Source: Escherichia phage JLBYU24 | Sequence record: OK272476.1 | Length of the DNA stretch: 64,000 nt | Strand: one strand, 5' to 3' | Shown: in pieces, positions 1-64,000 of the stretch | How positions within the stretch are numbered: the stretch's first letter is position 1 | How the letters are laid out: every line of letters starts with the position of its first letter | The notes under the pieces: model-generated | Database searches by the model: none | Seen by the model: only the letters and a program-made list of their open reading frames with translations | Told to the model about the DNA's origin: nothing | Made by a program: the position numbers and the translations under genes

Positions 1-1
1 A

Positions 2-2179
2 TTAGGCCGCAAGGGCCTTCATAGTTTTAGCGATTTGGGAAACTTCATCATCGCTTAAAGAATTGCGATAACCGATGAAGTCGGAAACAATACGGAATTT
101 CTTGGTAAACTCAGCAACCATTTTATCACTATTTTTTGAAGCATTACGTGATAATTCATCAAAGAGATTAGTTACTGTCCAGATATCATGACCGATGGTA
201 TCTTTTCCACCATTAAAATATACACCGCGCAATGAACTAACTATATTAGCGAGTCGTGTATATTCTTCAGAAACTTCATCTGTACTGAAGTACTTCATCA
301 TAAAATCTAGCTCAGGATACTTGATAATTTTATCAATATATCGTTGAGCTGAACTTGAATAACCTACATACTTATCATAATCTACATCATCAAAAGCATC
401 TACATATAAATCACGCAAAGCTTCAAAAATACATTGGCACTGACCGAGTTCTTTTACCTTTTTCTGTAAAAGCGGACGAATAACATAAAATTCATTAATG
501 CCAATAAGATTAGCCATACGAATCAAAATATTCATAGATGGATGACAAAGTGATGTAGTACCATCCATAGAGAAAATATCAGAACGATGCATATATGCTA
601 CATAACCAGTAATTTCATCTGCTTCTGATGTGAGTGTAAACAGTTCCTCTTTTTCCCAGCGCCCGTCTTTAATTTCAAACTTAAACGCAGTAGCAGCTTT
701 AGGACGAGGAGCTTTACTTTTAACTGCCTTCGGAATATAACTTTTAACTAAAGCTTCAATTTCTGACAAATAATGAATGTTAACTTCATCACTTTCAAAC
801 ATTGCCATAATATCAGGGAGTAAATCAATCTGCGATTCTACTTCCGGATTAATAAACAGAAGACGCTCATTGTGATGAATATTCAAAGTGTTATTAAATT
901 CACTATCATCTAACGCATGCGCTAATCCACGGACAATATTAACACGATTTTTAATATTATCAATAACGATATTAATTTTTGTTGTATTAATACCAAACAG
1001 ACGATAACTTGATGCAACGGCTGATGTTTCATGACTTTGCTTAATGCGCTTCAGTCGAGGGTCAAGATTTACTTCATACACAACTCCTGCATTACATAAC
1101 TTACTGTCAGGTTCAAACATGCTCTGCATTTTCTTATATGACAGATTTTTAGTCGTGAATTTGACTGAATTACTAATCATATAATCTCGAGCAGAATACC
1201 CCATCTTCATCAATTCACGGTATGTGTGACGAGGAGATGTAGATTCTTTAAATCGTTTTACATCTTCATTAAATGCTTTCTCACTAAGCTCTTTAACTCG
1301 TTCAATAATATTTTTACGAGTGCGATCATCCAATGAAAGAGCTTCACGTGATGGAGCAATATCAAGTGAACCCATTGGAAATTTAATGTAATTCACTTCA
1401 TTACGAATGCTTAACCAGTTACGGTCTCTAATAACACCATCGATAGGATAAACAATACCACCATAGATAGCATATAATCCACCACGATCAGGCCAGTATC
1501 TTTCTGGATTTACACCGTAATAGTCATCAAAATCCGGAAAATAATCAATTTCGCGGTCAAGACCATTAATGATAGCCAAATCTTTGAACGGTCGCATGAT
1601 ATAAGAAACTTCATAAGCAAAGTTTCTAAAGTCTTTTTCTTCAACTGGAACTACGATTTCAATACCAGTTTTATCATCTGGACCCATTTCTTTCACGAAT
1701 GTAGGTTTAATTTGTGGACCATCGCCATCCATGTAAGCTACATAACCACGAATTTCACCTTTATGATACGAAGTAATACTAAACGTATCAGTATAACTAA
1801 ACGGAGATTTAGAACCTAAACCAAATCCGCCAATAAAGTCATTAGATTCAGCCTTAGATGAACTGAAGTATGAATTATACAGCCCAGGAGAATTATCATC
1901 ACCCTGAATATCAAAATCACTCATACCCGGACCAAAATCTCGGCAAACAAATCGTGGATCTAAACGTCCAGGAACTTGAATGATAAATTTTTCAGGATTT
2001 CCATTGAGAGCATGGGCATCAATCATGTTGGTAATCAATTCACGAACAACTGCGCGAATTTTGTTTGTATACAAATCAGATGACAGAATTTTAAATACTT
2101 TAGGATTTGCTGCGATGCTAAATGCTTTTGATTTAGAACCATTGCCAAGAATTGTTTCTTTTTCAGTGGTGATAATCAT
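2..2179 (-). CDS. rIIA: rIIA membrane-associated protein (GHKL-type ATPase-like N-terminus)
   Basis: 725-aa ORF; N-terminus and length match remembered T4 rIIA. Confidence 0.92.
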
Positions 2180-2189
2180 AATTTCCTCA

Positions 2190-2393
2190 TTAATTCATAT
2201 TACGCTTAATAACTTCAGCAACTTCTAGTAGTTCATCTTTAGTTGCAGTGTCGGATTGAATTTTATCTCTAATATCCTTAAAGCGGTTTTTAAATTCTTC
2301 GGCTTCTCCCATATCGAAAAAGCGTTGAATGATTCTATATTCTCGATGAACTGCTTTATCAAAAAGTTCTAAATTTACTCTATATGATTTCAT
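2190..2393 (-). CDS. hypothetical protein (rIIA.1 position)
   Basis: 67-aa ORF directly upstream of rIIA in the same operon. Confidence 0.55.
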
Positions 2394-2418
2394 TTCAATA
2401 TCCTCATTTGCCCAATTA

Positions 2419-2448
2419 ATTATACCACATCCTTGTGGTAAAGTAAAC
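2419..2448 (-). promoter_or_regulatory. T4-type early promoter (minus strand GTTTAC-N18-TATAAT)
   Basis: plus-strand attata 2419-2424 and gtaaac 2443-2448 with tgtgg-like extended -10. Confidence 0.55.
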
Positions 2449-4268
2449 TACTGGCTCATCCATTCTTTACGAAGGTCAGCATTATCTCCCATGAGCATTT
2501 CAAAAAGCTCTTTCCAGTTCTCAGGAAGTTTAACAACATCATATACTGGATTTTGAATCATTTCACGATATTCAGATTTTTCCAAAGAGCCAAGTCCTTT
2601 AATATAACGGATGCTATGTTTAGGTAGAGCATCTTTGGCACTCTCATATTCAGCGACTGTATAAAACCATTCTTGTTTTTTACCGACCTGAGCGATGATT
2701 ACAGGAGTTTTGACAAAGCGAATTCGTCCTTGCTCAAACAATTCTGGCCAATTACTAAAAAACCCGAGCAGAGAAGGATAAATGCTTCCTAGACCATCAT
2801 GGTCAGCATCAGTCATAATAGCAATATTATGATAATTCAAGTTTTCAGCTTTTTCACCAAGAACTAATCCAGTGATTGCGCAAATATCAAATAGTTCTTT
2901 GTTTTTAAGCATATCAGCATATGACATACCCCAACTGTTGAGAACTTTACCACGCAATGGATAACCACCATGAAGTTCTTTATCACGAACATCAATAAGA
3001 TATCCGATAGCAGAATCACCCTCAGTCAAGAAAAGAGTAGTATCAGCATCTTTACCGCACAGATTAGCTTTAATATGTTTATGAACCTTTGCCTTAGAAG
3101 CCTTTTTAGCTGCTTTAGTTTCAGCTGCTTTTTCTGCTGCCAATTTACGAGCTAGTGCAGCTTCAATAATTGGCATCAGAATTGCTTCATTATTTAGAAT
3201 AGCGCGTGAAATCTTTTTAGCGTCAAGTTGAATATGACTACGGATTTCACCAAATGGAGAAGTCAAACGCTCTTTAGTTTGAGAATCAAATCGCATGTTT
3301 TTCATATCACGGACAAACATAACGATAGTCAAACATTCTTTGACACGTGCTTTAGTTACATCAATTTTGAACTTACGTTTGATTTGTGGAATAAGGTCTT
3401 CACAAATATCATCCATAACACAGTCAATGTGATGGCCACCATTCTTAGTGTGAATGTTATTCACATAAGTTAATTGGCGAAATCCATCCGGTGAACGACC
3501 AACCGCAATAGAACAATTTTCTTGTTCTTGAACAATAGCATGTTCATCATACTGTCGTGCATATTTCTTAAAATTGCCCTGAACCTTTTTACCATTAAAG
3601 GTAAATTGAATATCAGGATAAACTACTGCAAGTGTCTGGAGACGATCCAGTGTAATGTCAAGATAAACTTGGGACAGCTCATTAGTTTCAAATGACATAA
3701 AATCTGGAATGAAAGTAACACGAGTTCCTTTCCATTTTCCAGGAATAGTTTCCCAGGATTTATTTTCCATGCCATTTGAACAACGAACTACAATATTATT
3801 TTGACCATCGCCAGTTTCACCGACAAACATCACAGAAAAAATGTTTGTCAAACTAGAACCAACACCATTCATACCACCGGTGACGCGTTCTTTATCATCA
3901 CCGAAGTTACCACCCGCTTTTGGAATAGTCCAAGCAGCAACTGGACCAGGAATTTCTTCACCAGTAGGTGTTTTAACCATCGCTTGTGGAATACCGCGAC
4001 CGTTATCTTCAACTGTTACTTGATTGTTTTTAATAGTAACATTAATTTTATTTGCGAATTTAAACTTAGTACGAATACCTTCATCTACTGAGTTATCGAT
4101 AATTTCATCAATAAGCTTAACAAGACCAGGTACATACTGAACACTTTCCCATTTACCAAACAGAAAGCGCTCATGCATTTCATTAGCAGAAGAACCAATG
4201 TACATGCCGCTACGCTTTTTGATATGTTCAATATCGCTCAGAATTTTAATTTCATTCTTAATCATCAC
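2448..4268 (-). CDS. 39: DNA topoisomerase II large subunit, continuous ORF covering T4 gp39 plus gp60-equivalent C-terminus
   Basis: 606 aa; GyrB-like ATPase motifs (IDNSVDEG); TOPRIM-like MTDADHDG segment read without interruption. Confidence 0.9.
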   Translation of the reverse strand: MMIKNEIKILSDIEHIKKRSGMYIGSSANEMHERFLFGKWESVQYVPGLVKLIDEIIDNSVDEGIRTKFKFANKINVTIKNNQVTVEDNGRGIPQAMVKTPTGEEIPGPVAAWTIPKAGGNFGDDKERVTGGMNGVGSSLTNIFSVMFVGETGDGQNNIVVRCSNGMENKSWETIPGKWKGTRVTFIPDFMSFETNELSQVYLDITLDRLQTLAVVYPDIQFTFNGKKVQGNFKKYARQYDEHAIVQEQENCSIAVGRSPDGFRQLTYVNNIHTKNGGHHIDCVMDDICEDLIPQIKRKFKIDVTKARVKECLTIVMFVRDMKNMRFDSQTKERLTSPFGEIRSHIQLDAKKISRAILNNEAILMPIIEAALARKLAAEKAAETKAAKKASKAKVHKHIKANLCGKDADTTLFLTEGDSAIGYLIDVRDKELHGGYPLRGKVLNSWGMSYADMLKNKELFDICAITGLVLGEKAENLNYHNIAIMTDADHDGLGSIYPSLLGFFSNWPELFEQGRIRFVKTPVIIAQVGKKQEWFYTVAEYESAKDALPKHSIRYIKGLGSLEKSEYREMIQNPVYDVVKLPENWKELFEMLMGDNADLRKEWMSQ

Positions 4269-4317
4269 TTATCCTCGTTTGGTTTCGGGAATATTATACT
4301 CCGGTAATCATAAAGCT

Positions 4318-4336
4318 AAAGGCCCGAAGGCCTTTT
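4318..4336 (-). terminator. stable hairpin, C(UUCG)G tetraloop on minus-strand RNA
   Basis: aaaggcc-cgaa-ggccttt inverted repeat immediately 3' of ORF 4335-4607. Confidence 0.55.
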
Positions 4337-4607
4337 ATTTAAAACGGATAGTCGAATCCTTGAAGAATAGACCAGAACATACTGTTCCTTCTACTTTCTG
4401 CCCGGTAGGTCCAATAGCACGAAATCCAGTATGTTGGAAATCATTTTCAGAGCAACCGAACCAATTATATCCAGTGATTTCAATATTAGTAAAACCGCTT
4501 GAAGACAAAATTTTGGTTGCATTATCAGCATCAGTACATCCTACTAAAGATACTGCTAATACTAATGCTGCGATAGAACGATTAACATATTTCATAATTT
4601 CACTCAA
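4335..4607 (-). CDS. putative lipoprotein
   Basis: 90 aa; N-terminal signal peptide with LVGC lipobox-like motif. Confidence 0.5.
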   Translation of the reverse strand: MSEIMKYVNRSIAALVLAVSLVGCTDADNATKILSSSGFTNIEITGYNWFGCSENDFQHTGFRAIGPTGQKVEGTVCSGLFFKDSTIRFK

Positions 4608-4977
4608 ATTTAATGGCTTGAAGAAGACTAATAATTCTCAAGCGACTTCTTTCATCTTTAACTGTAAAAGAAAGAGGGTCACCAGATTTCATAGTGATGG
4701 TGCATCCAAAATCAAAATCTTCTGTAACTTCTTCGAAGAAGTCAAATTCTTCATCATAAATTAGAACATTACTCTGAAAGCTGTGAAGAATTTTTCCATC
4801 ATTTCCAGATGCTGTACTAATCATTGTAACATTATGACCTTTCATATCTTCAACGATAAATTCGCTTGTAGATATTACAGCATTAATAGAACCATTCCTA
4901 TAAATAGCAGACATTAGATATTTCTTTTCTTCGCCTTCGCGAATACGATATTTCTTACCGATTTTAAACATAATCAC
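4600..4977 (-). CDS. hypothetical protein
   Basis: 125-aa ORF; track start is GTG at 4975-4977, likely ATG start at 4969-4971. Confidence 0.45.
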   Translation of the reverse strand: MIMFKIGKKYRIREGEEKKYLMSAIYRNGSINAVISTSEFIVEDMKGHNVTMISTASGNDGKILHSFQSNVLIYDEEFDFFEEVTEDFDFGCTITMKSGDPLSFTVKDERSRLRIISLLQAIKFE

Positions 4978-5150
4978 CCTTTAAGTAAATCGTAAAAACC
5001 ACCATTCACATGCTTAGGAGCAGAAGGCCGACGAGTAGACAAACGATGACATTTAGGGCAAACATCATTTTCTCGTTCAGAAATCTTTTTAATTTTTTCA
5101 TATTCATGCCCGCAATCTTCGGATTGGCATTTATAATCATACATTGGCAT
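4974..5150 (-). CDS. small zinc-ribbon protein (CxxC-x17-CxxC)
   Basis: 58-aa ORF below ORF-track cutoff; AAGGAA RBS 6 nt upstream of ATG; MPMYDYKCQSEDCGH...CPKCH. Confidence 0.45.
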   Translation of the reverse strand: MPMYDYKCQSEDCGHEYEKIKKISERENDVCPKCHRLSTRRPSAPKHVNGGFYDLLKG

Positions 5151-5152
5151 AA

Positions 5153-5578
5153 TTATTCCTTAAAATGAGCTTTCAGCATCTGATACAAGGACCATGCCTG
5201 TTCATTATTTTCAATAGTAACTTTCATGACAGGAAATTCTGTGAAATCTTCTATTTGTTCTTGCTCTTGCTCTTCCTGCTCTTGCTCTTCAGCTGCCTGA
5301 TATGGATTTTCCACTTCATCAAAGAACTCGGCTTCGTTAGTAGAGAGCCAGATAAAGTTTTCGTCAAGGATATCACCATGTGTTGCATATCCAATTGTGC
5401 CAGTAAATGACATAATTTTAGTAGGACGACCAAGATGGTCAACATCTAAAATTTTAAAAGGATGCATACCTAAACGGCGTGCATAGATTCCGTTATCAGT
5501 ATGATCTTTAATAAAATTTTCTTGAGCTTGTTTATTTTTAAATTGATACCATTTATTAACTTCAAATCTAATAGCCAT
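5153..5578 (-). CDS. hypothetical acidic protein with EQ-repeat tract (size and position match T4 goF)
   Basis: 141 aa; [14 protein letters not shown] low-complexity segment; assignment positional only. Confidence 0.45.
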
Positions 5579-5793
5579 TAATAAATTTCCTTCCAGTAAG
5601 TTGTACCGTCTTCAGTGATTTCACGGAATACACCATAAATCGGTTGTTTATCACCAACCTTTTCATACACATAAACCGAAGTCAAGTGAGTAAACTTGAT
5701 GGTGTGTTCCTTTTGAACCACTACCAAATCTGGGTCAAATAATACATCTTCAAATTCGTCATTAGTGCAATTCTGAACAATTTTACGTTTCAT
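5578..5793 (-). CDS. hypothetical protein (size and position match T4 cef)
   Basis: 71-aa ORF, start/stop adjacent to neighbours. Confidence 0.4.
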
Positions 5794-5806
5794 TACAATT
5801 TCCTCA

Positions 5807-6088
5807 TTAATTAAACAGTGGAGCGATACGTTTCAGAAGAGTAGCAGCACCTTTGGCGAATTTTACATCATGAAAAACAGTTTCTTCTTCCGTTACAACA
5901 CGAGCTTTAATGTTTTCACAATCCCAATTTTTGCGAACAATCTTCAAAAGCTGCAGTAAATCTTTACATTCAGCAATATCGATAACACATCCACGAGAAT
6001 CTTCCATTATAGCACGATAACCGTAAGCCATACCATAATCGTTGAAAGATTGCTCGATGATAATTAAGTTTTCCATTTTATTCTCCAA
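5807..6088 (-). CDS. hypothetical protein
   Basis: 93-aa ORF in operon context. Confidence 0.45.
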   Translation of the reverse strand: MENKMENLIIIEQSFNDYGMAYGYRAIMEDSRGCVIDIAECKDLLQLLKIVRKNWDCENIKARVVTEEETVFHDVKFAKGAATLLKRIAPLFN

Positions 6089-6183
6089 GTTGTTTTCTGT
6101 ATCAGTAGTTGATATTGATATAGTACCATAATCAACTACTGATGTATATAGTTTTATGAAAAAATTTTAAACTTTATGCAAAT

Positions 6184-6603
6184 TTATGCTAAAGCTGCTT
6201 CGCACCATTTTTTAATTTGGAATTCAGGAACTACCATGAACTGGCCTGCAAAAACAATATTGTAGAGCTTGACACCATCTTCTACCCAACGGTCCGAAAT
6301 AAAACCAGCGACTTGATTCGTTGTCCATGGAGTTCCATCTGTTGCCGCCGCAATTGTGAATTTATGGTCTTTTACAACTAAAACTGAAGAACAAAGTTTC
6401 CATTTAAATGCGCTTTCTTCTGGCTCAATGAACTGACTTGAGACATAACCAATGTTACCATCAGCGTCACGAACTTTAACCTCGTTACGACCAAAAACTG
6501 GATCACTTACAGAAAGAACTTCAACCAGCTTTCCTGCAACTTTAGAACGAGAAGCAACGGATACATATACGTAATCACCAGTAGAGAGATTTACAATATT
6601 CAT
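6184..6603 (-). CDS. MotB-family paralog
   Basis: shares N-terminal SASRSK(V/A)AG(K/R)LVEV and C-terminal WVEDGxKLYNIVF motif with ORF 6613-7131. Confidence 0.5.
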   Translation of the reverse strand: MNIVNLSTGDYVYVSVASRSKVAGKLVEVLSVSDPVFGRNEVKVRDADGNIGYVSSQFIEPEESAFKWKLCSSVLVVKDHKFTIAAATDGTPWTTNQVAGFISDRWVEDGVKLYNIVFAGQFMVVPEFQIKKWCEAALA

Positions 6604-6612
6604 AATAATTCC

Positions 6613-7131
6613 TTAAGCTTTACGAGGAGAAGCATAACGAGTGATTTCAGATTCTTCAACAACCCGGAAGTCACCTAAAAATACAATATTGTATAGCTTT
6701 TTACCGTCTTCAACCCATTGGTCTGTGATGAAGCCACACATCCTATCAGTTTTACTTGGACCAGCGAAATCATCAATATAATCGAATTCTTCATCAGTTA
6801 CAAATTCAACGCCTTTACACAACGCCCATTTAAATTGTGTATTAGACTCAGTGGATTCAACTTCTTCAACAGAAGCAAAATGAGAGCTAACACGAGTTTC
6901 CAGAAATTTAGGACTTACGTAAGCGTACTGAGTTTCAGTTTTTCCAGAACTAGGAATGATTCGAACTTTAACTTCTTTAACACGACCAGTACCATTAGTA
7001 CGAAGTCCTACCACTTCAACTAGACGACCTGCAGCTTTAGAACGAGATGCAGACGATACACGCTTAATTTCACCGATAGTAATCATAATTTTTCTCTCTT
7101 TGTTGTTAAGATTTATACTCCGCAGGACCAT
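6613..7131 (-). CDS. motB: MotB-like DNA-binding protein
   Basis: position after cef-like ORF; probable true start MITIGEIK at ~7086 giving ~157 aa. Confidence 0.5.
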   Translation of the reverse strand: MVLRSINLNNKERKIMITIGEIKRVSSASRSKAAGRLVEVVGLRTNGTGRVKEVKVRIIPSSGKTETQYAYVSPKFLETRVSSHFASVEEVESTESNTQFKWALCKGVEFVTDEEFDYIDDFAGPSKTDRMCGFITDQWVEDGKKLYNIVFLGDFRVVEESEITRYASPRKA

Positions 7132-7159
7132 TATACTCTGGTCCCAAGAGTTTGTAAAC
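7130..7159 (-). promoter_or_regulatory. T4-type early promoter
   Basis: plus attata 7130-7135, gtaaac 7154-7159, 18-nt spacer. Confidence 0.5.
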
Positions 7160-7596
7160 TAGCTTACACGAACATTAATCACTGCGCTGCGAGGAACTAC
7201 AGAGTACTCTCCAGCATGAACTACGTTCAGAAGTTCAACACCATCTTCAATCCACTGATCAGTCACCCATCCACCCACAGGATTCGCGAATGGACGACGA
7301 ATATAAACTGCCTTACACAGCAGATCAGTTGGATCTTCAGGTTTTTCAATTTCTGTCAATAGACTAAAATCTTTTTCATAAATAATAAGCGGTGATACCA
7401 TTCCATAATAGTTTCTAATTTCAATATACATCATACCGATAAGAATTCCGCTATTAACACTAATAACAGTAAAAGGATATCCGCCAGTTAAACCAAGAAG
7501 TTCACAAAACTTATTATGAGCTGTATTAGACAGTACCGAAAAATTCTTAATTTCATCAAATTTTTTCAATTGATAAACAGCATTATTTTTAATCAT
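7159..7596 (-). CDS. MotB-family C-terminal-domain paralog
   Basis: C-terminal GGWVTDQWIEDGVELLNVVHAGEYSVVP matches motif of the two neighbouring ORFs. Confidence 0.45.
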   Translation of the reverse strand: MIKNNAVYQLKKFDEIKNFSVLSNTAHNKFCELLGLTGGYPFTVISVNSGILIGMMYIEIRNYYGMVSPLIIYEKDFSLLTEIEKPEDPTDLLCKAVYIRRPFANPVGGWVTDQWIEDGVELLNVVHAGEYSVVPRSAVINVRVS

Positions 7597-7606
7597 AATT
7601 TTCTCT

Positions 7607-8158
7607 TTAATCTAAGGTAATAAAGCCTTTTAATTCGGCATGGGATTTACGGAACATTACTTGATGCCCACCAATGATAACTTGGTCATCTGGCACTTCA
7701 TAAATCGCAATGTACATTCCACGTTCTTTTAAGTCTTCACGCTCTTCTCGAGTGAACCATCTCATCATATCATATTCACTAGCGAAAGCAAAATGATATA
7801 ATGCAATAAACCACAATGGAATATAATTTTCAATTCGTGAATAATCTTTATTCCATTTAGTTTTAATAACATCATTAGCATTTTCAACTAATAACTTATC
7901 ATCGTGTGGAATAGGAATACTTTCATGGCTTTCATAATTATCGCTATGATGATGAAATGACGATGAATTAATACCGCAAAATTTTAGCCAAGTTCGAGTT
8001 TTCATAGAATCAAATCCACGATAAGGAGTTGATTGAACGCATAACTCTTGCCTAATTTTGACTATACCACTATCATCATTTAATGCGCTAAACGATGATT
8101 CAACACGATAAATTTTCATTTTATTATCCTCAGTAGCTATGGTGTTATAATACCACAA
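7607..8158 (-). CDS. hypothetical protein
   Basis: 183-aa ORF; promoter-like element directly upstream. Confidence 0.45.
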   Translation of the reverse strand: MWYYNTIATEDNKMKIYRVESSFSALNDDSGIVKIRQELCVQSTPYRGFDSMKTRTWLKFCGINSSSFHHHSDNYESHESIPIPHDDKLLVENANDVIKTKWNKDYSRIENYIPLWFIALYHFAFASEYDMMRWFTREEREDLKERGMYIAIYEVPDDQVIIGGHQVMFRKSHAELKGFITLD

Positions 8159-8176
8159 CTAACCGAGGAAGTAAAC
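8147..8176 (-). promoter_or_regulatory. T4-type early promoter
   Basis: minus strand GTTTAC-N18-TATTAT with tgtgg extended -10. Confidence 0.5.
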
Positions 8177-8185
8177 AACTTTTTA

Positions 8186-8866
8186 TCATTTTGTTGGAAG
8201 AGACAGAGGATCGCAATCTTCCTCTGACGGAGCATCTTCAAGACCCATAGCGTATCGCAAAGCATACTTCATCATCAGGATGTCTTTCGCACAGTCATGA
8301 ATAGAATCATGTGCAACGAATCCATCTAAAGTTCCCTTTGGAAGAGGACACGTGGTCATATCACGAACAAGCAGAAGTGCTTCAATTCTGGTACGAATAT
8401 CACGCTGATTCCAGAATTTACATGGTTCTAACTTAAATGTATCAAGCTCATTCTCGGAAACGCCATTAAGACGTTGAATATCGCGAATGAGATCGACTAA
8501 AATTGGAAAATCAAACGACATTCCACGGCACCAGCCTTGAGATTTCCAAGGATCGATATTATGTGCATTGATGTAATCGTTGAATTTTGCAATACCATCA
8601 ATGGTGCTTACATCTTCATCGGATGGTGCAATATTTTTTCGAGCTTCAGGAGACTGATTTTTCCACCATTCGATAGTGCTTTTAGTAAAAAGACGATGTC
8701 CTTTTTGGCTTTTTAAATCAAATTTGATTTTAATGCCACGTGAAACTAGTTCATCGAATGATTCAACTACTTCTGGGTTAGGGTCAAAAGCAATTACAGC
8801 CAAATCAATAACAGCTGCTTTTTCACCGCTTCCCATTGTTTCAAAATCTATAATAAAATCAAACAT
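8186..8866 (-). CDS. dexA: exonuclease A, DEDD-family 3'-5' exonuclease
   Basis: 226 aa; N-terminal DFETMG exonuclease motif; size and position match T4 DexA. Confidence 0.85.
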   Translation of the reverse strand: MFDFIIDFETMGSGEKAAVIDLAVIAFDPNPEVVESFDELVSRGIKIKFDLKSQKGHRLFTKSTIEWWKNQSPEARKNIAPSDEDVSTIDGIAKFNDYINAHNIDPWKSQGWCRGMSFDFPILVDLIRDIQRLNGVSENELDTFKLEPCKFWNQRDIRTRIEALLLVRDMTTCPLPKGTLDGFVAHDSIHDCAKDILMMKYALRYAMGLEDAPSEEDCDPLSLPTK

Positions 8867-9108
8867 TAAATTTTCCTCGCTAAATCACGAATTTGACCTA
8901 CAGTATAATCTTGGATATAAACTTTATTAATGGGCTCATCAATAAATTTTGCCATAGATTCAATATCTTTTTGTATCTCTTCAAGACTGTATACTATCTT
9001 TAAAGCTTTTTCGCGAATAGTAACATTATCAGGTCCTGAATTTTCTTGAATGACAGCTTTAACATTTGCCATAAGAGATTTAAACTGATGCAAACTTAAT
9101 TCAATCAT
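8866..9108 (-). CDS. hypothetical protein (dexA.1 position)
   Basis: 80-aa ORF, stop/start abutting neighbours. Confidence 0.45.
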   Translation of the reverse strand: MIELSLHQFKSLMANVKAVIQENSGPDNVTIREKALKIVYSLEEIQKDIESMAKFIDEPINKVYIQDYTVGQIRDLARKI

Positions 9109-9361
9109 TAATAACCGCCTTATAAAGATGGCTAATTTCGCCTAAAACATAATCACTGATTGTAACAGTTTTCACTTCACCACAAAAGAATTCTAACGCA
9201 ATTAAATCTCGTTCAATTTCTTCTAATTGAAGCATTAACTTGCCAGATTCAATTTTTACATTTCTACGATTTTTACTATAAGCTATTTCATAAATTTCGC
9301 TCACTTTATCTTGAAGCAGATAAAACTGGTCTTTAGTTATTTCCACGAATAGCTTCCTCAA
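9101..9361 (-). CDS. hypothetical protein (dexA.2 position)
   Basis: 86-aa ORF overlapping neighbours by a few nt. Confidence 0.45.
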   Translation of the reverse strand: MRKLFVEITKDQFYLLQDKVSEIYEIAYSKNRRNVKIESGKLMLQLEEIERDLIALEFFCGEVKTVTISDYVLGEISHLYKAVIND

Positions 9362-9593
9362 ATTTAATTAGCAACTTACAGACACTTTCATCTAGCGTAA
9401 TTATCGTGTCTGTATTACTGTGATATGATTGTTTTTCAATTCGTTTAATTGCTAGTATAGTATCACTTATAAGATTAAGCTTATAAAGGAGCTCAGCTCC
9501 TGTTACCATAACACTGAGGTTATCTTGCTTATCAGTATGCTTCTTTATACCATCTATTAGACGATTTAAATATTTTGAATTGATGTTAATCAT
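9333..9593 (-). CDS. hypothetical protein
   Basis: 86-aa ORF between dexA.2-like ORF and dda. Confidence 0.4.
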   Translation of the reverse strand: MININSKYLNRLIDGIKKHTDKQDNLSVMVTGAELLYKLNLISDTILAIKRIEKQSYHSNTDTIITLDESVCKLLIKFEEAIRGNN

Positions 9594-9599
9594 ATATCC

Positions 9600-10919
9600 T
9601 CACACATAAAACACATCATAACGACCACGAGTGACACCAACATAAAGAAGCTGCTGAGCCAATTCAGCGTCTGCATAATGAATACAAGGCGTATAGATGA
9701 AAGCACGGTCTACAGACATGCCCTGAGCTTTGTGGAATGTTGATGCAGGAAGTGCTTTCACTTTACTAAACTGTGATTTAGCATCCCAAAAATCACTCCA
9801 TGGAGCTTTTCCGCCTTTATTCCAATTTTTATAAGTTTCTGCCGTTTTACCTAAAAAAAAGTTAAACTTATACAGCTCTTCATCAGATGAAATTATTTTA
9901 ATCTTTTCACGATAATATTCATCATCGCCGTAAGTTTCTACTGTTAAATCCCAATGACGAATTAAGTATTCTCCAGGAACACCACGAGCTTTAACAAACG
10001 TTGATGTATACTCTGCTTCTATAATACGAACTAATTGTCCATTATTAAAAATAATTTCTGATACAGGCTTTCCATCAATTTTATATGTTTTAATTAATGG
10101 TTCCTGCATTACAATAATTTCACCGACAATAAAATCTTTATCAGTTTCAAAAATCTTTTTACGAATAATGCTATTTAACTTATCAACAGATTTATTCGTA
10201 AATGCCATCACACGATTTTCAAACAAATCATCTAATGATTTAACAATTGAAAAATAATTTACCATAAAATCGCGTAAAGCGGTATCACCAGTAAATCCAC
10301 GTACTCCATGCCCGTCAACAACTTTATCATAAATCCACTTACCGTTACGAACGTCAGTAGCTACATCAATAATAGGAGCATTACTGCGTTTAACTTCAGT
10401 AAGTTCACACTGATAAAAATCTTTGTGTGTAAAGAATGGACTGATATAAGCAGTATTTTCTCCTGGGTCAACAGGTCTAATTTGCTTATTATCGCCTATT
10501 CCAATTATAATACACCACGGTGGAATAGTTGAAAGCAGAATTTTAAATAGCTTTCTATCATACATTGACACTTCGTCGCAGATTAATACCCTGCATTTAG
10601 CTAAATCTGGTACTTCCTTCTGTTCAAAAAGAACGTTTTCTTCATACGTAACTGGGTTAATTTTAAGAATACTGTGAATAGTACTCGCTTCTTTCCCCGA
10701 CAGTTTTGAAAGAATCTTTTTAGCTGCATGTGTAGGAGCTGCCAAAATGATACCAGTTTCGCCCGTAGATATTAAAGCTTCAATAATGAACTTAGTAAGA
10801 GTAGTCTTACCAGTACCAGCAGGTCCATTAATAGTTACATGATGTTTCTTTTCTTTAATAGCCCTCATAACGATGTTAAAGGCATTTTTCTGGCCTTCTG
10901 TCAAATCATCAAATGTCAT
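9600..10919 (-). CDS. dda: Dda SF1B DNA helicase
   Basis: 439 aa; Walker A GPAGTGKT; Walker B LICDEVSM; length matches T4 Dda. Confidence 0.92.
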   Translation of the reverse strand: MTFDDLTEGQKNAFNIVMRAIKEKKHHVTINGPAGTGKTTLTKFIIEALISTGETGIILAAPTHAAKKILSKLSGKEASTIHSILKINPVTYEENVLFEQKEVPDLAKCRVLICDEVSMYDRKLFKILLSTIPPWCIIIGIGDNKQIRPVDPGENTAYISPFFTHKDFYQCELTEVKRSNAPIIDVATDVRNGKWIYDKVVDGHGVRGFTGDTALRDFMVNYFSIVKSLDDLFENRVMAFTNKSVDKLNSIIRKKIFETDKDFIVGEIIVMQEPLIKTYKIDGKPVSEIIFNNGQLVRIIEAEYTSTFVKARGVPGEYLIRHWDLTVETYGDDEYYREKIKIISSDEELYKFNFFLGKTAETYKNWNKGGKAPWSDFWDAKSQFSKVKALPASTFHKAQGMSVDRAFIYTPCIHYADAELAQQLLYVGVTRGRYDVFYV

Positions 10920-11227
10920 CGTAAATTCCCTGCAATTGGTATACTAACAATACGCCCAGTATCTAAAATTCGCTGATATAATCTTTGTGTGTCTACATCA
11001 GGCTTAACATGTTTAACTTCTATTTTATTAAACCAAAATTTACGTGGAGTCTCAACTAATCTTGGAATTCCCTTACCTAAAGCTAATCGATACTGCTCTT
11101 TAAGAGTGGTAAAAACTTTATCGGCAATCTCCCTTTCAAAAAATACAGCAGGACGATGTTCATCAAGCGGAACTGGCGCCGTAAATCCGTCTTTGTCTCG
11201 GTAAACTATCGCATATACATAAACCAT
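10916..11227 (-). CDS. hypothetical protein (dda.1 position)
   Basis: 103-aa ORF overlapping dda stop by 4 nt. Confidence 0.5.
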   Translation of the reverse strand: MVYVYAIVYRDKDGFTAPVPLDEHRPAVFFEREIADKVFTTLKEQYRLALGKGIPRLVETPRKFWFNKIEVKHVKPDVDTQRLYQRILDTGRIVSIPIAGNLR

Positions 11228-11228
11228 A

Positions 11229-11975
11229 TTATCCTCGGATAAGTTTAAAAATTGAACAATTCAGCGGATATCCTCTTTTCAGTTTAAGTTTATCAATAAA
11301 AGACAAGTTTTGATACCGCTCTACACCTTGAATAATTTTATCACACATATCATATTGCATTTCTGCTTCTGACAACTTTTTCACAGTTTTCCAATCCGAG
11401 CCTTTAAGAAGAACGTTCAATTTAACAACTTCAGCGCCTTCTGCTATACGAGAACCATCAATACGAGCTTTAAGTGCTATAATTCTTAGCTTAATGTCAG
11501 AGGTCTGTTTTGATTTAGAAAGCTGAGAAATGTGTTCAATTCGATTTTCACGCTTTTTCTGTATAGCTTTAATTTGATTATAAGTCTTTTTGATTTTAGC
11601 CCATTTCTTTTCATCTAAATTTAGTTTATGAACTTTTTTCGCAGATGAACGACCAATTCGCAAAGCAAATAAATCACGCTTTTCAATTAACTCTTCTAAA
11701 GTATAATCAGAACGAAATGTATTATACTTTTTCTTTACTGCAATAACGTTCCCTTTAATGTATCCAATGTTATTATCAAAACGTTCTAATGATAATTTCT
11801 CTCCTTCAATACGATTATCAAAAGGTTCTCCCGAGTAAGCGCAAACTTTCTGATCTAAAATGTTCTTAATGTAATTGAAGTCTAAGTTAAAATCTTTAGA
11901 ACGTCTTTTTGCAGATGCCTGAGTGTGCTCTAAACGACGTTTAATTTTACGAATTTGATTATTAGACAGTTTCAT
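11229..11975 (-). CDS. srd: Srd-like protein (sigma-70-similar; position and 248-aa size match T4 srd)
   Basis: 248-aa basic ORF between dda.1 and modA. Confidence 0.6.
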   Translation of the reverse strand: MKLSNNQIRKIKRRLEHTQASAKRRSKDFNLDFNYIKNILDQKVCAYSGEPFDNRIEGEKLSLERFDNNIGYIKGNVIAVKKKYNTFRSDYTLEELIEKRDLFALRIGRSSAKKVHKLNLDEKKWAKIKKTYNQIKAIQKKRENRIEHISQLSKSKQTSDIKLRIIALKARIDGSRIAEGAEVVKLNVLLKGSDWKTVKKLSEAEMQYDMCDKIIQGVERYQNLSFIDKLKLKRGYPLNCSIFKLIRG

Positions 11976-12012
11976 ATTTTTCTCACATCTTACGGACGGT
12001 TAACTACTTATA

Positions 12013-12041
12013 CTATAACATTTTTACTTTAACTTGTAAAC
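12013..12041 (-). promoter_or_regulatory. T4-type early promoter
   Basis: minus strand GTTTAC-N17-TATAGT upstream of srd. Confidence 0.5.
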
Positions 12042-12098
12042 AACTTTATGTAAAAATGCTTTAAAAATTTCATGGTATAATGAATCTAAGTCCTTCCA

Positions 12099-12701
12099 TT
12101 ATAGATTAAATCCTTCAAAATCAAGAGTATAGATAGTGTATGTTGAATACTTTTTATACTCATATCTATCTGCAATTCTAAATACACTTCCAGCTGGTAT
12201 CATTACTTCTTGTTCATCTGAAACTAATTCCATATTACGATAACGATGGCTATCCGGAAACTTAAAGTTTGGATTGTATTCTTTACAGCGTAGAGCTTTT
12301 ATAGCATACTCCTGGAAATTGAATACCATAGGAGCTTTGAATTCAAAAATAACTTGTGTGTTATACTCTAAACCGGAAGCAAAATGTAGAGCTATATTTT
12401 TATCATATGAAGCTGATACGACTTTATCAAATGTAATAATATCAATTCCTTGATTTAACACCTGCTTAGTCTCAGCTGGAACACCTCTCCAAAGAGGTTT
12501 ATCGTTTGGAACCAAACGAGATTTGATTATTTCATTTAACCAAGTATGGTCATCTGGTTTGTTGGTAATACAATGAATTAAAAGTTCAATTTCAGATAAA
12601 TTAAACCCTTCAGAAAGTAATTCTTCACGAATAGAAGCACGCACCGATGCATCCATTGATTTTATTTTAAAATCTTTTAGTTGCATTACTGAGTATTTCA
12701 T
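12099..12701 (-). CDS. modA: ADP-ribosyltransferase ModA
   Basis: 200 aa; R-S-E ART motifs (WRGV, SAS, EQEVMIP); paralog of adjacent ORF. Confidence 0.8.
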   Translation of the reverse strand: MKYSVMQLKDFKIKSMDASVRASIREELLSEGFNLSEIELLIHCITNKPDDHTWLNEIIKSRLVPNDKPLWRGVPAETKQVLNQGIDIITFDKVVSASYDKNIALHFASGLEYNTQVIFEFKAPMVFNFQEYAIKALRCKEYNPNFKFPDSHRYRNMELVSDEQEVMIPAGSVFRIADRYEYKKYSTYTIYTLDFEGFNL

Positions 12702-13321
12702 TCAACTACCTCAATATCATAAACTTTAAATGTTCCAAATGAATCGTGTAATTTTTCTTTTGAAATAGAAGTTATTCTATACTTTCCAATTGGAATCATC
12801 CATTCTTGTTCATGCACAATCATCATTAAGTTATCAGTACGCTCTGAATCTAGCCCATCAGTATCTTCATACGTGTACTTAAACTCAGTATTAGGAGAAG
12901 AAAGTATAATATCGCTGATATGGTCAGAGTAATTAAAAGCTTTATCAGTTTTTAAACGAAGTATTGTTTCAGTGAAATATTCAGCATAAGAAAAAGAACA
13001 CGCTGTATGCAAACTAGTAGTAAATGAATCTACCCTGTTCGTTGAAAACACTTCTCCAACTTGCAAATCTTTAATAAGTTCTTTTGTCGATTTTGATATA
13101 CCACGATATAATTGATAAGGCGATTTAGTTAAATGCTTTTTAATGATTTTATTCAACTGTCTGTGAAGAGCTTCATTCTTTTTTGCTTCCATACATTGCC
13201 AAAGAATTGACTGCTCAAAATCAGTAAATTTTTCACAGACCTTTTTATACATATCATATTGAAAATCAACGCTTTCAGCTTTTATAGATAACTGTTCAAC
13301 ATCTGCAGGATTAATAATCAT
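12698..13321 (-). CDS. modB: ADP-ribosyltransferase ModB
   Basis: 207 aa; LYRGIS and EQEWMIP ART motifs; 4-nt overlap with modA. Confidence 0.8.
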   Translation of the reverse strand: MIINPADVEQLSIKAESVDFQYDMYKKVCEKFTDFEQSILWQCMEAKKNEALHRQLNKIIKKHLTKSPYQLYRGISKSTKELIKDLQVGEVFSTNRVDSFTTSLHTACSFSYAEYFTETILRLKTDKAFNYSDHISDIILSSPNTEFKYTYEDTDGLDSERTDNLMMIVHEQEWMIPIGKYRITSISKEKLHDSFGTFKVYDIEVVE

Positions 13322-13347
13322 GATAGCCTCCGTATACTTCAGAAGCT

Positions 13348-13377
13348 ATCATATCATCGTTAGAAAGGAAAGTAAAC
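13348..13377 (-). promoter_or_regulatory. T4-type early promoter
   Basis: minus strand GTTTAC-N18-TATGAT upstream of modB. Confidence 0.45.
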
Positions 13378-13388
13378 AACTTTTTGAA

Positions 13389-13571
13389 TTATTTTGCCCA
13401 GGGAGCCCAAGGCGGAGGGTCAAGATGGTATGAAGCTAGTTCTTCTAGAAGAGCATCTGGGGCTTCAATTCCATAATTCTGTAATACTATACGGTACTCT
13501 TTCTTATAATCACTAGAATCATTCTGGTTATTCGTAGAATGATTATCTTCTAACATCTCAAATAAATCCAT
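13389..13571 (-). CDS. hypothetical protein
   Basis: 60-aa ORF. Confidence 0.4.
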   Translation of the reverse strand: MDLFEMLEDNHSTNNQNDSSDYKKEYRIVLQNYGIEAPDALLEELASYHLDPPPWAPWAK

Positions 13572-13579
13572 ATTAATTC

Positions 13580-14050
13580 CTAGCGATAAAAACCAAAGTG
13601 ACGATTAGCTTCAATGATCTTTCTTTCTTCTTCGGACATTCTCCAGCGTAGTCCAACATCAAAATGAGCCCAGACCATCCTAACAAATGCATTTATATCT
13701 TTAATATCTTCAATAATGAATGTTTTACTTTTAGAAGGTTGACTCGCTAATTTAACTTTATCGTCTTCAAACATGTCAAAAAGACCATATTCATGAGCTC
13801 TTTTATAGCCTTTAATAGTTAAAGCTTCAGAAGAAGAAAATGGTGAATCTGTATTCTGCAAAATATCTTCAGTATGCTTTATAATTAGAATAACATTTTC
13901 TGGATATTTTCTTTCTTTTATATCTTTAATTAAAATATCCGGATTTTCTGCTAAAGGAATAATTAACGAGCATTTTTTATCAAGTGTATTTACTGATTTA
14001 CCTTCTTTAGACATAAATTCTATTGAATATAATTTTGCTACTTCAATCAT
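13580..14050 (-). CDS. hypothetical protein
   Basis: 156-aa ORF. Confidence 0.45.
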
Positions 14051-14052
14051 GT

Positions 14053-14215
14053 GATTTCCTTTTGCCTACTAATGGACCGTCAGGAATTTTGTTTTCCTGA
14101 ATGTATTTCTCATTTTCTTCCATCATTTTACTACCGATTTTAAGAAGCAAATCCATTGCTTCATTTGCTTTAGCCTTTGCCTCTTCTAACGTCATATCTT
14201 TGGTCATGATTTATC
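14053..14215 (-). CDS. hypothetical small protein
   Basis: ~53-aa ORF below track cutoff; stop overlaps ATG of 13580-14050 ORF. Confidence 0.35.
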
Positions 14216-14407
14216 ACCATAGATGTCTCTCATCAATTTAAGCGCTGAGCGTTCTAATTTCTTTTCTTTCTCAGCACTAATCATTGATTTTATCCATTCT
14301 TCTGACTCGTTCTGCATTTCTTTATTTGCCTGTTCAACCCAACCATCATCAATATACATTGAGTTTGGTCTATTGAACCATTCAAGCATTTTCTTCAGAA
14401 CTTTCAT
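14204..14407 (-). CDS. hypothetical protein
   Basis: 67-aa ORF. Confidence 0.4.
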
Positions 14408-14879
14408 TTGTTTTACCTAAAACGATAGTATGGACAGCGTCAAATTCATGAATTTTTAGCAAATTAGGATTTAAATTATTCCATAAAGAGGTAATAAAAT
14501 ATGATAGCGCACTTTCGTCCGTAATTATAAATTTATTTCCTTTATCTATTTTCCAATCATATATTGAATCGTATGAATAGAAGGATAACGGTTTATTATT
14601 ATAGTATGCTTCAGCAACATCAATATAGTTAGATTTAGTAAATGCTTGAATTGCCATAAATGGAGAATTTTGTACAGTTTCAATAATTCCGATCTTTTTA
14701 AGTTTTATTTCAACATCTTCTGGAACTGGCATTGAAATAAAATCTTCTACTAGATACATGTCATTGTCATATCTTTTATCAATCATTACTGCTACTGTAA
14801 TTGGAACATCCTTGACAAACGCCATACTAATACTATTGATAGACATTTCAAACAAAATCGCTTCCATAATTTTCCTCAA
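14382..14879 (-). CDS. hypothetical protein
   Basis: 165-aa ORF. Confidence 0.45.
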
Positions 14880-15217
14880 TCACAAGATGTAGATGAACAA
14901 CTAGAATCACAAGAACTTCCACATGAATCGCCCGTCCATACATGAACAGGAACATTAGTATCATATGAATCAGAACTAGACTGTGTATTCTGTGCATTAG
15001 ATGATGTAGTAGGTACTGACCAGCGCCAAGGATTTTTATAATATTCTTGGGCTTCTTCATAAGTCATAGTAACTGCTTCTACTGTTCCATCTCCCATATA
15101 AACATACTCAACTACAGTTAAAGGAAGGTAGTCATTTGAAATAGGAACTACACCTTCTCCCGGAGTTGTAGAGAAAAAATCTGTAAAGAAATTTTTAAAC
15201 CAATTAAATATAAACAT
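14876..15217 (-). CDS. hypothetical protein with Ser/Cys-rich C-terminal tail
   Basis: 113 aa; C-terminus [19 protein letters not shown]. Confidence 0.45.
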
Positions 15218-15429
15218 TACAAAAAGCCTCTTTGAAATTCGACTCTTTGAAATCCACCCCAGTCAGTATATCGCATTTCAGCATTGAACTCGACTGAACC
15301 ATCTGCATGCATCATGAATGAATGCGTGACGACATCACAATCCCAGCTTTTCATACCCCATTTATCAGAGATAGCTTTATCAAGAACCTTCTGAAGGTCT
15401 TCATTTGGTTTAATCCAACGATTTAACAT
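15217..15429 (-). CDS. hypothetical protein
   Basis: 70-aa ORF; early promoter upstream. Confidence 0.45.
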   Translation of the reverse strand: MLNRWIKPNEDLQKVLDKAISDKWGMKSWDCDVVTHSFMMHADGSVEFNAEMRYTDWGGFQRVEFQRGFL

Positions 15430-15455
15430 AGTGTTCTCCTCTATAAGATATTTTT

Positions 15456-15485
15456 ATTATACCACACTCATTTTGACATGTAAAC
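15456..15485 (-). promoter_or_regulatory. T4-type early promoter
   Basis: plus attata 15456-15461, gtaaac 15480-15485. Confidence 0.5.
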
Positions 15486-15500
15486 CATAAAATGAAAAAA

Positions 15501-15518
15501 GGAATCCCGAAGGATTCC
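15501..15518 (-). terminator. intrinsic terminator-like hairpin with UUCG loop followed by U-run
   Basis: ggaatcc-cgaa-ggattcc just 3' of soc; minus-strand RNA has U-rich tail. Confidence 0.6.
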
Positions 15519-15527
15519 TTAAATTAT

Positions 15528-15785
15528 TTAACCACCTACACCAGGTGTAGGTGTAACAGTCCAAAGACCTTCATTAGCAGTGATCCATTCAGTACGCTGA
15601 TTTTCTTCATATACTGTAGAATATGCTGCTTTTTCAGAAGGGAATGTCTGATAATGAGCACCAGAAATTTTGTGAACATCAGAATAAAGAGGGAAAGCTA
15701 CAGAAATTTCTTTACCCTGAATTGTACCACCATCAACTGCTTGGTCAAATGTTTTGATATTAACATAACCGCGAGTACTAGCCAT
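15528..15785 (-). CDS. soc: small outer capsid protein Soc
   Basis: 85 aa; MASTRGYVNIKTF...ISVAFPLYSDVHKISGAHYQTFPSEKAAYSTVYEENQRTEW matches remembered T4 Soc. Confidence 0.92.
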   Translation of the reverse strand: MASTRGYVNIKTFDQAVDGGTIQGKEISVAFPLYSDVHKISGAHYQTFPSEKAAYSTVYEENQRTEWITANEGLWTVTPTPGVGG

Positions 15786-15801
15786 GTAATTCTCCTTTTA
15801 T

Positions 15802-16011
15802 TTAAATTACATGATTATTTATAATAAATTCTCGCGGAACGTTAAAATACCCGATTTTAGTTAATATAACAACATCGCCGTTAATAATTACCGGAGAATA
15901 ATCTTCTGGAGCATTAAATTTCCAATGGGCTCTAATATTATATCCATCAGAACCAAATGCTCGCGTAGCTGGTCTCCCAGCTTTTTGCCATGCGTAGAAA
16001 TCAAATTTCAT
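15802..16011 (-). CDS. hypothetical protein (soc.1-like position; no segF-like endonuclease here)
   Basis: 69-aa ORF between soc and gene 56. Confidence 0.4.
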   Translation of the reverse strand: MKFDFYAWQKAGRPATRAFGSDGYNIRAHWKFNAPEDYSPVIINGDVVILTKIGYFNVPREFIINNHVI

Positions 16012-16202
16012 TTTGAATGCTCTATAATTAATTTTAAAGCTTCTTCACTGACAAAAATTTCGTCAGGACCTTCTATAACTTCAACCATACGAAGTTGATT
16101 AGTTAAGAGCTCACATACGAGCTCCTTGTTATAATCTTTAAATAGCTGGTCAATACGTTTCTTATGGGCTTTCTTGAGCTGACGCTTATTTAAACGAGCC
16201 AT
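16008..16202 (-). CDS. hypothetical protein
   Basis: 64-aa ORF overlapping neighbours. Confidence 0.4.
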   Translation of the reverse strand: MARLNKRQLKKAHKKRIDQLFKDYNKELVCELLTNQLRMVEVIEGPDEIFVSEEALKLIIEHSK

Positions 16203-16720
16203 TAATAACCTCGGTCTTGACGAGCGAAGTTTTCAGCATTTTTCAGATAATAAAGTTTAAATATTTCTTCAGCTGACATTCCAAGAGCAATGAATTTATT
16301 CATGAAAAAGTGAAATTGATCAATCAGTTCAAATTTAATTTCAAGCTGATCTTCAGGAGATAAATCTTGAATTTTCTTGGATTGCATTTCAGAATAACGT
16401 TTCTTCCAAGGTTTCCATACAGCAGAAGCTTCTTTTTCGCCATTACTCATACCACCGAGAGAAGTATATAGCTCGCGAGTTTCGTCTGCGATATAATCGT
16501 CTTGGTTTCGCAACCAAGCAAGAACTTCTCCCGCAGTTTCAAGTGAATCAGGATGACGATTTGTTTCTGGTTTATCATTAGCCAAACGAATCTGTAAATG
16601 CCGCTGCATGTCAAGCATAACCTGCAATGGGTCAATACTGTGCATAATATACTCAGCATATGCACGATTTGCTTTATCAACACCTTCGATCAAATGAGCA
16701 CATTCATTAAAGTGAGCCAT
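16202..16720 (-). CDS. 56: dCTP pyrophosphatase (MazG-like), gp56
   Basis: ATG at 16718-16720 with AGGA RBS gives ~172 aa; track ORF is an upstream extension. Confidence 0.75.
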   Translation of the reverse strand: MAHFNECAHLIEGVDKANRAYAEYIMHSIDPLQVMLDMQRHLQIRLANDKPETNRHPDSLETAGEVLAWLRNQDDYIADETRELYTSLGGMSNGEKEASAVWKPWKKRYSEMQSKKIQDLSPEDQLEIKFELIDQFHFFMNKFIALGMSAEEIFKLYYLKNAENFARQDRGY

Positions 16721-16791
16721 TATTTTTCCTTTCAATTCATGGGTTAGTAGATTAATTATACAATAAATATATAAAGCAATAAGGAGGACAT

Positions 16792-16992
16792 ATGGTACAA
16801 AAATTAATGGCACTTGTTAATGCCATAAAAGGTAATAAAAAACGTATAGCTTTTACTATTTCTGCTATGGTAGGAATTTTACTCTGGAACTTTATTCTAT
16901 CACCTGTTGCAATTGCACATGGTATTAATATTCCAGTAGTTACTCTTGATACATTTGTAGATTTAGCATTTGCTTTAGTTGGGTTAATTTAA
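16792..16992 (+). CDS. small hydrophobic protein on the plus strand
   Basis: 66 aa; strong SD taaggagga 5 nt before ATG; two predicted TM segments; intergenic between genes 56 and 61. Confidence 0.4.
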   Translation: MVQKLMALVNAIKGNKKRIAFTISAMVGILLWNFILSPVAIAHGINIPVVTLDTFVDLAFALVGLI

Positions 16993-18017
16993 ATCTTAGC
17001 ATATTTAGATAACCGCATTTTAGCCATCAACCCCTGGGCAATATTATTTTTCATATATTCCATAATTTGTTCAGGGGTTGCACCTTCCTTTCTAATCATA
17101 TCATTAACATCTTTTGATTTCCAGGGAGATTTATCCCAAAACATAACCCTTTCTCCTGCATCAACTAATTTAGTCATTCGCTTAATAGTGTCAGGATGAC
17201 GAGGTTCATTATCTAAAACCCACACACGTCTATCTTTAAATGGAACAACTTCTAGGTCTAATTGACCACCCGTAATAGCTATACCATTTTCAATAAAAAG
17301 TGAATCTATAGGTCCTTCTAGAACATATACATCACCATCTTTAACTCGTTCAACACCGTAAATTTTTGTTGCCTCAGGATAAGCTTTAATGGTGATATAT
17401 TTTTGAGGAGCATCTTTCTTTAATGCACGTCCTTGAAAAGACTCAGCTTTTCCATTAGCATTATAAATTGGAATAACAAGACGAGGCTCAGAAATTTCCT
17501 TTTTGTATGTTCCCGGTGCTATGCTATTAACTAATTTAGGCCATTCAGTTGTAAACCAAAGATATTTCCATTTATCCTTTGGAATACAACGAGCTTTTAC
17601 ATATTTTATAATTGCATGGTCTTCCGCCAGTTTATCTAATCGAACACATGACGGAAGAGATTTAATTATTTTCTTCTCAGGTTGTTTAGGAAGTTCTTTA
17701 GGTTTTTCTACTGGACGACTTTTACCTTTTTCTTTTCTTATTTCAAAGATATACTCACGATATAAATCAGGTTCAAACTCCTTTAAATATATTCCGATTG
17801 GTGCATGATAGTTACAGTTATAACAATGAATATTTCCTTCATTATTATCACCATAATACCATCCACGAGCTTTATTCTGGTCGGTTTTTGAATCTCCACA
17901 AACAGGACATCTAAACCGTAATTTAAAAGTTGAACTATTATTTACTTGTGTGAATTTAGGTAAATGAGCTAATGCACGGTATGCAAACTCATTATCAATC
18001 CAAGGTATTGATGACAT
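16989..18017 (-). CDS. 61: DNA primase gp61
   Basis: 342 aa; zinc ribbon CPVCG...CYNC; TOPRIM-like core; length matches T4 gp61. Confidence 0.92.
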   Translation of the reverse strand: MSSIPWIDNEFAYRALAHLPKFTQVNNSSTFKLRFRCPVCGDSKTDQNKARGWYYGDNNEGNIHCYNCNYHAPIGIYLKEFEPDLYREYIFEIRKEKGKSRPVEKPKELPKQPEKKIIKSLPSCVRLDKLAEDHAIIKYVKARCIPKDKWKYLWFTTEWPKLVNSIAPGTYKKEISEPRLVIPIYNANGKAESFQGRALKKDAPQKYITIKAYPEATKIYGVERVKDGDVYVLEGPIDSLFIENGIAITGGQLDLEVVPFKDRRVWVLDNEPRHPDTIKRMTKLVDAGERVMFWDKSPWKSKDVNDMIRKEGATPEQIMEYMKNNIAQGLMAKMRLSKYAKI

Positions 18018-18019
18018 TT

Positions 18020-18184
18020 TTACTCTTCTTTTTCTTTAGATTCCTCTTTTTTCTTTTTAGGAATCTGTTCAGGACCTTTATTTACTACAGCGCCTGATGT
18101 TGTTCCAGTAGAGATATTTTCAGGACTACCGCCTGAATCTCCAGCGACCATATCTTCTTTGATAAATTCTTTATATGTTTTCAT
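18020..18184 (-). CDS. small protein with capsid-targeting-sequence-like N-terminus (MKTYKEFIKE)
   Basis: 54-aa ORF below track cutoff; stop overlaps gp61 start; Lys/Glu-rich C-terminus. Confidence 0.4.
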   Translation of the reverse strand: MKTYKEFIKEDMVAGDSGGSPENISTGTTSGAVVNKGPEQIPKKKKEESKEKEE

Positions 18185-18185
18185 A

Positions 18186-18542
18186 TTAACCTCTATTCAT
18201 AAAAGCATTAAAAATTTGGTCATCAATAGATGGCGCAGTAATATTTTCTGCATCATTTAGCAAATCATTAATTTCATCAGATAGCATAACACACGTACCT
18301 TTATTTCCTGTAATTGTTACTGCACAATTACGAACGTTTTCTTTATCAAATTTTAGGTTAATATTTTCATAGTGAAAATCCTTTAATGCCGAATATATCT
18401 TTAAAATGAAATTGTCTTTTACTACAATAAACCCAACCTCACTATTAAAACGCGGTTCATGGAAACTGTAATAAACCTTTTCATCTATAAAATCGTATGA
18501 AATTTTTTCCATTTTTAAATATGAAAATTCAGAACTATACAT
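18186..18542 (-). CDS. hypothetical protein
   Basis: 118 aa; C-terminus SIDDQIFNAFMNRG duplicated in next ORF. Confidence 0.45.
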   Translation of the reverse strand: MYSSEFSYLKMEKISYDFIDEKVYYSFHEPRFNSEVGFIVVKDNFILKIYSALKDFHYENINLKFDKENVRNCAVTITGNKGTCVMLSDEINDLLNDAENITAPSIDDQIFNAFMNRG

Positions 18543-18543
18543 A

Positions 18544-19176
18544 TTAACCTTTATTCATAAAAGCATTAAAAATTTGATCGTCAATAGAAACTTTTACTTT
18601 AGGCTGTTCTTCAAACGGTAATTCATATCCACATATTACAATTTTGTGATCGATACCAAAATACACAGAAGCAATATTATTAATATTATTTTCAGTGAAA
18701 TCTAAATCAACATCAATATCTTTTTGACTAACGCTCAAAGGATAATTAATACGAATAATTCGATTATCTTTAACAAAGATTCCACCGACATACTCTGTGC
18801 TGCGTTTAAAGTTTACACGTTTCCTAAATGAAAAATATTCAGGTTCTTTATGCGCTCGACTCATAGGGCTTAAAGTGTATTCCGAATATGAAATATCAAA
18901 TCCTACACCTTCAATATGAGCCAAAGTGTCATGATTAAACCAATTATAATCGTATGCCAAATCCATTAAATTGTAATATGTGAAAGGCACCGGATTAACA
19001 TCATATGTTGTACCTTTAAAATCTGCCCAGGCAACGATTTCGTTATCTTTAACAATTACAAAAATTGTGCCAATAAGATATCCACGGTTATTTTCATCAG
19101 GTGTTATATTATAACATTGTGCATCAGGAAATTTACCGTATTTAAACGGTGGATTTTTGTGCATATAATAAATCAT
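18544..19176 (-). CDS. hypothetical protein
   Basis: 210 aa; C-terminus SIDDQIFNAFMNKG. Confidence 0.45.
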   Translation of the reverse strand: MIYYMHKNPPFKYGKFPDAQCYNITPDENNRGYLIGTIFVIVKDNEIVAWADFKGTTYDVNPVPFTYYNLMDLAYDYNWFNHDTLAHIEGVGFDISYSEYTLSPMSRAHKEPEYFSFRKRVNFKRSTEYVGGIFVKDNRIIRINYPLSVSQKDIDVDLDFTENNINNIASVYFGIDHKIVICGYELPFEEQPKVKVSIDDQIFNAFMNKG

Positions 19177-19177
19177 A

Positions 19178-19471
19178 TTATTCGCCTGTGATTTCGGTTA
19201 CGATATTTTTGTTATTAAAGTTTTTATCGCAATACAGAACATAATTATACTGCATTACACCACCAGACTTAAGCTGTTTTTGTACTTCAGCTTTCATTTC
19301 AGGACGATCGCGCTCAACGATATTCATAATATCCGCTTCAATTTGAGTTTCAACTTCAGTCTGATCTGCAGTCATAGACCATTCACACAAATCTTTATCA
19401 TATCCTGCCATAGCAGGCTGAGCAGCACAAGAAGCCAAAGTAAAAATTGTAGCAAAAATAAATTTTTTCAT
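19178..19471 (-). CDS. sp: Spackle-like periplasmic protein
   Basis: 97 aa with N-terminal signal peptide; position between 61.x ORFs and dmd. Confidence 0.7.
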   Translation of the reverse strand: MKKFIFATIFTLASCAAQPAMAGYDKDLCEWSMTADQTEVETQIEADIMNIVERDRPEMKAEVQKQLKSGGVMQYNYVLYCDKNFNNKNIVTEITGE

Positions 19472-19531
19472 GATAATCTCCTCAGTAGTTTATGTTTATA
19501 TAGTATCTCAATTTCCAACAAAAGTAAATAG

Positions 19532-19843
19532 TTATTTTAAAACTTCTGCATAATCACATGTTACAAACTGTTTCTCTAGCTTGACGATTTTACGAAAGTA
19601 TCTTTTGCATTGGCGAATCTGCCTCTTCGTAGGGCGAACAGCAAACTTAATAAATTCCACTCGACCAAATGGAGGACTTTCTTCTGCTGGAATATCTAAC
19701 ACCAATTCCCACGTATCTGCAATAAGTGCTTTGAATTGCGTATTTTTCCTGACGTTATACGGAGTAGGTTTAAATAAAACAATATGCATATTATCCTCGG
19801 CAATCCACTTCACATACTTTCTTGTCATCAATGAAAGCTTCAA
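19532..19843 (-). CDS. hypothetical protein
   Basis: 103-aa ORF. Confidence 0.4.
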   Translation of the reverse strand: MKLSLMTRKYVKWIAEDNMHIVLFKPTPYNVRKNTQFKALIADTWELVLDIPAEESPPFGRVEFIKFAVRPTKRQIRQCKRYFRKIVKLEKQFVTCDYAEVLK

Positions 19844-19973
19844 CTAATGCTTTATTAACTTCAGCATATTGAGTAGTAGCCCATTGAACGTCATCTTTCA
19901 TCATTGTGATTTCTTTAGTAAACATGCTTTCATTCTTAAACCACCCCATAAAAACTACCTTTACCAATTCCAT
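19791..19973 (-). CDS. dmd: Dmd (discriminator of mRNA degradation)
   Basis: 60 aa from MELVKVVFMGW with GAGGAG RBS; matches remembered T4 Dmd. Confidence 0.8.
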   Translation of the reverse strand: MELVKVVFMGWFKNESMFTKEITMMKDDVQWATTQYAEVNKALVEAFIDDKKVCEVDCRG

Positions 19974-20002
19974 AACAATCTCCTCATTTAACCACAAGAC
20001 TA

Positions 20003-20032
20003 CTATACCATAGTCTTGTCAGCTTGTAAACT
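20003..20032 (-). promoter_or_regulatory. T4-type early promoter
   Basis: minus strand GTTTAC-N18-TATAGT upstream of dmd. Confidence 0.5.
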
Positions 20033-21458
20033 AAAATTTTAATTCATTTGCCAAAGCATCTAACTGAGCTCGAGCTGATTCGTTTCTTTGATAGCGATTC
20101 TGTTCAGCCTGAATCTGTTGTGAACCTGCTACTTCACTCACTTCAGTTGGAGTAGAATCTTGTTCAATTTCTACCCATTTCTGATTTCCCTTTTGAACAC
20201 CCATCAAAAACTTATTCCACTTATTCTTATCGCCATATCGTGATTTGATTTGCTTAATGAGTTGTTGTTCAGCAGCTGCTAGCTCCTCGGTTTCAATGAC
20301 CGCAAGCATAAAATCAGCTGTTGCTGGAAGACCAGCAGATTCTGCAATATCGCTCATGTTAACATCAGAAGAGTCCCAAGCTTGTTTACCGACCTGTGCT
20401 GCAGTCCAAAGAACAGTTTCGGTTTCAACAGCAAGAGCACGCAATTCCTCTGCAATAGCTTTAACAGTTGTGTAACTATTTTCTGAATAAACTCGGATGC
20501 GACAAGATTTACAAATACCTAGATAGTCGACAATAATGATTGTTGGAACAAAATTCTTTTTGAGCTTCAATTCATTCAAGAGAGACCTGAATGTATTAGC
20601 GTCTGCTCCACCAGTAGGATACTGTTTAACGATTAAACGACCGAGGGTAGATTTCTCACGCCATTTTTCCATTTTTCCTTTATACTCGGCGTAAGAAATA
20701 TGTCCATCATCAATATCGTCAAGAGAAACATCGAGCATATTAGCATCAATACGTTTAGCACAGACTTCTTCGGCCATTTCCATGGAGATATAAAGAACGT
20801 TATGACCAAGCTGTAAATAATCCGCTGCTAATGAACACAATCCTAATGACTTACCAACGTTAACGCCAGCCATTAAAACGTTCAGTGTTCCTGTTTCAGC
20901 TCCGCCTTTTGTAATTTTATTCAAAATACGAAGTTTAAATGGAACTTTACGAGCTTTATTCATATAAGATAGCCAGCGTGCTTCGTAGTCATCCATCCAA
21001 TCATGACCAACGTAGCTATCAAATGAAATTGATAATGCTTGGCGCATGATGTCAGGAATAGCACCAACATCCGGCATTTTCTTATTTCGTTTTTCCGGAG
21101 GAAGCTCAGCATTAGTTTGAATTTCGATTATTTTAGACGTAGCATTAAACATCGCCCTTTGCTGAACATATTTTTCTGTTTCTTTTACTAACCAGCTGTG
21201 GTCTTCCGGAGAATCAGCCAGTTTTGAAATAAGTGTTTTTACACCAGAATATTCTGTTTCAGTAAATGAACTATTTTCTAATGCAACATTTAACGCATTA
21301 ATAGATGGAACGCTATGGTACTCATTAACATGAGATTTAATTAATTTGAATGTATTTTTAGCTGGACCACTTTCAAAATATTCTGAATCCATATATGGCC
21401 AAACTTTTGAAAAATAAGCTTGATCAAATATAAGATGAGAAAGAATAATTTCTACCAC
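20031..21458 (-). CDS. 41: replicative DnaB-like helicase gp41
   Basis: 475 aa; Walker A GVNVGKS; length matches T4 gp41. Confidence 0.93.
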   Translation of the reverse strand: MVEIILSHLIFDQAYFSKVWPYMDSEYFESGPAKNTFKLIKSHVNEYHSVPSINALNVALENSSFTETEYSGVKTLISKLADSPEDHSWLVKETEKYVQQRAMFNATSKIIEIQTNAELPPEKRNKKMPDVGAIPDIMRQALSISFDSYVGHDWMDDYEARWLSYMNKARKVPFKLRILNKITKGGAETGTLNVLMAGVNVGKSLGLCSLAADYLQLGHNVLYISMEMAEEVCAKRIDANMLDVSLDDIDDGHISYAEYKGKMEKWREKSTLGRLIVKQYPTGGADANTFRSLLNELKLKKNFVPTIIIVDYLGICKSCRIRVYSENSYTTVKAIAEELRALAVETETVLWTAAQVGKQAWDSSDVNMSDIAESAGLPATADFMLAVIETEELAAAEQQLIKQIKSRYGDKNKWNKFLMGVQKGNQKWVEIEQDSTPTEVSEVAGSQQIQAEQNRYQRNESARAQLDALANELKF

Positions 21459-21467
21459 ACTTACTCC

Positions 21468-21830
21468 TTAAAAGAATTTAAACTTTTTCTTTGACCTTTT
21501 ATTAAATGCATCTTGTAGTTGCATTGTAATACATTTTTCTACATGAGGAGCTAACTCAGCTTTTCTTTCTTGGTCAAGAACAGCAAAGTCCATTACGACT
21601 TTTCCATCAACCCAATCTAATTTTGTCACATACACAATGTGTGTAGAACCATCTTCTAGTTTAATGACAATCTCCTGGATAACATTTTCCATAGCAGATT
21701 TAATTATCTTAAGAGACTCATTAAAAAGACGTTCTTTTCTTTCTTCTTCCCCCTCCGAAGAGGGGGATTCATCGATAATTTCTAGATCTAAATCTAAATC
21801 ATCTTTATTCATTAAATTCTTCCATATCAC
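21468..21830 (-). CDS. hypothetical protein (gp40 position)
   Basis: 120-aa acidic ORF between gp41 and uvsX. Confidence 0.5.
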   Translation of the reverse strand: MIWKNLMNKDDLDLDLEIIDESPSSEGEEERKERLFNESLKIIKSAMENVIQEIVIKLEDGSTHIVYVTKLDWVDGKVVMDFAVLDQERKAELAPHVEKCITMQLQDAFNKRSKKKFKFF

Positions 21831-22986
21831 TTAGCTGATCTAGGTCAGTTTCTAAATCAGCAGCTGATTTACTTTTACTTTCTGGAGATTTAAATTTTTC
21901 AACCTTTGAGTTAATCAATTCATCAACTTCAGCTTCAACAATTTCATTACTATCAATAGCACCTAACTGATAAGCACGTTTAATAGCATCTCGGAATGGT
22001 TGATGCTTAAATAAAGGACCCCAGAATGTAGTGCAGTTGGTATCTTTTGCACGCCAAGATTTTTCTTCGCGAATCATCTCGCCGGTTTCTTCGTCAAGAA
22101 ATTCACGAGCATACCAACCATTCTTAGGTTTTACTACAAATCCTAATTCTAGAGCCATATCTAACAATCCAGAATAAGGATCGATACCACCGTCAAATTT
22201 AACATCAATAAAGAATTTACTTTTTTCTTTAACGGTACGAGATTTTTCTACATTTAGAACAAATTGATACCCTTGAAGATCAGAACCATCTTTAATCTGA
22301 CGTTTACCGATAATGAATACAGTATCAGCCGAATACATTACGCCTGTACCACCTGTCATCACGGTTTTACTAAACATTTCAATTGTTTCAATTGTATGGT
22401 TAACCGCAACACATGGAATATTTTTAATGCTAAAATAAGGAGTAACAATACGGAATAATGACTTCAGTGATTTAGCACGAGTCATATCTGCCACAGATTT
22501 TTCATTCAAGGCATCTTCCGTTTCTTTCTTAGAAGCCATATTACCGATTGAGTCGATGAATACAATAACCTTTTCACCACGCTCAATAGCTTCAAGCTGG
22601 TTCACCATATCAATTTTCAGCTGTTCAACTGACTGAATCGGCGTATGAATTACTCGTTCCGGGTCAACTCCCATGGATCGCAAATAAGCTGGAGTAATAC
22701 CAAATTCGCTATCATAGAATAGACAAACTGCGTCAGGATATTTGTTTAAATATGCCGCAACCATAGTCAAAGACATATTTGATTTAAAGTGTTTAGAAGG
22801 CCCTGCGAAAATAGTTAAACCAGACTGCATACCGCCATCAATCGCACCAGAAATAGCAATATTCAGCATTGGAATTTTTGTACGGATTACATCCTTTTCA
22901 TTAAAGAATTTAGATGTAGTCAGTTCAGCAGTCATTTTAGAAGTGGAAGCTTTAATCAAACGGGATTTTAAATCTGCAATAGACAT
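21805..22986 (-). CDS. uvsX: UvsX RecA-like recombinase
   Basis: 393 aa; near-identical to remembered T4 UvsX, with substitutions. Confidence 0.95.
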   Translation of the reverse strand: MSIADLKSRLIKASTSKMTAELTTSKFFNEKDVIRTKIPMLNIAISGAIDGGMQSGLTIFAGPSKHFKSNMSLTMVAAYLNKYPDAVCLFYDSEFGITPAYLRSMGVDPERVIHTPIQSVEQLKIDMVNQLEAIERGEKVIVFIDSIGNMASKKETEDALNEKSVADMTRAKSLKSLFRIVTPYFSIKNIPCVAVNHTIETIEMFSKTVMTGGTGVMYSADTVFIIGKRQIKDGSDLQGYQFVLNVEKSRTVKEKSKFFIDVKFDGGIDPYSGLLDMALELGFVVKPKNGWYAREFLDEETGEMIREEKSWRAKDTNCTTFWGPLFKHQPFRDAIKRAYQLGAIDSNEIVEAEVDELINSKVEKFKSPESKSKSAADLETDLDQLSDMEEFNE

Positions 22987-23063
22987 TCATTTTTTCCATA
23001 GGCATCATTATATTTTCCTCACTGGTTAAAGATAGAGTAATTATAACACAATAAATTTAGGCA

Positions 23064-23912
23064 TTAATCAACTGCTATTGGATGAATAGCATTAAACTTA
23101 TGAAATGCTTCTGATTTTTCTTTACGCGAAACACACATGCGAAGAACCTTTAGTGGTTCATCTTCTTCACCCAACGATTTTCGTTTTTCAATATTCGATG
23201 TTTTCCAACGAGCTTGCTCTGGAAACTCTCTATTGATTTGCTCAAGCGCTCTATTATGTTTAGAATTACTACGAATTGAACTACACCCGCCAGGAGCTTG
23301 TGCTTTTCCAGATACAACTAGATATTTGAACAAGGCCAAATGCGGATAACCTTGATTAATTAAATTGAGAAATGCATACATATCTTCGCATAAATCAATT
23401 TTTCCATACCCAATTTGTTCTGTCGTAAGTTTTCCAAGGTCATACCATGTATTCGTGAATCCATATGAGTTTTCACGATAATTACCCCAAGATGAAGTAA
23501 TTTTAAAAATTGGTAGACGAGCATGACCGTGATAATACCCGCAATCCATAGCATCTTCAACGTATTGAATCAATTCGTAGAATTGTTCACGGGTTAATTG
23601 ATTGACTTTATCTACACAGCGACGATCATCTCTTTTTCGCATTGAACTCATACGAATAGTAGTATCATCGTCAATCATCCAGATTCGTTGACCTGCATAC
23701 ATATCAGTAATTGCTTTACGAGTACCGGCAATTCCATTAACATCATCAGGAATAGTTACAATTTTAGCTCTAGACCCATAGGCATCATAATAAGCTTTTT
23801 CTTCATGTTCACGCACTACAATATGGGGTTCATAATCAGTCGGAAACATATCAAGGGCAGAAACTGCCCCTACGCGTTGATAGCTTGGAATTACGAATTG
23901 AATCATTTCCAC
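23064..23912 (-). CDS. putative glycosyltransferase at the beta-gt locus (consistent with T2/T6 beta-alpha-glucosyltransferase)
   Basis: 282 aa; IWMIDDDTTIR DxD-like motif; shorter than T4 beta-gt (351 aa). Confidence 0.5.
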   Translation of the reverse strand: MEMIQFVIPSYQRVGAVSALDMFPTDYEPHIVVREHEEKAYYDAYGSRAKIVTIPDDVNGIAGTRKAITDMYAGQRIWMIDDDTTIRMSSMRKRDDRRCVDKVNQLTREQFYELIQYVEDAMDCGYYHGHARLPIFKITSSWGNYRENSYGFTNTWYDLGKLTTEQIGYGKIDLCEDMYAFLNLINQGYPHLALFKYLVVSGKAQAPGGCSSIRSNSKHNRALEQINREFPEQARWKTSNIEKRKSLGEEDEPLKVLRMCVSRKEKSEAFHKFNAIHPIAVD

Positions 23913-24643
23913 TCACCGTTATAATCTTTTTTCATAATATGAGTTTCGCCAGTATTCCACCAATGATCAACCAAGTAAAAATGACGAGAATATACATGAA
24001 GACTTCCAACATTCCATATAATAGAACCTGCTTTATACTGACGAGTTGAATCGCCTGCATTCAAATCAGATACTAATTTATCTAATACGTATTTTTGCCA
24101 TGCATAATCATTACGGAATCCGAAGACCACGTCATTTGAGCGCATGCTTACTACTGCATTGACTTTCTTATCACGAATCAGGTACTGTACTGTATTCGTA
24201 CACATGAAATCTGACATACCATCTTTATTGTAGTCAAATTGCATGGATGGACGAGTATAAATCATGATACCACGTCGAGAATCAGGATTTTGACCAAGTT
24301 CAGCTAAACACATGTCATATTGAGCATAGTTATCTTCTGACCAGATAGCCCAACCATAATTCGAGTTAATTTCACCTTTAGAAGATGCTACCTGCTGCCA
24401 AATCTTTGGTGTTTCACCTGGAATATCTTTAACAAACAGACTTTGAGACTTGTACCATTCAAGTTCACGCTGAATGTATTCATCATTAAGAGCGCCAAAA
24501 ATAAACGGTTCATCTGCTACAAATGATGCGCCAATAATTTCAATAGTTTTAACACCAGTTTTATCAATTACGAAATCTTTTTCCTTTAATGCAATTCCCA
24601 AATGAAGACGGATTTCTTCAACTGTCAAAGAGTCATTAATCAT
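23903..24643 (-). CDS. 42: dCMP hydroxymethylase gp42
   Basis: 246 aa; near-identical to remembered T4 gp42. Confidence 0.95.
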   Translation of the reverse strand: MINDSLTVEEIRLHLGIALKEKDFVIDKTGVKTIEIIGASFVADEPFIFGALNDEYIQRELEWYKSQSLFVKDIPGETPKIWQQVASSKGEINSNYGWAIWSEDNYAQYDMCLAELGQNPDSRRGIMIYTRPSMQFDYNKDGMSDFMCTNTVQYLIRDKKVNAVVSMRSNDVVFGFRNDYAWQKYVLDKLVSDLNAGDSTRQYKAGSIIWNVGSLHVYSRHFYLVDHWWNTGETHIMKKDYNGEWK

Positions 24644-24796
24644 TTAAACCTCAATTGATACATTCATATTTAACTTGTAACAGTAATAAACCCCAACCTA
24701 AAATAATAGTTGGAATCATAAGAGGAACCGTTACACTATAGTATATACTTATTATAATCATCAAGATTAAAAGCAATGCTGTTATAATTTTGCTTT

Positions 24797-25048
24797 TCAT
24801 TCCTTCTCTCTGATGATAATTACCTGATTTGGCTGCGCAGACTTTTTAGTTTCACCTGCAATTGACCAAATAAATGTAATAAACCAACCAATAATTGACC
24901 AGTTAAACAGTAAAGATGTGAAAAAGATTCCTACTGTCGATTTTGACCCACGCATCAAGGCGATAAACCATGGAAGCATGTATATAATAATAGCCAACAC
25001 GCCTGAAACTAAAACCATAAAAATTGAACCTGCTACTAAAGTTTCCAT
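24797..25048 (-). CDS. imm: Imm superinfection immunity membrane protein
   Basis: 83 aa, two hydrophobic segments; position downstream of gp43. Confidence 0.75.
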   Translation of the reverse strand: METLVAGSIFMVLVSGVLAIIIYMLPWFIALMRGSKSTVGIFFTSLLFNWSIIGWFITFIWSIAGETKKSAQPNQVIIIREKE

Positions 25049-25055
25049 GTTTTCC

Positions 25056-25436
25056 TCACTTAGTCAAATTTTTTACACATGAATTATAAGAATTCACTAC
25101 ATACTCCATCGGAGCATTTTTACCTGTACGCCATTGGTAATTATTAGCCCAATTTGCCCAAAGTTCTGCGCAGTAGTTTTCAATTTTTTCTTCGCGTGTA
25201 ATTACATCCGAATTACGATATGCTTGGGCAGATTCATCTGGACGAATAGCCTCGTCAAAATTCGCCTGCATTTGTTCTACTGTCTGTTTTGGAGCTTCTT
25301 TATAACACTTGACATTAGGATTATAAAATTTGCTTGAACAGTTTACAATTTTTCCTACATCAGACTGATTTACTACCGGTCCTTGAGCTACACAACCAGT
25401 AAGACCTAATGCAATAACCAAAATAGCGATTTTCAT
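25056..25436 (-). CDS. putative lipoprotein
   Basis: 126 aa; signal peptide with LTGC lipobox. Confidence 0.5.
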   Translation of the reverse strand: MKIAILVIALGLTGCVAQGPVVNQSDVGKIVNCSSKFYNPNVKCYKEAPKQTVEQMQANFDEAIRPDESAQAYRNSDVITREEKIENYCAELWANWANNYQWRTGKNAPMEYVVNSYNSCVKNLTK

Positions 25437-25446
25437 AATAATTTCC

Positions 25447-25695
25447 TCAAATGCAAGTAGTAATTACTCCAGTAGTGCTTATGCAGGTATTACCCATTTG
25501 CACACCTAAAGATCCATTTGTATTCACATGAAGATTATCATCAATTTTAACTGATATTTTACCATTAGTGTGAATAACGGTGCTAGATTCAATCACAGGT
25601 TGAGTATCATTTTCAACACTAACAAATGGAACTGCTGCTAATGCAACTAAACAAACTGCTAAGCATCCCATAACAATTTTCATTTTATTCTCCAA
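25447..25695 (-). CDS. putative secreted protein
   Basis: 82 aa with N-terminal signal peptide. Confidence 0.45.
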   Translation of the reverse strand: MENKMKIVMGCLAVCLVALAAVPFVSVENDTQPVIESSTVIHTNGKISVKIDDNLHVNTNGSLGVQMGNTCISTTGVITTCI

Positions 25696-25717
25696 ATCCG
25701 TATTAGTTGATAGTTGT

Positions 25718-25747
25718 ATAGTACCATGGAAGAACAGTCTTGTAAAC
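25718..25747 (-). promoter_or_regulatory. T4-type early promoter in conserved cassette
   Basis: gatagttgtatagtacca...cttgtaaaca cassette also at 50645-50689 and 52350-52389. Confidence 0.5.
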
Positions 25748-25836
25748 AGTTTTGTGAAAATTTTTTTTAGGGAATTCTAAAGGTCCAGAATCATCTGTTT
25801 TTCATAAGTATAGATTTATATTACTTGTATGAAAAA

Positions 25837-25852
25837 GGGACCCGGAGGTCCC
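25837..25852 (-). terminator. hairpin 3' of gene 43
   Basis: gggacc-cgga-ggtccc followed by U-run on minus RNA. Confidence 0.55.
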
Positions 25853-25865
25853 TAGATTTATTCTA

Positions 25866-28562
25866 TCAGCCAAACAGGAAGTCTAACGAAGCTTTTTCTT
25901 CATAGTCCATGCCAGCCGATTCACACATACCCGCAAGCGGTTTAACAAACGATTTTTGGAACAAAGTTGAGTAGTCAATCCAAGACAGTACGTCAGAACG
26001 AATTTCTTTTGGAAGTTCTGTACCCGACGGCCAAGCAATGCATTTGTCACCAAATGGATTTCCTTCACGCAATGGAAGAACCATTACTTTATTTCCATCC
26101 AAAATTGGAGCTACACCTAAACCGCTAACAGCTCGACGATAAGTTAGCACACCACGAATATGGAACGGACATTTAAATCCTGGCCAACCTTTATCATCAT
26201 ATTTCGCTATATCGTTCGCAGTTTTTACTTCAGCAATAACTTTATAGTCAAGTTGACGATATTCTTTCTCGAAGTTCTTGTAATATTCTTGGACAGACTC
26301 TTCACCTTCCTGAAGAATACGACGGATACTTTCTTCAAGAGCTTCTTGGACCGCTTTAGGCGTTGAACTTTGCTGAGTTTCCATACCCATGATTTTTAGA
26401 TGCGGTTCAGCAAATCGCTTATCTTCCATATCATAAACGTTCAGAGCATAACGCTTTTTCGCTTTCCAAAATCCACCAACGCCCTTTGAACCAAGTGGAG
26501 GGCAAGAAATAGCTTCACGGTCCATATGCATCAGATGCTCGCGGTTATTCATATAATCACATAACTCACGATATGCAACATCAATCATAGGTTCCATCTT
26601 TTTCTTACCAAACTGATTCATGAATTCAACTAAATCATTTTGTTCTTTAAAGCGATCAAGACCTACTTTTTCAATAACTTTATCTACACAGACATATACT
26701 GAATCAGTATCACCTGCTGCGATGAAATCTTCACCATTAGTTCCACATACTTTATTCAGGTATTCATTAATTTTACGAGCAATCCACTGAATACCGACTT
26801 GACCAAAAATTGTGATAGCAGTAGCATTTCGCAAATCATAGTAACGGAAATGAATATTACCAAGAGCACCATAAAGACTGTTGATAAGAATTTTACGGTT
26901 TAGCTGATTTGTGTTAGCAAGTGTAGCTGCTTTTTCACATTCTTCGATCAGACTATTAAGAACAGATTCGGTGTAATTCGATAATTCGTTTAAGAAATCA
27001 TCATTGAACTTAACATATCGTTCAACTTCTGGTTTAGTTGAGCAAGACCCTGCGCCTTTCATAATAATCTTTTTAATAGCTTCGGCATTCATTTCTTCAG
27101 CGAACATTTTCTTTTTCCAATCTTTACGTTGGAAAAATACTTTAGCGATTTCCTTTGGAATGATACCTTCTTGATGCTTATCATACATCCATCCATTCGG
27201 AGAACAAGAATATTCATCGCTCGGTTTAGGAGCTGTTCCTGCGATATATTCATGAATTGGATGAACTTTAAACTGACCACGAATAGTCTCAGGACTAATG
27301 TTAACCTGACGAATAATGCTCGGATACAGAGACGTCAAGTCAAAACTCATAATATATCGACGAGCAATTGGTTTAGGTTCAAACACAAATGCACCCGGAA
27401 AACTCTGTTTAACGTGCGAACCTTGTTGAGGAATAACCTTATGTTCACCTTTCAATGAGTTAAAAATAATAGCATCCCAGGTTTTAATAGGACTCATTAC
27501 ACCAGAAAAAGGCATTTTAGCGTAATAAGACATACTTAAAACTAGATCGATAAACCCGCGAATTTTATCAATTGCTTGAACTGATTCTACGTCAATGATG
27601 TTATAACTAATGTATCGTTGATGATTAGTCTCGCGAAGTTTATTAATAGGACCATCGTACGGTAATTTACCTTTTTTGGTTTCATGTTGAGCAACTGATT
27701 CCAAAGAGAATGATGGCAAATTAGTAAATGCGAATTTTTTGTACAAATCTAAATAATCAAGAATAGATACGCCATCAATAGAATAAATTTCTTTGCTACC
27801 GTACATATTTTGAATTAGTTTAGATTTTACTCGACCGATTGGAGAGAAGCGTTTCATACTACGTTCACCGAGAACCATTTTAACACGATTCATGATATAC
27901 GGAACGTCAAATCCCTCAATATTCCAACCGGTAAAAATAGCAGGTCGTTTCTGTTCCCAGAGATTAATATATTCCATGAGCATATCACGCTCATTATCGA
28001 ATGGCATATAAATTACTCGGTCAAGAATTTCTTGAGGAACTTCATCACCACCTTCACAGTCAAGCTTAGCAGCTAACTTTGCATCCCATTTTGATACTGA
28101 ACCGTACATTGAATTCAACAAATCAAAGACGTAAAAACGGTCGTCAATTGAATCATAATGAGTGATAGCATCAATTTCATATTCTGCTTTCATTGGGTCA
28201 GGAAATTTATCACCAGTAACCTCAATGTCACAGTTAGCTACACGAACAAATTTTCGGTCATAAACAATTTCTGAACCATATGTATCACTGATATAAGCGA
28301 GTTTAAAATCGTTCATACCGAGAGCTTCGAGACCGATGTCTTCCATTCGCTTCATCCAGTCTCGTGCATCTTTCATTGATGGAAATTTTTGAGGAGCGCA
28401 GTTTTTACCATAAATGTCTTTGTATTTTGACTCTTCCTTACAATGCCTAAACATAGTCGGAAGATATTCTACTTCACGAGTACGTTCCTTTCCGTTTTCA
28501 TCAATATAGCGCTCAACAATGTTATTTCCGACTGTTTCGATAGAGATATAAAATTCTTTCAT
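25866..28562 (-). CDS. 43: DNA polymerase gp43 (family B)
   Basis: 898 aa; exo and pol motifs (YGDTDS); length matches T4 gp43. Confidence 0.97.
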   Translation of the reverse strand: MKEFYISIETVGNNIVERYIDENGKERTREVEYLPTMFRHCKEESKYKDIYGKNCAPQKFPSMKDARDWMKRMEDIGLEALGMNDFKLAYISDTYGSEIVYDRKFVRVANCDIEVTGDKFPDPMKAEYEIDAITHYDSIDDRFYVFDLLNSMYGSVSKWDAKLAAKLDCEGGDEVPQEILDRVIYMPFDNERDMLMEYINLWEQKRPAIFTGWNIEGFDVPYIMNRVKMVLGERSMKRFSPIGRVKSKLIQNMYGSKEIYSIDGVSILDYLDLYKKFAFTNLPSFSLESVAQHETKKGKLPYDGPINKLRETNHQRYISYNIIDVESVQAIDKIRGFIDLVLSMSYYAKMPFSGVMSPIKTWDAIIFNSLKGEHKVIPQQGSHVKQSFPGAFVFEPKPIARRYIMSFDLTSLYPSIIRQVNISPETIRGQFKVHPIHEYIAGTAPKPSDEYSCSPNGWMYDKHQEGIIPKEIAKVFFQRKDWKKKMFAEEMNAEAIKKIIMKGAGSCSTKPEVERYVKFNDDFLNELSNYTESVLNSLIEECEKAATLANTNQLNRKILINSLYGALGNIHFRYYDLRNATAITIFGQVGIQWIARKINEYLNKVCGTNGEDFIAAGDTDSVYVCVDKVIEKVGLDRFKEQNDLVEFMNQFGKKKMEPMIDVAYRELCDYMNNREHLMHMDREAISCPPLGSKGVGGFWKAKKRYALNVYDMEDKRFAEPHLKIMGMETQQSSTPKAVQEALEESIRRILQEGEESVQEYYKNFEKEYRQLDYKVIAEVKTANDIAKYDDKGWPGFKCPFHIRGVLTYRRAVSGLGVAPILDGNKVMVLPLREGNPFGDKCIAWPSGTELPKEIRSDVLSWIDYSTLFQKSFVKPLAGMCESAGMDYEEKASLDFLFG

Positions 28563-28620
28563 AGATATTCCTTAGTTTATAGCCCGAGTTATTAGGCTCT
28601 TGATATATTATACTCCAAAT

Positions 28621-28638
28621 AAGGGGCCGAAGCCCCTT
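28621..28638 (-). terminator. UUCG-loop hairpin between regA and gene 43
   Basis: aaggggc-cgaa-gcccctt. Confidence 0.5.
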
Positions 28639-28640
28639 GC

Positions 28641-29009
28641 TTAATTACCAATCGTATATTTAGGAACGAGTTTCCATTCGTGTTTTTGTTTAAAAGAAAT
28701 AACTCGGAAGTTATTGGTTAAATCTTTCATAAAAGTTCTTTGACCAGGAACGATTTCAATCAGCCCCCAATCTTCTAACAGCCACGCAATCGAATCACGA
28801 CGAACTTCATCTTCTTCTGTCATTTCAACCTGACGGCCATCCATACGAAGCATTTCTTTAAAATGAACGATATAGTATAGTCCTTTTTTCTGAAGAATGT
28901 GGCAGGACTGATACAGAACTTTATCTTTATTATTAGCAATTCCCATACGAGTCAAAGTTTCTTTTACTTTCAGAAAATCTTCAGGTTTTTTAAGAGTAAT
29001 TTCAATCAT
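28641..29009 (-). CDS. regA: RegA translational repressor
   Basis: 122 aa; size and position between gene 62 and gene 43. Confidence 0.88.
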   Translation of the reverse strand: MIEITLKKPEDFLKVKETLTRMGIANNKDKVLYQSCHILQKKGLYYIVHFKEMLRMDGRQVEMTEEDEVRRDSIAWLLEDWGLIEIVPGQRTFMKDLTNNFRVISFKQKHEWKLVPKYTIGN

Positions 29010-29010
29010 T

Positions 29011-29574
29011 TTACCATTCCAATGCTAGTTTTTTGAGTTGTTTCTGTTCTTTTACATTCTTAGTCACTTCTTTTAAAAAATCATCCGTGACTAAACCTTT
29101 TAGTTCTTTTAATACTAAAGGAAGTTTTCCATTTTTAGTAAGAATTGATTTATAGTTAATTGCATCATTTGTATTAACTTGATACCGCTTAGCAAGTAAC
29201 TTAATAATCAATACTTCAGTAGAATCTTCGACCAGTTTTGCCCATTTACCATATCTTTTACCCCGAGGAACAGCAGCCATCAGGTAATTAAAATGGGCTT
29301 CATCGCTTAAACCTGATCCAATTAAATTCATAGCATATACAGCTGGCATGCATTCAGGAAATTGTGATAATGCATTCTCAACCATGTATTTTGAATAATC
29401 TTTTTGAGCAATAGAGCATTTAGTTTTATTATTAATAGCTCCAATTATTTCAAAAAACTCATTTTCAGCTTTTTCTTTAAAAGAATCAGCAGCAGATTGG
29501 ACAGCTGTCCAATCTTTTGAATACCAAGCAACTTGATGCTCGTTTAATTGAATATCATCTTCAAATAAGCTCAT
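29011..29574 (-). CDS. 62: clamp loader small subunit gp62
   Basis: 187 aa; position. Confidence 0.88.
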
Positions 29575-29575
29575 A

Positions 29576-30550
29576 TCACTTCCACTGCATTTCGCATGCC
29601 AATTGAATGAAAAGATATGCTAAATGTAATTCCGTATTAGCCGCAATTCCGTGATACTGGTTATTTTCACCAACAATTTCATACATACGAATAATACTTT
29701 GTGGAGTTACGCGTGTATAGATTTCTTCGGCAAGTTTACCAACGAACCACGAATAATCAGCCGCATATTTTGGTGCTAAAGCTCTGAGTTGTTTAACATC
29801 TTTATTTTTGAGAGACTCAAGAACATCATCAATAGCACCACGATCGTTAGTAACCAGTGATAAAATACCAGCATCCAAAACACCTTTAGACGAATAACTA
29901 TCGAGCTCGCCAATAGTTTTACGAAAATCAGGAAAATTCTTTTTAACCAAAGCTGCTACAACTTTCATATCAGCTATAGCAATTCCTTCATGCTTGCAGA
30001 TTTCAGTCAATCGACGAATCATCTGCTTCATCATTTCAATTTTATCTTCATCGGTCGGTTGACCGAATGTAATAACTCGGCAGCGTGACTGAAGCGGTTT
30101 AATAATACCATCAATATTGTTAGCAGTAATAATAATACTACAGTTTGAACTATAAGCTTCCATAAAGGAACGAAGATGTCGCTGAGACTCTGCTAGCCCT
30201 GAGCGGTCAAATTCATCAATAACAATTACTTTTTGACGACCATCAAATGAAGCTGCACTAGCAAAATTAGTCAAAGGACCGCGAACGAAATCAATTTTAC
30301 AATCTGACCCATTCACAAACATCATATCAGCATTTACATCATGACACAATGCTTTCGCTACGGTTGTTTTACCTGTTCCTGGAGAAGGAGAATGAAGAAT
30401 AATATGTGGAATTTTACCTTTACTTGTAATAGATTTAAAGGTTTCTTTATCAAAGGCGGGAAGAATACATTCATCGATAGTAGATGGACGATATTTCTGT
30501 TCAAGAATGTGTTCTTTTTCATTTACAGTAATCATAATTTCCTCATTCAA
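29576..30550 (-). CDS. 44: clamp loader large subunit gp44 (AAA+)
   Basis: Walker [11 protein letters not shown]; Walker B VIVIDEFD; ~319-324 aa. Confidence 0.93.
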
Positions 30551-30569
30551 GTTTTAGTGTAAATTATAA

Positions 30570-30583
30570 AGGGCCGAAGCCCT
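30570..30583 (-). terminator. UUCG-loop hairpin 3' of gene 45
   Basis: agggc-cgaa-gccct. Confidence 0.5.
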
Positions 30584-30586
30584 CTA

Positions 30587-31273
30587 TTAAAAATCGTGGG
30601 TAGAATCAGCTTCAAGAGCTACTACATAATTCGCGTGTTCACCTTCAAATTTAGCAGCACCCTGTTTACCTTTTGCCCAAAGCAGAAGTTTGTAATTTCC
30701 TGGTTGCATTTTCATATTTGCCATATTGATAATGAAATTAAATGTATTTTCACCATCATAATCACCAAGAGTCAAAGAATATTTAACGCGGGTCAAAGCA
30801 GAATCTTCTACTTTATTAAAACCGTTAATTACGATTTTACCTTCTTTTACTGTGATAGCAATTGTATCAATCTGCAGACCACGAGATACACGCAACAGTT
30901 GTTGAAGGTCTTCAGCTTTAATTTCGGTAACAACAGATGCTACCGGGAATGGAATTGGTTTATTAGGAGCAACTACTGTACTCGGATCAGCTGCTGGCCA
31001 AAAAATTGTTGAACGGGCATCAGCAATTTTAATATTTCCATCTTCTGACTGGGAAATTTCTGCATCGTCATTAACTAGAGACAGAATACCGAGAAAACCG
31101 TTCAAATCGTAAATCGCTACATCAAAATCAATAGTGTCAGAAATATTTGCTTCTGCATAAGTTGTACCATTAACCGCGCGAGTCATAATAAATTGACCGG
31201 ATTTAAGCATAATACCAGAGTTAATAGTAGCGAAATTTTTGAGCAGAGCAGTGGTATCTTTAGACAGTTTCAT
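30587..31273 (-). CDS. 45: sliding clamp gp45
   Basis: 228 aa; size and position. Confidence 0.92.
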   Translation of the reverse strand: MKLSKDTTALLKNFATINSGIMLKSGQFIMTRAVNGTTYAEANISDTIDFDVAIYDLNGFLGILSLVNDDAEISQSEDGNIKIADARSTIFWPAADPSTVVAPNKPIPFPVASVVTEIKAEDLQQLLRVSRGLQIDTIAITVKEGKIVINGFNKVEDSALTRVKYSLTLGDYDGENTFNFIINMANMKMQPGNYKLLLWAKGKQGAAKFEGEHANYVVALEADSTHDF

Positions 31274-31328
31274 GTAATTTCCTTCAATTCAAATGAGATT
31301 TAATTTTATAACTAATTTAATAAAGCAA

Positions 31329-31718
31329 TTAACGATTAAAATCAGCAGCAATTGTTTCCGCAACAATTTGAGCAGCGACAATTAGGCGTTCATCTGCATT
31401 ACCGCAATAATCATCTTCAAGGCGTTCACCGCATGAAGTCATAATAAATTTAGCACCAGCATTTAGAGATTCTGCCGTATGTTTGCGCATTAGTTCAATC
31501 CATTTATCACTCACTTCACGATCAATAGCTTCATAATACGCATGACGAGCAGGTGCAGATTTAATTTTGTTCTGAATAACTTCCATTGCGTTATCAGAAA
31601 GAGACAAAACCCATGCTCGACGAATTTTATTTTGGTTTTGTGGATTTGAATCAGAACGCACGTGTTTTGGCTGAATATCTTTTACATCAACAGTATAATT
31701 CACAGTAATTTTAGTCAT
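31329..31718 (-). CDS. rpbA: RNA polymerase-binding protein RpbA
   Basis: 129 aa; size and position. Confidence 0.7.
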
Positions 31719-31727
31719 AATACACCT

Positions 31728-31916
31728 TTAGTCATAATAATCAGTAACAGTCCAAGCTTCATTTCTGTTGGACATTATTTTCGTATATTCTGATTTAAAT
31801 GCATTCTTAAGCATAGATTCAGTAACTATATGCTCTTCATTAGAAAAATTATTTCTCAGAATATATCGTTTTATTTCAGGAATAGTTAATAGATGCTGTC
31901 CAGTTGAATATTCCAT
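31728..31916 (-). CDS. hypothetical protein (45.2 position)
   Basis: 62-aa ORF. Confidence 0.45.
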   Translation of the reverse strand: MEYSTGQHLLTIPEIKRYILRNNFSNEEHIVTESMLKNAFKSEYTKIMSNRNEAWTVTDYYD

Positions 31917-31971
31917 GTTTTTCCTCCATAGAGATTATACTCTAATAAATTAAAGCATAATCTCTAATAAA

Positions 31972-33654
31972 TTAAACCATTATAGTAAACCGACCAACTT
32001 TCTTCATTTGAAGATGCTGACCATATGCTTGTGGGTCATGGTCTCTATGCGAAATAACAAAAACATTAGTATTTTTTAAACTATCTAAAATAGTTGAAAT
32101 AGCTTTTACACCTTCAACATCAGTTGCTGAATCAAAAACTTCATCGAGAATTAGTGTGTTTATTTTAACACCTGAAACTTTTTCAGCAATATCACGCCAA
32201 GTAAATAAAAGAGCAATATCAATTCGTGCTTTTTCACCTTGACTAAATGAAGCATAACTAAAATCTTCACGACCACGGGATTTAATTGTCTCATTAAATT
32301 CTTCATCTAATGTAAACACATAATCCGCTTCCATTATTTTAAGATAATGGTTAATTTGCTTATTAAATAATGGAATGTACTTTTTAATAATAGCACCTTT
32401 AATACCAGAATCTTTGAGCATATCAGTCAAAATTCCTCGGTGGTATTTTTCCATTACTAAATTAGTTTTTGTCTTAACAATTTTATCAAGTTCTTCTTGA
32501 AGCAGTGCTATTTCATCAGCATGGTCAATAAACTCAGAAGATGCTTTTTCTATAGCTGCTTTAACTTTTTTAGCTTTATCTACCGTCGTGATTAGAGATT
32601 GCTTTTTATTGCGAATATCATTTGCCAACGACTGCTGGGTTTTAATATTATCTCGGTATTCATCAACAAGAACTTTTAAATTATCACGGTGCGTTGAAAG
32701 CTGTTCAAATGAATGCGTACATTCAGAAACTTTATCTTTAATTTTAGAAACAACTTTATCGCCGGAACTTAATTGTGACAAACAGGTTGGACATAATCCA
32801 CCTTCGTGATACATATTAATGACTTTATTATACGAGTCAATTTTTGATTTAATTAAAACTGCTTCTTGACCGATTTTATTAAATGCATCAGTCGGGTCTT
32901 CATCCAAAACAATATTAACTAATCTTTCATTAGCTTCTTCTATTTCCGATTTTAGCGTTCTAGCTTCTTTTGCCAAATCATCATACATATTTTGTAGACG
33001 AGTAAGGTTGTCACCCGTTAATTTTTTCTGGCGTTCAACGTTATCATTATATATTTTAATTTGTTGGATAATACTATCTTTTTTAACATCAAGCACTTGG
33101 TTTTGTGAATTTAATTCACGTATTAGTGCTTTATTAAGCTTATCCATTTCAGCTAATGTTCCTACCTCAAGCAGGTCTTCCACAAGCTTTCTTCGCGCAG
33201 GGGTCGACAAACCCATGAAAGGGGTATACCCTGCTGTACCAAGGACAACAATCTGCTTGAAACTGGCATATGACATTCCGATAAGCTGTTCAAATTCTGC
33301 TTGGAAATCTTTACTGCTGGCAGATTCATTAAGACGTGTACCGTTAACGGTGATTTCGAAAACGTTTGGTTTTTGTCCTCTTTTGATATAGTACTTTTTC
33401 TCATCATATTCCATCCACAGTTCAACTAAAAGTTCTTTCTTATTTGTGCTGTTTATTAATTGACCTTTCTTTACATCACGAAATGGCTTGCCAAAAAGCC
33501 CAAACGTGATGGCTTCTAACATAGTAGACTTACCACCGCCATTTCGTCCAGTAATAAGAGTTTTTTGAACCTTATCTAATTGAATGTCAATAGGATTTCC
33601 ACCTACTGACATTATATTTTGATACCTAACTCGGTTTAGTTTAAAATTCTTCAC
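31972..33654 (-). CDS. 46: recombination endonuclease subunit gp46 (Rad50/SbcC-like)
   Basis: 560 aa; Walker A GRNGGGKST; central coiled coil; CPTC zinc hook; Walker B LILDEVFD. Confidence 0.92.
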   Translation of the reverse strand: MKNFKLNRVRYQNIMSVGGNPIDIQLDKVQKTLITGRNGGGKSTMLEAITFGLFGKPFRDVKKGQLINSTNKKELLVELWMEYDEKKYYIKRGQKPNVFEITVNGTRLNESASSKDFQAEFEQLIGMSYASFKQIVVLGTAGYTPFMGLSTPARRKLVEDLLEVGTLAEMDKLNKALIRELNSQNQVLDVKKDSIIQQIKIYNDNVERQKKLTGDNLTRLQNMYDDLAKEARTLKSEIEEANERLVNIVLDEDPTDAFNKIGQEAVLIKSKIDSYNKVINMYHEGGLCPTCLSQLSSGDKVVSKIKDKVSECTHSFEQLSTHRDNLKVLVDEYRDNIKTQQSLANDIRNKKQSLITTVDKAKKVKAAIEKASSEFIDHADEIALLQEELDKIVKTKTNLVMEKYHRGILTDMLKDSGIKGAIIKKYIPLFNKQINHYLKIMEADYVFTLDEEFNETIKSRGREDFSYASFSQGEKARIDIALLFTWRDIAEKVSGVKINTLILDEVFDSATDVEGVKAISTILDSLKNTNVFVISHRDHDPQAYGQHLQMKKVGRFTIMV

Positions 33655-33914
33655 AAAAGATTCCTTTTAATGTATCTTTTAGACCATTCTATCATATCAT
33701 CATAATCTAAAAAGTATTCATCAAATTCAGCCACGCAAACAACACCTTGTGTTGTTTTTGATGTAATATAAATTATTCCAACATATCTAGAATCTTCTTC
33801 GGTATAATCAATATTTGCTATGAATTCATCATTAATGTCAAATGTCGAAAACTTCACAGTATGCATCCTTAATACAAGATACAGCCATATCTCGCAATGA
33901 TTTAGGTGTGTCAT
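33651..33914 (-). CDS. hypothetical protein (46.1 position)
   Basis: 87-aa ORF. Confidence 0.45.
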   Translation of the reverse strand: MTHLNHCEIWLYLVLRMHTVKFSTFDINDEFIANIDYTEEDSRYVGIIYITSKTTQGVVCVAEFDEYFLDYDDMIEWSKRYIKRNLL

Positions 33915-34101
33915 TATCTAAAATGTTGAAGTTAAAAGATACAGCCCAGTCAGTGCAGACTGTAACCTTTTTAATACAATTATCTTCAACCTCTAGCGGT
34001 TCAAACCAATATTCAATAATTTCTTTATGACCAATATCATCTTTTACTTCGCATTCAAAATGCTGACTCATCATAACATTTTTAAATTCATCAAAAGTCA
34101 T
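33838..34101 (-). CDS. hypothetical protein (46.2 position)
   Basis: 87-aa ORF. Confidence 0.45.
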   Translation of the reverse strand: MTFDEFKNVMMSQHFECEVKDDIGHKEIIEYWFEPLEVEDNCIKKVTVCTDWAVSFNFNILDNDTPKSLRDMAVSCIKDAYCEVFDI

Positions 34102-35117
34102 TGTGTTGCCTCTACATATAACTGATTTGCATATTGAATAAGTGCTTCACGATCAGAATCAGTGATGTCTGGAATTGCATTAATGTATTCTTCCATCAAC
34201 GTCTGAAGAGATTGAACTTCAACTTCTTCACTGTCATCTGACTCGACAGAGTTATCAATCTTTGACACAACTCGTAATGAATGCACAACTTTTTCTAGTT
34301 CAGATTCGAACTTCGTCAGATTTTTGTCTACTTCAGTTACTATAACACGTACTGATAGATTTGTAAAATCTTTATAGTCAATTTTTCCTTTAAATGGATA
34401 ATGAATTCTACGGTGCCAGGTAGTATTGTTTGGAATAAATTCCATTCGTTCTGTTTCTGTATCAAACATCCAGAATCCACGAGGGTCATTCTCGTCACCT
34501 GCAGTTAGTGTCCATGGTGTCCCAATATATCTGACGTTAGCAGCCTCAGAGATAGTATGGAAGTGACCAGACCACACCTCTTTATAAGTCTTAAGGAAAT
34601 CAGGTTCAAGACCGTGAGATTTCATTCCTTTATAAAAATAAAATCCATTCAGCTCCCAGTGACCAACACAAAAAGAAGCAGATGAAGTTTTGATGTGTTC
34701 AAGAATTTCACCAGTATTTTCTTCGCACATCCAAGGAATCAAATCAATCAAACACCCGTCAAAATCTACTGTAGTAGGCTTATCATATACTTTAACATTA
34801 GGATATTTAGCCAAAAGCTCAGTAGAGGCATTTGGAGTTAAAGTATTTTTAAAGTGCATATCATGGTTTCCTACAACAGTATGTAGGGTAATACCAGCAT
34901 CATCAAGCATTTGAACTATTTCACGAGCGAACTCCATAGTTTTATGTGTGATTGCTTTTCGCACATCAAAAATATCGCCGTATTGAATCCATGTAGTAAT
35001 TCCATTTTTCTTAGAATATTCTATTGCTTGTTTAATTCCATCCAACTGAATAGATTGAACCCACTCATCATCGGCTTTAACGCCTAAATGCCAATCACCT
35101 AAATTTAAAATTTTCAT
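34098..35117 (-). CDS. 47: recombination endonuclease subunit gp47 (Mre11/SbcD-like)
   Basis: 339 aa; phosphoesterase motifs GDWH, GNHD, GHWE. Confidence 0.92.
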   Translation of the reverse strand: MKILNLGDWHLGVKADDEWVQSIQLDGIKQAIEYSKKNGITTWIQYGDIFDVRKAITHKTMEFAREIVQMLDDAGITLHTVVGNHDMHFKNTLTPNASTELLAKYPNVKVYDKPTTVDFDGCLIDLIPWMCEENTGEILEHIKTSSASFCVGHWELNGFYFYKGMKSHGLEPDFLKTYKEVWSGHFHTISEAANVRYIGTPWTLTAGDENDPRGFWMFDTETERMEFIPNNTTWHRRIHYPFKGKIDYKDFTNLSVRVIVTEVDKNLTKFESELEKVVHSLRVVSKIDNSVESDDSEEVEVQSLQTLMEEYINAIPDITDSDREALIQYANQLYVEATQ

Positions 35118-35119
35118 AT

Positions 35120-35260
35120 ATCAAGAACCGTCATTGAAATGCAAAATAAAATTATTGAAATAAATCCATCTGGAGTGCTAAAGAAACCAATCCAGCATGC
35201 TCTAGTGAATAGATAAAATGCAAGAAAAAGTATCACATATCCAAGAAATATCATTATATC
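35120..35260 (-). CDS. small hydrophobic peptide
   Basis: ~46-aa ORF below track cutoff; stop overlaps gp47 ATG. Confidence 0.35.
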
Positions 35261-35277
35261 AAACTCCGTATAAAGCT

Positions 35278-35295
35278 AAAGGGCCGAAGCCCTTT
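35278..35295 (-). terminator. UUCG-loop hairpin at 3' end of alpha-gt
   Basis: aaagggc-cgaa-gcccttt overlapping the stop codon. Confidence 0.5.
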
Positions 35296-36496
35296 ATTTT
35301 GTAATAATGTCAAACTGTTCTTTAAAGCAGAAGCTTGAATCTTGATGCTGATACAAAAATTCATATGCTTTTTCTCGCTCACGGTCATAAAGAGCTCGGT
35401 CAGATGACAGTTCTTTAATATGTTCAAATGTTGATTCCATGTCATTTTCATCAAACCAAATGATACCGCTATCATGCGAGGTCAAAGGATTATTATCAAC
35501 ACGGAATTTTAAATTTTCGCCAGTAGATTTCCAAAATACCGGAATTGTTCCACATGCACCAAGCTCGAGATGAGTATATTCTAAAGAACGTTGTAGATAT
35601 TTTTTATCCAACTTACTCAACTGATAACCAAAACCGGATTTACTCATGCGTTCAAGCATTTCGCTATTTACATAACGGTCAAGAATTTGCGTTGGCAAAT
35701 TAGGAGCAATTTTAATTTGGTCTACTTGATGAAGACGATAATACTCGTATGGAATTCCTTTTTCTTTAATAGGAATAAACGCTGGAGAACGTTCCAGACC
35801 TTCCATAATAGTACTTAGTCCTGCAGGTTTAAGATGTTTTTCATGAAAATCAAACATCTGATAAAAACCTTTCCATGTAGTAGTACGACCAATCCAACGG
35901 TTGATATTCATGTTAATTTCAGAAACATCTTTCCAGTAGGTTGATCGAACCTTCGCAATATCCATCGGAGGCTGAAAGTTATATACTGTCGGCGCTTCTT
36001 CAATATCATCAAACAGAGAAACTGTTTCAGGATACCACTCTTTCATCAGAACTTTATTAAAATCACCATTATCAGAATGGCTAAAAATAACATCAGCTCG
36101 ACGAACAGTTTCTTCTAATCCCAAATTTCGACGCAAAGAAAGAGAAGAATGGTCATGTTGATAAACTACAATACGAACAGAAGGTTTAATGTTATCAATA
36201 ATTTTTTTATAGTTATTAATCGTGTCTTCTTCAACCGAAGTAGCAGGAACCGAATTGATAATTAGAATATCACAATCATTTACCAGCTTAAGTGTTTTAT
36301 CATATTCTTTTGCCAATAAAACCGGAATTGAAAATGATTTATAATCATGCGCGCAATTACGAGTAAATGATTTATCTTTAGCATAAACCAAAGTTACTTC
36401 ATGACCATTTTTAATAAACCAATCACGTTGCTCGAGTGAGAATTTTGTTACACCACAACCTTCAAGACCTCGAGCCATAAAAATACATACTTTCAT
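35294..36496 (-). CDS. a-gt: DNA alpha-glucosyltransferase
   Basis: 400 aa; size and position match T4 alpha-gt. Confidence 0.88.
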   Translation of the reverse strand: MKVCIFMARGLEGCGVTKFSLEQRDWFIKNGHEVTLVYAKDKSFTRNCAHDYKSFSIPVLLAKEYDKTLKLVNDCDILIINSVPATSVEEDTINNYKKIIDNIKPSVRIVVYQHDHSSLSLRRNLGLEETVRRADVIFSHSDNGDFNKVLMKEWYPETVSLFDDIEEAPTVYNFQPPMDIAKVRSTYWKDVSEINMNINRWIGRTTTWKGFYQMFDFHEKHLKPAGLSTIMEGLERSPAFIPIKEKGIPYEYYRLHQVDQIKIAPNLPTQILDRYVNSEMLERMSKSGFGYQLSKLDKKYLQRSLEYTHLELGACGTIPVFWKSTGENLKFRVDNNPLTSHDSGIIWFDENDMESTFEHIKELSSDRALYDREREKAYEFLYQHQDSSFCFKEQFDIITK

Positions 36497-36546
36497 TTAA
36501 TATCCTCTTTGTTTTGGTTTATTTTACCAAAAATTTATAAAGCAAT

Positions 36547-36566
36547 ATAGGAGCCGAAGCTCCTAT
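36547..36566 (-). terminator. UUCG-loop hairpin
   Basis: ataggagc-cgaa-gctcctat. Confidence 0.5.
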
Positions 36567-36737
36567 CCGCATAATACGCCATACAGAGGCTCGTTAGAAC
36601 TTTTAAATTTTATGCGCTTATATTTTATAGTTCCTTCTGCTTTAGCTTTATCATGAGACTCTTTAAAGCGTCTCATCATTTCCTCTTTAGAGGAACGAAT
36701 TTTATTATAATCTATTTCAGAAGTCTGGATGTTCATC
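36564..36737 (-). CDS. hypothetical small protein
   Basis: 57-aa ORF below track cutoff; stop lies in hairpin. Confidence 0.3.
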
Positions 36738-36739
36738 TT

Positions 36740-36946
36740 TCATAACTGCCACCATTTTTTGACTTGATAAGAATCAACCCACACTTTCATATTAGGGTCT
36801 GCTCTTACAATAGGAGGATTAACTTCTTTAATTGAACTATCATGGTATTCTTTTTCAGAAATTTTCACACAAAGATGACCATTCAAAGATTCAGTAAATC
36901 CTGCATTAATTTTAAGACGCTTGAATTTTACGTGTGTAAGCATCAA
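36740..36946 (-). CDS. hypothetical protein
   Basis: 68-aa ORF. Confidence 0.4.
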   Translation of the reverse strand: MMLTHVKFKRLKINAGFTESLNGHLCVKISEKEYHDSSIKEVNPPIVRADPNMKVWVDSYQVKKWWQL

Positions 36947-37229
36947 TCATATCCTCAATTTGCGATCTAGTAGTCTTCCAAAGAATACTGATGAGTTCAT
37001 CGTTATATGGCTGTTTTAGAATATCCCGACTTTTCTTGATAGCATATTCGTATTGAGCAAAATTATTGTTTTCAGCTGCGATCTGAGCGTGCTTATAAAG
37101 ACGATTCAGTTCGCGTTTGTTTTTAGACAATAACTTATTTGCTTTTCTTTCTGCTTCAAGACGGTTCTTTTCTTCAATAGAAGAAATAAGCTTTTCCACT
37201 TCATCATTAATTTCGGGTTTATCAGTCAT
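36912..37229 (-). CDS. hypothetical protein
   Basis: 105-aa ORF, predicted coiled coil. Confidence 0.4.
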   Translation of the reverse strand: MTDKPEINDEVEKLISSIEEKNRLEAERKANKLLSKNKRELNRLYKHAQIAAENNNFAQYEYAIKKSRDILKQPYNDELISILWKTTRSQIEDMIDAYTRKIQAS

Positions 37230-37230
37230 A

Positions 37231-37449
37231 TTATTTCTCTAATATAAAATAAAAATCATCATCTGTTAAATGATACCTGTAATTTAATTCTACACCATTA
37301 GATTTAAAAGCGGTATCATACGGATTTTCTGGATCAATATCAATGTCAAGAGCTAAAACTTCCCTGAGATACATTTTAAGCAAATAGGGAATAGCTTCAA
37401 CTTCAGGTATTTCTTCCAAGAATCCGGAGAGGTTAATCGTTAGCCTCAT
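37231..37449 (-). CDS. hypothetical protein
   Basis: 72-aa ORF. Confidence 0.4.
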
Positions 37450-37990
37450 ATAAAAAATCCAAACTAGGAGAATCGTCTACAACACTTTTCTTTTCAGCCC
37501 CCGGTGTTCTATAGGTTGATTCTTCGTAATGCGTCATTTTATCGTAGATGTCTTGAATAAAAGTTTCATCTACTAACGCAACCATATCGTCGTCACGACT
37601 GTCATAGACATTGTGAACGAAGTAACTATATTTCTTTGCAACTTCCTTACGTTCTTTTTTAATACGCTGGACGAATGCATTAAAACAAGCTTGAGTTATA
37701 TACGCATGTGGGTTTTTATATTTCGTTTCATCAAAATTGTGAAGCCCCTTAATAGAAGCTTCTATACCATCTGCAATCATTTCTTGTTTCCAAGACTGGG
37801 TGTATCCTGAAAAGTTGAAACGTTTAGATAAGCCTTCTGCAATAAGCATAATGGCTAATCCAATAGTATCATTTTGACGAACTACTTTATTTGGGTCTTT
37901 ATTATTTGCTAATTCTGTTTTCCAATCAATAATAGCTTGTAAAAGCTCTTTATTGTTTACGTAATTATATTTAGGCTTAGTTTCTGACAT
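37433..37990 (-). CDS. 55: late-transcription sigma factor gp55
   Basis: 185 aa from [23 protein letters not shown]; matches remembered T4 gp55. Confidence 0.9.
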
Positions 37991-38068
37991 TTTCACCTCT
38001 TAGCTCAATTCATAGATCTATTATATCATAATATTTGAAGATCTATCTTAAAGCATAGAGGATATCAG

Positions 38069-38338
38069 TTATCTAAGTAAGCAGTATGCTTGGAACACTT
38101 TTTCCATCATCTTTTTAAATTCATGAATATCTATATAATGACTAGTTAAATCAGCATGATATAAAAAGTCTAAAAACTTTTCATGTGTGCTAGCATATTC
38201 GCTTTCATTTAATTCAGAAACATGGCTTTCCCAATATCCAACACCAGTCTTATTTGGGAAAAATGAAATTTTCATGTATTGGTCAACATAGAAAATTCCA
38301 TAATTTTCAATAGTAATAGAAATATTAATAAATTTCAT
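38069..38338 (-). CDS. hypothetical protein
   Basis: 89-aa ORF. Confidence 0.4.
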   Translation of the reverse strand: MKFINISITIENYGIFYVDQYMKISFFPNKTGVGYWESHVSELNESEYASTHEKFLDFLYHADLTSHYIDIHEFKKMMEKVFQAYCLLR

Positions 38339-38550
38339 ACATTCATCAACTTAGCCGCTTCGAGAGCTGCATCTAGTGAATCAAATTGGTCGACGTATTC
38401 AATCAATTCGCCGTAATTAGCGTATAACCACCATTGGCTAAATTCATACTCAAGGATGAATCCATTTCCTTCAATTTGAGTTAAACCAATGCCATTTGTA
38501 TTTACTTCATATCCGGCAAGACGCAAATCGTTAATAAGAGCTTCGTTCAT
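38335..38550 (-). CDS. hypothetical protein
   Basis: 71-aa ORF. Confidence 0.4.
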   Translation of the reverse strand: MNEALINDLRLAGYEVNTNGIGLTQIEGNGFILEYEFSQWWLYANYGELIEYVDQFDSLDAALEAAKLMNV

Positions 38551-38552
38551 AA

Positions 38553-38879
38553 TTATACCTTAGTAATTTTCAGGTCAGCAAATTTTTTCTTGCGTTGATT
38601 TTTCATACGACGAATAGTTTTATCGGAAATTTCATGTTTTTGATAAGCTTTAGATTCTACGCCAAAAGCTTTAACATCAAATTCTGACAAGATATATTGA
38701 ACCAACAATTCGCGGATAGTGTTGCGTCCAATCTTCTGATCATTCTGTTTCATCGTCTGATGAAGCTCTTTTTCCCATTTATCCAAACTTTGAGGAGTTA
38801 CAATATCGCCTTTTTCTAGCAAAGAAACTACTTTATCATATGCATAAGAATTGATGGCGTTTTTAATTTGAATAGTCAT
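38553..38879 (-). CDS. hypothetical protein
   Basis: 108-aa ORF. Confidence 0.4.
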   Translation of the reverse strand: MTIQIKNAINSYAYDKVVSLLEKGDIVTPQSLDKWEKELHQTMKQNDQKIGRNTIRELLVQYILSEFDVKAFGVESKAYQKHEISDKTIRRMKNQRKKKFADLKITKV

Positions 38880-38917
38880 ACATTATCCTCAATTGCGTTA
38901 AAATTTTATTATCCAAA

Positions 38918-38933
38918 AAGGGCCGAAGCCCTT
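38918..38933 (-). terminator. UUCG-loop hairpin
   Basis: aagggc-cgaa-gccctt. Confidence 0.5.
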
Positions 38934-39132
38934 AGCTAAACTGTTTGGCACCCTTCCAGCCTTCGTACATCATTGCGGCTGATATTAATATTGCTCCTGA
39001 GCATTTTGAATATTTGTGATTCCAAAACCAGTTTAGAAAAACTTCGTCATCAATACCTTGGGCTATCATATTTTCAAAGAACTGACGACGAGCTTCAGCA
39101 ATTCGTTGCGATAATTTAGATTCAGGATTCAT
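38932..39132 (-). CDS. hypothetical protein
   Basis: 66-aa ORF. Confidence 0.4.
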   Translation of the reverse strand: MNPESKLSQRIAEARRQFFENMIAQGIDDEVFLNWFWNHKYSKCSGAILISAAMMYEGWKGAKQFS

Positions 39133-39264
39133 TTAAATTTTCCAGTTACCATTTTCATCAATAAATTTAATCCAGTCATTTACTGACCACTTAGTTGTAT
39201 CGCCTTTTGGAGTAACATTTAAAGTGTATAACCCCTGCTTAAAAAGCATTCGTTTGATATTCAT
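39133..39264 (-). CDS. hypothetical small protein
   Basis: ATG at 39262-39264 with GAGGAAAAT RBS; track ORF 39133-39348 is an upstream extension. Confidence 0.35.
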   Translation of the reverse strand: MNIKRMLFKQGLYTLNVTPKGDTTKWSVNDWIKFIDENGNWKI

Positions 39265-39271
39265 ATTTTCC

Positions 39272-39610
39272 TCAGCTGTAACGATAACACTCGTTTGATT
39301 TGCGCTTAGCAACTCGTTGAGATGTATTGTAATCAAAATCATCGTCAATGTAAACTGATTTTTTCAACTTTCTTACTTCACCACGTAATTGACGATTTAG
39401 CTCATCTTTAACTTCTGAATCAATGCCTTTCATTCTACGCCATTTATCAGAGCGAAAAATGTTTTCAACCATATCTTTATGACTTACACCATCAGGAGCT
39501 TTACGCTTTCCGAAATAGTCATAATCACGAACTTTTAAGTCTTTACGACGATACGTTTTACCCATGGAGTTTGATTTCCTTAGCAACTGAACTAAATACA
39601 GCACGGTCAC
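39272..39610 (-). CDS. hypothetical basic protein
   Basis: 112-aa ORF; true start may be the internal Met (MGKTYRRK). Confidence 0.4.
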   Translation of the reverse strand: MTVLYLVQLLRKSNSMGKTYRRKDLKVRDYDYFGKRKAPDGVSHKDMVENIFRSDKWRRMKGIDSEVKDELNRQLRGEVRKLKKSVYIDDDFDYNTSQRVAKRKSNECYRYS

Positions 39611-39740
39611 AAATCATCTGTTTATGTAACTTGAGTATAAGATAATAAACTTCAAAACCGTTTACATAAGTAACACGAACAACATTACCATTAATAAAAT
39701 AATATTGTCCCTTTTTAATTTCTTTATCAACCACAACCAT
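39558..39740 (-). CDS. hypothetical protein
   Basis: 60-aa ORF; promoter upstream. Confidence 0.4.
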   Translation of the reverse strand: MVVVDKEIKKGQYYFINGNVVRVTYVNGFEVYYLILKLHKQMICDRAVFSSVAKEIKLHG

Positions 39741-39770
39741 ATCAAATCCTCAAAGGCAATTCATATGTTA

Positions 39771-39800
39771 ATAATACCACGGTTTGAACTTGTTGTAAAC
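39771..39800 (-). promoter_or_regulatory. T4-type early promoter
   Basis: minus strand GTTTAC-N18-TATTAT with tgtgg-like extension. Confidence 0.5.
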
Positions 39801-39881
39801 AACTTTGTGAAAATTATTTTAGGGAATGATAAGAAGGGAACGATAGCTTAGAATGGTAATATACAGAATGTAAGAAAGAAA

Positions 39882-39895
39882 GGCCCAGAGGGCCC
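39882..39895 (-). terminator. hairpin 3' of nrdH
   Basis: ggccc-agag-gggcc. Confidence 0.45.
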
Positions 39896-39898
39896 GTC

Positions 39899-40207
39899 TT
39901 AATCTTCTATGATATCTCTATCATATCCAAGTGAAATGAGAGTTTCTTTGAAGTGTTTAATGTTCTTTTGTCTAGAATCATTAATGAAAATGACTGGATA
40001 ACGAATGTTAAGAGATGTGAATCCAGCGCGTTTAGCAAGAGATACAATCAGCGGACGATCATACTCAATCTTACCATTATTTGTAAGAACTTTATAGAAA
40101 GTAAAAGGAGCATTGAGCTCCTTTAGAAGTTTTGTAACTGATTGACATCCAGGACAACGACCTACTTCATCTGGAATTCCATAGACTTCAATCTTGTTCT
40201 GTTTCAC
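39899..40207 (-). CDS. nrdH: glutaredoxin-like protein NrdH
   Basis: 102 aa; CPGC redox motif. Confidence 0.85.
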   Translation of the reverse strand: MKQNKIEVYGIPDEVGRCPGCQSVTKLLKELNAPFTFYKVLTNNGKIEYDRPLIVSLAKRAGFTSLNIRYPVIFINDSRQKNIKHFKETLISLGYDRDIIED

Positions 40208-40209
40208 AA

Positions 40210-40422
40210 CTATTCCTTACTAAGAGCAGCATTCAGCTTGTTAGTAATTTTATCCAGACGCTTATTGAACTCGCTAGAAGATAAGCCCTTTTCTGGAGAA
40301 ATTAAACTAATAACGAAAAATACAACAATAAAAGGAATAAGGAAAATAGCTCCAACTGCCATAAACAGAAAGAATGTTACAGTTGTAAGAAAATCAGCTA
40401 AACCTTTACGAAATTTATACAT
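40210..40422 (-). CDS. small membrane protein
   Basis: 70 aa; two hydrophobic segments. Confidence 0.45.
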   Translation of the reverse strand: MYKFRKGLADFLTTVTFFLFMAVGAIFLIPFIVVFFVISLISPEKGLSSSEFNKRLDKITNKLNAALSKE

Positions 40423-40537
40423 ATTTTACCCTTAATTGATTAACCAAGCATTGATAAGCACTAAACTATATTGCGAATAAAATTCTGGACCAAAATGAAA
40501 AATCATATCATTTATAGTATCCATAATGTAATTCAAT

Positions 40538-41008
40538 TTAATCATGTGTCCACACCCCATCGGTATTTGACCAAAGTCGCTGATTATCTGATCCTCGCCA
40601 CAGCTTTTTGGTCGGAAGATTTTTCTCATACTTCCCATCAATAATAACATCAACATATTTAAGCATTTCTAGTTGTTTAATATCTTCAAACTTATATCCT
40701 GTCCACAACCAAATGCTTTTATTGGGATAAAGATTTTTTACTGTTTGAACAATGCAATGAATCACATCTCTGTTATCAGGATAAAGAGGGTCACCCCCAG
40801 TTATAGTTAATCCTTCTATATAATCATTATTCAAACATTCAATTAATTGCTCTAGTGTCTCTCCAGTGAATGGAATACCATTTCTAGCATTCCATGTTGA
40901 TTTATTATAACACCCTTCGCATTTATGCAAACAACCTGTAACGAAAAGAACGACCCTGCAACCAGGGCCATTCACAAAATCGCAAGGATAAAATCTATCA
41001 TAATTCAT
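40538..41008 (-). CDS. nrdG: anaerobic ribonucleotide reductase activase NrdG (radical SAM)
   Basis: 156 aa; radical-SAM Cys motif GCLHKCEGC. Confidence 0.9.
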   Translation of the reverse strand: MNYDRFYPCDFVNGPGCRVVLFVTGCLHKCEGCYNKSTWNARNGIPFTGETLEQLIECLNNDYIEGLTITGGDPLYPDNRDVIHCIVQTVKNLYPNKSIWLWTGYKFEDIKQLEMLKYVDVIIDGKYEKNLPTKKLWRGSDNQRLWSNTDGVWTHD

Positions 41009-42822
41009 TGGTGTTTAACCCTATGCATGATTTCTTTATTTTTACCGAGATTAAATCCGCGCTCGTTCGGATTTCCCAAATAACCACATGTTCTTCTTAT
41101 GGTATTCATCTTTTTAGGATCAGTTTCTCCACAAATAGAACAAACAAATCCGTTTTCAGTAGGAGTCATTTCATGAGTACTTCCACACGTAAAACATTTA
41201 TCTACTGGCATATTAACACCAAAATAATCTAAATGTTGTGCAGCATAATCCCACACGGCCTCAAGACCTTTTAAGTTATTTTTCATATCAGGAAGTTCAA
41301 CATAAGAAATGTGACCACCTGTCGCAATGAAATGATATGGCGCTTCACGAGAAATCTTTTCAAACGGAGTAATATTTTCTTCTACTGAAACATGGAAACT
41401 GTTAGTGTACCAGCCTTTATCAGTAACATCCTTTACACTTCCATATTTCTCAGTATCAAGTTTACAGAAGCGATAACAAAGGTTTTCAGCAGGTGTAGAA
41501 TACAAGCTAAAAGCAAAACCAGTTCTTTCAGTCCACTGCTTAAGACGAGCATTCATTTTAGTTAAAATTTCCTGTCCAATATCACGACCGACAAGAATAT
41601 TCAATTCGTGAATACCAATGTATCCTAAGGACACTGAACTTCTACCGTTTTTAAATAACTCAATTATGTCGTCATCAGGTTTAAGACGGACCCCGAATGC
41701 ACCTTCTTGGTAAAGAATAGGAGCAACAGTCGCTTTAACTCCTTTTAATGAACTAATTCTACACATCAATGCTTCAAAACACAAATCCATTCGTTCATTG
41801 AACAATTCGGCAAATTTCTGTTCATTGAACTGTGTTCCAATATAAGAATCTAATGCAATACGAGGAAGATTCAGTGTTACAACGCCAAGATTATTACGTC
41901 CATCAAGAATTTCATTACCAGTCGAATCTTTCCATACGCTCAAGAAACTGCGGCAACCCATTGGAGAAACAGGAATAGATGAACCTGTGATAGCTTTATT
42001 GTTCTTAGCTGAAATAATATCAGGATACATTCTTTTGCTTGCACACTCTAGAGCAAGCTGTTTAATATCATAGTTCGGATCGTCTTTGTAAAGATTAACA
42101 CCTTCTTCAACGAACATAACAAGCTTAGGGAAAATAGGAGTTATCCCATCACGACCGAGACCTTTAATACGATTTTTCAGAATTGCTTTCTGAATCATTC
42201 GTTCAGTCCAGTCAGTTCCCGTGCCAAATGTAATTGTTACAAAAGGCGTTTGTCCATTTGAACTAAAGAGAGTATTTACTTCATATTCATAAGCTTGGAA
42301 CGCATCGTATACGTCTTTTTCTGTTTTAGATTGGGCATAATTCAACGCATCAGCGATTTGCCATTTTTCTGCATCCTCAATATGTTTTGCATAGGTGCGT
42401 TTAACATAAGGAGAAAGGACTTTGTCTACATTTGCAAAAGTCGTTCCACCGTATTGATGGGAAGCAACCTGTGCAGTAATTTGTGCCATAATTGCAGTAG
42501 CAACACCGATTGATTTAGGAGTTTCAATCTGTGCATTACCGAGCTTAAATCCGTTCTCAAGCATTCCTTTTAAATCTACTAAACAGCAATTAGTAAATGG
42601 AAGAGCAGGGGAATAATCAATATCATGGAAATGAATAATTCCGCTTTCATGCGCTTTCATAATAAAAGACGGGACCATATTTTTGGCAATGTGTTTAGAC
42701 ACAATACCAGCCATAAGGTCCCGTTGAGTTGGAAAAACACGAGAATCTTTATTAGCATTCTCGTTCAAAAGGTCTTTATTAGTTTTATGAATCAATCCTT
42801 CAATTTCTTTTTCAATTGTCAT
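41005..42822 (-). CDS. nrdD: anaerobic ribonucleotide reductase NrdD, uninterrupted
   Basis: 605 aa; C-terminal glycyl radical motif RTCGYLG; zinc site CFTCG...CSICG. Confidence 0.95.
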   Translation of the reverse strand: MTIEKEIEGLIHKTNKDLLNENANKDSRVFPTQRDLMAGIVSKHIAKNMVPSFIMKAHESGIIHFHDIDYSPALPFTNCCLVDLKGMLENGFKLGNAQIETPKSIGVATAIMAQITAQVASHQYGGTTFANVDKVLSPYVKRTYAKHIEDAEKWQIADALNYAQSKTEKDVYDAFQAYEYEVNTLFSSNGQTPFVTITFGTGTDWTERMIQKAILKNRIKGLGRDGITPIFPKLVMFVEEGVNLYKDDPNYDIKQLALECASKRMYPDIISAKNNKAITGSSIPVSPMGCRSFLSVWKDSTGNEILDGRNNLGVVTLNLPRIALDSYIGTQFNEQKFAELFNERMDLCFEALMCRISSLKGVKATVAPILYQEGAFGVRLKPDDDIIELFKNGRSSVSLGYIGIHELNILVGRDIGQEILTKMNARLKQWTERTGFAFSLYSTPAENLCYRFCKLDTEKYGSVKDVTDKGWYTNSFHVSVEENITPFEKISREAPYHFIATGGHISYVELPDMKNNLKGLEAVWDYAAQHLDYFGVNMPVDKCFTCGSTHEMTPTENGFVCSICGETDPKKMNTIRRTCGYLGNPNERGFNLGKNKEIMHRVKHQ

Positions 42823-43292
42823 TTTAAACTCTTTCTAAGCTGCTTCTTAAATGAAGCTATTAATTGTGTTTTAGTGTCAGATTCATTATATTCAAATCCT
42901 CTTTGAAGCATCTCAGCCATCATTTCCTCTTTTCCTAAACGAGAAAATTCCTTTGATTTATCTCCAACGAAGTTAGGGTGAATATTATTTTGGGTGTAAT
43001 CGGATTTTAAATAAGTAAGTAAATTTTCTAACCATTCAAGATAATCAACACCTTGTCCCTTTAAGCCAGAACGATTAAATTTATGCTTCATTTGACCTTC
43101 CGCAGCATTGCAGAGATTACAGAGCAATCCACGTACCTTTCCTGCTTTTGGTCCATTTAATTCATGGTCATGGTCGAGGTGATTAGCTTGAACATCAGGA
43201 TTTAGTTCTCGTTGGCAAATTAAACATTTACCATTTTGTGCATCATAAAATTTCTGTTTTTCTTCTTTATATAATTTGCCAGTCAATAACAT
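42819..43292 (-). CDS. 49: endonuclease VII (Holliday junction resolvase) gp49
   Basis: 157 aa; Cys/His zinc motif CLICQ...HLDHDH; size match. Confidence 0.88.
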   Translation of the reverse strand: MLLTGKLYKEEKQKFYDAQNGKCLICQRELNPDVQANHLDHDHELNGPKAGKVRGLLCNLCNAAEGQMKHKFNRSGLKGQGVDYLEWLENLLTYLKSDYTQNNIHPNFVGDKSKEFSRLGKEEMMAEMLQRGFEYNESDTKTQLIASFKKQLRKSLK

Positions 43293-43333
43293 AATAAACC
43301 CTTACCTTAAATAGATAAGGGTATTTATTATTT

Positions 43334-43510
43334 TCAAGTATTGTAAAACATTCGATGCAATCGCTTATATTGTCGAATCATCTTTTTAGTAGGACGAGAA
43401 TAAGTTCCTATACAAGTGGTCATATTAGGGTCAGTAGGACTTCCTTTAATAAAAAGTTTCCAAACCTTACCACCATTTAACTTTTCAGTATAAATTAATT
43501 CGGTTTTCAT
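43334..43510 (-). CDS. hypothetical small protein
   Basis: 58-aa ORF below track cutoff; TAATG overlap with upstream gene. Confidence 0.3.
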   Translation of the reverse strand: MKTELIYTEKLNGGKVWKLFIKGSPTDPNMTTCIGTYSRPTKKMIRQYKRLHRMFYNT

Positions 43511-43956
43511 TAAAACGCTCGGTCAGAAAAAGAAATTTGAGTTTCAAGCCATTCAATATATTCTGCCGCGGCTTGCATTAAATTTCCTTCGTAATCATCA
43601 ATATCTTTTTTCAACGCCGATTTAGATAATGCATATGAAATGCGTTCACCCTGAAATCCAGCTTTAGGTTTATGAAGAACTTGATCAATTCGTTCTACAA
43701 CTTCTTCAATTTCGCCATTTTCTGCGGATTCAGTATTCCACAAGCACCAATACGTAATTGGCTTATCGTAGATGTTAATAATCTTTCCATCAGAAAGTTC
43801 AATTTCAATAATTCCAGTATCAGGTTCTATATCATCTTCGCATTCTTTTGCAAGTTCACGAACTTTAAAGACAGTACCTGCACTAAGTTCCGGCCAGTAA
43901 TTACACAGCCCTTTATCAGCACGATTAATTCTAAACCACTTATCTACTGCAATCAT
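43510..43956 (-). CDS. hypothetical protein (T4 pin position)
   Basis: ~148 aa from MIAVDKW; positional only. Confidence 0.4.
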   Translation of the reverse strand: MIAVDKWFRINRADKGLCNYWPELSAGTVFKVRELAKECEDDIEPDTGIIEIELSDGKIINIYDKPITYWCLWNTESAENGEIEEVVERIDQVLHKPKAGFQGERISYALSKSALKKDIDDYEGNLMQAAAEYIEWLETQISFSDRAF

Positions 43957-44079
43957 ACCCCATCTCCATATCAATTAAGTCATTTATCGTCGGTTCATTA
44001 TATACTGTTTCTTCATCAGTGTAAACCGGTTCTTCCGGCTCTGGCTCTACTGTTTCCCATCTAGCCGCCCACCAAGGTT

Positions 44080-44400
44080 TTATAGCGTAATCCATTCTCG
44101 TACTGTCTGAGTTACTACACGTTCACGGGGCTCGACTAGTTCAACAGTCGGAACTGCATAATACCAGTCAGAATGATAAGAACCTGACCGAGATTCATTT
44201 ACAGCCACATGTACATTATGTTTTGGACTAAAGTAAACACACTGACGATATTGACATTTACCATCTTGCACCCAGTCTTCTATTTCGACAGGTTTAAGAT
44301 AATCGGAAAAATCGAAATCATAGTTTTCCGAAAATGCATCATGGTCTTCAATGATTTCGCTCAGAACTGCATCAACATCTAATTTATTTTCAATAGTCAT
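44080..44400 (-). CDS. hypothetical protein
   Basis: 106-aa ORF. Confidence 0.4.
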   Translation of the reverse strand: MTIENKLDVDAVLSEIIEDHDAFSENYDFDFSDYLKPVEIEDWVQDGKCQYRQCVYFSPKHNVHVAVNESRSGSYHSDWYYAVPTVELVEPRERVVTQTVREWITL

Positions 44401-44583
44401 TTTTCACCAATTAATTTCGCAATTTATTAAGTTCTTCATCATCAATCCAGGATTCTAGTCCTGATGGCAGGTCACATTCAATTTCCCAAAGAAGTTCTTC
44501 AATTTTCTGAAGACGATCTAGTTCTTCGGCTGGAATAGTAACCATTGACGGAGCTCGTGATACATTAATATCGTAAATCATAT

Positions 44584-44799
44584 TTACCCCAGTTTAACCA
44601 TACAATCGCCATATTTCCACTTAGAAATAGACTTTTCGCCATTAGAATAATAAACTTCAAGTTTAGCACGGTTATTTTTAATTTGAATAACCTTGGCTGT
44701 CATCAAAGTTCCATACCCATAATAAACTGCAACTTCATCACCTACATATACCGCGCTTCCGCGGTAATCATGAATATAGTCAGTTCCTTCGAGCATCAT
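44584..44799 (-). CDS. hypothetical protein
   Basis: 71-aa ORF overlapping nrdC stop. Confidence 0.4.
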   Translation of the reverse strand: MMLEGTDYIHDYRGSAVYVGDEVAVYYGYGTLMTAKVIQIKNNRAKLEVYYSNGEKSISKWKYGDCMVKLG

Positions 44800-45059
44800 T
44801 TAAAATATTCTCGCAGTTGGTCAAATCCACCAATATGACTTCCATCAGGAGCAAATACCTGGGGCATTGTCAAGCCGATTTGAGTATCACGACCTAGTTT
44901 AGTCAGAAGCTCAGCGATTTTCTCATCATCAAAAACACCTTTTTCCGGCATAATGTTGATAAATTCAAACGGTTGTTTCTTCACTGTCAAAAGACGTTTT
45001 GCATTATCGCAATACACACATTTGTGGATGTTGCTATCATAACCATATACTTTAAACAT
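44796..45059 (-). CDS. nrdC: glutaredoxin NrdC
   Basis: 87 aa; CVYC active site. Confidence 0.85.
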   Translation of the reverse strand: MFKVYGYDSNIHKCVYCDNAKRLLTVKKQPFEFINIMPEKGVFDDEKIAELLTKLGRDTQIGLTMPQVFAPDGSHIGGFDQLREYFK

Positions 45060-45060
45060 A

Positions 45061-45339
45061 TTATTCCTTAATTCCTAGTACTTGTTTAAAAGTCTCGTCG
45101 TAATCAAGACTTTGGCCCGTTTGTTCTTTATGTTTGTATATAATATCACTTACTTCTGATAGCATATTTTTGTATGAACGAGTTAAAGCAGATTTAAGCA
45201 CGCTGTATCTATCAGGAAATTTACCATGTTCATTATAATAAGCTATTGCTAATTCACGGACTGCCTTTTCAGCAGCCTCCATATATTCTTTACGCTTGGT
45301 CATTTTAATCCAAAATATTATTAGGCATTGGTTGAACAC
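45061..45339 (-). CDS. hypothetical protein
   Basis: 92-aa ORF. Confidence 0.4.
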
Positions 45340-45694
45340 TCACAAGTTCTTTAAAGAACTCAGTAGAGTCAGGCAATTTAACCATTTCCGGAGCATGCTT
45401 ACTGAATTTATGTTTACATTGACGGCATTTATATTCAAGCTCTGGTTTACGCCAGTTAATCAATTGAACTTGTTCAGCACCGCATTCAGGGCAATTAGGA
45501 ACGTTTTTAGAAGCTCTTTCACGTCGTTCAACCATAGCCATAATAGCATCCCATGCTGGAGGTTTAAAATCTAAATCGTCGCAGCCATGAATCTTTCCAC
45601 GCATTTCCATATCATCTTCCTCACCAGCCATAATAATTTTAATTAAACTGGAATTACTTGAAGCTGCAATGTCTTCTAATAAACGCTTTTTCAT
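45305..45694 (-). CDS. zinc-ribbon protein
   Basis: 129 aa; CPECG-x17-CRQC. Confidence 0.45.
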
Positions 45695-46620
45695 TTCAAT
45701 ACCTCAATAGCATTACGTAAACCATTTGCTTTTGCATTAAGAGCTTTTAACAATTTGGTGTGTTCGGCAATCTGGGCTTCAACTTCAATCAAACGAGCAT
45801 TGAGATATTCGCGTTCTTCGCTCAGATTATCAACCTTTTCTACTTTAGGCTCTTTTACAACTGTCTTATATGTATTAGGGTTCTTCAGTTTAATTAGAAT
45901 GCGTGAACTATATAACATTGAACCGTTATCTTCGGTTTCGTCATACATTTCTACTACGTCCATGATTTTTAACATCATGCGAAGTTTATAAGACAACGAA
46001 CGAATAGTTTTGTTGTGCTTATTAATTTCTTTAGCTGTCATGGTGCCGAGATTACGTGAGTAATAATAAGGAACCTGGATATTAATTAATACTGATGAAC
46101 CACCTGGCTTGTGTGTTACTTCATCAGCAATAACCCAGTCCTTAACGTGAACTGTATTTGTACGGTCATCGCCCGCGGTAAATAGTTTGCGAGCATGCTT
46201 AAAAAGCATATTCACTTGGTCATTGAATTGACAAGCAAATTTATCAGCAAAGTTAGTTTCAGGAATGGTAGATAACCAATCAGCCAAATGGGTCTTTTTA
46301 ACATCGTTAACAATAGTAAATTCAACCAAATCGGTTATAGATGTCTCAGATTTAATAAAGCTCGGCTTCATAAAGTTTTTAATGTTCTCACGAGCTACAG
46401 TAGAAGATAACATACGAGAACGTTTAAACCATTCAAGCAAATTGCCTAACGAATGAGAATAAGCGTTTTGAGTATCTTTACAGATATGATTTTCCTGACC
46501 AACATATTGAAGGAAATCACGAAGAATATTATTGATTACTGCTCTGTGCCCGATCTGATAATTACGGTGTTTAGTAATAAGACTGTCAAAATAATCAATA
46601 TAATGTTTACGAGTTTTCAT
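45691..46620 (-). CDS. hypothetical protein with C-terminal coiled coil (family member A)
   Basis: 309 aa; N-terminus MKTRKHYIDY; C-terminal ~50-aa heptad-like segment. Confidence 0.5.
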   Translation of the reverse strand: MKTRKHYIDYFDSLITKHRNYQIGHRAVINNILRDFLQYVGQENHICKDTQNAYSHSLGNLLEWFKRSRMLSSTVARENIKNFMKPSFIKSETSITDLVEFTIVNDVKKTHLADWLSTIPETNFADKFACQFNDQVNMLFKHARKLFTAGDDRTNTVHVKDWVIADEVTHKPGGSSVLINIQVPYYYSRNLGTMTAKEINKHNKTIRSLSYKLRMMLKIMDVVEMYDETEDNGSMLYSSRILIKLKNPNTYKTVVKEPKVEKVDNLSEEREYLNARLIEVEAQIAEHTKLLKALNAKANGLRNAIEVLK

Positions 46621-46672
46621 ATTCTTCTCACTTGGTTAATGGTTTATACTCCGAGCCATCCTTGGCTTTAAA

Positions 46673-47674
46673 TTACTTAATTAACTGTAAAGCTTGTTCA
46701 AGACGATCAAGACGATTAACGGATTCTTCCCAAATCTTTTTAGCCTGCTCATATTCTTTCTGCGCTTTATTAGAAATTTCTAGAACTTCTTTATAAGCTT
46801 TTTCTAGTGCAATAACTTCTGGACGAATTTCTACCGGTTCAGGTGAATCGTCAAGATTATCCATTAGTTCCTCAAGGGTAGTTTCTTCTTTAGGAGTATT
46901 CACAATTTCCTCACATTTTTGTTGATAAATTTCTTTATCAGTAGGTGAATAAGCACATTTCACTTCACGAAGACTAATTACAATTTTATATCCTTCCCAT
47001 CCGCATATATTCTTAAAAGGATATGTATGAATATTTTCTACTGTTTCCATACAAAGTAATGCAGTCTCTAACTGACGAGTTATAGTGCTAGCAATTGAGA
47101 AAAATTTATTAATATTCTTTTGGTTAGTTTCTGGTGTAAAAAATCCATAATTCACAAAAATAGCTACTTTATTTTTATCAAGCTCATATTCTTTTACGAT
47201 AATCATATCAGAAGCCAAAGGATGAATTTGACGATAATCGCCATAACATAATTTAGAAGCTGATTTTAGAATTTGTCCTTTGAAAAGTCTGAAATTACTA
47301 ATCCAACGACGAGTAAAAATATTCTCAGGGTCTTCTTTATTATTAAGATGATAAGAATTAACATCACCGAACCAATTATATCCTACTACATCTTTAGTTC
47401 GTTTAATTTCTTTCCCAAAATTACCAAGAATATCCCGATTAACCAAATATGAAAGAAGACGAGACTCTTTAAAAGTTTTTTTGATAACATCTTTATCTAC
47501 ACGGCTAGAAATTTTACGAATTTCATGAATAAATTTAGTAGAAGAAACAATACTTGCATCAACACTATTGAGCCATTGATTGATAATAGAAAGAACGATA
47601 TTTTGACCAAACATCGGTATAGCTTTATCATCAATAACGCTATTGAATGATTTGATATATTCGTTACGAGTCAT
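46673..47674 (-). CDS. hypothetical protein with C-terminal coiled coil (family member B)
   Basis: ~333 aa from MTRNEYIK with GAGGAG RBS; track start overlaps promoter. Confidence 0.5.
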   Translation of the reverse strand: MTRNEYIKSFNSVIDDKAIPMFGQNIVLSIINQWLNSVDASIVSSTKFIHEIRKISSRVDKDVIKKTFKESRLLSYLVNRDILGNFGKEIKRTKDVVGYNWFGDVNSYHLNNKEDPENIFTRRWISNFRLFKGQILKSASKLCYGDYRQIHPLASDMIIVKEYELDKNKVAIFVNYGFFTPETNQKNINKFFSIASTITRQLETALLCMETVENIHTYPFKNICGWEGYKIVISLREVKCAYSPTDKEIYQQKCEEIVNTPKEETTLEELMDNLDDSPEPVEIRPEVIALEKAYKEVLEISNKAQKEYEQAKKIWEESVNRLDRLEQALQLIK

Positions 47675-47702
47675 ATTAATCTCCTCAGTAGAAAGTAAGA
47701 AC

Positions 47703-47732
47703 ATTATACCACATCCTTGTGGCGAAGTAAAC
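47703..47732 (-). promoter_or_regulatory. T4-type early promoter
   Basis: plus attata 47703-47708, gtaaac 47727-47732, tgtgg extension. Confidence 0.5.
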
Positions 47733-48736
47733 TAGTTTAGTGCATTTAGTGCGTTGTTCAATTTAGAACGTTGCTTCGTGAGATTTTTTACTTTTTCTTG
47801 AGCTTTTTCTAGCATCTTTTCAGCTTCTAACACTTCATTAGTTGCTTTAACGAGTTCATCATCTACTGCCTTGATAGACTTCTCAATCGCATCCGCGTGC
47901 CATTTTTCAACAGGTTTAAGACTCGGATTTTCAACAGGAAGAAAATTCACTTTATTGAATTTCCATGCATCATTATTACCTGAACTATACATCCAAAATT
48001 TAGGATCGTTTGATGAGTAATTAGTTTGGGGTTCAGGTTTTTTCTCTTGTGTAACTTCGTCCTTTCTCAAAAAATCATATTTAAATGAAACGATCATATC
48101 AAGTTCATATGTTGTCGTATCTAATTTAAATCGTTCGAAATGCTGCGAAATCTTAGACTGAACAGCAGAAACAACATCCATATACTTAAATGCTTCTGTC
48201 AGCTGTGATTTAAGACATTCACAAATTGAAAGAGAATTTTTAGTACTAGGTTTAAAGCTAATTCGTGCAGTTCTATTATTTTCTTTTAATGGTCTTACTT
48301 CCATCTGAAGAGTATAACCATCAAATTTCAGATTCTTTAAGTTAATATCAGAGCCCTTTAATCGACTAGCAGTAGACAAAATTTGCTTTAATTGTTTACG
48401 AAATAGAGCAATAAATCTCCATTCAATACGATAATGATTTGGATTAAAAAATCCTGTTGATAAATCAACCTTACTCTGACCAACGCCTTGAACAAATAGA
48501 GGATTTTTATAATCAATAGTTTTACAGAAATCGGTGAGCTGCTCACGAGCAGTCATTTGAGTAATATACCCTGCTTCATTAAAATGACGTAACCATTCAC
48601 TGCTATTCATATACTTAAAGTGAATATCACGATTAACTTTATCAGGGTCTAAATTATTTTGGCACAAAAATGTCATAACATTACGGGTATAGCTGGCATT
48701 ACGAACCATATCTTCAATTTGAGAACGAGTTTTCAT
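47732..48736 (-). CDS. hypothetical protein with C-terminal coiled coil (family member C)
   Basis: 334 aa; N-terminus MKTRSQIEDM. Confidence 0.5.
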   Translation of the reverse strand: MKTRSQIEDMVRNASYTRNVMTFLCQNNLDPDKVNRDIHFKYMNSSEWLRHFNEAGYITQMTAREQLTDFCKTIDYKNPLFVQGVGQSKVDLSTGFFNPNHYRIEWRFIALFRKQLKQILSTASRLKGSDINLKNLKFDGYTLQMEVRPLKENNRTARISFKPSTKNSLSICECLKSQLTEAFKYMDVVSAVQSKISQHFERFKLDTTTYELDMIVSFKYDFLRKDEVTQEKKPEPQTNYSSNDPKFWMYSSGNNDAWKFNKVNFLPVENPSLKPVEKWHADAIEKSIKAVDDELVKATNEVLEAEKMLEKAQEKVKNLTKQRSKLNNALNALN

Positions 48737-48744
48737 AGTGTTCC

Positions 48745-49653
48745 TTAAGATTTAAGTAAATCAACAATTTTAATTAATTTTTCACGCTCAGATTTAGCTT
48801 TACTACTCAATCCAGATAGTCTGAAAATTTCATCGTCATACTGTTGAATAGAAATATTCAGCTCTTCAATTTGCTTATTAAAATAATCAATTTGCTCAGA
48901 ATGTTTTTCATTACTGCGAACTGGTACAGGTTTTGTAGGCAATTTAGTTAAACTGGATTCATCCGGGCGATAAATTAAAATACAACTTGAACCAATCGGG
49001 CATTTAGCACCAGACACATATTCTAATGTTCCGGCTTCTTTTAAAACTTCAAAAGCTAAACAGAGATGATGCCCCATATTAACATAATCTGTAGAGCGAG
49101 CTCTAATATAATAATCATCACCGCGAATACTAAATTTAAAGCATTTAAGGTCTTCTGTATTATTGGTCTTAAAAATCATTTGTTTATCTAGACCTTTAGC
49201 TAATCGAGCGCCTAATGCTAATAATCGTCGTTGATTTTCCCACAAATCCGCAATCATTTGGTCAAATGATAATTTCGGCATTAGTCGACCATAAAGGTCG
49301 TATCCTTTATTATAATTGCGAAGGATTTCACTCGCGTTAATACGAGACAATGCTCCAATTTTATTAAGGGCTTTCATAATGCGATTAGATAAACCCATTC
49401 CAGACCCGTTTGTTCGTTGTAAATGTTTATCTAATCCAAATCCAATATCAACTTTAAACTTATCTAAAATTTCTGCATGAACATCTCTGTCAATAACATT
49501 CAAATCCAAAGTTGGGTTAAATCTATGAAAAAATTTATCTGGCTCTCCACGACGAAGTACAGTCCATTCATTCAATTTTTTATTAACTAAAGATTTAATT
49601 ACTGCATTGACATTATTAATTACTACTGACATATTTTCCTCACTCAATTTCAA
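48745..49653 (-). CDS. hypothetical protein with C-terminal coiled coil (family member D)
   Basis: 302 aa; same architecture, more divergent. Confidence 0.45.
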   Translation of the reverse strand: MKLSEENMSVVINNVNAVIKSLVNKKLNEWTVLRRGEPDKFFHRFNPTLDLNVIDRDVHAEILDKFKVDIGFGLDKHLQRTNGSGMGLSNRIMKALNKIGALSRINASEILRNYNKGYDLYGRLMPKLSFDQMIADLWENQRRLLALGARLAKGLDKQMIFKTNNTEDLKCFKFSIRGDDYYIRARSTDYVNMGHHLCLAFEVLKEAGTLEYVSGAKCPIGSSCILIYRPDESSLTKLPTKPVPVRSNEKHSEQIDYFNKQIEELNISIQQYDDEIFRLSGLSSKAKSEREKLIKIVDLLKS

Positions 49654-50047
49654 TTTTACTAAATACGCAGAATATGATGGAAAAGACTATATAAGCACCG
49701 CATATAGATTGAACTAATACCATTCCAAAGAACCAAACAATATTATCAAACAATGTCTGTTTTACGTCGAAAGGACGTAAACTTACAGTAATATTATCAC
49801 CTTTTTCTATTGAAGAATACATCTCTGGAGAAATATATTCGCTAAATCTATAACCATCATTCAGCTCATATACAGCAATAAACGATAAACTAGACCCCTT
49901 TCCTTGTGTTCCTGTAAAGGTATTAACTACAGTAACATCATAATCTTTATAATGCATATAATCATTAATAGCATAATAACCATATGCAACTACTACGCAT
50001 AAACAACATATCAATAAATTCAATCTTTTAATTATCAACTGTTTCAT
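49640..50047 (-). CDS. membrane protein
   Basis: 135 aa; N- and C-terminal hydrophobic helices. Confidence 0.45.
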   Translation of the reverse strand: MKQLIIKRLNLLICCLCVVVAYGYYAINDYMHYKDYDVTVVNTFTGTQGKGSSLSFIAVYELNDGYRFSEYISPEMYSSIEKGDNITVSLRPFDVKQTLFDNIVWFFGMVLVQSICGAYIVFSIIFCVFSKIEIE

Positions 50048-50102
50048 AATAATCTCAATTAAAAGGGCTTAGAACCATTATACCATCCTTGGTATAAAGC
50101 GG

Positions 50103-50630
50103 TTATGCGAGTACCGTCTTTAACCGTTCTTCAAACTTCCGAAGAGTATTTTGGCGTTCAGCTCTTTGCTTTTTGTAAGTTTCAATACGCTCTGAAATGA
50201 GAGTGTATCGTTCATTTACTGATTCTTTCATAAAATCAGGAATTTCACGAGAAGCTTTAATCTCGTCAAATTTATCAATAACAGCTTGCTCTTCAGCAAT
50301 TAAGTTATCATACATCAAAATATCTTTCTTGATGAACTCAATATCTTCTTGAGTTACACGAGATAATTTAGATGCTTTATCCTTTTTGTACTGTTCGTTA
50401 GTATCACGAGACCAGTGTAATGTACGATTTTTATTCGTATTCTTGTAAATTTCTACAATACCAATCTCATCAATAATAACGATCCAATTCCAACGGGATT
50501 TGTAAATTTGTCCTCCATCAACAGTGATTTCACCTCCAATTGAGATGTCATTAAAGAACTTGCTTTGTGCTTCTGATTTAAATTTACCATCGTTGTAATT
50601 TACCAGGTTGAAAATATCTTTAGCGTTCAT
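50103..50630 (-). CDS. hypothetical protein
   Basis: ~175 aa from MNAKDIF with GGAGGAAC RBS. Confidence 0.45.
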   Translation of the reverse strand: MNAKDIFNLVNYNDGKFKSEAQSKFFNDISIGGEITVDGGQIYKSRWNWIVIIDEIGIVEIYKNTNKNRTLHWSRDTNEQYKKDKASKLSRVTQEDIEFIKKDILMYDNLIAEEQAVIDKFDEIKASREIPDFMKESVNERYTLISERIETYKKQRAERQNTLRKFEERLKTVLA

Positions 50631-50658
50631 TTTCTGTTCCTCCGTAGTTGATAGTTGT

Positions 50659-50688
50659 ATAGTACCATGGAGGAACAGTCTTGTAAAC
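50659..50688 (-). promoter_or_regulatory. T4-type early promoter in conserved cassette
   Basis: near-identical to 25706-25748 cassette. Confidence 0.5.
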
Positions 50689-50690
50689 AA

Positions 50691-51005
50691 CTAAAAGAAA
50701 CTTCTTTCACAATTTTTTCCACTGAACCACGCGCTCACTGCTTTCTTAGTCTCAGGAGCAGTGTTATCCATAAACCATTCAAAGGCAGCCTTTTTATGAT
50801 TCTGGAGGGCTTCTCGGGCTTTAATCTGCTCACGGTCTATTAACACTAACATATGAGCCTTTCTTGTCACCAAGGGCTTCTTATGATTCTTGGAGTATTC
50901 CCAATCATTTGTCCATCGCATCGTTGTTGCGAACTGAAATACTGCTTCTTTAATTTTAGTTTCGTAAATTTCACGAGCCTTTGAGTATAACATCACTACC
51001 TCCAT
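50691..51005 (-). CDS. hypothetical protein
   Basis: 104-aa ORF. Confidence 0.4.
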   Translation of the reverse strand: MEVVMLYSKAREIYETKIKEAVFQFATTMRWTNDWEYSKNHKKPLVTRKAHMLVLIDREQIKAREALQNHKKAAFEWFMDNTAPETKKAVSAWFSGKNCERSFF

Positions 51006-51094
51006 TTACCAGTTTAATTCTAGTCATCTTTTTAATGGCAGTCCATATAATCTATTTCTGAACTGCCTTTTTGTCATAGAAGGCCTCTTATGAA

Positions 51095-52063
51095 TTATTT
51101 CAGAAGAGTAACCTCAGCAATTTCTTCCCAACCATTTTTGTCGGTCATAATAAAGTCAGCAAGATAAAGAGCAGTACGCAGTGAAACATTGCGTAAACGA
51201 TTAACATTGACTTTCATCCATGATAATGCTTTATAAGTTTCTTCATCAGAAAGACCACGCTTTTGCATCATGTCGGTTGAAAGAATAACATCTTCAACCC
51301 TGACCATAATTTCTTCATTAGTGTGAACACCCAAATCTAAATAAACCGAGCGGGAAACTAATGCTTGCAAATGTGGAGCAAGTTTAGTACCACGGTCTAA
51401 TTCGCGGTCAATGTCAACGTTTGTGATAAAAACAATCGTTCCTTTAAATTCAAACTCACGCTCAATGCCTTTTTCTTCTAAGTAAGAAGATGCAGTGCTC
51501 CAGCAGACTTTACGGGTCTCTCCAGTGTCCAGAGCAGCTTTCAAAAGATTAAGAATGTCCATATCAGAGAAAACATCCACATCATCAATCAAAAGGACAG
51601 AATTCTCTTCACGATTATTCCAGAGCTGTTCATAAAGACCGATACCAGAGATTTTACCGTTAATGCTTTTATATTCAATGTATCCAATATCATTTGCTTT
51701 ATTTAAAGCTTTATCTAAAGAATACGTTTTACCAATGCCTGCCGCACCAGAGATAATTAATGAACGAATGTTTCCGTTAATAATACCATTCGTCATCATT
51801 CCCATAACATTAAATCTTTTATTAATGCGGGTTTTCATATCTTCATATGATTCTTTAACTTCTTCAACTTTTACACCATCATATGAAATGTCTGATTTGT
51901 AAACCCAAACACCGCGACGCTTACCGTCAATTTCAACAAAAACTTTACCATCTCCTTGTGCATCTACCGGAGCATTATCTGGGAACCATTCGCCTAAGAG
52001 CTCAAAAGTTCCAGAGATTTCTTTACCGAAGTAGATACCCTTATTGATAGTTACAGTTTTCAT
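51095..52063 (-). CDS. P-loop NTPase with N-terminal extra domain
   Basis: 322 aa; Walker A GAAGIGKT; Walker B LLIDDVD; AAGGAGA RBS. Confidence 0.6.
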   Translation of the reverse strand: MKTVTINKGIYFGKEISGTFELLGEWFPDNAPVDAQGDGKVFVEIDGKRRGVWVYKSDISYDGVKVEEVKESYEDMKTRINKRFNVMGMMTNGIINGNIRSLIISGAAGIGKTYSLDKALNKANDIGYIEYKSINGKISGIGLYEQLWNNREENSVLLIDDVDVFSDMDILNLLKAALDTGETRKVCWSTASSYLEEKGIEREFEFKGTIVFITNVDIDRELDRGTKLAPHLQALVSRSVYLDLGVHTNEEIMVRVEDVILSTDMMQKRGLSDEETYKALSWMKVNVNRLRNVSLRTALYLADFIMTDKNGWEEIAEVTLLK

Positions 52064-52120
52064 TTTATTCTCCTTTGATTTGATAGGACTACTATAACAT
52101 AGTCCTATCAGTTTGTATAC

Positions 52121-52321
52121 TTATTTTGACATTTCTTCGATGGCACGACGATACCCGTCACGAACTTCACGAAGAGCTTCAAGGCCACACATAGGCTCGA
52201 TACCAGTAATGTGAACTTGATTAATCTGATACTCTACATCTTCTAACTGAGCGAAAACATAACGACGTTCAGCTGCACACCCAGATTTAGCTTTACCGAA
52301 ACGTTTATTCAAAGTAGTCAT
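52121..52321 (-). CDS. hypothetical protein
   Basis: 66-aa ORF downstream of promoter 52360-52389. Confidence 0.4.
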   Translation of the reverse strand: MTTLNKRFGKAKSGCAAERRYVFAQLEDVEYQINQVHITGIEPMCGLEALREVRDGYRRAIEEMSK

Positions 52322-52359
52322 TTTGTATCTCCAATTTACTCATTTGTTTTGATAGTTGT

Positions 52360-52389
52360 ATAGTACCATAAAGCTTTATGCTTGTAAAC
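52360..52389 (-). promoter_or_regulatory. T4-type early promoter in conserved cassette
   Basis: gatagttgtatagtacca and cttgtaaacagttttgtgaaaa shared with 25706-25770. Confidence 0.5.
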
Positions 52390-52419
52390 AGTTTTGTGAA
52401 AAATTTTTGAAATAAAAAA

Positions 52420-52437
52420 GGGAGCCCGAAGGCTCCC
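52420..52437 (-). terminator. UUCG-loop hairpin 3' of nucleotidyltransferase gene
   Basis: gggagcc-cgaa-ggctccc, 7-bp GC-rich stem. Confidence 0.6.
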
Positions 52438-52439
52438 TA

Positions 52440-53453
52440 TCATTTATAATAACTTCGGTGGTTTTCAAGATAGACCTTCTCAAGGAAGTCATCCCAGAAA
52501 CTCATGTCTACTGTTTTAGGCATACCGTTCTTAGAAGCTTCAGTAGATGCTGCTTCTACTTGATCGACCACATCTTCCAAAAACTCTTGAACTGTTTTAA
52601 ATGGATGTTTACCCAACTTCACGTCGAGAATAAATGGAGCATCTTGAAGTGGATAGACTAAGTCACCAGTTTTGTAAATTTCCAATAGTTGGAGTCCACC
52701 ACGACAAGCATGACTTAGTGCTTTCCAATCAATGCCTTCATTGGCTTCGGCCTTACGAGCACGTTCACCGTATTCAGCATCTAATTTGTTCAGTGACTGC
52801 TTAAGCTCAATAAGAGAAAGCGTTGTCTGATATTTACGACCCAACACGGTGTAGAACGTTTGTGGGCCTGTTTTCTCATGATTATGGAACACCCATTCAC
52901 AGAATTCGTTTTCTGGAAGACGATGCTTAATATCTTCAACTTTAGTGCGACGCTGCTTAATAGAACCATCTTCTTGGTAATCAATCCACTGCTCAGGGAT
53001 TTGATTAACTACTTTCAATACATCACGTAATGCAGCCAAACGAGAACCTTTAACACCGTATTTAGAAGCTTGCTTGCGGACATATCCTAAATATGATTTC
53101 ATGTTAGTCGTATAAAAACGAGAACGGTTGTCTTGAATAAACTTCCACACATCAGGCAAATCAGATTTAACTACTAGTTCAGGTGGAGTGTGGAGCATAT
53201 CCAATGCTACAGTTTCACCATCTGCTGCTAATTTAAAGAAATATTTAAGACTGTATAGTTCATGGTCAATATCATCTTTAGTGTTTTTAGATGATGTGTT
53301 GTTAGTGTTTTTGCTCATATGCTCTTTAACGTTTCCGATAAGAATATCACGAGCAGGAGGAACAAAGATTTCTTTAAAATCTACATCAGATTCTGGGGTA
53401 GAAGTTCCATAAAGATGACTACCAAAATAGCTTTTCATTACTGTTTTCATCAT
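52440..53453 (-). CDS. Pol-beta-superfamily nucleotidyltransferase-like protein
   Basis: 337 aa; N-terminal YFGSHLYGTSTPESDVDF fits hG[GS]-x10-DhD; ATGA overlap with upstream gene. Confidence 0.55.
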   Translation of the reverse strand: MMKTVMKSYFGSHLYGTSTPESDVDFKEIFVPPARDILIGNVKEHMSKNTNNTSSKNTKDDIDHELYSLKYFFKLAADGETVALDMLHTPPELVVKSDLPDVWKFIQDNRSRFYTTNMKSYLGYVRKQASKYGVKGSRLAALRDVLKVVNQIPEQWIDYQEDGSIKQRRTKVEDIKHRLPENEFCEWVFHNHEKTGPQTFYTVLGRKYQTTLSLIELKQSLNKLDAEYGERARKAEANEGIDWKALSHACRGGLQLLEIYKTGDLVYPLQDAPFILDVKLGKHPFKTVQEFLEDVVDQVEAASTEASKNGMPKTVDMSFWDDFLEKVYLENHRSYYK

Positions 53454-53923
53454 TCAGCCTTATATTCAATAACAGGACATACTTTAGCTTTACGAGCTTT
53501 TAAAAATTCAACGATAATCGATTTCTTGGGTTGAATAGGCTCAAGTCCATTTTTGATTCGTTCTTCGTTTTGTATAATGAGTTCAATTTCTTTATTGAGC
53601 TTTCGGTCGTTATATTTGTCTAACAACCAGGAAGGACCAATTACCGCCGCGACTGCAATAAGAACCATTATTGATATTGTTAAAATACCTATACCAATTG
53701 AAGCCGGAACTAATGTCCATAGACTACTAAAGACAAAGAATTTAATTAAAATTTCTTGGCCAATGATTGCGGCACCTGCTAAAGTTGCAAATCCAACAAT
53801 TGAAACAGCTAATACCGGGAGAAACGTTTTCCAAAAATAAGCACATAACGTTTTTGGACGATTCCATGTGCTGTTAAATGCCGAGTAAATTTTAAAGTGC
53901 CAAGAGTTTTCATTAATAATCAT
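53450..53923 (-). CDS. integral membrane protein (about 3 TM helices)
   Basis: 157 aa; three hydrophobic segments; charged C-terminus. Confidence 0.5.
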   Translation of the reverse strand: MIINENSWHFKIYSAFNSTWNRPKTLCAYFWKTFLPVLAVSIVGFATLAGAAIIGQEILIKFFVFSSLWTLVPASIGIGILTISIMVLIAVAAVIGPSWLLDKYNDRKLNKEIELIIQNEERIKNGLEPIQPKKSIIVEFLKARKAKVCPVIEYKAE

Positions 53924-53925
53924 AA

Positions 53926-54447
53926 TTATCCTTTCATTGAAGGCGTAACGGTTGTTAAATACTTAATCATCGCTTCAGCTTCTGATTTTGATAATGAAAT
54001 TTCTTCATTGTTTTGACGAATAGAAATAAAATCCGGATGACGGTCACCACCAGCTTTTAAAACACATATATAAGTATCAGTTTCATCTTCAATATTTGAA
54101 ATGATTGAAGCAGTTCCACATGAATGCGGTTTTTGATAAATCAATACAGCTTTTCTTCCGCCATTTGACTGTTCATAAACTTTTAATACATCAAACAAAT
54201 CACTTCTTTTATCAATAGCTAAAATGTTATTTTCATCTTCAATGTTAAATCCTTCGGATACTTCATAAAGTGTTACCCATAAATCACCGATGTCAATAAC
54301 AGCATTTACTTTTCCACGGCTTTCAAGAGTATGACAAATTTTCTTGATTTCGTCATAACTCATTTTAATAATATCATCTCCTTGACTAAGAAAGATGTCA
54401 TTTTTAAATTCAACACGAATTAAACCGCTTTCACTTGAAATAAACAT
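53926..54447 (-). CDS. hypothetical protein, paralog of 54454-54999
   Basis: 173 aa; shared GFNIE and C-terminal EAxAxxxYLxxVxPxM motifs. Confidence 0.5.
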   Translation of the reverse strand: MFISSESGLIRVEFKNDIFLSQGDDIIKMSYDEIKKICHTLESRGKVNAVIDIGDLWVTLYEVSEGFNIEDENNILAIDKRSDLFDVLKVYEQSNGGRKAVLIYQKPHSCGTASIISNIEDETDTYICVLKAGGDRHPDFISIRQNNEEISLSKSEAEAMIKYLTTVTPSMKG

Positions 54448-54453
54448 ATTTCC

Positions 54454-54999
54454 TCACTTTGAAATCATAGTTGGAATAACAGAATCAAGATAAGTCTTTA
54501 GTGCAATAGCTTCGTCTTTGGTAAATGTGACAATATGCGATCGAAAATCATCAATTTGACGAATAGTTAAGACATCTCCATCTTCATAACATTTTGATAC
54601 GTTTAAAACAGTTTCATCATTCTGATTGCAAGCGTTAGTAATAATAGCATTGCAATTTTTAAACCATTTTAAACTATGTTTTCTTTCATTAGAATAATAA
54701 AAATATTTAATCTTAGTTATAAAATTATCCCAATTATTAATTGATAAGCATATTGACTCGCTTTCAATATTAAATCCTGGGCATAAAGAATAGAAATGAA
54801 TTTTATGCTCATCATTAATGCTTACAATTTTATCAGTATAAGAATTTTCAATTTGGGTTAAACGAACAATTTCGTTAGGCGTAAAATATAGCATATCGTC
54901 TTCTTGTGTCAAACGATACATATTATTTACTTTTTCTATAGCCAATTCACCAAAAAGTGAACTAACTTCTAATACTAATCGTTTCGCCTCACTCATCAT
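54454..54999 (-). CDS. hypothetical protein, paralog of 53926-54447
   Basis: 181 aa; AGGAGT RBS; first gene after promoter 55132-55161. Confidence 0.5.
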   Translation of the reverse strand: MMSEAKRLVLEVSSLFGELAIEKVNNMYRLTQEDDMLYFTPNEIVRLTQIENSYTDKIVSINDEHKIHFYSLCPGFNIESESICLSINNWDNFITKIKYFYYSNERKHSLKWFKNCNAIITNACNQNDETVLNVSKCYEDGDVLTIRQIDDFRSHIVTFTKDEAIALKTYLDSVIPTMISK

Positions 55000-55131
55000 T
55001 GTATACTCCTCTGAATCATATCAATAATGTTGTTCACCAGATTATAAGTAAACATTGGGTAATTATATTGAATCATCACATACACAACAAACAAAATTTT
55101 CATTCTCTTCTCCTTGACAGTTGACAAGATT

Positions 55132-55161
55132 ACTATACCATAACCTTGCCAACTTGTAAAC
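55132..55161 (-). promoter_or_regulatory. T4-type early promoter
   Basis: minus strand GTTTAC-N18-TATAGT. Confidence 0.5.
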
Positions 55162-55326
55162 CATTAAATGACGTTTTCAATAAAATTCTGAAGCTTTGTG
55201 TGAGCATCAACCATGATTTTCATTTCTTCCTTTGCGAAAGCCGTACCTCTTTCCCGAGCAGAATACTCATAGTCAGAAACTGCATTAGCATATTCTTCAA
55301 TTAGCTTCATTAAAAACATCTGCTTT

Positions 55327-55521
55327 TCAGTTTTCATTATTCCACCTAATCATTTCAAGATATTGAACTAATTTAGCTTTAGATTTGTCCAAATCCTTTT
55401 TAGCTGCTTCTATACCATCATATGAATATCCTTCACAATGTTCAACTGCCAATTGGTATGAATCTATTTCAATATCACGTGCTAATTTAATGATTTTTTC
55501 AAACTGTTCACGTGTTAGCAT
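55327..55521 (-). CDS. hypothetical protein
   Basis: 64-aa ORF. Confidence 0.4.
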   Translation of the reverse strand: MLTREQFEKIIKLARDIEIDSYQLAVEHCEGYSYDGIEAAKKDLDKSKAKLVQYLEMIRWNNEN

Positions 55522-55523
55522 AC

Positions 55524-55763
55524 TTAAACTCTCGTATTATGATCGATAATTTCATCAAGAAACATATCTAACGCTTCTAAAGCATTATCAACTTTAGCTT
55601 CAAGTTCATCAATACCTTTATTTGCAATGCCTGACGAAAACCAAGCAAAGTCACTAAGTTCCTCGTCTGCTTTACGAATTAAAGCTACTAATTCCTTAAT
55701 TTTATCTGCTTGTTCGATACTAATCATTATTCCACCACATATGAAAGAGAGAATATTGCACAC
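55524..55763 (-). CDS. hypothetical protein
   Basis: 79-aa ORF. Confidence 0.4.
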
Positions 55764-55915
55764 GCCATGTGAGTTGCAACTTCATCACACATATTATAAC
55801 GTTTCTTAAGAAGTTCTACAAGTTCTTCACTAGTAACTTCATCCATGTCGACGAAAAAATCACCATTAATGATGACGTAGATATTTCCTTCTTGATTGAG
55901 TGCTTCAATTTTCAT
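55727..55915 (-). CDS. hypothetical protein
   Basis: ~62 aa from MKIEALNQ with AAGAGGAGA RBS; track ORF extends into promoter. Confidence 0.4.
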
Positions 55916-55943
55916 GATGTTCTCCTCTTTATCCGATGGTTGT

Positions 55944-55973
55944 ATAGTATCACAGCTCAAATGGAAAGTAAAC
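55944..55973 (-). promoter_or_regulatory. T4-type early promoter
   Basis: minus strand GTTTAC-N18-TACTAT. Confidence 0.45.
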
Positions 55974-55989
55974 CGGTAAAATGAAAAAA

Positions 55990-56005
55990 GTCTCCCGAAG
56001 GAGAC
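55990..56005 (-). terminator. UUCG-loop hairpin
   Basis: gtctcc-cgaa-ggagac 3' of ORF 56011-56397. Confidence 0.5.
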
Positions 56006-56010
56006 TAACG

Positions 56011-56397
56011 TTATTCGAGGGAAAGAAGATATTTACTCTGGTAAAACATTCCAGTAATATCATCTATCGTGCTTTGAATGGCTGGAGGCATTTCTTTATA
56101 AATGCTGTTAGATTGGTCTAGTATGCGATCAATCATTTTAATTGTGTCGGTAGGAAGTTTACTGGCATCTGGAATTGAAGGCGTGTATTTTCTACCAGAA
56201 TACCCCAAATATTGCTCACCAAATTTATCAATCAAATCTGGCAACTCGGAGAAAATAAAATCGTATGCTTTGTGTCTAGCATAACTTTTAGTTTCAAAAT
56301 GTGCAGAATGAAAATAAGCTTGTGCAGCCATTAATAAACCTAAGTATTCATCTGCCTTTGAAGGTTTTCCACTTTGTGAAAAGTCGCTGAATTTCAT
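56011..56397 (-). CDS. hypothetical protein (rI.-1 position)
   Basis: 128-aa ORF overlapping rI stop. Confidence 0.45.
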
Positions 56398-56687
56398 TCA
56401 GTCTCCAATTTAATGTTCATAATTCTAGCGTATGATTGTGCCATCTCCGCGCCTCGCTCTATACATTCAAAATCAGAAGAGCACGGGTCATTTTTATAGG
56501 TCGTTCTCATAAAACTATAGAATTGTTCAGACGATTCTACGCTTTTATTTTCAAAAAGCATATAAACGTGCCTAATACCAGATTCCATAAATTTATCAAA
56601 ATGAGGATCGACATTCGCTTCAATCGATGGAGATAAAACAAATGACAATCCTAGCATGGCAAAAAGTGCCGTTGCTTTTAAGGCCAT
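56394..56687 (-). CDS. rI: lysis inhibition regulator rI
   Basis: 97 aa; N-terminal signal-anchor; size and position next to tk. Confidence 0.75.
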   Translation of the reverse strand: MALKATALFAMLGLSFVLSPSIEANVDPHFDKFMESGIRHVYMLFENKSVESSEQFYSFMRTTYKNDPCSSDFECIERGAEMAQSYARIMNIKLETE

Positions 56688-56699
56688 AAAGGCCTCCTA

Positions 56700-56912
56700 T
56701 CATTTTTGTCCTGTATTTACTTTATGCCGATGCACGGCCTTAACTTTATCAAGGTATTTTTCAAAATTTCGCAATCTAGTATAGTCTGCCGGAGATTGGT
56801 TGAGTGATACTTCTCGACGCAAAGCTGAAATGATATTTCCAACTTCCCTACGAATTTCATCTAATTGAAGAACAGTAAGATTGCGAAGTTGCTTTTCAGT
56901 TAATTGTAGCAT
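56700..56912 (-). CDS. hypothetical protein
   Basis: 70-aa ORF. Confidence 0.4.
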
Positions 56913-56955
56913 ATAATACCCCTTTAGTTAGATAAACCTATTTATAACTTTTGCA

Positions 56956-57537
56956 CTAACCGAGCTTTTTAGTTAATTCATTCCAATGTTTTCTGCACAA
57001 AGAAACATAAATTTCATCACCAATACAGATTTGATTACCTTCTTTAACTGGTGTTCCATCTTCCATTAATCGAGCTGTCATAATCGCTTTTTTGCCGCAA
57101 TGACAAACTGCCTTTAGTTCAATAAGTTTATCTGCAATCGCTAAAAGTTCTTTAGAACCTTCAAACAATTTTCCAGCGAAATCAGTCCTTAATCCATAAG
57201 CCATAACAGGAACATTATATGTATCAACAATTCGGCTTAATTGGTGCACCTGTTCAGTTTTTAAAAACTGAGCTTCATCTACAAATACGCAATGAATATC
57301 TTTTTGTGCTTCAGCCCATTTATAGAACTCGAAAATATCCATATCATCTGTAATAATATTCGCTTCCTGTTTAATTCCAATGCGAGAAACAACTTCACAG
57401 ACAGAATCGCGAGTATCAATAGCAGGCTTAAGAACTAATACACTCATTCCACGTTCTTTATAATTATGTGCAGCAGTCAAAAGAGAAGCAGATTTTCCAG
57501 CATTCATTGCTGCATAAGTAAAAATTAAACTCGCCAT
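56956..57537 (-). CDS. tk: thymidine kinase
   Basis: 193 aa; P-loop AAMNAGKS; C-terminal Cys pairs; size match. Confidence 0.92.
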   Translation of the reverse strand: MASLIFTYAAMNAGKSASLLTAAHNYKERGMSVLVLKPAIDTRDSVCEVVSRIGIKQEANIITDDMDIFEFYKWAEAQKDIHCVFVDEAQFLKTEQVHQLSRIVDTYNVPVMAYGLRTDFAGKLFEGSKELLAIADKLIELKAVCHCGKKAIMTARLMEDGTPVKEGNQICIGDEIYVSLCRKHWNELTKKLG

Positions 57538-57546
57538 ATCACCTTC

Positions 57547-57732
57547 TTAAAGCGTATTCACATAAGCTATTAATTCATTTTCTTTCTTATCAAACCGGTC
57601 AGCAAATTCTTCTTGTTGTTCGGGAGATAGCGGGCCGTATTCATCATAAAAGGTGTTTGCTTCTGTATGCTCATCTAGAAGTTCATGGATAAGCTCAAAC
57701 AATTTATCTTTTTGTTCTTTACTTAGACTCAT
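57547..57732 (-). CDS. hypothetical protein
   Basis: 61-aa acidic ORF. Confidence 0.4.
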   Translation of the reverse strand: MSLSKEQKDKLFELIHELLDEHTEANTFYDEYGPLSPEQQEEFADRFDKKENELIAYVNTL

Positions 57733-57898
57733 ATATTAATTTCCAGGAGTTTTAAAATAATTCGCTTTTGCTTAAATATTTCCATAGTTAAATGACCAGT
57801 ATCTTTTTGACCGATTCCAATGGCAAAACCTTTATTAACAGCGAGTTCAATTAAATTATCAAGCTCACGTAACACTTCGTATTGTAACTCAAAACTAT

Positions 57899-58126
57899 TC
57901 ATTTTGGTTTACCTTCTTTAACGAAATCAGGATAAGGATAAAATCCTGAATAAAATCCTTCACCTTTATGATTGATGCATCCTTTATTAGAACAATAGCA
58001 CCAATAATCGAAATCACAAGCCATTTCATCGTTGCATAAAGCAAAAACAACAGGCCACTTACACTTTTCACAGTGGGCATTTTTAAGAATACTAGTTTGG
58101 CTCATAACCATGTAACCTTTAAGCAA
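57899..58126 (-). CDS. Cys-rich small protein (putative metal-binding)
   Basis: 75 aa with about 9 Cys including CEKCKW. Confidence 0.4.
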   Translation of the reverse strand: MLKGYMVMSQTSILKNAHCEKCKWPVVFALCNDEMACDFDYWCYCSNKGCINHKGEGFYSGFYPYPDFVKEGKPK

Positions 58127-58314
58127 TATTCTTCTACATGTTGTTTACGACCTTTCTTATCAATAAAGGTATATTCAACGAATGTTCCAATGTAGTCTTT
58201 ATCTACATCATGTGGACTATTAATTGGACATTTAGTACGGCAAATGCGTTCCCATTGACGAATAATTACTGCTTTGTTTTTAGGATCAAACGGATGCGGG
58301 TAATGTACTTTCAT
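58102..58314 (-). CDS. hypothetical protein
   Basis: 70-aa ORF. Confidence 0.4.
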   Translation of the reverse strand: MKVHYPHPFDPKNKAVIIRQWERICRTKCPINSPHDVDKDYIGTFVEYTFIDKKGRKQHVEEYCLKVTWL

Positions 58315-58765
58315 AATCCACCACTATTAAATCAATATCAGGAGTAAACATGTCGATTAATTTAGAAACCTTATCCCAATCGCCGCCAGCAATACCACAA
58401 CCTATGCGTGGAATGTAAATTACCGGTTTAAACAAAAGGGTTTCTGCCTGTAGATTTAATTCTATCATGCAGTTTACTAAAGCACCATAATCAAGATTAG
58501 GACCTGGTTCGTATTGCGTATACAAGTTATAACATATGCCAAAACCATTAGGTTTATGTTTAAAAACAATAGACATATCGCCTAATTTATCACGAGAACC
58601 GTACTCAGTAGTGGTTTTATCTATTTCTAAAATTTTGGGATAGGCTCTTGCTAATTGACCAGCTACACCACTGCCCATTGTATGAAAACAGTTACACCCA
58701 TGCGCAATAATATTACCTTCAAGAAAGAGGGCGACAATATCGCCCTTGATATATTTTACAATCAT
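58286..58765 (-). CDS. macro-domain protein (ADP-ribose binding/processing fold)
   Basis: 159 aa; KGDIV...HGCNCFHTMGSGVAGQLA and IPRIGCGIAGGDW macro motifs. Confidence 0.6.
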   Translation of the reverse strand: MIVKYIKGDIVALFLEGNIIAHGCNCFHTMGSGVAGQLARAYPKILEIDKTTTEYGSRDKLGDMSIVFKHKPNGFGICYNLYTQYEPGPNLDYGALVNCMIELNLQAETLLFKPVIYIPRIGCGIAGGDWDKVSKLIDMFTPDIDLIVVDYESTLPASV

Positions 58766-59103
58766 CTAGTACTCAATCCTCGATTATAAGAATCTACCAA
58801 ACGGTCAACCATTGAATGACAAGCGGCTTTATCTTTTTCCTCCGCAACTGAACATTCTAAGGTATTCCACTTTTTAGCATATCGTTTTAACAATGTATCG
58901 TTTTTGTATCTGCTTGATTTATCTCTTTCTCCGTCTTTATATGCATATATTAATTTCTGCGCAAATTCAGCTTGGCATGCTTTATTTTTCCCGCAATAAT
59001 CCGCTGCAGTACGGTTTACATACTCTCTAATTTCAGTATATGATGTATCTGCTAACGCAGAAAATGAAATTAATCCTATACATAAAACCAAAATTTTAGT
59101 CAT
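58762..59103 (-). CDS. secreted protein
   Basis: 113 aa; N-terminal signal peptide; 4 Cys in mature part. Confidence 0.45.
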   Translation of the reverse strand: MTKILVLCIGLISFSALADTSYTEIREYVNRTAADYCGKNKACQAEFAQKLIYAYKDGERDKSSRYKNDTLLKRYAKKWNTLECSVAEEKDKAACHSMVDRLVDSYNRGLSTR

Positions 59104-59641
59104 TTACTATTTCCAAAAGTTTATTATTTTTAAGGTAATTAGCCTTTTCTAGGACTTCAGAAGCATATTTAGAACCTGCTTTAACATTCCATCCCGAATT
59201 ATAAGAGGATATTGCTTTTCTTATATCGCCCTTATGTATATTTAACCAATAAGAAAGTTCAATGTACGCCCAGGAAGCTGAATTGGACCGTTTATTCAAC
59301 ATTCTTTTTATTTCAGCATCGGTCATATTATAACCAAGTTCCTTAACTCTTGCTCGCATAGTAGGCAAATAATTTTGGAACATTCCATAAGCGTGATGCT
59401 TTGGTTTAGATTTTAAATTAACTCCGCCAGAGCTTTCTTGCCATAAAATAGCAGCCATTATATGACCTAATCCGCTCTTGTGGATATTTTTGTGTGTTTT
59501 ATATTTTCCATCCTTAGAAAACTGTTCCCCGAATTGATACGCGTAACGCATGTTATCGAGTTGGACATTACTGAAAGTATGCTCGGAGCTATGTGCCATC
59601 ATTGAAATGGCCAATAGACCAGCGAGTAGTGCTTTTCTCAT
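59096..59641 (-). CDS. periplasmic lytic transglycosylase-like protein
   Basis: 181 aa; signal peptide; SLT-like motifs LWQESSGG, AYGMFQ, SSYNSG. Confidence 0.55.
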   Translation of the reverse strand: MRKALLAGLLAISMMAHSSEHTFSNVQLDNMRYAYQFGEQFSKDGKYKTHKNIHKSGLGHIMAAILWQESSGGVNLKSKPKHHAYGMFQNYLPTMRARVKELGYNMTDAEIKRMLNKRSNSASWAYIELSYWLNIHKGDIRKAISSYNSGWNVKAGSKYASEVLEKANYLKNNKLLEIVND

Positions 59642-59648
59642 GCTTACC

Positions 59649-60110
59649 TCATTGAGTTTTAATTACTGCTTTAGAAGCCTTTCCTGGTAAACGACGACTG
59701 TTAATAATTGCCATCCTGCATTGAAGCGACGGGTCTTTGAACTTCGCATTAGGTTTACAAACTGTAAACCCAAGCCAAAGATTTCCATCTGTGATTTCTA
59801 AACGTCCAGGACGATATTCAACCCCATCAATAAAATCCTCGTCAATGTCAGGACGCGGAGGCATACTCAGGAATTCATTAACTTCTAAAACATGGTCTTT
59901 TATTTTGTGGAATAATTCAAAAACATATGTCTCATCAATCTCCCGTTGAATTGCACGATCAAGAAGATGCTGAGAATATTTTAGATGAAACGATGAGACC
60001 CCTGCTGCTTTTGATGCCTCACGAATCTCATTGTTAATTTGACGAAACTCCGACTCAAAATGACGACGAAGCTTATTTCGACGGATAAAAACTTCTGTAT
60101 TGATAGTCAT
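59649..60110 (-). CDS. regB: RegB endoribonuclease
   Basis: 153 aa; size and sequence match remembered T4 RegB. Confidence 0.8.
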   Translation of the reverse strand: MTINTEVFIRRNKLRRHFESEFRQINNEIREASKAAGVSSFHLKYSQHLLDRAIQREIDETYVFELFHKIKDHVLEVNEFLSMPPRPDIDEDFIDGVEYRPGRLEITDGNLWLGFTVCKPNAKFKDPSLQCRMAIINSRRLPGKASKAVIKTQ

Positions 60111-60137
60111 GTTATTCTCCTCTTAACTGATAGAAAA

Positions 60138-60167
60138 ATTATACCACAGTCAAGAGGAAAAGTAAAC
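60138..60167 (-). promoter_or_regulatory. T4-type early promoter
   Basis: minus strand GTTTAC-N18-TATAAT with tgtgg extension. Confidence 0.6.
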
Positions 60168-60169
60168 AG

Positions 60170-60490
60170 TTATTCTTTAAATCTAATCAATTTATTCATA
60201 GACTTTGAAACTTCTGCACGAACCTCATGTAAGTTTTTAAGCTGTTCAAGACGCTGCTCATAGTAAGCAATTTCATCTTCTTCGAGACAGTCCTGTGAAT
60301 CTTCTTTAAGATAACGTGCATAGTCCTGAAAAGCTTTACGGACTACTTCCTGGAAGTCATCAAGACTTTGAATTTTCTTAGGAGCGGCAGATACACGACG
60401 AGGTGCAGTATAATACTCATAACCAAACCCTGCACTTAATTGAGCCATTAGTATTTTTCCTCTGGTTGGAACACAGCACGGCAAGCCCAC
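60170..60490 (-). CDS. hypothetical protein
   Basis: 106-aa ORF. Confidence 0.4.
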
Positions 60491-60750
60491 ATACTTGCTT
60501 CTTTGAGTTTCGTTTTAGCAATAGTTAACTGATCGAGGCTTTCGGCGTAATTCTTCGCGAGTTCATCATCTTCACAGCTATCAAATGCTTCCCAAAATTC
60601 ATCGTATAAAGCATCAAAGATAAGTCCTAAACGAACTTCAGCGTCTTTAATAGCATTTACTTTACCGATTTTTTCGTCGGTATGCGGCTTATAACCTTTA
60701 ATGTCTTCAATCATATTTGACTTCCTCACCAGTACATAAATCATATTCAA
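60448..60750 (-). CDS. hypothetical protein
   Basis: 100-aa ORF. Confidence 0.4.
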
Positions 60751-60928
60751 CTAAACGAATAGGTTCATGAATGCCATATCCCTGAACAGAAATTTCTGTC
60801 GTAGGATAAATTCCATCAATATCACCCATATTCCACGCTTCGTTAAATTGCTGTTCGCCTGAATTACTAAACCACTCGGCGAAAGCATTTAGCACATCTT
60901 TAGAACCTTCAATAATTATCTTTGCCAT
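60707..60928 (-). CDS. hypothetical protein
   Basis: 73-aa ORF. Confidence 0.4.
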   Translation of the reverse strand: MAKIIIEGSKDVLNAFAEWFSNSGEQQFNEAWNMGDIDGIYPTTEISVQGYGIHEPIRLVEYDLCTGEEVKYD

Positions 60929-61290
60929 TATAAGCTCTCAGTAAAGGTACGAGCAATAACGTCGCGCTGCTGTTCCGGAGTCAGAGAATTAAAGCGAACT
61001 GCATAACCTGATACACGGATGGTCAGCTGCGGATATTTTTCCGGATGCTTAACTGCATCTTCCAGAGTTTCACGACGCAGAACGTTAACGTTCAGGTGTT
61101 GACCACCTTCAATTTTAACTGTAGGCTGTGGCTCAATTTCAATTTCACGGGCATGCAAACCGTAGAAAATTTCTGGGTCTACAAAAGAGTCCTCTTTAAA
61201 GGTTTTAGAGACAATAATTCGTGCTTGAATACCATCTTCAAAATAAATAGTACCTTTATGTGTGCCTTCAAGAATTTGATATGCTTTCAT
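60928..61290 (-). CDS. autonomous glycyl radical cofactor (GrcA/YfiD-like)
   Basis: 120 aa; C-terminus [60 protein letters not shown] with RVSGYAV glycyl-radical motif. Confidence 0.8.
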
Positions 61291-61297
61291 ATAAACC

Positions 61298-61627
61298 TCA
61301 ATTAGAAAATAAATTTATCCAAGATTGTTCTTTAATTAAAAATGGCTCAGAATCATATGCCATTAAACTTTGGGTGATTAGTCCTTTAAAAGGCCCATCA
61401 ATAAATTCCATGGTAAAATATGGAATTTTATTCATTAGCCGTGCATTAGGAGCAGTGCACAAAACTCTGCATCCTTTGAATACGCCTTTTTGTAATTTGT
61501 ATTGCTTGGGATAAAATTCGCTTAAAATGTTATTATTTGCCAAAATTTCAAAATGATTTACCAATTTATTTTTAATAGTTTTTGGCGAAAAATAGAGATA
61601 TTCGAAAAGCTGTGTGTCTGTCATCAT
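61298..61627 (-). CDS. hypothetical protein
   Basis: ~109 aa from MMTDTQ; ATGATGA overlap with upstream stop. Confidence 0.4.
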
Positions 61628-62166
61628 TGCATTCCGATTACGAAAAACTGTGGACGAGTAATACCACCAATGCAACATTTACTATTACAGCAGTAGTGTA
61701 CAGTGTCAATATGGACGCTATAAATCTTATCCATATCAGGAGATTTGACAGGCTCATCAATTATATACAAAATTCGCGAAAGCGATAAACCTCTGAACTT
61801 ACTTCCTTTATTACCAATAAAACTGCGCACAGAATCAGTAAATAAACGAAAACGTATATCATCATTAGAATAACGTGAAAATTCCTTTTTAATGTTATTT
61901 GCAGAAATTTTAGCGTAAGCTGAAGTATTAGAAAGAACAATAACTGTTCCGCCATCATACAGCCAATTAGCAGCAAAGTTAGTCACAGCAATTGATTTAC
62001 CGGATTGACGTCCACCATCTAGTCGAAGTGTACAATATTCTTTAAATAAATGCGACGAATCAGGTACATAAAATCCACTATTACAAATTTCTTCTACTCT
62101 AGCATCAGAATGGTGTGTAAAAGCATTCATCAGGGATAGATAAGGACCAGTTAAAAATGTTCTCAT
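61624..62166 (-). CDS. small P-loop protein
   Basis: Walker A-like GGRQSGKS; Walker B-like LYIIDEP; likely start MRTFLTG at 62166. Confidence 0.45.
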   Translation of the reverse strand: MRTFLTGPYLSLMNAFTHHSDARVEEICNSGFYVPDSSHLFKEYCTLRLDGGRQSGKSIAVTNFAANWLYDGGTVIVLSNTSAYAKISANNIKKEFSRYSNDDIRFRLFTDSVRSFIGNKGSKFRGLSLSRILYIIDEPVKSPDMDKIYSVHIDTVHYCCNSKCCIGGITRPQFFVIGMQ

Positions 62167-62307
62167 TTTATTCTCTCTAAATTTGGGCCATTCCGTGGCG
62201 CATGAATTGTCCATTTCTGTATTTACCCATTACCGCACTCAGGCTCGACCTTATCACAGGTTGGCGGGAATCCCTCACAGAATCATGAGGTCCAGCTTGT
62301 TCCCATA

Positions 62308-62781
62308 TTATTTGAACGATTTAACGTACTGAATAGAACCTTTACTATTCACAAAGGCAATTTTACCATTTTTATTATACATGGTAGCAGTACGTTGATA
62401 ACCATAAGTTTGTTTACCAGATTGATAACCAACTAATGCGAAATTATCTTCGCCCATTTTATTCTGTTTAGCGCGAATGCGTTCATGACCATGTGCCATA
62501 AGAACCTTAGCATCACCAGTTGCAATGGATCGACGAGTTTTTTCATCTTCAACTGTATTAACAAAGTCGTCAAATGAATCAAATTTAGCATGAGATTTAT
62601 TATACAATTTTCCATCTACTGCATAATTATATCCCTGTACATCCATCTCAACTTCTGTACCATCATCCAATACAGCAGTGATTTTTTGACCTTTTTTAAA
62701 TTTCAAAAGATCAGTAAAAGATTCAGCAATAATTTGAGAATTAATAGCTGCTTCAGTGATAAATTCTTGATATGTTTTCAT
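62308..62781 (-). CDS. capsid internal protein with capsid-targeting sequence
   Basis: 157 aa; N-terminus MKTYQEFITEA resembles T4 internal-protein CTS; basic. Confidence 0.65.
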   Translation of the reverse strand: MKTYQEFITEAAINSQIIAESFTDLLKFKKGQKITAVLDDGTEVEMDVQGYNYAVDGKLYNKSHAKFDSFDDFVNTVEDEKTRRSIATGDAKVLMAHGHERIRAKQNKMGEDNFALVGYQSGKQTYGYQRTATMYNKNGKIAFVNSKGSIQYVKSFK

Positions 62782-62790
62782 ATGTTTCCT

Positions 62791-63207
62791 TTAAATGTAA
62801 ATATTTTTACCGTAATACTTATACCAATGTGGTTTCATTAAAATTTTTTCATCAAGTCGTTGTTGACTCAATTTAATAGCTGATTTGCATGGATTATAAT
62901 CATTTTTCCATTCTACTGGAATATCGCTGATGTCAGGAACTTCAGTATCTTTTATACTGAACCCGCGTTTTAAGCATTCCGTTATAATGTCTAATTGACG
63001 CTTTCGCAAAAATTCTAACTTATCGTAAAAGAACGTAACATGACCAGAACCTAAAATAAACTCGGAAGATATTTTAAAATCTTTAACGCGCTTACCGTTT
63101 GCCACATGCTTACGAACTATACCAAAAACACGCGGCAATTCACGGTATTCTGCGATTAAATGTTGATCAGCAAGTTCAGATACTAAAGTCAAATTAATAC
63201 GAGTCAT
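62791..63207 (-). CDS. denV: endonuclease V (pyrimidine dimer DNA glycosylase)
   Basis: 138 aa; [17 protein letters not shown]...[10 protein letters not shown] matches remembered T4 DenV. Confidence 0.93.
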
Positions 63208-63232
63208 TTTATCCCTCCAATTAACTGTGAAT

Positions 63233-63262
63233 ATACTATCACAATTCTAGGAGAAAGTAAAC
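63233..63262 (-). promoter_or_regulatory. T4-type early promoter-like element
   Basis: plus gtaaac 63257-63262; weaker -10 (TAGTAT). Confidence 0.4.
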
Positions 63263-63266
63263 AACT

Positions 63267-64000
<734 letters not shown>

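Follow-up and report, generated by a model that had tools for sequence, protein, structure and literature searches.

Two described proteins, bacteriophage T4 Y06I and Escherichia coli YfiD (GrcA), receive a glycyl radical from pyruvate formate-lyase (PFL)-activase and restore the activity of PFL that has been cleaved by O2 (Wagner et al., 2001, as recounted in PMC8683613 and PMC13450708). The published radical glycine of PflB itself is Gly734 (PMC8683613). A sequence-only reading of the DNA considered here had noted that T4 is reported to carry a YfiD-like spare-part protein, and rightly so: the gene is vs.6 (NP_049730), the activity of its product being reported in that same text (PMC8683613). 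Exchange of DNA between a phage gene and its host counterpart has been described for other genes, with psbA and psbD of T4-like cyanophages showing patchy G+C content and intragenic host–phage recombination (Zeidner, 2005; Sullivan et al., 2006, PMC1484495). Here, we describe the vs.6 counterpart in Escherichia phage JLBYU24, contained in a stretch of 64,000 nucleotides of sequence record OK272476.1 (hereafter, the window, meaning this whole stretch). For T4, both this gene and what its product does biochemically are already known, and no new function emerges from the window; the account below concerns mainly the origin of the DNA.

A single open reading frame (ORF) on the minus strand, 60928..61290, encodes 120 amino acids and coincides exactly with the extent of the feature first noted. 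The encoded protein matches the Pfam Gly_radical domain (PF01228) at residues 61–101 (66.8 bits, E = 2.8e-18; cutoff, 22.2 bits), phrog_1209 over residues 1–120 (1.2e-62), and T4 Vs.6 (NP_049730) at 119 of 120 residues. Furthermore, the gene occupies its place in the vs.7-vs.6-vs.5 array as in T4 and KMB22, with a vs.7-like gene upstream and a vs.5-like gene downstream, so that both the full-length match and the conserved array position put this GrcA-like spare-part gene in the T4 vs.6 orthologous group (phrog_1209). Its nucleotide sequence is 100% identical in the Tequatrovirus phages TH09, JLBYU31, and KMB22, and more than 700 phage records contain a megablast-level match (approximately 85% identity or better). 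Overall, this Tequatrovirus gene is very probably orthologous to T4 vs.6/Y06I and encodes an autonomous glycyl-radical cofactor of 14 kDa, with recurrent conversion of its radical domain by host grcA. The PHROGs v4 label for phrog_1209 is still "unknown function," despite the characterization of T4 Y06I in 2001, which amounts to a database gap, and in many GenBank phage records the gene appears as a "hypothetical protein" or under the misleading names "pyruvate formate-lyase" and "2-ketobutyrate formate-lyase."

Among PDB entries, the protein best matches GrcA (6OWR), followed by the final ~63 residues of PflB (1H16 and others), with residues 58–120 homologous to PflB 697–759—that is, to the C-terminal glycyl-radical domain of PflB (and TdcE), the part that a spare-part protein replaces. 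Unlike PflB and TdcE, the phage protein is small and stand-alone, containing no cysteine in its 120 residues and having neither the catalytic body nor the Cys-Cys pair. It shares its small, stand-alone form and its RVSGYAV motif with E. coli GrcA. In alignments with the C-termini of GrcA (6OWR) and PflB (1H16 and others), the motif R92-V-S-G95-Y-A-V falls on Gly102 of GrcA and Gly734 of PflB, and Gly95 (codon at 61006..61008, minus strand) is accordingly the predicted radical glycine. The NCBIfam model for the GrcA equivalog (TIGR04365) scores the protein at 153.3 bits, below the cutoff of 170 and compared with 234 for E. coli GrcA, because the N-terminal half is diverged. By the TIGR04365 measure, the protein belongs to a GrcA-like phage family (phrog_1209) and is not a bacterial GrcA equivalog.

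The gene is tightly packed among its neighbors. A GAGG Shine–Dalgarno sequence, read from the DNA at 61296..61299 (minus strand), lies 5 nt upstream of the ATG and overlaps the TGA stop of the vs.7-like gene (61298..61678, minus strand), and the TAA stop overlaps the ATG of the 73-residue downstream gene (60707..60928, minus strand) as TAATG. A scan for promoters and terminators in this region yielded no signal exceeding that expected from shuffled sequence and no convincing promoter between the genes. There is no room upstream for a promoter of its own; therefore, the gene is read within the early vs gene array, and its translation appears from this layout to be coupled within that AT-rich array. 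In this it is unlike E. coli grcA, which stands at the ung-grcA-eamB locus. T4 vs.6 has the same length (363 nt), the same site between vs.7 and vs.5, and the same mosaic structure as the gene described here, but differs in having His73 in place of Arg73, tract haplotype T219/C282 in place of T219/A282 (see below), and a downstream vs.5 of 58 rather than 73 residues.

At the DNA level, the gene is a mosaic. Residues 61–120 are identical to E. coli GrcA 68–127 at all 60 positions, in agreement with the claim of the sequence-only reading that the C-terminal ~60 residues match GrcA/YfiD. Fitting two breakpoints by likelihood to the alignment with K-12 grcA (lnL −64 vs. −105) delimits a host-derived conversion tract of E. 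coli grcA sequence at gene nt 179–353 (codons 60/61–118; 60938..61112, minus strand), with identity of 171/175 (97.7%) inside and 47.7% outside, a nucleotide alignment of the kind that had been proposed as a check and that proved decisive. The closest allele, that of E. coli strain 503025, agrees with the tract at 173 of 175 positions with an exact run of 124 nt, so that over the radical domain the gene is like E. coli grcA at 171–173 of 175 nt. Gene nt 179–363 match grcA with 96–97% identity in each of 5,426 complete E. coli genomes (blastn), the sequence upstream of nt 179 having no blastn match in the same 5,426 genomes. Indeed, when the whole 64-kb window was compared by megablast with these genomes, the tract was the sole match. 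At the nucleotide level, pflB and tdcE are only 75–80% identical to the gene and are therefore not the donors.

Base composition changes with the tract, in agreement with the earlier observation of a GC-richer 3′ half, for which a GC profile had been suggested as a check. The 185-nt 3′ segment has a GC content of 0.465, a value reached by 0.2% of same-length windows in the 64 kb (mean of the window, 0.345; sd, 0.039), compared with 0.348 in the 5′ half; GC at third codon positions (GC3) is 0.38 vs. 0.22. At the 185-nt scale, GC peaks at 7112–7343, 20256–20462, 33158–33352, and 43985–44220 equal that of the tract; considered as candidates for host-like DNA, these four were rejected, as they lie in ordinary phage ORFs (e.g., of 453 and 546 residues) and have no E. 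coli match. Synonymous divergence (dS) from E. coli grcA is 0.07–0.17 for the host-derived 3′ part and 0.12–0.17 for the tract of the window itself, compared with more than 1.5 for the phage lineages without such a tract, and is below the yardsticks of 0.40 for E. coli–Citrobacter and 1.1 for E. coli–Salmonella; thus, the tract nests inside Escherichia. What is found is near-identity, including synonymous sites, between two breakpoints with diverged homologous flanks, and a donor-like base composition unlike that of the recipient genome, as expected of a tract passed from host to phage. A sign of amelioration in the tract, suggested by six of seven phage-specific changes being GC-to-AT, was discarded: three of these fall in the terminal codons, which are ancestral to the phages, and two are at positions polymorphic in E. 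coli. The direction of change within tracts is mixed, with no clear GC-to-AT bias.

On both sides, the tract is bordered by sequence of phage type. The 5′ half (codons 1–59; 61113..61290, minus strand; GC 0.35, GC3 0.22) encodes a diverged homolog of the GrcA N-terminal region. A comparison by hhalign of a profile of phage N-terminal halves from seven lineages with a profile of bacterial GrcA N-terminal halves aligned the N-terminal 60 residues of the phage protein with the N-terminal 67 of GrcA at a probability of 93.6% (E = 2.1e-7; 29% identity over 49 columns), and dN/dS of 0.12–0.31 among T4-like genera indicates purifying selection on this half. The two N-terminal halves are thus only distantly homologous, that of the phage being seven residues shorter and, as had been remarked of its first ~50 residues, different from that of GrcA (29% identity in the profile alignment). 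At the other end (60928..60937, minus strand), codons 118–120 read GAG AGC TTA before the stop. In other phages, the corresponding codons are GAG AGT CTA or ATA (Slopekvirus, Cronuts, and Mosigvirus), with CTA or TTG in relatives, whereas all bacteria compared have GAA AGC CTG; Slopekvirus and the Cronobacter phage have phage-type last codons and no host-like tract. Since phage-type sequence of the same gene lies on both sides of the tract, the host DNA is an internal patch, which, judged from the sequence, is the probable trace that homologous gene conversion left in a grcA homolog already present in the phage. The proposal that a captured host segment had been fused to a phage N-terminus is thus upheld in part: the 3′ portion is recently host-derived (dS 0.07–0.17), but the N-terminal half is itself GrcA-homologous (E = 2.1e-7) and the last codons are of phage type. 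The GAGAG at the 3′ end of the gene may serve as the ribosome-binding site of the downstream gene, and the phage-type end may be constrained by this GAGAG together with the overlapping downstream start.

Comparison with the tracts of other phages infecting E. coli indicates that conversion occurred more than once. E. coli alleles can be distinguished by their haplotypes at gene nt 219 and 282, namely C/C in K-12, T/C in BL21, and T/A in strain 503025. The tract of Mosigvirus F27 matches the K-12 allele at 175/175 positions; those of ZCEC15 and the IMG/VR loci L162 and L165 match the BL21 allele at 175/175, and that of T4 matches the same BL21 (E. coli B) allele at 174/175; and those of IMG/VR locus L163 and of the window match the 503025 allele at 174/175 and 173/175, respectively. 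These haplotypes are scattered over Tequatrovirus and Mosigvirus in a manner incongruent with the relationships of the 5′ half. The genealogy of the tract thus departs from that of the gene and different donor alleles are present, as recurrence predicts, the E. coli part of this argument depending on few sites, namely the two polymorphic positions nt 219 and 282, where parallel mutation or phage–phage recombination could explain a part of the pattern. Between phage phiD1 and the window, the 5′ half has 0/178 differences and the 3′ half 7/185 (Fisher p = 0.015), and the phage database records at least 99% identical to the window number 87 for the 5′ half and only 3 for the 3′ half. In T4 vs.6 (L003, 3558–3920), the tract carries a nonsynonymous change, G218A (R73H), with respect to E. 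coli GrcA and all other phages examined. The Mosigvirus KAW3E185 gene (L094, 478–663) has seven differences in its tract and T219/T282, as in a cryptic Escherichia sp. (L004). No closer allele was found for it among the 5,426 E. coli genomes, the best match being 95.1% over the 186-nt query and at least 6 nt off in the 175-nt tract; the tract may come from an Escherichia other than E. coli or may be of greater age.

The clearest case of recurrence is provided by Jiaodavirus, phages of Klebsiella and Raoultella, for which seven genes were available from five GenBank phages and two metagenome contigs (34 and 166 kb). The five GenBank phages encode identical proteins, and the seven genes differ from one another at 0–7 nt in the 5′ half and 4–18 nt in the tract, the GC content of which is 0.52–0.57 vs. 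0.36 in the 5′ half. The chromosomal grcA allele of Klebsiella type that is matched varies from one phage to another, as do the end points, and the exact runs measure 155 and 158 nt; the Klebsiella-group donor contigs came from a degenerate-pattern scan of metagenomes and were recognized by their GrcA N-termini rather than by species names. An eighth case, IMG/VR locus L185, matches allele L149 at 169 of 175 positions with an exact run of 140 nt. Residues 77 and 81 are Leu and Glu in the Jiaodavirus tracts, a Klebsiella-specific pair, and Glu and Lys in the E. coli phages. The patches of related phages appear to stem from different host alleles and host species, and thus from more than one capture event; taken together, the allele patterns in E. 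coli and Klebsiella/Raoultella phages point to recurrent host-to-phage conversion.

Other lineages carry the gene in unconverted form. Slopekvirus, Pseudotevenvirus (Cronobacter), Karamvirus, T5-like phages, vB_Eco_SAP, and JK32 encode nearly the same C-terminal protein with 70–86% DNA identity to any bacterial grcA, exact runs of at most 29 nt, and saturated synonymous divergence; for the first four of these, DNA identity is 74–86%. Therefore, the tract is not the product of selection alone. The genes are also unconverted in phages that infect E. coli, namely T5 and the E. coli/Shigella phages vB_Eco_SAP and JK32, and it follows that host matching by conversion is not required to carry the gene. 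In a sample of 80 IMG/VR loci (78 informative), host-like tracts occur in only six of E. coli type and one of Klebsiella type; the process is thus lineage-restricted and not universal. Slopekvirus K41P2 (L086) and the IMG/VR loci L176 and L177 have the Klebsiella-type Leu77/Glu81 and an intermediate GC content of 0.46–0.49, but in DNA they are only approximately 85% identical to bacterial alleles of any kind, and these genes of Klebsiella-infecting Slopekvirus could represent a much older, decayed conversion. Loci L228–L238, IMG/VR "viral" contigs found with the phage protein, have PflB-type C-termini (…QDVITRTFTQSM) and a host-like GC content of ~0.50; rather than spare-part genes of phages, these seem to be pflB of bacteria, on contigs that flank prophages or were misclassified.

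These lineages bear directly on the notion that nothing was transferred and that extreme purifying selection, together with codon or mRNA selection, keeps the radical-domain DNA identical to that of the host. High conservation of the radical domain across phage and bacterial homologs speaks for it, but Slopekvirus and the Cronobacter phage, although their protein sequence is the same or almost so, are only 83–86% identical in DNA, with dS above 1; exact runs of 124–175 nt exist; and the tract in the window is specifically E. coli-like (dS 0.12), and neither like that of Citrobacter (0.40) nor like that of Salmonella (1.1). The comparison of synonymous sites already contradicts this notion, which is scarcely credible. 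That transfer ran the other way, with bacteria obtaining the 3′ part of grcA from phages, is extremely improbable as well: sequence identity by itself has no direction, but the composition of the tract is host-like and not phage-like, bacterial grcA stands at a conserved ung-grcA-eamB locus, and its two halves have diverged in step with each other from genus to genus, from which it follows that the direction was from host to phage; each phage tract, moreover, nests among the alleles of its own host genus.

There remain one alternative regarding the history of the gene and one regarding its role. According to the former, the 3′ end of E. coli grcA was fused to an unrelated phage ORF in one ancient illegitimate capture followed by ordinary mutation, as the sharp 5′ breakpoint at nt 178/179 in all Tequatrovirus and Mosigvirus genes examined and the GC step at the tract would suggest. 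This is already contradicted, and distinctly improbable, given that the phage N-terminal half is homologous to that of GrcA, that the phage-type terminal codons make both flanks of the tract phage sequence, that orthologs in other genera have the same N-terminal half without host-like DNA, that closely related phages differ in the host allele to which their tracts correspond exactly, and that near-identical phages vary more in the 3′ half than in the 5′ half. According to the latter, the same gene would serve infection in another way, for example by titrating PflA or blocking PflB in the manner of a decoy, or by assisting the phage anaerobic ribonucleotide reductase (NrdD). A role in nucleotide metabolism was proposed on the basis of the common Gly_radical domain (Nolan et al., 2006), and the phage N-terminal half is strongly unlike that of GrcA, the corresponding region of YfiD influencing radical installation. 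Such a role nevertheless seems unlikely, since the C-terminal 60 residues are identical to those of GrcA and are not NrdD-like, PFL activity was reportedly reconstituted in vitro by T4 Y06I (PMC8683613), and the exact host GrcA sequence has been retained, as functional replacement would require.

Recurrent conversion of a resident gene and rescue of PFL can be combined in the following proposal. T4-like phages would be long-standing carriers of their own diverged grcA homolog, an internal 175-nt tract of which—almost the whole glycyl-radical domain—would have been overwritten by homologous recombination with chromosomal E. coli grcA. The tract runs from the start of the conserved EGGQHLNV block to a point ~10 nt short of the stop, which is almost exactly the extent of phage–host nucleotide homology. 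Strong constraint on this domain presumably preserves enough DNA homology to allow the phage recombination system to use fragments of host grcA as donors; recombination of the T4 UvsX type with host DNA fragments is the presumed mechanism. Near-perfect homology after one conversion would make further conversion easier, and repeated conversion would keep the phage protein identical to the radical domain of a recently used host, a match that may be selected for or simply tolerated. As for function, installation of the radical by PFL-activase and rescue of O2-cleaved PFL are carried over from T4 Y06I, one residue apart from the protein described here. By this analogy, host PflA (PFL-activase) would install the radical on Gly95; the activated protein would dock onto host PFL that has lost its own C-terminal radical domain to cleavage by O2, restoring activity; and the rescued PFL would maintain fermentative energy and acetyl-CoA supply in the infected cell.

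Like cyanophage psbA and psbD, vs.6 is a host-derived metabolic gene that exchanges segments with host copies, and the kind of process is the same; the gene, the hosts, and the habitat are different, and, unlike psbA/psbD, vs.6 has a single well-delimited tract, exact runs of up to 175 nt, and a donor identifiable at the level of the allele, with only host-to-phage transfer seen. It may be regarded as the enterobacterial counterpart of the psbA story. No description of the DNA-level vs.6/grcA mosaic or of its recurrence was found in the literature searched (Miller et al., 2003, and Wagner et al., 2001, lay outside its reach), and recurrent conversion of the phage gene by host DNA, resolved to the allele, may be an unreported detail of modest interest. 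It would provide a clean case in which a strictly lytic phage that destroys the host chromosome has repeatedly copied a piece of that chromosome into a homologous gene, and T4 with E. coli would offer a tractable system for the rates and homology requirements of host-to-phage gene conversion. A broader proposition, for and against which we find the balance about even, is that vs.6 is a natural sink for DNA of the host in virulent T4-like phages that otherwise contain none: the constrained domain would keep homology, host grcA would be copied repeatedly, and the spare part would be matched to the PflB and PflA of the current host (Glu77/Lys81 for E. coli and Leu77/Glu81 for Klebsiella), leaving an allele-level record of the recent host. 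If this holds, the vs.6 tract would be usable for host assignment of T4-like contigs, and might serve as a short sequence marker of the recent host species or strain of T4-like phages.

Two further ORFs were observed near the array. A vs.8-like ORF (61624–62214, minus strand; 196 residues as listed; phrog_1488) contains a Walker-A-like GGRQSGKS sequence and has a weak match (2e-5) to phrog_2, the terminase large subunit; judging by this motif, it may be an uncharacterized P-loop NTPase. Between the vs.8-like gene and denV (62791–63207) lies a 157-residue ORF (62308–62781, minus strand) that begins with MKTYQEFITEA, a start that we take to resemble the capsid-targeting leader of T4 internal proteins. 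In T4, the order is denV-ipII-ipIII-e, and the 157-residue ORF looks like a variable internal-protein locus.

Follow-up and report, generated by a model that had tools for sequence, protein, structure and literature searches.

Ip4 (IpIV), an internal-protein cassette between denV and vs.8 in a T-even phage, and a candidate inhibitor of host defence

Ip1, Ip2 and Ip3 of the T-even phages inhibit type IV restriction enzymes of the GmrSD family, one distinct enzyme per protein and without cross-protection (PMC12373910): IPI* of T4 inhibits GmrSD-CT596 and is injected with the DNA (PMC3012670), and IPII and IPIII of T4 inhibit GmrSD-ECOR21 and GmrSD-ECOR17, respectively (PMC12373910). In T4 IPIII, residues Y4 and F7 matter for capsid targeting and residues I8 and E10 for processing, and the protease gp21 cuts after L/I-x-E (PMC9026906). 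At least 10 ip genes exist in T-even phages (Silas et al. 2025, PMC12373910, citing Repoila et al. 1994). The matching of Ip1, Ip2 and Ip3 to GmrSD enzymes is only recent; Ip4 is present in ~300 sequenced coliphages. In the T4 genome (NC_000866) the genes lie, in plus coordinates, in the order vs.8, denV, ipII, ipIII, e, and the direction of transcription is e > ipIII > ipII > denV > vs.8; IPI is encoded at another locus, between the tRNA genes and 57B.

In the window (the whole stretch of 64,000 nucleotides of Escherichia phage JLBYU24 DNA that was analysed), a preliminary description had remarked on a 157-aa ORF starting MKTYQEFITEA, and had, by implication, treated it as a displaced or variant ipII or ipIII. 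The ORF is present on the minus strand (Table 1), and it is a real gene and not a chance ORF, as is clear from a full-length match to DUF7412, a match to phrog_3155 and the action of purifying selection. The Pfam DUF7412 profile (PF24183) is matched with E 5.7e-96 over residues 1-157 (profile positions 1-158), and the score of 319.4 bits lies well above the curated cut-off, which is 27; the match to phrog_3155, ‘internal virion protein’, has E 6e-102. Purifying selection on the ip4 coding sequence is shown by a comparison of the window with T2, teqsoen and GiZh, in which 7-8 differences are synonymous and 0 nonsynonymous, and by a dN/dS of ~0.12 versus the homologues of Klebsiella and Salmonella phages.

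Table 1. Features of the e-vs.8 region in the window (positions are those of the whole stretch).
Feature	Position	Strand	Remark
vs.8 homologue, from the start conserved across phages	61624..62166	-	longest ORF 61624-62214
Conserved spacer, ip4 stop to conserved vs.8 start	62167..62307	-	right-hand boundary of cassette insertion
ip4 (ipIV) coding sequence, 157 aa, DUF7412	62308..62781	-	start MKTYQEFITEAAINSQIIAES
Codons 11-20, AAINSQIIAE, probable second propeptide segment, gp21-type site I-A-E↓S	62722..62751	-	predicted cleavage
Codons 1-10, MKTYQEFITE, capsid targeting sequence (CTS), gp21 site I-T-E↓A	62752..62781	-	match to IPIII residues
51-nt ip leader and CTS start	62759..62809	-	identical to T4 ipII leader
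denV (endonuclease V, pyrimidine dimer glycosylase)	62791..63207	-	C-terminus KNIYI, versus KAIYA in T4
Imperfect inverted repeat AATTGTGA ... TCACAGTT, 7/8	63223..63246	-	overlaps -10 region
Match to T4 early-promoter pattern (GTTTAC-N14-GTGATAGTAT) in the e-denV spacer	63233..63262	-	homologous to T4 e>ipIII spacer
e (soluble lysozyme)	63267..63761	-	
TATAAATA, T4 late-promoter consensus, two copies upstream of e	63775-63782, 63788-63795	-	

By tblastn, the protein is 100% identical to T2 ipIV, to RB32 Ip4 and to the homologues of RB18, RB33, PST and many other phages; 290 phage records hold an ip4 copy at 99% identity or above, and a further 160 records, from T4-like phages of Klebsiella, Salmonella, Raoultella and Serratia, hold homologues at 60-80% identity. 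The sole significant match in a search of predicted viral structures (BFVD) was UniProt Q38388, which is Ip4 of Enterobacteria phage K3 (99% identity, TM-score 0.94), and the GiZh and RB32 records carry the annotation ‘similar to T2, RB70 Ip4’. Alignment with T4 IPI, IPII and IPIII is confined to the N-terminal ~11 residues, and so is alignment with the 105-aa ip of phage teqsoen. The ORF is thus Ip4/IpIV, a distinct and previously named internal-protein family and not a variant of IPII or IPIII; it is the same protein, at the same e-vs.8 locus, as in T2, K3, RB70, RB32 and GiZh. The identification as a displaced or variant ipII or ipIII therefore has to be given up, as only those ~11 residues are common to Ip4 and IPI-III. 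All of this was established before: the gene and its name (used in the K3, T2, RB70 and RB32 records), the targeting signal and the polymorphic nature of the locus.

Ip4 has several properties in common with T4 IPII and IPIII: the same polymorphic locus, the same leader with Shine-Dalgarno sequence, a small basic product and a 10-residue CTS pattern with an I-x-E cleavage site. Their mature domains, however, are unrelated, and the genes lie on opposite sides of denV. IPI*, like Ip4, has a CTS-type N-terminus with an I-T-E↓A site, at which it is removed in IPI*, and both consist of one small domain whose fold resembles no other; IPI differs in that its target is known, and it shows no sequence similarity to Ip4 beyond the N-terminus. 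We found no sequence or fold similarity between the mature domain and Ip1, Ip2 or Ip3, nothing below E 0.5 when solved structures were searched with the family profile, and no fold or sequence link to a known effector or enzyme. An enzyme reading, which would draw on residues H64, H99, D47, E111 and D112 (invariant in close homologues), was dropped because not one of them is kept in P0015-P0017, which are remote homologues.

At 139-1215 of a JGI metagenome contig, a remote member of DUF7412 (35% identity) that starts MNFKDFLNES and has two L-N-E sites comes after a gene with a weak Pyr_excise match. An ancient denV-ip4 linkage, which this contig suggested, was not supported: the neighbouring gene is not denV-like by BLASTP (E 0.13), and it falls in phrog_624, ‘DNA binding protein’.

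As e, denV, ip4 and vs.8 are all on the minus strand, the order of transcription is e > denV > ip4 > vs.8. Thus ip4 is downstream of denV; the position ‘upstream of denV’ given in the preliminary description is right solely in window coordinates, and wrong by transcription. That description had also placed ipII and ipIII between denV and e in T4, which is correct per NC_000866, and had seen denV and e as adjacent here; they are separated by a 59-bp spacer without an ip gene, and the order truly differs from that of T4. It had allowed, too, for identity to a characterised internal protein and for a gene order matching the reference: the protein is identical to a named internal protein, the function of which is uncharacterised, and the order is that of relatives but not that of T4.

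The ip4-denV-e arrangement (window 62308-63761) was found by megablast in 164 records, counting those in which one place covered at least 80% of the query, so that all three genes were required; the T4 segment denV-ipII-ipIII-e is covered to at least 80% in 30 records only. The ip4-denV-e order is commoner among sequenced T4 relatives than T4's own. In GiZh, RB68, phiD1, HY01 and JLBYU31, as in the window, denV stands between e and ip4. Over the window region, JLBYU31 (Tequatrovirus gizh) gives the closest DNA match overall, at 99.8%; it and GiZh, the nearest relatives, are complete Tequatrovirus genomes. The head genes, which would include those for the gp21 protease and the gp22 scaffolding core, lie outside the window. 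Other arrangements also occur: e and ip4 without denV in T2, RB14 and RB32 (~72% cover), where, at least in T2 and RB32, the absence of denV brings ip4 directly after e; e and denV without ip4 in HP3 and PYps15T (67% cover); e > denV > 105-aa ip > ip4 > vs.8 in phage teqsoen; and e > Ip4 > ipII in a Klebsiella Jiaodavirus. In T4 and ~110 denV-e phages ip4 is absent. We conclude that ip4 belongs to a set of internal-protein cassettes that are interchangeable at the polymorphic e-vs.8 locus of T-even phages, and is the most widespread cassette there; the difference from T4 is real but ordinary.

Two minor points concern T2. This phage is classically more UV-sensitive than T4, which the absence of denV would fit. 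Its RefSeq record annotates nudE as a 972-nt CDS overlapping e, which looks like an annotation artefact.

The 51-nt leader before ip4 comprises the final five codons of denV with its stop, then the Shine-Dalgarno sequence AAAGGAAA and the first 23 nt of ip4, the denV stop and the ip4 ATG being 9 nt apart with the Shine-Dalgarno sequence in between. Because the leader supplies the final denV codons, denV ends differently here and in T4 (Table 1). At the other end, the T4 post-denV sequence (GGGAACAACCTGGACC...) resumes three bases past the ip4 stop codon. An ipII-type leader before ip4 and T4 sequence resuming after its stop together show ip4 as a cassette, inserted exactly at the denV/vs.8 boundary, at the denV 3′ end. 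Escherichia phage HP3 has the KNIYI denV allele followed by AAATAACATGGGAA (~1480-1510 of the HP3 sequence), which is the last codon of ip4, its stop and the three following bases, joined to the spacer; this scar shows that ip4 was deleted there from an arrangement of the window type. The junctions fit recombinational shuffling of ip cassettes at the locus, a process that is said to have been described long ago for e-vs.8 by Repoila and co-workers.

The identity of the leader with that of ipII, and the difference in gene order from T4, might also be expected of a recent, phage-specific rearrangement of the T4 ipII/ipIII region, which was the implicit view of the first description. Such an origin is extremely improbable and we reject it: past the N-terminus Ip4 bears no relation to IPII or IPIII, the protein has 100% identical counterparts and had already been named in K3 (the Ip4 of Q38388), T2 and RB70, and the same arrangement stands in 164 records.

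The 59-bp spacer after e is a module that also follows e in T4 and T2, in which a T4 early promoter overlaps a short inverted repeat; the T4 record X04567 annotates this element as a -10 region plus inverted repeat A/A′, and an inverted-repeat spacer module of this kind is common to T4 ip genes. The ip4 gene thus sits in the polymorphic ip locus between e and vs.8, flanked by the early-promoter/inverted-repeat module. Across the window, 8 sites match the early-promoter pattern GTTTAC-N14-GTGnTAnnAT, every one of them on the minus strand, against a chance expectation of 0, and the one between e and denV is the sole one ahead of denV-ip4. It was found by the T4-specific pattern; a generic sigma-70 scan missed the same promoter. 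We infer that ip4 is without a promoter of its own, and that transcription starting at the early promoter which directly follows e would cover both denV and ip4. The two late boxes upstream of e are the only ones within 6 kb, and no terminator was predicted on the minus strand between them and ip4; they are the likely source of late read-through across e-denV-ip4, which would give a late ip4 transcript. Translation would start from the conserved ip leader, which runs across the stop codon of denV.

The capsid-targeting signature noted at the outset is supported by residues Y4, F7, I8 and E10, which Ip4 has as mapped in IPIII (PMC9026906). The gp21 motif L/I-x-E occurs twice, as I8-T9-E10 followed by A and as I18-A19-E20 followed by S. 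In T4 IPI, too, the tripeptide ITE stands before the mature N-terminus, with the site ITE↓A. Within the Ip4 family E10 never varies, and E20, with I/L/M-x before it, is invariant in 12 of 12 close family members. In the better AlphaFold model (pLDDT 83.9, pTM 0.78, five models concordant) residues 1-20 are of low confidence, with pLDDT of 55 and 45 for the two 10-residue blocks, and what lies beyond residue 20 is predicted as a compact alpha/beta domain. These observations suggest that the N-terminal MKTYQEFITE would take Ip4 into the prohead scaffolding core, and that the prohead protease gp21 would remove the propeptide by cutting after I-T-E10 and probably again after I-A-E20. The predicted mature protein would be of 137-147 aa and ~15.5-16.5 kDa, and basic (pI 9.1-9.3); it would be packed with the DNA and then injected with it.

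There is a second CTS-like ORF in the window, of 54 aa (18020-18184, minus strand; MKTYKEFIKEDMVAGDSGGSPENISTGTTSGAVVNKGPEQIPKKKKEESKEKEE), with Y4, F7 and I8-K9-E10. It lies just upstream of the ORF for the primase, gene 61 (16989-18017), a position which we take to be that of T4 gene 61.1. It belongs to phrog_1823 (function not annotated) and occurs in 1397 phage records including T4, a spread that far exceeds that of every ip gene; among distant T4-like phages, the similarity begins only at residues 6-10.

Once injected, Ip4 would most likely bind and block a first-line defence nuclease of the host, in the manner of Ip1, Ip2 and Ip3 of T4. This inhibition of host defence by Ip4 is suggested by analogy, because Ip1, Ip2 and Ip3 each block a different GmrSD. 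The proposal in the preliminary description that the protein may have a target of its own agrees with these published findings. As a whole, the proposal that the ip4 cassette encodes a protein that is packaged by its CTS, processed by gp21, injected, and blocks a host defence nuclease is one that we hold with more confidence than doubt. Some evidence counts against an inhibitor role. Silas and co-workers saw no reproducible inhibition of the tested GmrSD variants by ip4-10 (PMC12373910, Suppl. Fig. 9); those tests covered eight GmrSD systems from a very diverse family, and the ‘ip4’ of that paper cannot be confirmed from its text as the same sequence as our ORF. T2 is restricted by both GmrSD-ECOR17 and GmrSD-ECOR21 (PMC12373910): its Ip4 does not protect it from the targets of IPII and IPIII, and this restriction tells against the role since T2 ipIV is identical to the ORF. 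In the literature that was searched, no paper reported presence of Ip4 in the virion, its processing by gp21 or its ejection. That ip4 lacks a late promoter of its own counts against the proposal too.

The very strong conservation of Ip4 would also be unusual for an arms-race inhibitor, and it leaves room either for a structural role in the head or for a conserved target other than GmrSD. If Ip4 mainly served the particle, by neutralising DNA charge or by helping core or head assembly, with no specific host target, then the basic pI of the mature protein (9.1-9.3), its very strong conservation within and across genera, the slower head assembly and smaller burst of IPIII mutants (PMC9026906) and the failure to find a GmrSD target for ip4-10 (PMC12373910) would all be in keeping with this; yet ip4 is dispensable in nature, being absent from T4 and ~110 denV-e phages and having left a deletion scar in HP3, its presence in some phages and absence from others, at an accessory locus, is a pattern that host-range factors typically show, and all three T4 Ips have proved to be specific inhibitors (PMC12373910). 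We consider a particle role unlikely.

Ip4 has no fold or sequence link to a known effector or enzyme and no conserved catalytic residues, and the GmrSD tests sampled just those eight systems of a very diverse family (PMC12373910). This makes it improbable that Ip4 is an injected effector on a target other than type IV restriction, either another defence class or a conserved enterobacterial host factor (one common to Escherichia, Klebsiella, Salmonella and Serratia), although such an effector would suit the homologues at 61-82% identity in phages of several enterobacterial genera, the strong purifying selection on ip4, the negative GmrSD tests (PMC12373910) and the unlikeness of Ip4 to Ip1-3 beyond the CTS.

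Inhibition of a host defence nuclease by injected Ip4 is thus the reading that we prefer. Because Ip4 is widespread and strongly conserved, and inhibits none of the GmrSD enzymes tested, we would add the tentative and somewhat doubtful suggestion that it may neutralise another conserved first-line defence class, or a conserved host factor, and not a GmrSD variant; if true, this non-GmrSD target would mean that the arsenal of internal proteins is not limited to countering type IV restriction. The target of Ip4, once found, would help to predict the host range of therapeutic T4-like phages.

Beyond ip4, the spacer that leads to vs.8 is ~90% identical in T4, T2 and teqsoen, and is GC-rich at its ip4-proximal end, where 62215-62307 has 49.5% GC versus 34.5% for the window, placing it in the top 0.3% of 93-bp stretches. 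A tRNA remnant or structured RNA in 62215-62307 was rejected: its folding energy is no better than that of shuffles (z 0.17), an Rfam scan of 61500-64000 at E ≤ 10 gave sub-threshold chance matches alone, and the ip4-vs.8 spacer showed no covariation among four phages. The T4 annotation has the spacer encode the N-terminal part of vs.8 (219 aa). No reading frame is kept through it, since T4, T2, teqsoen and the window differ there by indels of 6, 1 and 7-9 nt, and the phrog_1488 alignment begins at residue 19 of the longer vs.8 ORF; the ATG at 62166 (MRTFLTGPY) is more likely to be the conserved vs.8 start.

Further along the vs genes, the 120-aa product of 60928-61290 (minus strand) carries a glycyl-radical domain (PF01228, E 2.8e-18); this is vs.6, a homologue of GrcA, the autonomous glycyl radical cofactor, in agreement with the T4 annotation. 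In the annotation of JLBYU31, the homologues of vs.7, vs.8 and vs.1 are called ‘putative endoribonuclease’ and that of vs.3 ‘putative pyrimidine dimer DNA glycosylase’, labels that were probably transferred by mistake from regB and denV, which lie next to them.
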